The translations under genes were made by a program, and so were the position numbers. A DNA stretch of 64,000 nucleotides from Octopus bimaculoides (taxonomy: Eukaryota), in the NCBI RefSeq assembly GCF_001194135.2, contig NC_068993.1, positions 53,455,865-53,519,864 on the forward strand, in the 5' to 3' direction. How positions within the stretch are numbered: the stretch's first letter is position 1; the number at the start of each line of letters is the position of its first letter. This document shows, piece by piece, positions 1 through 64,000 of the stretch. The notes under the pieces were generated by a model, which made no database searches, was not told the origin of the DNA, and was given only the letters and a program-made list of their open reading frames with translations.

Positions 1-14537: not shown

Positions 14538-14742
14538 CAGTTCTATAATTAAGAGATGAGGAATTATGTACATTATTTACATTTGACGATATTTGTCCTC
14601 ATCTTGTTTGTTGTTAACACATTTTGGCTAATACCACCTGCCTTGAATATAACACCTGATGAAGGCTGGAGGGTATATCAGCCGAAACGTTGTTTTAACA
14701 ACAAATAAGATGAGGACAAATATCCGTCAAATGTAAATAATG
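14538..14742. mobile_element. Head-to-head inverted pair of SINE 3' modules flanked by a 17-bp direct repeat
   Basis: 14538-14644 is the tail on the - strand and 14651-14742 is ribozyme plus tail on the + strand. TAACAATTATACCTGTT occurs at 14521-37 and 14743-59. Confidence 0.8.
14651..14696 (+). ncRNA. Minimal Penelope-type hammerhead motif within a SINE 3' module
   Basis: AACAC-CTGATGA-A-GGCTG(gagggtatat)CAGCC-GAAAC-GT-T-GTTTT. Core intact, helix III only formable via palindromic AACGTT (dimer), one mismatch in helix I. Confidence 0.65.
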
Positions 14743-14777
14743 TAACAATTATACCTGTTGAGAACGTCAGTATATTT

Positions 14778-14863
<86 letters not shown>

Positions 14864-15024
14864 GAGAGAGAAAGAGTGAGAGAGTGAGAGAGAAAGAGTG
14901 AGAGAGAGAGAGAGAAAGAGTGTGAGACGAGAGAGAGAGAAAGAGAGTGTAGTTGACTGGTTCTAATGGAGACATGTCTTATACAGCACCATGACAGAAT
15001 TTGAACCCAAGAGACAAAATTATA

Positions 15025-15660
15025 ACACTGGTTTCAAATTTTGGCACAAGGCCAGCAATTCTGTAGAGTGGGCTAAATTGATTACATTGACCCCAGTGTT
15101 TGACCGGTGCTTATTTCATTGACCCTGGAAGGATGAAAGGCAAAGCTGACCTCGGTGGAATTTGAACTCAGAATGTAAAGACAGATGAAATACCTCCAAG
15201 CATTTCACCCTGTCTGCTAATGTTTCTTATTTCTTTACTGCCCACAAGGGGCTAAACATAGAGGGGACAAACAAGGACAGACAAATGGATTAAGTTGATT
15301 ATATCGACCCCAGTGCGTAACTGGTACTTATTTAATTGACCCCAAAAGGATGAAAGGCAAAGTCGATCTCGGCGGAATTTGAACTCAGATCGTAAAGACA
15401 GACGAAATGCCGCTAAGCATTTTGCTTGGTGTGCTAACGATTCTTTTAATTTCTAGGTACAAGGCCAGAAACTTGTGGGGAGGGGACCAGTCGATTACAT
15501 CAACCCCAGTACACAACCGGTACTTAATTTATCGACTCTGAAAGAATGAAAGGCAAAGTCGACCTCGGTGGAATTTGAACTCAGAACGTAGTGGCAGACG
15601 ATATACCACTAAGCATTTCGCCCTGTCTGCTAACGTTTCTGCCAGCTCACCACCTTGACA
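15025..15660 (-). mobile_element. Cluster of 3-4 family B SINEs (conserved central domain, Meta-domain-like)
   Basis: Repeated reverse complement of GAGTTCAAATTCCGCCGAGGTCGACTTTGCCTTTCATCCTT..GGGTCGATAAATTAAGTACC. The superfamily assignment is an inference. Confidence 0.75.
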
Positions 15661-16605
15661 AAACTAAATATTATAAAGTAGTTTTCTGTCTCGGTCTCCA
15701 GGATCTGAGTCATGTATACTGAACATCTGGATTTGGTTTTCTTTATATTATTTGAACAATTAGTTGGATGACTGTGTGAGCTCGTACACGTGTGGCTATG
15801 TCTGTTTGTATGTTTGTGTGTTGTGTGCTGTGCGTGTGTTTTTTGTGTGTGTGTTGTGTGCTGTGCGTGTGTTTTTTGTGTGTGTGTTGTGTGCTGTGCG
15901 TGTGTTTTTTGTGTGTGTGTTGTGTTGTGTTGTGTATGTATGTATATGTAATGTGCATGTGTGCATGCGTATATGGGTATGTGAATGTGTATAAAGTACC
16001 TCTGTATGGTAATATGTGTTCTGTATGTATGAGTCAGTGTATGTCTCTCTCTCCATCTCTGTCTGCCTGCCTGTCTATCTGTCTGTCTGTCTGTCTGTCT
16101 CTCTCCATCTATAATCTATGTATATATGTATGTATGTATGTGTGTGTGTGTGTGTATGTATGCATGCTTCTATATTATATGTATATGTGTGTTTATCATA
16201 AACTATGTCTGAAATAGATGTGCACATGCATACACACACACACACACACATACACACATGCACACACATACATACACACACATACACACATGCACACACA
16301 TACATTCATGCACACATACGTACACACATACATACACACATACATACATACACACATACATACATACATACACACATACATACATACACATACATACATA
16401 CATACATATACACATATATACATATATACATACATACACAGATACACACACCCATACATACATATATACAGTTTTAAAGTTACAATATTGATTTCTAATT
16501 GAAAAATGAAGTCAGATTTAAAGAATTGAAACTGTTACATTCATATATTTATGTCACGCACTTGTTTCTGATCAATTCTTTAATGATACTTTATTCTTTC
16601 AATAA

Positions 16606-16678
<73 letters not shown>

Positions 16679-18013
16679 TATGAACAAGATGGATATTTTG
16701 AAGAGGCTGTTTGTATATTAACGAAATGAAAATATTTAATGAATAATAGGGAAAGACAAAAATGTAAACTAAAATATTCAACCAACAAACCAACCAGCCA
16801 ACTTCTCACCCATCTGTCCATTTGTTTGTCCATTTTTCTATTTGTCCAGCCAATCTGCCCTCCATCCATCCATCCATCCATCCAGCTAGTCAAATTACCA
16901 GCCTACCCTCCCTCCCTTCATCTATCCATCCATCCATCCGTCCATCTGTCCATCCATCTATCTGTCTTTAAATCCCTCCGTCTGTTTGTCCATCTGTCCA
17001 TTTATCCAGCCAGCTAGCCAGTCAACTAGCCAGCTAGCTATCTGTTGTGCAATTGAAAGACACCTTATCTGATGGCTTTATTCAACATAAAACTTCAATT
17101 AACAGCAAAACACTTATCCAAGAATGGAGACAGCACACAACTGATTACATTTATACAATAAAATTCATCAAAACTTGTTAATCCTTGTGAACAACTTCCT
17201 CTATTATCATGAGACTGCATGTAAAGCTTGTCAATGGAGGAAATACTGAATGTGAATCTTGTCTTCTTTTTATAATTATTTAGTCCATTTTTTGGGGTCA
17301 GTTCATTTCTAGAATTATTCCAAATTCCTTCATGTTTGTAAGGAAGAATTCACTGGACCAAGCTACAGAGCTTGTAATAAATGGTTTTTGCAACAATCTT
17401 ACTCTCTTGATAATGTTTTAAATTCACAAATCCAAAATACTAGAACATGGAAACTATCAAGAACCCAAAGGAAGAGGTTCATCAGAATTGGGCCCTTAGT
17501 GGGGTCCCTAGGCAATTGCCCAGTGTACCCATGCCTTACAATGACACTACTGGCAACATTGTTTTTTTTTTTGGTCAACCTTTCAATGTTTGAATCTCAT
17601 ATTTTCTGATTGTTTGTGTGTTGGTGCTAAATATCTCATCTGGCATAGGTTGGACAGTTTGACAGGAGGTGGAAAGCTGGAGGGCTGCTCCAGATTTCAT
17701 TGTCTGCTTTGACATGGTTTCTCTGGCTGGATGCCCTTCCTAATGCCAACCACTCAACAGAGCGGCACTGACATCAGCTGAGTCATCAAGTAACTTGCAA
17801 GATGATGACTTCTCAGCTGGGAGAGGGAATGGAACTGCAGGAGGCGACTTTGTTCCAGGTGAGAGGTTAGAGTATAAAAGAGGGATACAGATAGGTGTCT
17901 CAATGTACTGGAGATACTTGGCTGCATCAGTGGGAAAAGAAAGAAGAGGAAGGAGAGATATAGTTTGCTATGGTAGATATGTTAGAGCATGAAGAGTGTG
18001 CAGACAGGCATGA

Positions 18014-18056
<43 letters not shown>

Positions 18057-18066
18057 NNNNNNNNNN

Positions 18067-18128
<62 letters not shown>

Positions 18129-18199
18129 TAGGGGCCTATAGTTTCTTTGATATTGTAGTAGCAAACATAAATTGTTTGCATGAATTCCACATCATCAGT

Positions 18200-19650
18200 T
18201 AGAGAATCTATCTAGTTGATGCAAACATAGCATTTCAGAAAACCTGTTCCAGGATCATACAACAAAAGAACTCAGGTCACCATAGGAAGGCAATGGGAAT
18301 AATCCAGAAGTTTCTCATTGAATTAGCATTGGTTACAGCATGCAATAATGACTGGAGTGCATAGGCATCATTAGTGAGAAGACTTTGCCAGGCAGCTTGC
18401 ATGGCCTTAAACCTAGCATGATTGCTTTCAAAAATACTTTATTGAATCTCTCCAGCAGTTCATTACTTTGGGGGTCATGATTAGTGGTTTTGATCCATGA
18501 TATTCCTTCATTAGTGAGAAATTCATGCTGTTATAAAAGAGGTTTTACAAACATAGTAAATGTAAATTAGCAAACCATAAATAGAAAACAACCGGTAAGG
18601 ATAGTTAGTGTTTGGTGTGAACTATGATATCATCTATGAGCTTAAGAAAATATTGATTCTAGTCGATACAAGAATGTGGTCCTTTGAAGTTGGTGTTTAG
18701 CTGTTCAAAAGTTTGAGTAACCTTTATGAAGTGCTTTTTGTATGGTCTGTGAATTTTATAGCTTGTTTTCCATGCATACATTACATGAGGCAACCATTTG
18801 TTGGACATCATCTGTGGAATATGGCATGTTTTTCAGGCTCACAAAGTGATGCAAACGAAGAATCCTTTATCGGCAGGACACAGTGTGAAGCTCAGCTAGA
18901 GGCTCATGATCTTGAAGTGTTGTCTCACAATGCAAATTTCTTTCCCTACAGCCTTGCAATCAATTTACTCTGCTGATTAAGAATAAAGAGAGTAATGTGA
19001 TCTAGTGGCAACAGGATGGCAATCAAATGTCAGGTTTAACAAATAAGGCCGGAGAATTGATGTATTAGCTACTAAATCCACAAATAACAAGAAAAGATAA
19101 ATCACTTCCTAGCTACACTGTTATGAAACTTCTGAAAATTCTGGTCAAGAATGATGTCAGAACACCACTGGGGAAATACAGACCAATGTACATTATTAAA
19201 AGATCCACTGGTCATCCAACAAGAGGCGAATGTTTAACAGAGATTGAAGCAATGGTACTAAAAATAGAATTTATCTATTGCTAAAATATATAGTGAGTGG
19301 CATTTAACTAAATCAAGATGGACAAAACTTTCAGAGTTATAACCCTCTAATAAGTCATCAGCTTATCAATATGATCCCTGAGATAGCAGGTGATATTGAT
19401 TGACTGATGAAAGTAGTGGCAACATCGGTAGATGATGAAGAGGCAGTTATGGCACATTTTAGAGAAGTGACTCTTCTTTTGGCTCTTATGACACAGAAGA
19501 TGTGTGTCATCATGTACAGGATATCCAGACATCAGATGCTTTGAAAACACCCAAGAAAATTACTGCTTATTATGATCACTCGGATGGGATCTAGGCATTT
19601 TTCATAAGGTATAATTTGGTCACAACCTGATCTTCCTTCGATAGCTAAAT
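18200..19650 (-). mobile_element. Degenerate Gypsy-like LTR retrotransposon pol remnant (integrase clearest)
   Basis: Minus-strand translation gives LRLHHFVSLKNMPYSTDDVQQMVASCNVCMENK (CxxC of the integrase Zn finger) and IKVTQTFEQLNTNFKGP (cf. IKATQPFERLxxDFKGP). Many stops and frameshifts, no LTR recognised, boundaries approximate. Confidence 0.65.
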
Positions 19651-19998
19651 AATTAATTTAATCTATCGTTTGGGCCAATTATTTTGTAGAATAATAAATT
19701 CTTTTACGCTTGTAGCAAGAAAGTCACTGGTTCAACCTATGTAGCTTGCAGTAAATGTTTTTCACAAATCTATCTGTTTGTCTGACTCTATCTCCGTATT
19801 AGTCTATTCATTCATCACTTCCTCTATATGAGTATCCATCAAGCTCCATCCATATCTGCCTTTTAATCTATCCATCCAACCAACCCTTCTTCTATCAATC
19901 CACCCAACCAACCCTTCTCCTATCAATCCATCTTAATCCATCAGTAGTCACCAAACTAGTTACCTCCCTTACTAGAAGTCTTTAGATAGCCGTCGAAT

Positions 19999-20025
19999 AT
20001 GGCGGCGGGAGACTTTGACGACGAC
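19999..20025 (+). CDS. MOSPD2: MOSPD2-like gene, coding exon 1 (MAAGDFDDD)
   Basis: ATG in a CpG-rich patch (cgtcgaatATGGCGGCGG). 27 nt followed by a perfect GTAAGT donor, phase 0, splicing in frame to exon 2 across a 147-bp intron. Confidence 0.8.
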
Positions 20026-20172
20026 GTAAGTTCTTGTTGTTGTTGTTTTGACTGCTGTTATCTTTTGTCACTTTATACCGTGTTAACTGTTGCTCTTCCG
20101 TTCTTGTTACCCGACAAAAATATAACAAATCAGGTCATCTAAACATTAGTCTGTCGCTTGCATTTGTTGTAG

Positions 20173-20233
20173 GAGCCGGCCACGCCGGACCACATGTCGT
20201 CTGTAAGACAAGTATTTCTGGACAAATATCGAG
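20173..20233 (+). CDS. MOSPD2: MOSPD2-like coding exon 2 (EPATPDHMSSVRQVFLDKYR+G)
   Basis: ttgttgtag acceptor and GTAAGT donor. The 61-nt exon ends in phase 1, and its terminal G plus AT of exon 3 gives Asp. The peptide parallels the 'ISETRRRFEAEY' helix of human MOSPD2 (recalled, not aligned). Confidence 0.8.
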
Positions 20234-21195
20234 GTAAGTGAAACATCTTCTCTTGTCTTTTACTTTATTGTTGTCATCAGATGTCAGAGGAGCCAAAACG
20301 AAGGGAACACAATCACTTGATTTTATTGAAGCTATTGCTTTTCTCTCTTGTTTTGTCACACAAGTCTTCATGATTATTTATTACTTTCTGTCACTGTTTT
20401 CATCTCTCCATCTCTCTCTCTTTCGCTATCCTCTTCTCTATCTCCTTGTCTTTAACTCTCTCTCTCTCTCTCTCTTTCTGCCTATCCGTCTCTGTCTAAA
20501 TCGTAGTATCCTCCAATCAGTCATTTACAATCAATCTTTCTTTCTCTCTTTCGTCTCCATCTCTCTAGCAACGCCCCTTCCATTGCTATATGTCAGTACA
20601 CACACACACATACACACACACACATATACACATACACAGGGACACACATATACACATACACACCCACATATGTATAGAAACACGCACACACGTCACCCGT
20701 TTCTAAGCATCCCTTCATCTGAAGATTTGTCACTGAAGATGGAGCAATTTAATTCTGATTTACAGTTTTCTTAGATTTTATATTACCATTTTTATGAAAT
20801 ATCCTTATCTTTACTGTATATGAATATGTGTATACGTACGTACATTCATTCATGCATACATACAGACTGGTACCTGTATGTTTGTCTGTAAATATATATA
20901 AATGCCCGTGTATGAATATGTATGTAAACGTGAAGATATCTGTGTGTGTGCGTGTATATATATATATATCATATATATATATTATATATTATATATATAN
21001 NNNNNNNNNATAAACATACGCAAACGCAACAGCATGTCATTATTAATAGTTGGTGATGATGTTTTGGATATTTTGTTTACTTTTGTCTGTTTTCTTTTGT
21101 TGCAGTCATCTGACAACTCTTCGCATATTCACTGCGACAATTATTTCAACTCACACTGCACACAGTTTCCATCTATCTATCTATCTATCTATCCG

Positions 21196-21227
<32 letters not shown>

Positions 21228-21705
21228 ATATATTTATATATTTAATTATATTTATATATTTAACTATATAAAGCTCTCTCTCTCCCATTTGTATGTATGT
21301 ATGTATGTATGTATGTATCTATCTCTCTCTCTATCCATCTACACATACGTACATAATACATACATACATACATACATTCACATACCTGTGTCTGAGTATG
21401 TAGCTATACACATATACGCGCTCACACAAAGATCGTCTAAATGTCTGCGTACATTTACATTTATGTATGAATGTTTTACTGAGATTTTCTCCCACACACT
21501 CGTTTGTTGTTATTGTCAGATATCATGGTAGAAACTAAAACACTTAAAAACACTCCACTCAGTCCCCGAATTGCCACAATCCTTAACCATTTCAAACACC
21601 AAGCTCTTTACAGTTTCGCACTGTCATTGTTCGGTGTATCCAAGCTCTCAACATCCACCAGATTCTGTACCAGTCATATTATGAGGCTCATGCTTTCATC
21701 TCCAT

Positions 21706-21746
<41 letters not shown>

Positions 21747-21794
21747 CATAAGACATTATAATCGGTCATAATGTCTTACGTTTAAGATGATTCC

Positions 21795-21893
21795 CATGCT
21801 TTCCCTGATGAGAAGGTTACAATTTTAACATCAAAGATCCCTATGGATCACACAGGTTGTAATCCTTTGAAACATGTGTAGGAATAAAGTATG
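21795..21893 (+). ncRNA. Type I hammerhead ribozyme motif, intact core, predicted cleavage after GUA at 21880
   Basis: Core CTGATGA 21805-11 and GAAA 21869-72. Helix II GAAGGTTACAA/TTGTAA-T-CCTTT with an apical GATCC-CTAT-GGATC hairpin. Helix III AC-ATGT-GT. Helix I CATGCT-TTCC/GGAA-(TAA bulge)-AGTATG. Confidence 0.8.
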
Positions 21894-22165
21894 CAATTAT
21901 AACATGCGTTTTCTCCAATCCTTAAATTCTTAAATATACTCAAATACCCAAAATTTCAAGNNNNNNNNNNGCAATTATAACATGCGTTTTCTCCAATCCT
22001 TAAATTCTTAAATATACTCAAATACCCAAAATTTCAAGGAGTTCCTGCCTTAAAAACAGGAGCTAACCACAGTTATTTTGTGTTCTTTGCTACATTGGTT
22101 TCTATTAACCCATTTATTCTATCAGAAGAATTTTTATTCATTAAGATAGAAGAAATACACATAAT

Positions 22166-22235
<70 letters not shown>

Positions 22236-22881
22236 AACATCTTGAGATTGATGAAGAAAACCACATTCGATATTTTGTCTTGATTTTCTGACCCCTTCCC
22301 TCACTGGAATGACCTCTCTACCATTAGATATTTCGTATTGTGGGAATGATGGTGATGCTGGTAATGGTTAAATTGTTCTGATTGATAGACGAGGTTTTTT
22401 CTCTGGATCGTTTCCCTGAGGGGTCTAAAACGTGCTTTCGATTACCTGTTGGAGCTGGGTTTTTCTCTCTTTTTTTTCTGCAGAGGGAAGAATTGATAGT
22501 CTGGGTATACGTTTTAACAAGGGCAGCCCTACTTAAGTCATCTACGGTTTCATAATCAACCTGTTTTCTGAAAGTGAACTACAACGACCCTCCAAGATAT
22601 CATCTTCCATCTGTGTGTGTGTATGTGTGATGGAGTGTGTAGAATTCGTGAAGTGTTTGTATTTCTGTGACCTGCTATTGAGGATGTTTGTATTTGTATG
22701 TAAATGACAGTCCACTTGAGAGTATACAATGTGTTTAGAGTCAACACACACACACGCAGACATACTCTCAAATATATGTGTGTGTACATGTATATATTTA
22801 TATTCAAATGAACATATAAGTGTGAAGAGTATATAAACGAGAAAAATTCAAAATATGTTGGAGAGTTTATTCATTTATTTG

Positions 22882-22930
<49 letters not shown>

Positions 22931-22974
22931 TACACACACACACACATACACACATATTTGTAAATATGTCCTTG

Positions 22975-23695
22975 CAGAGAAGAAGTAGACAGGAACTGCA
23001 TATGCTGTACCCAGTGTAAGCTCTGGGTGCACCAGAGATGGAGTGGACTCCCATACAGGCTGAGAGGAAGCAGGCTTTGTATGTGACAGTTGCACTGTGA
23101 TTATATGTACTAAAAACACACTGACAATAGATTCTTTTAGATGCTCAATAGGGGCACTAGAAGTAGCTGATAGCTTCTGTTACCATGGTGACATAATTAA
23201 CAGTGGAGGTGGTTGTTTGGAAAATATAGTAGCTCAGGTAAGAACAGGTTGGGAAAAGTTCAGTGGGTGTATTGCCTCTGCTGGTAACAAAGGGCTTCTC
23301 CGTCAGAGTGAATGTCTGATTGTATGATGTTTGTGTTTGAGTTGTGAGGCTGCATGGTAGTAAGACGTGGACCTTGAATGCAGAAGACTTGCAAAGGAAA
23401 GAATAAAGTGTTGGCATTATGCTCTGATGAATGGGTTAGTGTACACGAGTCACAGAGTAGAAATGAGCTGAGAGAAAAACTGGGTACAACAGGAATCAGA
23501 TGTTGTGTACAAGAGGGAAGACTGCGTTAATATGGACATGTGATGTGTAGAGGGGGGTTAGTGCTGCATAAGGAAGTACCTTGTATGCCAAGTGGAGGAG
23601 GGAGACTGGGGAAGACTTGAGACAAAGTGGTGAAGGCTGATCTGAAGAGGGATCATACCGATTGGTGAAACACTGTTGAAGACCAGACTGACCAG
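22975..23695 (+). mobile_element. RTE LINE 3' fragment
   Basis: LEVADSFCYHGDIINSGGGCLENIVAQVRTGWEKF, followed by decayed GSETW, RWxGHV and VKADL segments. Confidence 0.75.
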
Positions 23696-25039
23696 ACAAC
23701 ACACGGCCTCTATCACTATTCGCATTTCAATGTGCATTGAAATGAGAATAGTGATAGAGGCCGTGTGTGTGTGTTTATATTCATATCCTGTCACCTTTTG
23801 CATCCCTGACCCTTCTCTTATTATTAATTTGTCAATGATGACCAAGGACATCATATATAGAAGAAGACAGGGACTGAAGGAATTGGCCCTGGACTTGCAC
23901 AGTCAGCATTTTCTTTGTACCCCTGCAATCCTGTTCTGTCCATAGAAGGGTCTTGCACTTGCATTTTCCAGATGTTGAGGTTGATCTCAAAGCTCTTCAG
24001 TGGGGCTTTAAGTGTGTGTGTGGTCATTCTTAGTGCTAAGAAGTATTCCATCAGTACCTGTCACATGGTTGGGCCACCAGCAACTAAAGTGTTGGACACC
24101 CTGTAAGATGAAAAACTAAACTTGTCGATGGACAGATGAACTCAGTAGAGTCGATGGCATTGCTGACAGCTGTTGTCTTTGAGGTCTCAGACAAGATAAT
24201 TTGTCAGCAATGGTTATACTCATCTTGAGTTGAAAGCTACCATGTATGTATGTGTGTGTGTGTATGTATGACTACATGTGTATGCATCTAAGTATGTATA
24301 TCTATATGTAAATATGTATGTGTGAAACTATAAGATGTTGCCCAAACACTCTTCTCTGAGTGCACTGCTTCTCATAGCAGAAACAGCTGTAAGCTTATGA
24401 AGTGTATTACTTAATTTCTGTTCCCTATGCCTTGTGTCTCATGACAATCCTAAGGCTCTGAACACATGGTCTATTCTAGTTATCTCCAAAGGAAGAAGGT
24501 ACTATAAACTCATAAAGCAAAATATGCCGAATATGGTCATGCTCTTTCGTCACTTCTGTTATAGCTTTGAAAAAATAACTGTTAAAATGGAAATGCATTC
24601 TCCAAAACTTTCTCTAAGAATAAGTACAAGGTAAAATTACTACCTGCTTTTTTAGCAAGTTGATGCAGGTAGTTTATCTCATCCCTCTCCAACTTTTAGT
24701 TCATGCAATTAAAAAAAACACATTATTTACGGGATGACCCAATATATATGTATAGGCTTGTTTAAGCAACAGGAAAATAGATCTCAAGACTTAAGTTTGT
24801 GTATATATATATATATGTATATATATATGTATATATATATGTATAATTTCAGTTATTAATAATTGGTTGACATTACAGAGTGACTGAAGGAGCATCATGC
24901 ATTTGATAAGTGCCAGTTCATGAAACTCTTGGCTCTTGGTATGTGTATATACAAAGTGTATATATATACAAAGTGTGCATCAGCTTCTCTGCTAAACTAT
25001 TTTAATATGAGCTGCTGCCTGAATATATATTCCTTCTGT

Positions 25040-25345
25040 ATCACCATCATCATCATCATCATCCTCCTCCTCCTCCTCATCATCATCATCATCCTCATCA
25101 TCATCATCATCCTCCTCATCATTATCATCCTCCTCATCATCATCATCATCCTCATCATCATCATCCTCATCATCATCATCCTCCTCATCATCATCATCAT
25201 CCTCATCATCATCTCCTCATCATCATCCTCCTCATCATCATCATCCTCCTCATCATCATCTCCTCATCATCATCATCCTCATCATCATCATCCTCATCAT
25301 CCTCCTCCTCCTCATCATCATCATCCTCCTCCTCATCATCATCTA
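25040..25345. repeat. (CAT/CCT)n compound trinucleotide microsatellite
   Basis: Seen directly; it generates the spurious poly-I/S/H and poly-M ORFs. Confidence 0.9.
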
Positions 25346-25829
25346 ATGTCCATTTTCGATGGCGGCATGGTTTTCACTGTTTAATTACATACGACAACTT
25401 GAAGAAAGTAACGTACAACATGACCTTTAGTGGAAGATGCTGGTAATGTAAAATCTTGTAACTTGTTTGCAGAAGATGCAGTTCTAATTCTTTTTGATAA
25501 GAGACGACTCCTCTACCAGAAATCCGAGAAGGTGATGGCTTGTCCATGACCCCGGCTACAAGGATCTTTGAACCATACAATGAAATAATGACGTAATTAG
25601 AATATAAGCCCCATACCTTACAATTCATGGAATACTTAACTGAACATGATCTTTTTTGTTTTTTAATTGAGAGAATATCTAGAACACACTCACATATGCA
25701 GAAAGGGAATAATAGGAAAGAGAAAGAGAGTGTTGGCTAGTAATAACGAAGTAACGATAATGTTGGGTTGAATATGGACGGATTCAATGCAATGTCGTTT
25801 CTTGTTACTCAGGCGGCAGGATGAGAGTG

Positions 25830-26010
25830 AGAGGATGATTGAGTGATGAATGATGGAAGTGAGAAGATGATTGAATGATGAATGATTGAATGATGATTGA
25901 ATGATGAATGATTGAATGATGGAAGTGAGAAGATGATTGAATGATGGAAGTGAGAAGATAATTGAATGATGAATGATTGAATGATTGAATTGAGAGGATG
26001 ATTGTAGAGA
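25830..26010. repeat. GAATGATT/GGAAGTGAGAAGAT low-complexity minisatellite
   Basis: Recurrent GATGATTGAATGATG and GGAAGTGAGAAGAT blocks. Confidence 0.7.
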
Positions 26011-26537
26011 GGTGACATATTAATTGGAGGTGGGATAAGAGAAGAGAGAATGGAGTAATGGGGCAAAGTTAAATTGTGGAAAATTGTTTTTCATGTTTTA
26101 TTCCAAGTTGAAATAGTCGCAAAGTCTGAAGAAACCGGTACTAAAATGTTCTTCATGATAAAATTATTTTAGCATTTTCTACCTTGTTTTATTTTCCTTA
26201 TACATATCAACTTGTGTGTTACTTTGAAGGCATCCAGCTGTAGAAACTCTGCCAGATCAGATTGGAGTCTGGTGTAGCCATCTGGTTCGCCAGTCCCCAG
26301 TCAAATCGTCCAACTCATGCTAGCATGGAAAGCGGACGTTAAATGATGATGATGATGATGACATATATGTATATATATACACATAGATATATCTACACAC
26401 ATATATTAATGTTTGTTTCTATTTTTTATATATTTATAGTAATATTTATTTTTTATTTTAATTGAAGGGTTACTCTATACTTTTGTTGAGTACAAACATA
26501 CACACACATACACACACAAATATGTATATAGACAATT

Positions 26538-26568
<31 letters not shown>

Positions 26569-52043: not shown

Positions 52044-52502
52044 CCTTGTTGATCCTGCCATTAAAAATTCAATGTGCCAGTGATTTGCCCATTGAAGATC
52101 TGTAGTCATTGAAGATCAATGACCAGTGATGTTTATTGTTCACCAGATAATGATAAAAAGAAATAGAAAAAATATTGAATTAATTTTAGAGACTTAATCT
52201 ATTTATCCTTAAAGAATAACATTCCTGGTGATATTTGAACCTATAACAATCAGGTCTATATATATATTTTTAAGCCTAGTTCTTAACAGATTAATTACTG
52301 TGTCTTTTTTTTACTTCTGTTAACCTAATTTTTTTCTGTTCTTATCTCCTCTATATTCGTTCTACTTCCTGATTGTAATCAGCTTTTATTCCTTACCTCT
52401 TTTCCTGACCTATTTATGATGGACTGTGGAAAGCATATGATCTAGTGGTTAGGGTATTGCACTTGTGATCGCAAGATTGTGGGTTCAATTCCTATTGTGA
52501 AG

Positions 52503-52838
52503 GTGAATAGCTCAGTGGTTAGAGTGTCAGGCTTACAATCATGAGGATGTGAGTTCGATTCCCAGACTGGGCTGTGTGTTGTGTTCTTGAGCAAGACACT
52601 TTATTTCACGTTGCTCCAGTTCACTCATCTGTGGAAATGAGTTGTGACATCACTGGCGTCAAGCTGTATTGGCTTTTGCCTTTCCTTTGGATAAAATCGG
52701 TGGCGTGGAAAGGTGGGGCTGGTATGCACAGGTGACTACTGGTCTTCCATAAACAACCTTGCCCAGACTTGTGCATCAGAGGAGAACTTTCTAGGTGCAG
52801 TCCCACGGTCATTTGTGACAGAAGGGGATCTTTACCCT
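52503..52838 (+). mobile_element. tRNA-derived CORE-like SINE (family C)
   Basis: A box TAGCTCAGTGG, B box GAGTTCGATTCC, CORE-like CTTGAGCAAGACACTTTATTTCAC, tail ...GGATCTTTACCC. Other copies at 34000-34270 (+), 41988-42328 (-), 48270-48612 (-), 59825-60030 (-), and a tail at 3305-3395 (-). Confidence 0.8.
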
Positions 52839-53814
52839 TACATATATATATGTATGTATGTATGTATGTACACTTTCAAATTTTTGAATGATGATGATTT
52901 TCCATCTACCAAGTTCACTTACAAGTCATTAGTTGGCCTAGCGTCATGATAGAAGACATGTGCCCAAGGTACCATGCAGTTGGACTGAACCTGAAATTGC
53001 TTACTTGTAAAACCAGCTTCTTAACCACACAGCCATGTCTGCACCTACCAAAATATAATTCAGCTAAAGGTACAAATGATGACGCTTAAAAGACTGATCA
53101 ACCTCCCTTAGTGGAAACGGTAAAGCATCCAGTGTAGTATTTTGCAACACCTTGTCCTCCTTACCTCTTCATTTCTACCTCTTCCCCTACAATTCCTCTT
53201 CCCTTTCCTGTCTGTAATCTTATATTCTCTCATTCTTCACCGAAAGACTCAACTCAAAACATTAAATACTTCTTTTCTTCATTATTATTATTATCATATC
53301 ACAATTTTGGCTTTTAGCCTCCACTAATTTAATGGAAACTTCAGGAGAATATTCTGTATTGTTATAGTTAAAACATATAAATTATTAGCTTCAATGCTTT
53401 CACTTTAAACAAGTTTAAGTGTTTGTGTTGCTGTGTAGATGATTATCAGTAAAAACCTGAAATCCTCATTCTTTATATCAGCTAAGATAATACAGTCTAA
53501 AACAATCTGGGGGTAATTAGAATTATGTTAAAATGGTGGGGCATTCTCTAAGAAGGCACATAGTTATGGTTACAAGCTGGAGATTGGGGTCGAAAGTAGG
53601 AGGCTGGTTGGTGTCTGATAATTATCAAAGAAGAGGACCAAAGTGAGGATCTGAGTCACTTTGAAATAAGACTTGTTAAATGTGGGGCAAACTGACCTTA
53701 ATGTTACTGATTGTTCATTTTGAGGACCAGTCCAGTAAGAAAATGAACAAAGGTAAATGTCTGTGTGGGTGGTGGTGGCTGTTTGGCACAAGGCACACTT
53801 AGACTTATTGTTTA

Positions 53815-54170
53815 CTTGTTTCAGTCATTAGTCTGTGTCTAAGCTGGAGCACCATCTTGGAGGGCTTTTAGTTGAACAGTATTTATTTTTTGAAGTCTGG
53901 TTCTTTGCTGAACTGCTAAGTTACTGAGATGTAAACAAACCAGCACCAGCACCAGCACCAGTTTTCAAGTGGTGGTGGTGGGGTCAGACACAAATGATAC
54001 ATACACACACATGATGGGCTTCTTTTAGTTTCCCTCTACCAAGTCCACTCACAAGGTTTCGGTTGGCCCAAAGCTGTAGTAGAAGACACTTGCCCAAGGT
54101 GCCATGCAGTGGAACTGAACCCAGAACCATGTGGCTGAGAAGCAAACTTATTACCATACAGGTGTGCCTG
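53815..54170 (-). mobile_element. Family A SINE, diverged
   Basis: Same arrangement as 11709-12126 with more substitutions. Confidence 0.7.
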
Positions 54171-54703
54171 TTCTTAGGAAATTTTAATAACGATTATATA
54201 TTGAAGTAATTTGCTCAGATGGAGTTGAAAAGCAAATGAAATGCCAAAAGGAAGAAATGGACTTTAGAAAATGAAAGGATTTGAAGTCAAGAATGTACAC
54301 AAGATAATGTCAACATAAATATAGACACACACTCTCAACATTGGTATTTTCAGAGAATGTCGACATAAGCACTGTCAACAGCAGTGCTGGAGATTTGCTA
54401 GTCATTGGTCATTTTTAACCAGTCCTGGGCAAACTGCAACCTGTGGCACTTTCTGAATGGCATGCCTAATGGAAAATTATCTTTGAACTTTTTTAGAAGT
54501 GTGGCCTGTGATGATGAGCCATGTCTCATGTGACCTGCTTCTCAAGAAAAGTTGCCCATGCCTGCTCTAAATGCTCATCATCTTGAAATGATAGGTGACT
54601 GGCCTTCAAATGTACTCCAGCTTGGTCATGAACACATTGGTTGAAGAATTATAGTAACGGGTTATATATATTGCAATTTAATTTGCTTCCATTTTGCTTT
54701 CAG

Positions 54704-54790
54704 ATTTATCGGACGATAGTTTTGATGATAAAATGTGGGAACAACGTGCAATATTTTTCCATAATACAGACAAAGATGGACACAAAGTCT
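54704..54790 (+). CDS. MOSPD2: MOSPD2-like coding exon 4 (D-LSDDSFDDKMWEQRAIFFHNTDKDGHKV)
   Basis: ttttgctttcag acceptor, GTGAGT donor, 87 nt phase 1-1. HxxDKxG motif of the CRAL-TRIO domain. Confidence 0.92.
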
Positions 54791-55188
54791 GTGAGTAGAT
54801 TCCATTATTTTAACTAATACTTCTGGAATTATCTGGTGTTTTATGTTAAGCAAAATGTTCAATTACTACCGATTTTGTGCATTTCTGTTGCTGCTGTGCC
54901 ATTATAATTACCAGAAGGATGCTTGAGGGCTACGGTTGAGAACCGCTTGTGTAGATTGTGCTATTGAAAAGGGATTTTAAAGTTGATAAATTATTTCAAA
55001 TATTCAGTGAATTCATTACACAATGTAGACAATTTCATAAGTTAGAAATGCTTTTCTGTCTCAACAACGAATTCCACTGGTTGATACTGTCTACCAGTGG
55101 ATTAAAAAAAAATAGAGATGTTTGTAAGAATTAACTGTAAATATCTGATAGCATTATTTTGTTGAAGTAAATTCTGTTTTGTTTGCAG

Positions 55189-55346
55189 TGATCACCCAAG
55201 TTAAAATGCACCGAAAAGGTGACAGTCACTATCTGCTGACGGTGAAAAAGTTCTTTGCTTGGCACATAGAAAAAGCCTTTCAAGAAAACCCTGGTGAACC
55301 GCTAATGCTGTTATTTGATATGGATGGTGCTGGGCTTGCGAATTTG
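55189..55346 (+). CDS. MOSPD2: MOSPD2-like coding exon 5 (L-ITQVKMHRKGDSHYLLTVKKFFAWHIEKAFQENPGEPLMLLFDMDGAGLANL)
   Basis: gttttgtttgcag acceptor, GTAATC donor, 158 nt phase 1-0. The FDM-G-GLxN motif is typical of CRAL-TRIO proteins. Confidence 0.93.
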
Positions 55347-55439
55347 GTAATCCCCTTTTGTGATTTTCTCTTTTTATTTTTTGTTACCTCAGGCAATTTC
55401 AATCGGGTTTCAGACAGCTGGTATCAGCCATTATTTGTC

Positions 55440-55720
55440 TTTTGTTTCAGTATACATCTGTTAAATATCAGTTTTGTCACTGGATAATCTGTTAATTATC
55501 TATTTTGTTGCTCTCTACATGTATTAAATATCTGTTTTGTTACTGTCTATGTGTTAAAAAGATCTGTTTTGTTGGTGTTTACATCTGTTAAGCATCTGTT
55601 ACTGTTGACATCTGCTCAATATCTGTTTTGTTGCTTTGTTGTTTAAACTGTTAAGTATCTGTTTTGCTGCTGTTTAGATTTGTTCAGTAACTGTTTTGTT
55701 GCTGTCTATTTCTGTTCAGT
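55440..55720. repeat. Degenerate repeat of about 30 bp in intron 5
   Basis: Recurrent TATCTGTTTTGTT(G)CTGT...CATCTGTTAA. Confidence 0.65.
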
Positions 55721-55870
55721 GTGTGTTTAATGCAAAACGTGGTGGCGGCAGCAGTTTGTGAGAATAAGGTGAGGGTTGCTTGATTATAAATAGTTGAGAG
55801 AGAAAGAGTGGGGCTTGTTACCACCATATTGTTGCAAACGATACTACATGATATTTCAATATCATTTCAG

Positions 55871-55931
55871 GACATGGACTTTATCAGATTTTGCATAAAC
55901 TGTTTCAAATCTAATTACCCATGTATTTTAG
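55871..55931 (+). CDS. MOSPD2: MOSPD2-like coding exon 6 (DMDFIRFCINCFKSNYPCIL+G)
   Basis: atcatttcag acceptor, GTGAGT donor, 61 nt. Close to human MOSPD2 DMDFVRFIINCFKVYYPKYL (recalled). Confidence 0.95.
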
Positions 55932-56385
55932 GTGAGTATTTTCTATCTTAATAACACGGGGTTTGTTAACAATTAACTTCAACAAAGAAATAACTTCTAT
56001 CCTTCAGTTTTCCTTAACCTATAAATGATTAGTCTTCATGTTTATTAATTCTTAAGGGTCATGGGTAATATATACCAATCACATTGTATTGTAACACCTG
56101 GGTAATTTATGATGATCAAATTGTATTGTAATATTGGGGTGGTTTATAGGGGTGGTTTATAGGGGTGATACTGCTAGATGAATTTTTGGGGATCAAACTG
56201 TATTATATTACTGTGGTGTTTTGTAGGAATATTGTAAAGCTAAAAAGGGATCACTTTTTATTGTAGCTAATGTATTTTTCGCTAGCTTTAAAGAATCCTA
56301 ATGATAAAAGAAAGTTTGTTTGCTTTATAACTATTTCCACCAAGTTCTCTTTAATATAAGTTGTATTTCTTTATGTTTCTTACAG

Positions 56386-56424
56386 GATTAATGTTGGTAT
56401 ATGAAATGCCTTGGATTTTTAATG
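56386..56424 (+). CDS. MOSPD2: MOSPD2-like coding exon 7 (G-LMLVYEMPWIFN)
   Basis: tttcttacag acceptor, GTGAGT donor, 39 nt phase 1-1. Matches the human IVIFDMPWLMN motif (recalled). Confidence 0.93.
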
Positions 56425-57514
56425 GTGAGTTACTGTGTCTAACTTCCATGTGTCTAACTTCCATGTGGTTTTGTCAAATATTTTTGTTATTTTAGTTTAC
56501 TTGAATTACACACTGGCTGTTCAGCTCTGTGACTGTAGTTTCAGAGCCAAGGGAGGTAATTCTACATAACTAATTATCTTAGCTGAAAATATAGACCACT
56601 CCTAAAATCTTTCAACTAATGCAAGGCATTCATCATCATCATCATCATCGTCGTTTAACGTTCGCTTTCCATGCTGGCATGGGTTGGACGGTTTGACTGA
56701 GGGCACGTAAAAAACACCTTTTGAGCATAGTCATTGCCAGAACCGCCTGACTGACCCTCGTGCCGGTAGCATGTAAAAGCACCCACTACACTCTTGGAGT
56801 GGTTGGTGTTAGGAAGGGCATCCAGCTGTAGAACCTTTGCCAGATCAGATTGAGCCTGGTGCAGCTTTCTGGCTCACCAGTCCTCAGTCAAACCATCCAA
56901 CCCATGCCAGCATGGAAAACAGACATTAAACAATGATGATGTACAGGGCATATGTAGAGATAATATTTCTCTGTAGAATCAAAACATGGACTATAAAGAA
57001 GGATCATAAAATAAAGTTGGATTTTATGTATTGTTTGTGCACTTTTGTTGTTGTTGTTTTCTCTTAACCAAATATGGTACCTCAAAAATAGTACCTCTAA
57101 TTATTTTTGTGCATCAATTTGTTTTCTTTACTGCCTTGTGTTGTAAAAAAAAAGCTTGTAGCACTTAAGGTTTTTGTTTTCTTTGTGTGTGTTAAGTTTT
57201 TATTTATATGTGTGTCAGTTGGTTATATTTTAATGTTTTCTGGTTGTTGCTGGTAAGAAAGAGACAGTTCATCATCATCATTTTAATGTCCACTATTTCA
57301 TGATTGCATGAGTTGGGCAGAATTAATTGAAGCAGATTTTCTTTCTGTCACCAACCTTCACCTGCTTCCAAGCAAAGAAATGTTACCCCATGGCCAGACA
57401 TGTTTTCATGGAAGATTGGAAACGAAGGACACTGCATATATGACAGTGACGCTTGTCTACAACTATCACACAATGTCAAACCCAAGAGTCACAACACACA
57501 CACACACACACACA

Positions 57515-57554
<40 letters not shown>

Positions 57555-58990
57555 GATGGGTTTCTCTTGGTTCTGTCTATCAAATCCACTTACAAGGCTT
57601 TGGTCAGCTTGAAGTTATAGTTGAAGATACTCAAGGTATCCGACAGAAGAACTGAACTTGAAACCATGTGGCTGGGAAGCAAACTTCTTCATTACTCAGC
57701 CATGAATTAAATAAGATTGTAGTGGTAGTTCAGCAGCACGATGGGAGTATGTGAGTGTGATGAGGTCCTGCATATATGTCTTAAAGAAGTGTAGGAGGGT
57801 CATATAGATAGAGGTTCAAAAGAGTAGGCGAGAGGACTAATTGCTATGATACTCCAGTCAGGAAATGACAAGTTCTGAAAGTGATTATTTTTGTGCCTGG
57901 CATAAGGCCTGGATGGTAGTTTACTAGCCACTGTCTTTTATGTTCTGTTTCTTGTATGATTTTTTTTTGGTGATAGATTTTTCACAAAGGGCATCTGGCT
58001 GTAAAAACCAGATTTTGCTGGTGCCACTTAAAAAGCACCCAGTCCACTCTGTAAAATGGTTGGCATTAAGAAGGGCATCCAGCTGTAAAAACCCTGCTGA
58101 ACAGTCCTCACCATGCAGGTGCCACATGAAAAGCACCCAGTCCACTCTGTGAAGTGGTTTATGTTAGGAAGAGCATTCAGCTGTGAAAATCATGCCAAAC
58201 AGACCTTGCCAGTGTTGTGCCACGTAAAAGGCACTCAGCCCACTCTGTAAAGTGGTCAGCGTTAAGAAGACATCCATTCCTGAAAACCATGCCAAAACAG
58301 ACAGCAGAGCTTGGTGCAGTCCTCTGGCTTTCCAGCTCCTGTCAAACCATCCAACCCATGCCAGCATGGAAGGCAGATGTTAAAGGGTGATAATGGTCTG
58401 ATAAATGTGCTTTCTGTATTTTACAGCGTGGGTGTATAATTTGTGGTGGTTGTGAAAAGCTGTGCTGTGTTGCTGATGCTAATCATTCTGTATATTATTT
58501 TACAGTTATGCTCTATGGCTTATGTTTCATACATTTTTCTCAGTTTTCTGGTTTCCTGTTGCTTATTTTCTTTGTTACTTCCTTGTTTAGTTGTTTGATG
58601 CGGAGTTTCACGCCTGCAGTAAATTAGTATGGGTCACCCTGACTTGTGATCGGAGGCATTCCAGCCATGGCTGTCATGTTTTCTTTTCTTTTTCAAGACA
58701 GTGTGTGTAGAAGTGTATTGTCCCCTGTGTCCCTAAGACTTCAAGGTGTGCTTTATTGTTCTGTCATCAGACTGTGGTCATGCTGGGGCACCACCCTGAA
58801 AGGTTTTAGTTGAACAGATCAGCTCTTCTACTTAATTTTTTTCTAAGTCTGCTACTTAATCTGATAGTCTCTTTTGCTGAGCCAGTAGGTTATGGGGGAT
58901 GTAAATAAACCAACACTGGTTGTTAGGCATCGATGAGTGAGGGCACAAAGGCACACACATATACATATCATCATTACCATAATCATAATT

Positions 58991-59025
<35 letters not shown>

Positions 59026-62000
59026 NNNNNNNNNNNNNNNNNNNNNNNNNNNNNNNNNNNNNNNNNNNNNNNNNNNNNNNNNNNNNNNNNNNNNNNNNNN
59101 NNNNNNNNNNNNNNNNNNNNNNNNNNNNNNNNNNNNNNNNNNNNNNNNNNNNNNNNNNNNNNNNNNNNNNNNNNNNNNNNNNNNNNNNNNNNNNNNNNNN
59201 NNNNNNNNNNNNNNNNNNNNNNNNNNNNNNNNNNNNNNNNNNNNNNNNNNNNNNNNNNNNNNNNNNNNNNNNNNNNNNNNNNNNNNNNNNNNNNNNNNNN
59301 NNNNNNNNNNNNNNNNNNNNNNNNNNNNNNNNNNNNNNNNNNNNNNNNNNNNNNNNNNNNNNNNNNNNNNNNNNNNNNNNNNNNNNNNNNNNNNNNNNNN
59401 NNNNNNNNNNNNNNNNNNNNNNNNNNNNNNNNNNNNNNNNNNNNNNNNNNNNNNNNNNNNNNNNNNNNNNNNNNNNNNNNNNNNNNNNNNNNNNNNNNNN
59501 NNNNNNNNNNNNNNNNNNNNNNNNNNNNNNNNNNNNNNNNNNNNNNNNNNNNNNNNNNNNNNNNNNNNNNNNNNNNNNNNNNNNNNNNNNNNNNNNNNNN
59601 NNNNNNNNNNNNNNNNNNNNNNNNNNNNNNNNNNNNNNNNNNNNNNNNNNNNNNNNNNNNNNNNNNNNNNNNNNNNNNNNNNNNNNNNNNNNNNNNNNNN
59701 NNNNNNNNNNNNNNNNNNNNNNNNNNNNNNNNNNNNNNNNNNNNNNNNNNNNNNNNNNNNNNNNNNNNNNNNNNNNNNNNNNNNNNNNNNNNNNNNNNNN
59801 NNNNNNNNNNNNNNNNNNNGTGCCACTGATGATGTTATTCAAAGAAAAAGTAAAGGGTCCGATACAGCTTGGCACCAGTGACGTCACAACTCATTTCTAC
59901 AGCTAAGTGAACTGGAGCAATGTGAAATAAAGTGTCTTGCTCAAGAACACAACACACAGCCTGGTCTGGGAATGGAACTCACTGCCTCAGGATAGTGAGC
60001 CTGATGCTCTAAACACTGAGCCATGTGCCTTTATATATATATATATATAAGACACATGACTCAGTGATTAGTATACACACACACACACATAATGAGCTTC
60101 CATACAGTTTCTGTCTGCCATATCCACTCACAAGGATTTGGTTGGCCTGGGGCTATAGTAGAAGATACTCGCCCAAGGTGCTGTGCAGTGGTATTGAACC
60201 TGAAGCCAAGTGGTTACAAAGTGAGCTCCTTAACCACATGCTATTTCTAGCATATCAAGCCCTGTGGAGATTCCCTTTTTTTTTTTCGTGGTTTGTATTC
60301 TGACTTTGGTTGTGGCCGATGTTGTTGTTTAACTGTAGGTCTTCACCGATTGAGCTGACCCATGATCAGAGACATTCCATGCGTGACCATCTCATGTTGT
60401 TAGGAATATGAAAGACTACAGTACATAATGTATCCTGTCATTTTGTAAAGGTAGAGGAGATGATTTGAAGGAGATTTGGTAGCTATTTCTAGCGGGTTGA
60501 GCGACCATGTAGAAACACCCTTGTGTTGAAAGAAGATGATGGTGGTGGCGGAAGAGGAGCAGTTATCGAACTGGCAATTCATGACAAATATTTACTTTGA
60601 TTCCAACGCTGGGATTGAACTCTCTTACCTCATTTTGTAATCTTACCTCACCAAAAACTTTAGTCTCTACTCTATCTAATTATACACCTGGCTGATAAAC
60701 TGATAAGGATCGCATCCCACTTTTTACCTCTGTGTGTGTGCGTATCATCAACAACAGCATCAACGACACTATATATATATATATATATATATAAAACACG
60801 CCATCCAAATTCGGGTATGTAAAGAAACCCTGTGATTTCATTTGTCTTCCCTCCTCTTCCTTATTCCCCACTTTCTCACCATCCTTTCTTTTGTCTCTCT
60901 TCCCACTTCATGTGTAAAGCATTATCGTCGTTAATCGTTTAGTCCTGTTGTTACATCACATATTCTCTCCCATCCCACCTCCCACTCTCTATAAAGCCTC
61001 TCTTTATCGTTTTCACCCTCCCTCTTCTACTCTATGCTCTTTCGCTTCCCTCATCTTCATAGTCCCTCTTTTTCTTTTTCTTTCGTTGTCTCCTCTCTTC
61101 TCTCTATTCCGTTCAGTTACGAAACATTGAATTTCTCTGGGTAAATTTCAACGCTGTTAAAACACTGGAGCGTAAGCATTGCTGCAGTGGCTCCCCCTAC
61201 ATCGGAGTGCAGTCACAGCGACTCCTCTCTTCATCGGAGTGCAGTCGTCACAAGCCACACTCCTGTACCGACCCCCCCATAACATTGGTGTGCAGACACC
61301 ACCACAACCACACTCCTGCAACTGACCTCCGGGCTGGAGTGCAGACACCACAGCTAATACTCCATACTCCTTTTGTTCTCCTTGGGTCAGCTTGGTCTTT
61401 ACAGCCACTGCTGCAGTGGCTCCCTCCTACGCTGGAGTGCAGACATTACAACCACACTCCTATAACCCTCCCTATTTAAGGTAATCTACATTTCCTTCTC
61501 TCTTTCTTTCTCTCCGTTTGCCATCTTCACCATTTCTATTGAGCCGTGACAATTGTTTCGATAATTTACTAATATATATATAGCATGCATAAATATCTGC
61601 TACAGTAACTTTCAATGTGTGTGAGTGTGTGTGTTTACATGTATGTTTATATATTTATATGTATAAATATCGGTATGCGTGCATTTGTTATGTTATACAT
61701 TAAATAAGGAACAGTCGTTCAGAAGAGTATTCCGTGTCAACACTGGTGGTGTTCGTCACCTTTAATGTCTTTACCTTTCCTGTGACGTAACACCGCATGC
61801 AGACCACAACACACATAAACACCTAATCACCAAAAAAGCCGTAGGCTTAATGTCTGATACCAAACCAGTGTAAGAAAGCTGCATATATTAACAGTTGATT
61901 GTATAGCATTGCTGTTGAAAATCAGTTTAAATATCAGGTGTATTTATCTGTACAAGTTGGTGCAATATTAGCTATTTCCTGCTTACGCAGTTGCACAATG

Positions 62001-62078
62001 GCCAAGCTCTATTATACTTCAGCTTCATACAAATGCCATTGACATTCAGCAACGCTTAATTTATCGCTCTACGCAGGT

Positions 62079-62119
<41 letters not shown>

Positions 62120-62139
62120 TTTTACTCCAGCTTTTCCGT

Positions 62140-62700
62140 GCTCTCATTTGTTGGTCGGGTCGTTCTCTAGAACAGTGTCTCGCCATTTATTGTTTGTAGT
62201 CCTTTGTCATCGCCTTCGTGAAGTTCAACCTTCTGAGACCAGTTTTCATCACACTTCATCCTATGTCTTCCGTCGGTCTCCTTCCGTACGTCCCTTTCAC
62301 TTGGTCTACTCGACACTTCGTCCAAATGTCAGCCTTCTTTCGTTCGTAATCACATGTCCATTCTAGGTCACCCAGTTTTTGTTGTTCCCCTTTCAGCTCA
62401 TTTGTGCTCCGTCGTTCATGCACACATTAACATTACGCATCCTGCGGACCATGTTTGCCTCAGTTTTTTTTCTCTCTCTTTTTCCATCCTTCACACATTC
62501 CTCCTATTCGATGCCCATGTTTCGTTTACCACACCACACAAGCTTCGTACAGTCTGTCCTTCTCTTGGAGACATAACATCTTTGTTTTTAGGTCACCTAG
62601 GTTACGGAAGCTATCAGAAGTACATTTACGTCGGGACCATCTGAGCATTTGATAATAGTCCATCGTATGGGTGCACTTACTACTAACTATTTTGCATCTG
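62140..62700 (-). mobile_element. RTE LINE 3' fragment, CpG-rich
   Basis: Minus strand shows YEACVVW (cf. YxACV), LEWTCD (cf. LRWxGHV) and GRRPTEDIG/GRPRKT motifs with frameshifts. Confidence 0.6.
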
Positions 62701-64000
62701 TCACAAAGTATTTCTTCTCTCTATGTTTGTAATCCCACTGCATTTTTAGTGTGCATCTATAGTTTACATTTGGTACAAAGTTTCGAGTTTGTACCAAAAA
62801 CTATCAACTCTTAAACTTCATGTTGTGTTCGACCATCGCCAAGATCTCTAAAACTTTTCACTTTGCAGGTTACAAGCACATGTGTGGGGCTGGGGGGAGG
62901 TCTCAGGCCAGCAGTGTTTGGGGTCTGAGGATACACTGTAAAGCTCAACCCCTTATGAGCGAGAAACCCAGGCTAACCCCATATACCGGCCTACCCAACT
63001 ATAATATTAACTCCTCTACATCTTAGAGTGTGCTTCTCCCCTGGATTGATGTATTTCTATAAACGATCCTATATATATNNNNNNNNNNNNNNNNNNNNNN
63101 NNNNNNNNNNNNNNNNNNNNNNNNNNNNNNNNNNNNNNNNNNNNNNNNNNNNNNNNNNNNNNNNNNNNNNNNNNNNNNNNNNNNNNNNNNNNNNNNNNNN
63201 NNNNNNNNNNNNNNNNNNNNNNNNNNNNNNNNNNNNNNNNNNNNNNNNNNNNNNNNNNNNNNNNNNNNNNNNNNNNNNNNNNNNNNNNNNNNNNNNNNNN
63301 NNNNNNNNNNNNNNNNNNNNNNNNNNNNNNNNNNNNNNNNNNNNNNNNNNNNNNNNNNNNNNNNNNNNNNNNNNNNNNNNNNNNNNNNNNNNNNNNNNNN
63401 NNNNNNNNNNNATATATGAGTGAGGGCGTCGGATGCCTGAGGTGTGTATAATATGTACTTTGTATTGATTTCTTCCCTCACCGCAATGTTATAAGTTAAT
63501 CTCTCAGATGAAGAAGTATAATTTCTGCAGGGAGGGAGCGTGTTTACATCCTGGCACAGCGGCCTTTTTCACTCTGACCTTACCTTACAAATATCAAACG
63601 TCACCCCACCAACAATAACACTCACACGTGTCTTTCGCCATTCTCGTGTCTGCTTTGTATGAATGCGTTTATCCTTCTCATCTTTCACTCTCAATGGTTT
63701 CAGATGCCTGCAGAGGAAGCACAAAACAAAGCTAGGAGCTAAAGCAGTTGTTGCTTTGATGTCAGGCGGGTCTGAATTAAGCTGATCTATGACTACTGTC
63801 ATCTCTCTTTTTCGCTGGCAGTAAGTGTTGTGTGAGAGAGATTTAGCTGTTATTTCTAGCTTAACGAGCAGACCTTTGATCAAAGACATTCCAGTCATAT
63901 TTTTGTGTATCCATGACAACATTTATCTACTGCATCATCTCTTTTAATTTTAAGACGGTAGAGTATGATTTGAGATTTGGCTGTTATTTCTAGCAAGTGA

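What the first reader, a model, noticed from the sequence alone, without database searches (positions are those of the whole stretch)
21795..21893. Intact type I hammerhead ribozyme on the sense strand of MOSPD2 intron 2
Seen: all conserved core nucleotides in order (CUGAUGA 21805-11, GAAA 21869-72, GUA triplet 21878-80). Helix I is 10 bp with a 3-nt UAA bulge. Helix II is 11 bp with one bulge and an apical 5-bp tetraloop hairpin. Helix III is 2 bp capped by AUGU within the self-complementary ACAUGU. AATAAA follows the cleavage site. Established: short-helix-III type I hammerheads occur in Penelope-like elements and retrozymes and often cleave as dimers; helix I bulge/loop II contacts activate natural type I ribozymes such as Schistosoma Sm-alpha. 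Inference: the G.U at 10.1-11.1 (T21868 precedes G) looks like a deaminated CpG from an ancestral G-C pair. If active, the motif would cut the MOSPD2 pre-mRNA 1.6 kb into a 31-kb intron.
Basis: partly seen in the sequence, partly recalled or inferred. Interest (0 to 1): 0.9.

Follow-up and report, generated by a model that had tools for sequence, protein, structure and literature searches.

The report
Orphan hammerhead-like motif in octopus intron
A 99-base stretch in intron 2 of the Octopus bimaculoides MOSPD2 gene has every conserved letter and all three helices of a type I hammerhead self-cleaving RNA, but it is a lone, non-conserved copy that is probably a weakened relic of a mobile element, not a working gene regulator.

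Summary
CUGAUGA (21805-11), GAAA (21869-72) and GUA (21878-80) sit in type I order. They are flanked by a 10-bp helix I, an 11-14-bp helix II and a 2-bp helix III with an AUGU loop.

The context is also correct. The window is Octopus bimaculoides chromosome CM046613.1. The motif lies on the sense strand, 1,647 nt into the 31,242-nt intron 2 of MOSPD2.

Chance is an unlikely source: I expect about 3e-7 such motifs per window and about 0.01 per genome. These thresholds were chosen after seeing the motif.

The 3' half, GAAACAUGUGUA, differs by one C-to-U from the validated axolotl hammerhead GAAACACGUGUA.

No evidence supports "intact and active":
- No Rfam hammerhead model scores it, and neither does a model built from four validated animal hammerheads. 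The 57-nt helix II probably defeats both.
- Position 10.1-11.1 is G.U instead of G-C.
- There is no second copy, tandem repeat or Penelope ORF nearby.
- The Argonauta hians orthologous intron lacks it.

Best reading: a solitary, lineage-specific relic of a hammerhead carried by a mobile element, at most a slow self-cleaver as a monomer. A genome-wide copy search and a cleavage assay remain decisive.

The parts
21795..21804 (+). Helix I, 5' strand (CAUGCUUUCC)
   Evidence: Pairs with 21881-21893: 10 bp, one G.U.
21805..21811 (+). Core box 1, C3 U4 G5 A6 U7 G8 A9 (CUGAUGA)
   Evidence: Read directly. It is one of 13 CTGATGA boxes in the window and the only one followed by the rest of the motif.
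21812..21868 (+). Helix II, 57 nt. 21812-21822 pairs with 21857-21868 (11 bp, bulged T21863, closing pair G10.1.U11.1). It can extend to 14 bp. It encloses an internal loop and an apical GAUCC-CUAU-GGAUC hairpin at 21836-21849.
   Evidence: It is far longer than the 4 bp of canonical and the 6-8 bp of Penelope-type animal hammerheads (PMC4209133).
21869..21871 (+). Core box 2, G12 A13 A14
21872..21879 (+). Helix III, ACAUGUGU: A15.1-U16.1 and C15.2-G16.2 with loop AUGU. It is self-complementary if the two central U.G pairs are allowed, so two copies could form an 8-bp intermolecular helix III.
   Evidence: The self-duplex is -6 to -8 kcal/mol, against -10 to -12 for ACACGUGU. It differs by one C-to-U from the validated axolotl HHR_Amex2.
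21880..21880 (+). A17. The predicted cleavage is between 21880 and 21881.
   Evidence: Position follows from the hammerhead numbering. The GUA triplet is the same as in axolotl Ax353. Cleavage itself was not tested.
21881..21893 (+). Helix I, 3' strand (GGAA-UAA-AGUAUG), with a UAA bulge at 21885-21887. It contains AATAAA at 21883-21888.
21702..21743 (.). (TA)n microsatellite directly upstream of the unit that carries the motif
   Evidence: (TA)n is a reported insertion target of the Naiad clade of Penelope-like elements (PMC8557442). The window has 30 such runs, so the adjacency is weak evidence.
21744..22154 (+). Unique segment of about 333 bp between the (TA)n and (CA)n microsatellites, measured after removing the assembly duplication. 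It carries the motif and is a possible solo element.
   Evidence: It has no copy elsewhere in 82 kb of O. bimaculoides or 49 kb of A. hians. Its fold gives z = -2.4 to -2.7 and is not rod-like.
20173..20233 (+). MOSPD2 coding exon 2 (EPATPDHMSSVRQVFLDKYR). Intron 2 starts at 20234 (GTAAGT).
   Evidence: tblastn of XP_052828219.1 (P0152), 100% identity.
51476..51641 (+). MOSPD2 coding exon 3. Intron 2 ends at 51475.

Best explanation
The sequence is a genuine hammerhead-type fold in type I topology, with all invariant core nucleotides. It most likely descends from the self-cleaving motif of a mobile element, either a non-LTR retrozyme or a Penelope-like element. It now sits as a single orphan copy in intron 2 of Octopus bimaculoides MOSPD2.

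It is transcribed as part of the pre-mRNA. If folded correctly, it would cut between A21880 and G21881, leaving a 2',3'-cyclic phosphate and a 5'-OH.

Four features should make it a very slow or inactive self-cleaver in the cell:
- Helix III is only 2 bp plus a tetraloop. This design works efficiently only when two copies dimerise, and no second copy is nearby.
- The 10.1-11.1 pair is G.U instead of G-C.
- The loop-3 palindrome is weakened by a U.G pair.
- Helix II is too long to place a loop against helix I in the canonical way.

The intron is therefore expected to be spliced and degraded as usual, with no measurable effect on MOSPD2.

Shown here: the anatomy, the gene context, the improbability of a chance origin, and the absence from Argonauta. 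Inferred: the mobile-element origin and the low activity.
For: - Core and helices were verified.
- Chance expectation is about 3e-7 per window and about 0.006 per Gb when helices hold at most one G.U each. The only junction of that quality in the real window is this one.
- Helix III has the published animal type I design, a 1-2 bp stem with a palindromic loop (PMC4209133). [quoted passage not shown]
- GAAACAUGUGUA matches 11 of 12 positions of axolotl Ax353, GAAACACGUGUA. By my arithmetic, only about 0.6-1.6% of chance motifs would have such a helix III.
- The axolotl motif with this helix III cleaves only 22% in 1 h as a monomer but efficiently as a dimer.
- CpG observed/expected is 0.35 with a TpG excess. 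This fits C-to-T decay at T21868 and T21875.
- Solo copies of such elements in introns are common in Xenopus (bioRxiv 10.64898/2026.07.22.740005).
- The motif is absent from the A. hians orthologous intron, although flanking islands are conserved.
Against: - No Rfam hammerhead family reaches even about 12 bits on a 113-nt slice.
- A covariance model built from four validated animal type I hammerheads recovers only the GAAACAUGUGU fragment, at 6.2 bits.
- A 57-nt helix II of 11-14 bp is not described for animal type I families.
- Helix I is 4 bp, a bulge, then 6 bp, not 6 bp plus a loop. The 2.1-1.1 pair is C-G, not the A-U seen in all four validated examples.
- There is no tandem repeat or second copy in 131 kb of octopod DNA, and no match in a metagenome scan.
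- No RT or GIY-YIG domain lies in ORF fragments at 17-28 kb.
- The 333-nt unit does not fold into a rod like retrozyme circles.
- The statistical thresholds were chosen after the fact.
Confidence: 0.55

Rival explanations
1. Chance look-alike. This reading sees an AT-rich, imperfect long hairpin (21787-21900) whose asymmetric internal loop happens to spell CUGAUGA on one side and GAAA...UA on the other. It has no hammerhead ancestry and no function.
For: - The three helices are nearly concentric, so the whole region resembles one long hairpin.
- With G.U counted freely, about 28 non-repetitive loci in the window form junctions with helices of at least 10 and 11 bp. The expected number of full chance motifs is then about 0.7 per Gb.
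- There is no covariance-model support.
- It is a single copy in all DNA available here and is not conserved in Argonauta.
- G10.1-C11.1 is missing.
- Nearly self-complementary octamers are twice as common in this microsatellite-rich window as a composition model predicts.
Against: - The helices hold only two G.U in 21 pairs. With that restriction the chance rate falls to about 0.006 per Gb, about 3e-7 per window.
- The short, nearly palindromic helix III and the 11/12 match to a validated axolotl hammerhead are features that chance motifs rarely show.
Confidence: 0.25
2. Active intronic ribozyme that the host uses. In this reading the motif cleaves nascent MOSPD2 pre-mRNA co-transcriptionally. 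About 29.6 kb of intron is transcribed after it, which gives many minutes for cleavage. Cleavage would expose the downstream RNA to 5'-3' degradation and lower mRNA output, in the manner proposed for the CPEB3 ribozyme.
For: - The catalytic core is complete and the motif is on the sense strand.
- The long downstream intron gives a slow ribozyme time to act. This logic is described for CPEB3 in PMC10274809 (abstract).
- An axolotl motif with the same helix III design and a U.U mismatch at 10.1-11.1 still cleaves 22% per hour as a monomer.
- Predicted folding energies do not argue against it. Validated hammerheads are also not the predicted minimum-energy fold.
Against: - The motif is absent from the orthologous A. 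hians intron, while nearby islands at 21037-21157 and 26221-26377 are conserved.
- No recognisable loop-loop tertiary contact can be assigned.
- There is no dimer partner.
- At the axolotl monomer rate only a few per cent would be cut in 10-15 min (my estimate).
- In Xenopus, retrozymes are depleted from introns, which suggests selection against such insertions.
Confidence: 0.1

Closest known systems
Canonical type I hammerheads of animal non-LTR retrozymes (axolotl HHR_Amex2, mussel, coral; PMC7229834)
   Same: The core is identical and the topology is type I. Helix III is a 2-bp stem plus a tetraloop with C15.2-G16.2, and it is nearly self-complementary. The GUA cleavage triplet is the same as in Ax353, and GAAACAUGUGUA differs from GAAACACGUGUA by one base.
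   Different: The known motifs have helix I of 6 bp and helix II of 4 bp with a 5-6-nt loop. They sit in tandem 170-400-bp repeats that fold into rods. Here helix II is 57 nt and helix I is 4+6 bp with a bulge. The copy is single and does not fold into a rod. A covariance model built from these sequences does not recover it.
Minimal hammerheads of Penelope-like elements (PMC4209133)
   Same: Helix II is longer than canonical, helix III is short and palindromic, and action as a dimer is expected. Most copies in a genome are dispersed single motifs from truncated elements. The candidate lies next to (TA)n, a reported target of one Penelope-like clade.
   Different: Those motifs have helix II of 6-8 bp, helix I of 4-5 bp, often an extra base between A9 and G10.1, and a conserved G10.1-C11.1. 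They lie in flanking repeats of an RT/GIY-YIG ORF. No such ORF is detectable at 17-28 kb. Here 10.1-11.1 is G.U.
[quoted passage not shown]
   Same: A type I hammerhead on the sense strand of an intron of a protein-coding gene.
   Different: Those are conserved across orthologous introns and have their own Rfam families. This motif is missing from the Argonauta orthologue and matches no Rfam family.
CPEB3 HDV-like intronic ribozyme (PMC10274809)
   Same: It is a functional analogy only: a self-cleaver inside a long intron whose rate relative to transcription of the downstream intron would set the yield of mRNA.
   Different: It has a different fold and catalytic family. CPEB3 is conserved in mammals and has been tested experimentally.

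Membership tests
Hammerhead ribozyme, type I | Invariant core: C3 U4 G5 A6 N7 G8 A9, G12 A13 A14, A15.1-U16.1, and H17 not G | tested here: met
   CUGAUGA 21805-11, GAA 21869-71, A21872-U21879, A21880.
Hammerhead ribozyme, type I | Three helices around the core, with helix I open-ended | tested here: met
   Helix I 10 bp, helix II 11-14 bp, helix III 2 bp. It is the only such site in the window.
Hammerhead ribozyme, type I | G10.1-C11.1 pair closing helix II, highly conserved in natural hammerheads | tested here: not met
   G21812.U21868 wobble. A natural active family with a U.U mismatch at this position exists, so this weakens the case without excluding it.
Hammerhead ribozyme, type I | Score at or above the gathering threshold of an Rfam hammerhead covariance model | tested here: not met
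   No hammerhead hit at the gathering score or at E<=10 on slices of 701 and 113 nt, and none at E<=1 on the whole window. The custom model R1 gives only a 6.2-bit fragment. The 57-nt helix II probably explains this.
Hammerhead ribozyme, type I | Mg2+-dependent self-cleavage 3' of position 17 | not testable with these tools
   Needs in vitro transcription of 21780-21910.
Hammerhead ribozyme, type I | Helix I / helix II tertiary contact needed for activity at cellular Mg2+ | tested here: inconclusive
   The UAA bulge lies 4 bp up helix I and the U bulge 5 bp up helix II. No canonical loop 1 / loop 2 motif can be assigned from sequence.
Animal type I hammerheads (retrozyme / Penelope type) | Short helix III (1-2 bp) with a palindromic loop, allowing a dimer | tested here: met
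   ACAUGUGU is self-complementary with two central U.G pairs. The criterion is stated in PMC4209133.
Animal type I hammerheads (retrozyme / Penelope type) | Membership of a multi-copy family with compensatory changes in the helices | tested here: inconclusive
   No copy in the window, in 17.7 kb more of the same chromosome, or in 49 kb of A. hians. One metagenome scan gave only an unrelated repeat array. The octopus genomes could not be searched as DNA.
Non-LTR retrozyme | Tandem 170-400-bp repeats, each with a hammerhead, encoding a highly self-paired circular RNA | tested here: not met
   There is no tandem copy. The 333-nt unit folds into local hairpins and is not rod-like, z about -2.5. 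A solo monomer cannot be excluded.
Penelope-like element | Hammerhead inside a flanking repeat of an RT plus GIY-YIG ORF | tested here: not met
   No RT or GIY-YIG Pfam hit in stop-free fragments at 17-28 kb. A truncated 3' remnant cannot be excluded.
Conserved intronic hammerhead (HH9 / HH10 type) | Conservation at the orthologous intron position in related species | tested here: not met
   Absent from A. hians MOSPD2 intron 2 by blastn, nhmmer, the descriptor, R1 and Rfam. The O. sinensis and O. vulgaris loci were not retrievable.

The most novel reading that the evidence does not exclude
A catalytically competent, octopus-lineage hammerhead variant with an extended, branched helix II that cleaves MOSPD2 pre-mRNA co-transcriptionally and tunes its expression. 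It would be the first functional intronic hammerhead described in a cephalopod, and a variant invisible to current Rfam models.
Probability: 0.07. Interest if true: 0.6.

Novelty: new member of a known kind. Interest (0 to 1): 0.3.

Why it matters
If it is real and part of a family, it would add cephalopods to the animals known to carry hammerhead-bearing mobile elements. Two full-text searches found no paper describing a cephalopod hammerhead.

It would also show a long-helix-II architecture that the standard covariance models miss. That would mean current hammerhead counts in invertebrate genomes are underestimates.

As an orphan relic in one intron, it has little consequence for MOSPD2 biology.

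Tried and rejected
- **Rfam scans.** I ran the gathering threshold on the window, E-value mode on slices of 701 and 113 nt, E-value mode on the whole window, and the gathering threshold on L002 and L003. No hammerhead family appeared. The listed hits are microsatellite artefacts of miRNA models.
- **Custom covariance model R1.** It was built from four validated hammerheads. It did not recover the candidate. Its best window hits (50726, 4055, 59820) have defective cores.
- **Folding energy as a test.** The hammerhead fold is 4.8 kcal/mol above the predicted minimum, and helix II has a pair probability of 0.03. I rejected this as evidence because validated hammerheads show gaps of 0.5-7.4 kcal/mol.
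- **Metagenome pattern scan.** The single hit is a CRISPR-like repeat array and is unrelated.
- **First protein search with concatenated exons.** It found nothing. The exhaustive HMMER search then identified the gene.
- **Exact look-ups of three window ORFs.** None was on record.
- **O. vulgaris and O. sinensis orthologous loci.** The gene ranges are 102 and 109 kb, beyond the retrieval limit.
- **Pfam and PDB on short exon strings.** There was no hit until more exons were added, then CRAL_TRIO at E = 1e-14.
- **Retrozyme rod test on the 333-nt unit.** It is not rod-like.
- **(TA)n adjacency as a mark of Penelope insertion.** The evidence is too weak, because the window has 30 such runs.
- **Tc1-like transposase search to sample more octopus DNA.** Hits were single-contig and mostly of unknown origin, so I did not pursue it.
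- **Sequence strings in the literature.** No match.

Full report
**Observation.**
- CTGATGA occupies 21805-21811, GAAA 21869-21872 and GTA 21878-21880.
- The order is that of a type I hammerhead: helix I 5' strand, C3-A9, helix II hairpin, G12-A14, helix III hairpin, H17, helix I 3' strand.
- Helix I (21795-21804 with 21881-21893) has 10 pairs, one of them G.U, and a UAA bulge at 21885-21887.
- Helix II (21812-21822 with 21857-21868) has 5+6 pairs around bulged T21863. It can extend to 14 pairs. It encloses an internal loop and a GAUCC/GGAUC hairpin.
- Helix III is A21872-U21879 and C21873-G21878, with loop AUGU.
- A descriptor that accepts canonical and minimal hammerheads finds this one site and no other on either strand, among 13 CTGATGA boxes.

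**Where it is.**
- An exhaustive HMMER search with the exon-encoded peptide found a 97%-identical Octopus bimaculoides protein and an 86%-identical Argonauta hians protein named MOSPD2-like.
- A word-indexed search with the Argonauta protein returned O. bimaculoides MOSPD2 (XP_052828219.1) and the O. vulgaris and O. sinensis orthologues.
- The locus fetched for the O. bimaculoides protein (L003, GCA_001194135.2, CM046613.1) contains the window sequence exactly, offset by 11,598 bases.
- Mapping the protein back gives coding exon 1 at 12599-12685, exon 2 at 20173-20233 and exon 3 from 51476.
- Intron 2 is therefore 20234-51475, which is 31,242 nt. The predicted cleavage site is 1,647 nt into it, on the sense strand.

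**Is it more than chance?** I simulated 100 Mb from a first-order Markov model of the window.
- A minimal motif (3-bp helices, 2-bp helix III) occurs 9.3e-7 times per base and strand, or 0.1 per window.
- Requiring helices of at least 10 and 11 bp, with one bulge and G.U counted as a pair, lowers this to about 3.7e-10. That is 4e-5 per window but about 0.7 per Gb, so of order one or two in an octopus genome. I take the genome size as about 2.3-2.7 Gb from my own knowledge.
- In the real window about 28 non-repetitive loci form such junctions regardless of core sequence. Long helices alone are therefore cheap under permissive rules.
- The candidate's helices, however, hold only two G.U in 21 pairs. 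With at most one G.U per helix, the helix probabilities fall to 2.0e-4 and 6.4e-5.
- The full-motif rate is then about 2.8e-12 per base and strand (my arithmetic). That is 3e-7 per window and about 0.006 per Gb.
- In the real window the only non-repetitive junction of that quality is the candidate itself.
- These thresholds were set after seeing the motif, so the numbers are optimistic by some factor. Even so, pure chance is not the best explanation.

**Comparison with validated hammerheads.**
- Cervera and De la Pena describe canonical animal type I hammerheads as helix I of 6 bp, helix II of 4 bp, and helix III of 1-2 bp capped by a small palindromic loop. These act as dimers (PMC4209133).
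- As arguments against randomness they list consensus families with covariation, the conserved G10.1-C11.1 pair, and palindromic 15.2-16.2 and loop 3 positions.
- The supplement of PMC7229834 gives four experimentally cleaving motifs. The axolotl Ax353 motif ends GAAACACGUGUA and the candidate ends GAAACAUGUGUA, a single C-to-U difference at a CpG.
- The candidate's ACAUGUGU is still self-complementary if two U.G pairs are allowed. Its self-duplex is about 4 kcal/mol weaker than that of ACACGUGU.
- Nearly self-complementary A......T octamers make up 13% of such octamers in this microsatellite-rich window.
- By my estimate only about 0.6-1.6% of chance motifs would carry a short palindromic helix III. 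This is independent support for hammerhead ancestry.
- CpG is strongly depleted here (observed/expected 0.35), so C-to-T decay at T21875 and T21868 is plausible.

**What does not fit.**
- No Rfam hammerhead family matches at the gathering score or at E<=10, even on a 113-nt slice where hits of 12-15 bits are listed.
- A covariance model I built from the four validated motifs recovers only the GAAACAUGUGU fragment, at 6.2 bits.
- The likely reason is the 57-nt helix II. That same feature is undescribed for animal type I families.
- Helix I is also atypical, at 4 bp, a bulge, then 6 bp. The 2.1-1.1 pair is C-G, not the A-U of all four validated motifs. The 10.1-11.1 pair is G.U.
- The predicted minimum-energy fold is not the hammerhead (-23.8 against -19.0 kcal/mol). 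The same is true of the validated motifs, so this test does not discriminate.

**Genomic context.**
- There is no second copy or tandem repeat in the window, in 17.7 kb more of the chromosome, or in 49 kb of A. hians.
- A metagenome scan for the helix-II-specific pattern found only a CRISPR-like array.
- Stop-free fragments between 17 and 28 kb give no RT or GIY-YIG hit.
- The motif lies in a unique segment of about 333 bp between a (TA)n and a (CA)n run. That size fits a retrozyme monomer. (TA)n is a known target of the Naiad clade of Penelope-like elements, which itself lacks canonical hammerheads. But the window has 30 such runs, and the unit does not fold into a rod.

**Conservation.**
- The A. 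hians MOSPD2 locus (L002) aligns with the window at the exons and at intronic islands 21037-21157 and 26221-26377.
- It has nothing matching the motif or its 333-bp unit by blastn, nhmmer, descriptor, R1 or Rfam.
- The motif is thus not an ancient conserved element of this intron.
- The closer O. sinensis and O. vulgaris loci exceed the retrieval limit.

**How it most likely works.**
- I commit to the following: the motif is a relic of a hammerhead carried by a mobile element, transcribed within the intron.
- As a lone copy with a 2-bp helix III it is at best a very slow self-cleaver.
- The nearest tested analogue, axolotl HHR_Amex2, cuts 22% in an hour as a monomer and efficiently only as a dimer.
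- The candidate additionally has a weakened loop-3 palindrome, a wobble at 10.1-11.1, and no assignable helix I / helix II contact.
- About 29.6 kb of intron remains to be transcribed after the motif. A slow ribozyme would therefore have minutes to act, as argued for CPEB3. At the axolotl monomer rate only a few per cent would be cut (my estimate).
- I give this reading 0.55, a chance look-alike 0.25, and a host-relevant active ribozyme 0.1.

**Verdict.**
'Intact hammerhead' is only partly supported.
- Hammerheads in introns and solo copies of hammerhead elements are already known.
- The possible novelty is limited to the taxon and the long helix II.
- A genome-wide copy search, the Octopus-Octopus intron alignment and a simple cleavage assay would settle the question.

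Noticed in passing
window 21893-21960 and 21971-22038, around the N run 21961-21970: An exact 68-bp duplication flanks a 10-N gap. This looks like an assembly join artefact. It starts at the last base of helix I. The chromosome-level record shows the same thing.
   Followed up: partly
window 56385-56492 (P0152 residues 207-242): The O. bimaculoides MOSPD2 model reads straight on after ...EMPWIFN into GELLCLTSMCLTSMWFCQIFLLF. The O. vulgaris and A. hians proteins continue AAWKIIKTWLSPEAVQKIKF instead. The RefSeq model probably runs into an intron because the true exons fall in assembly gaps.
   Followed up: partly
window 19999-20025: An alternative first coding exon, ATGGCGGCGGGAGACTTTGACGACGAC followed by GTAAGT, encodes MAAGDFDDD. 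This is the N-terminus of the O. vulgaris protein, which is also O. sinensis isoform X2. The O. bimaculoides model uses an exon at 12599-12685 instead.
   Followed up: partly
window 21037-21157 and 26221-26377; L002 5647-5760 and 9134-9285: Two islands inside intron 2 are 73-86% identical between Octopus and Argonauta, while the rest of the intron does not align. They are unique in both loci and could be regulatory elements or unannotated exons.
   Followed up: no
window 50726-50765: The best hit of the custom hammerhead model (16.1 bits, E about 0.03) is GCUUAGCUGAGAAAGACUAAUAAGACUGAAACAUGUCUGU. It ends like the axolotl GAAACAUGUC motif, but it has A at position 8 and mismatches in helices I and II, so it cannot be a working hammerhead.
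   Followed up: partly
window 41148-41693, minus strand: An ORF of 181 aa starts like a Tc1/mariner transposase (HTH_23, E = 1e-5) and then degenerates into a repeat. It has hundreds of 60-78%-identical relatives, including an O. sinensis protein.
   Followed up: partly
window about 22990-23600, plus strand: Frame-shifted fragments such as CTQCKLWVHQRWSGL and LEVADSFCYHGDIINSGGGC resemble, from memory, the 3' part of invertebrate LINE ORFs. Pfam gives no hit.
   Followed up: partly
whole window: CpG observed/expected is 0.35, TpG and CpA are in excess at about 1.3, GC content is 37.7%, and there are 18 N runs and 30 (TA)n runs. The strong CpG depletion extends across the introns.
   Followed up: no
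window 51042-51109, 54023-54085, 56628-56700; L002 224-291, 38399-38463, 11341-11409: Short interspersed repeats, whose translations recur as ...GLLSVSVYQIHSQGFG..., are shared at 81-86% identity between the Octopus and Argonauta loci at non-orthologous positions. This points to an old SINE-like family.
   Followed up: no
L001 1380-1550 (metagenome contig Ga0124853_1113318): A repeat of about 36 nt, CTTTGAAACCCCGCCCTGATGAGAAGGGATTAAGAC, is spaced by about 30 nt of unique sequence, like a CRISPR array. It matched the search pattern by coincidence.
   Followed up: no
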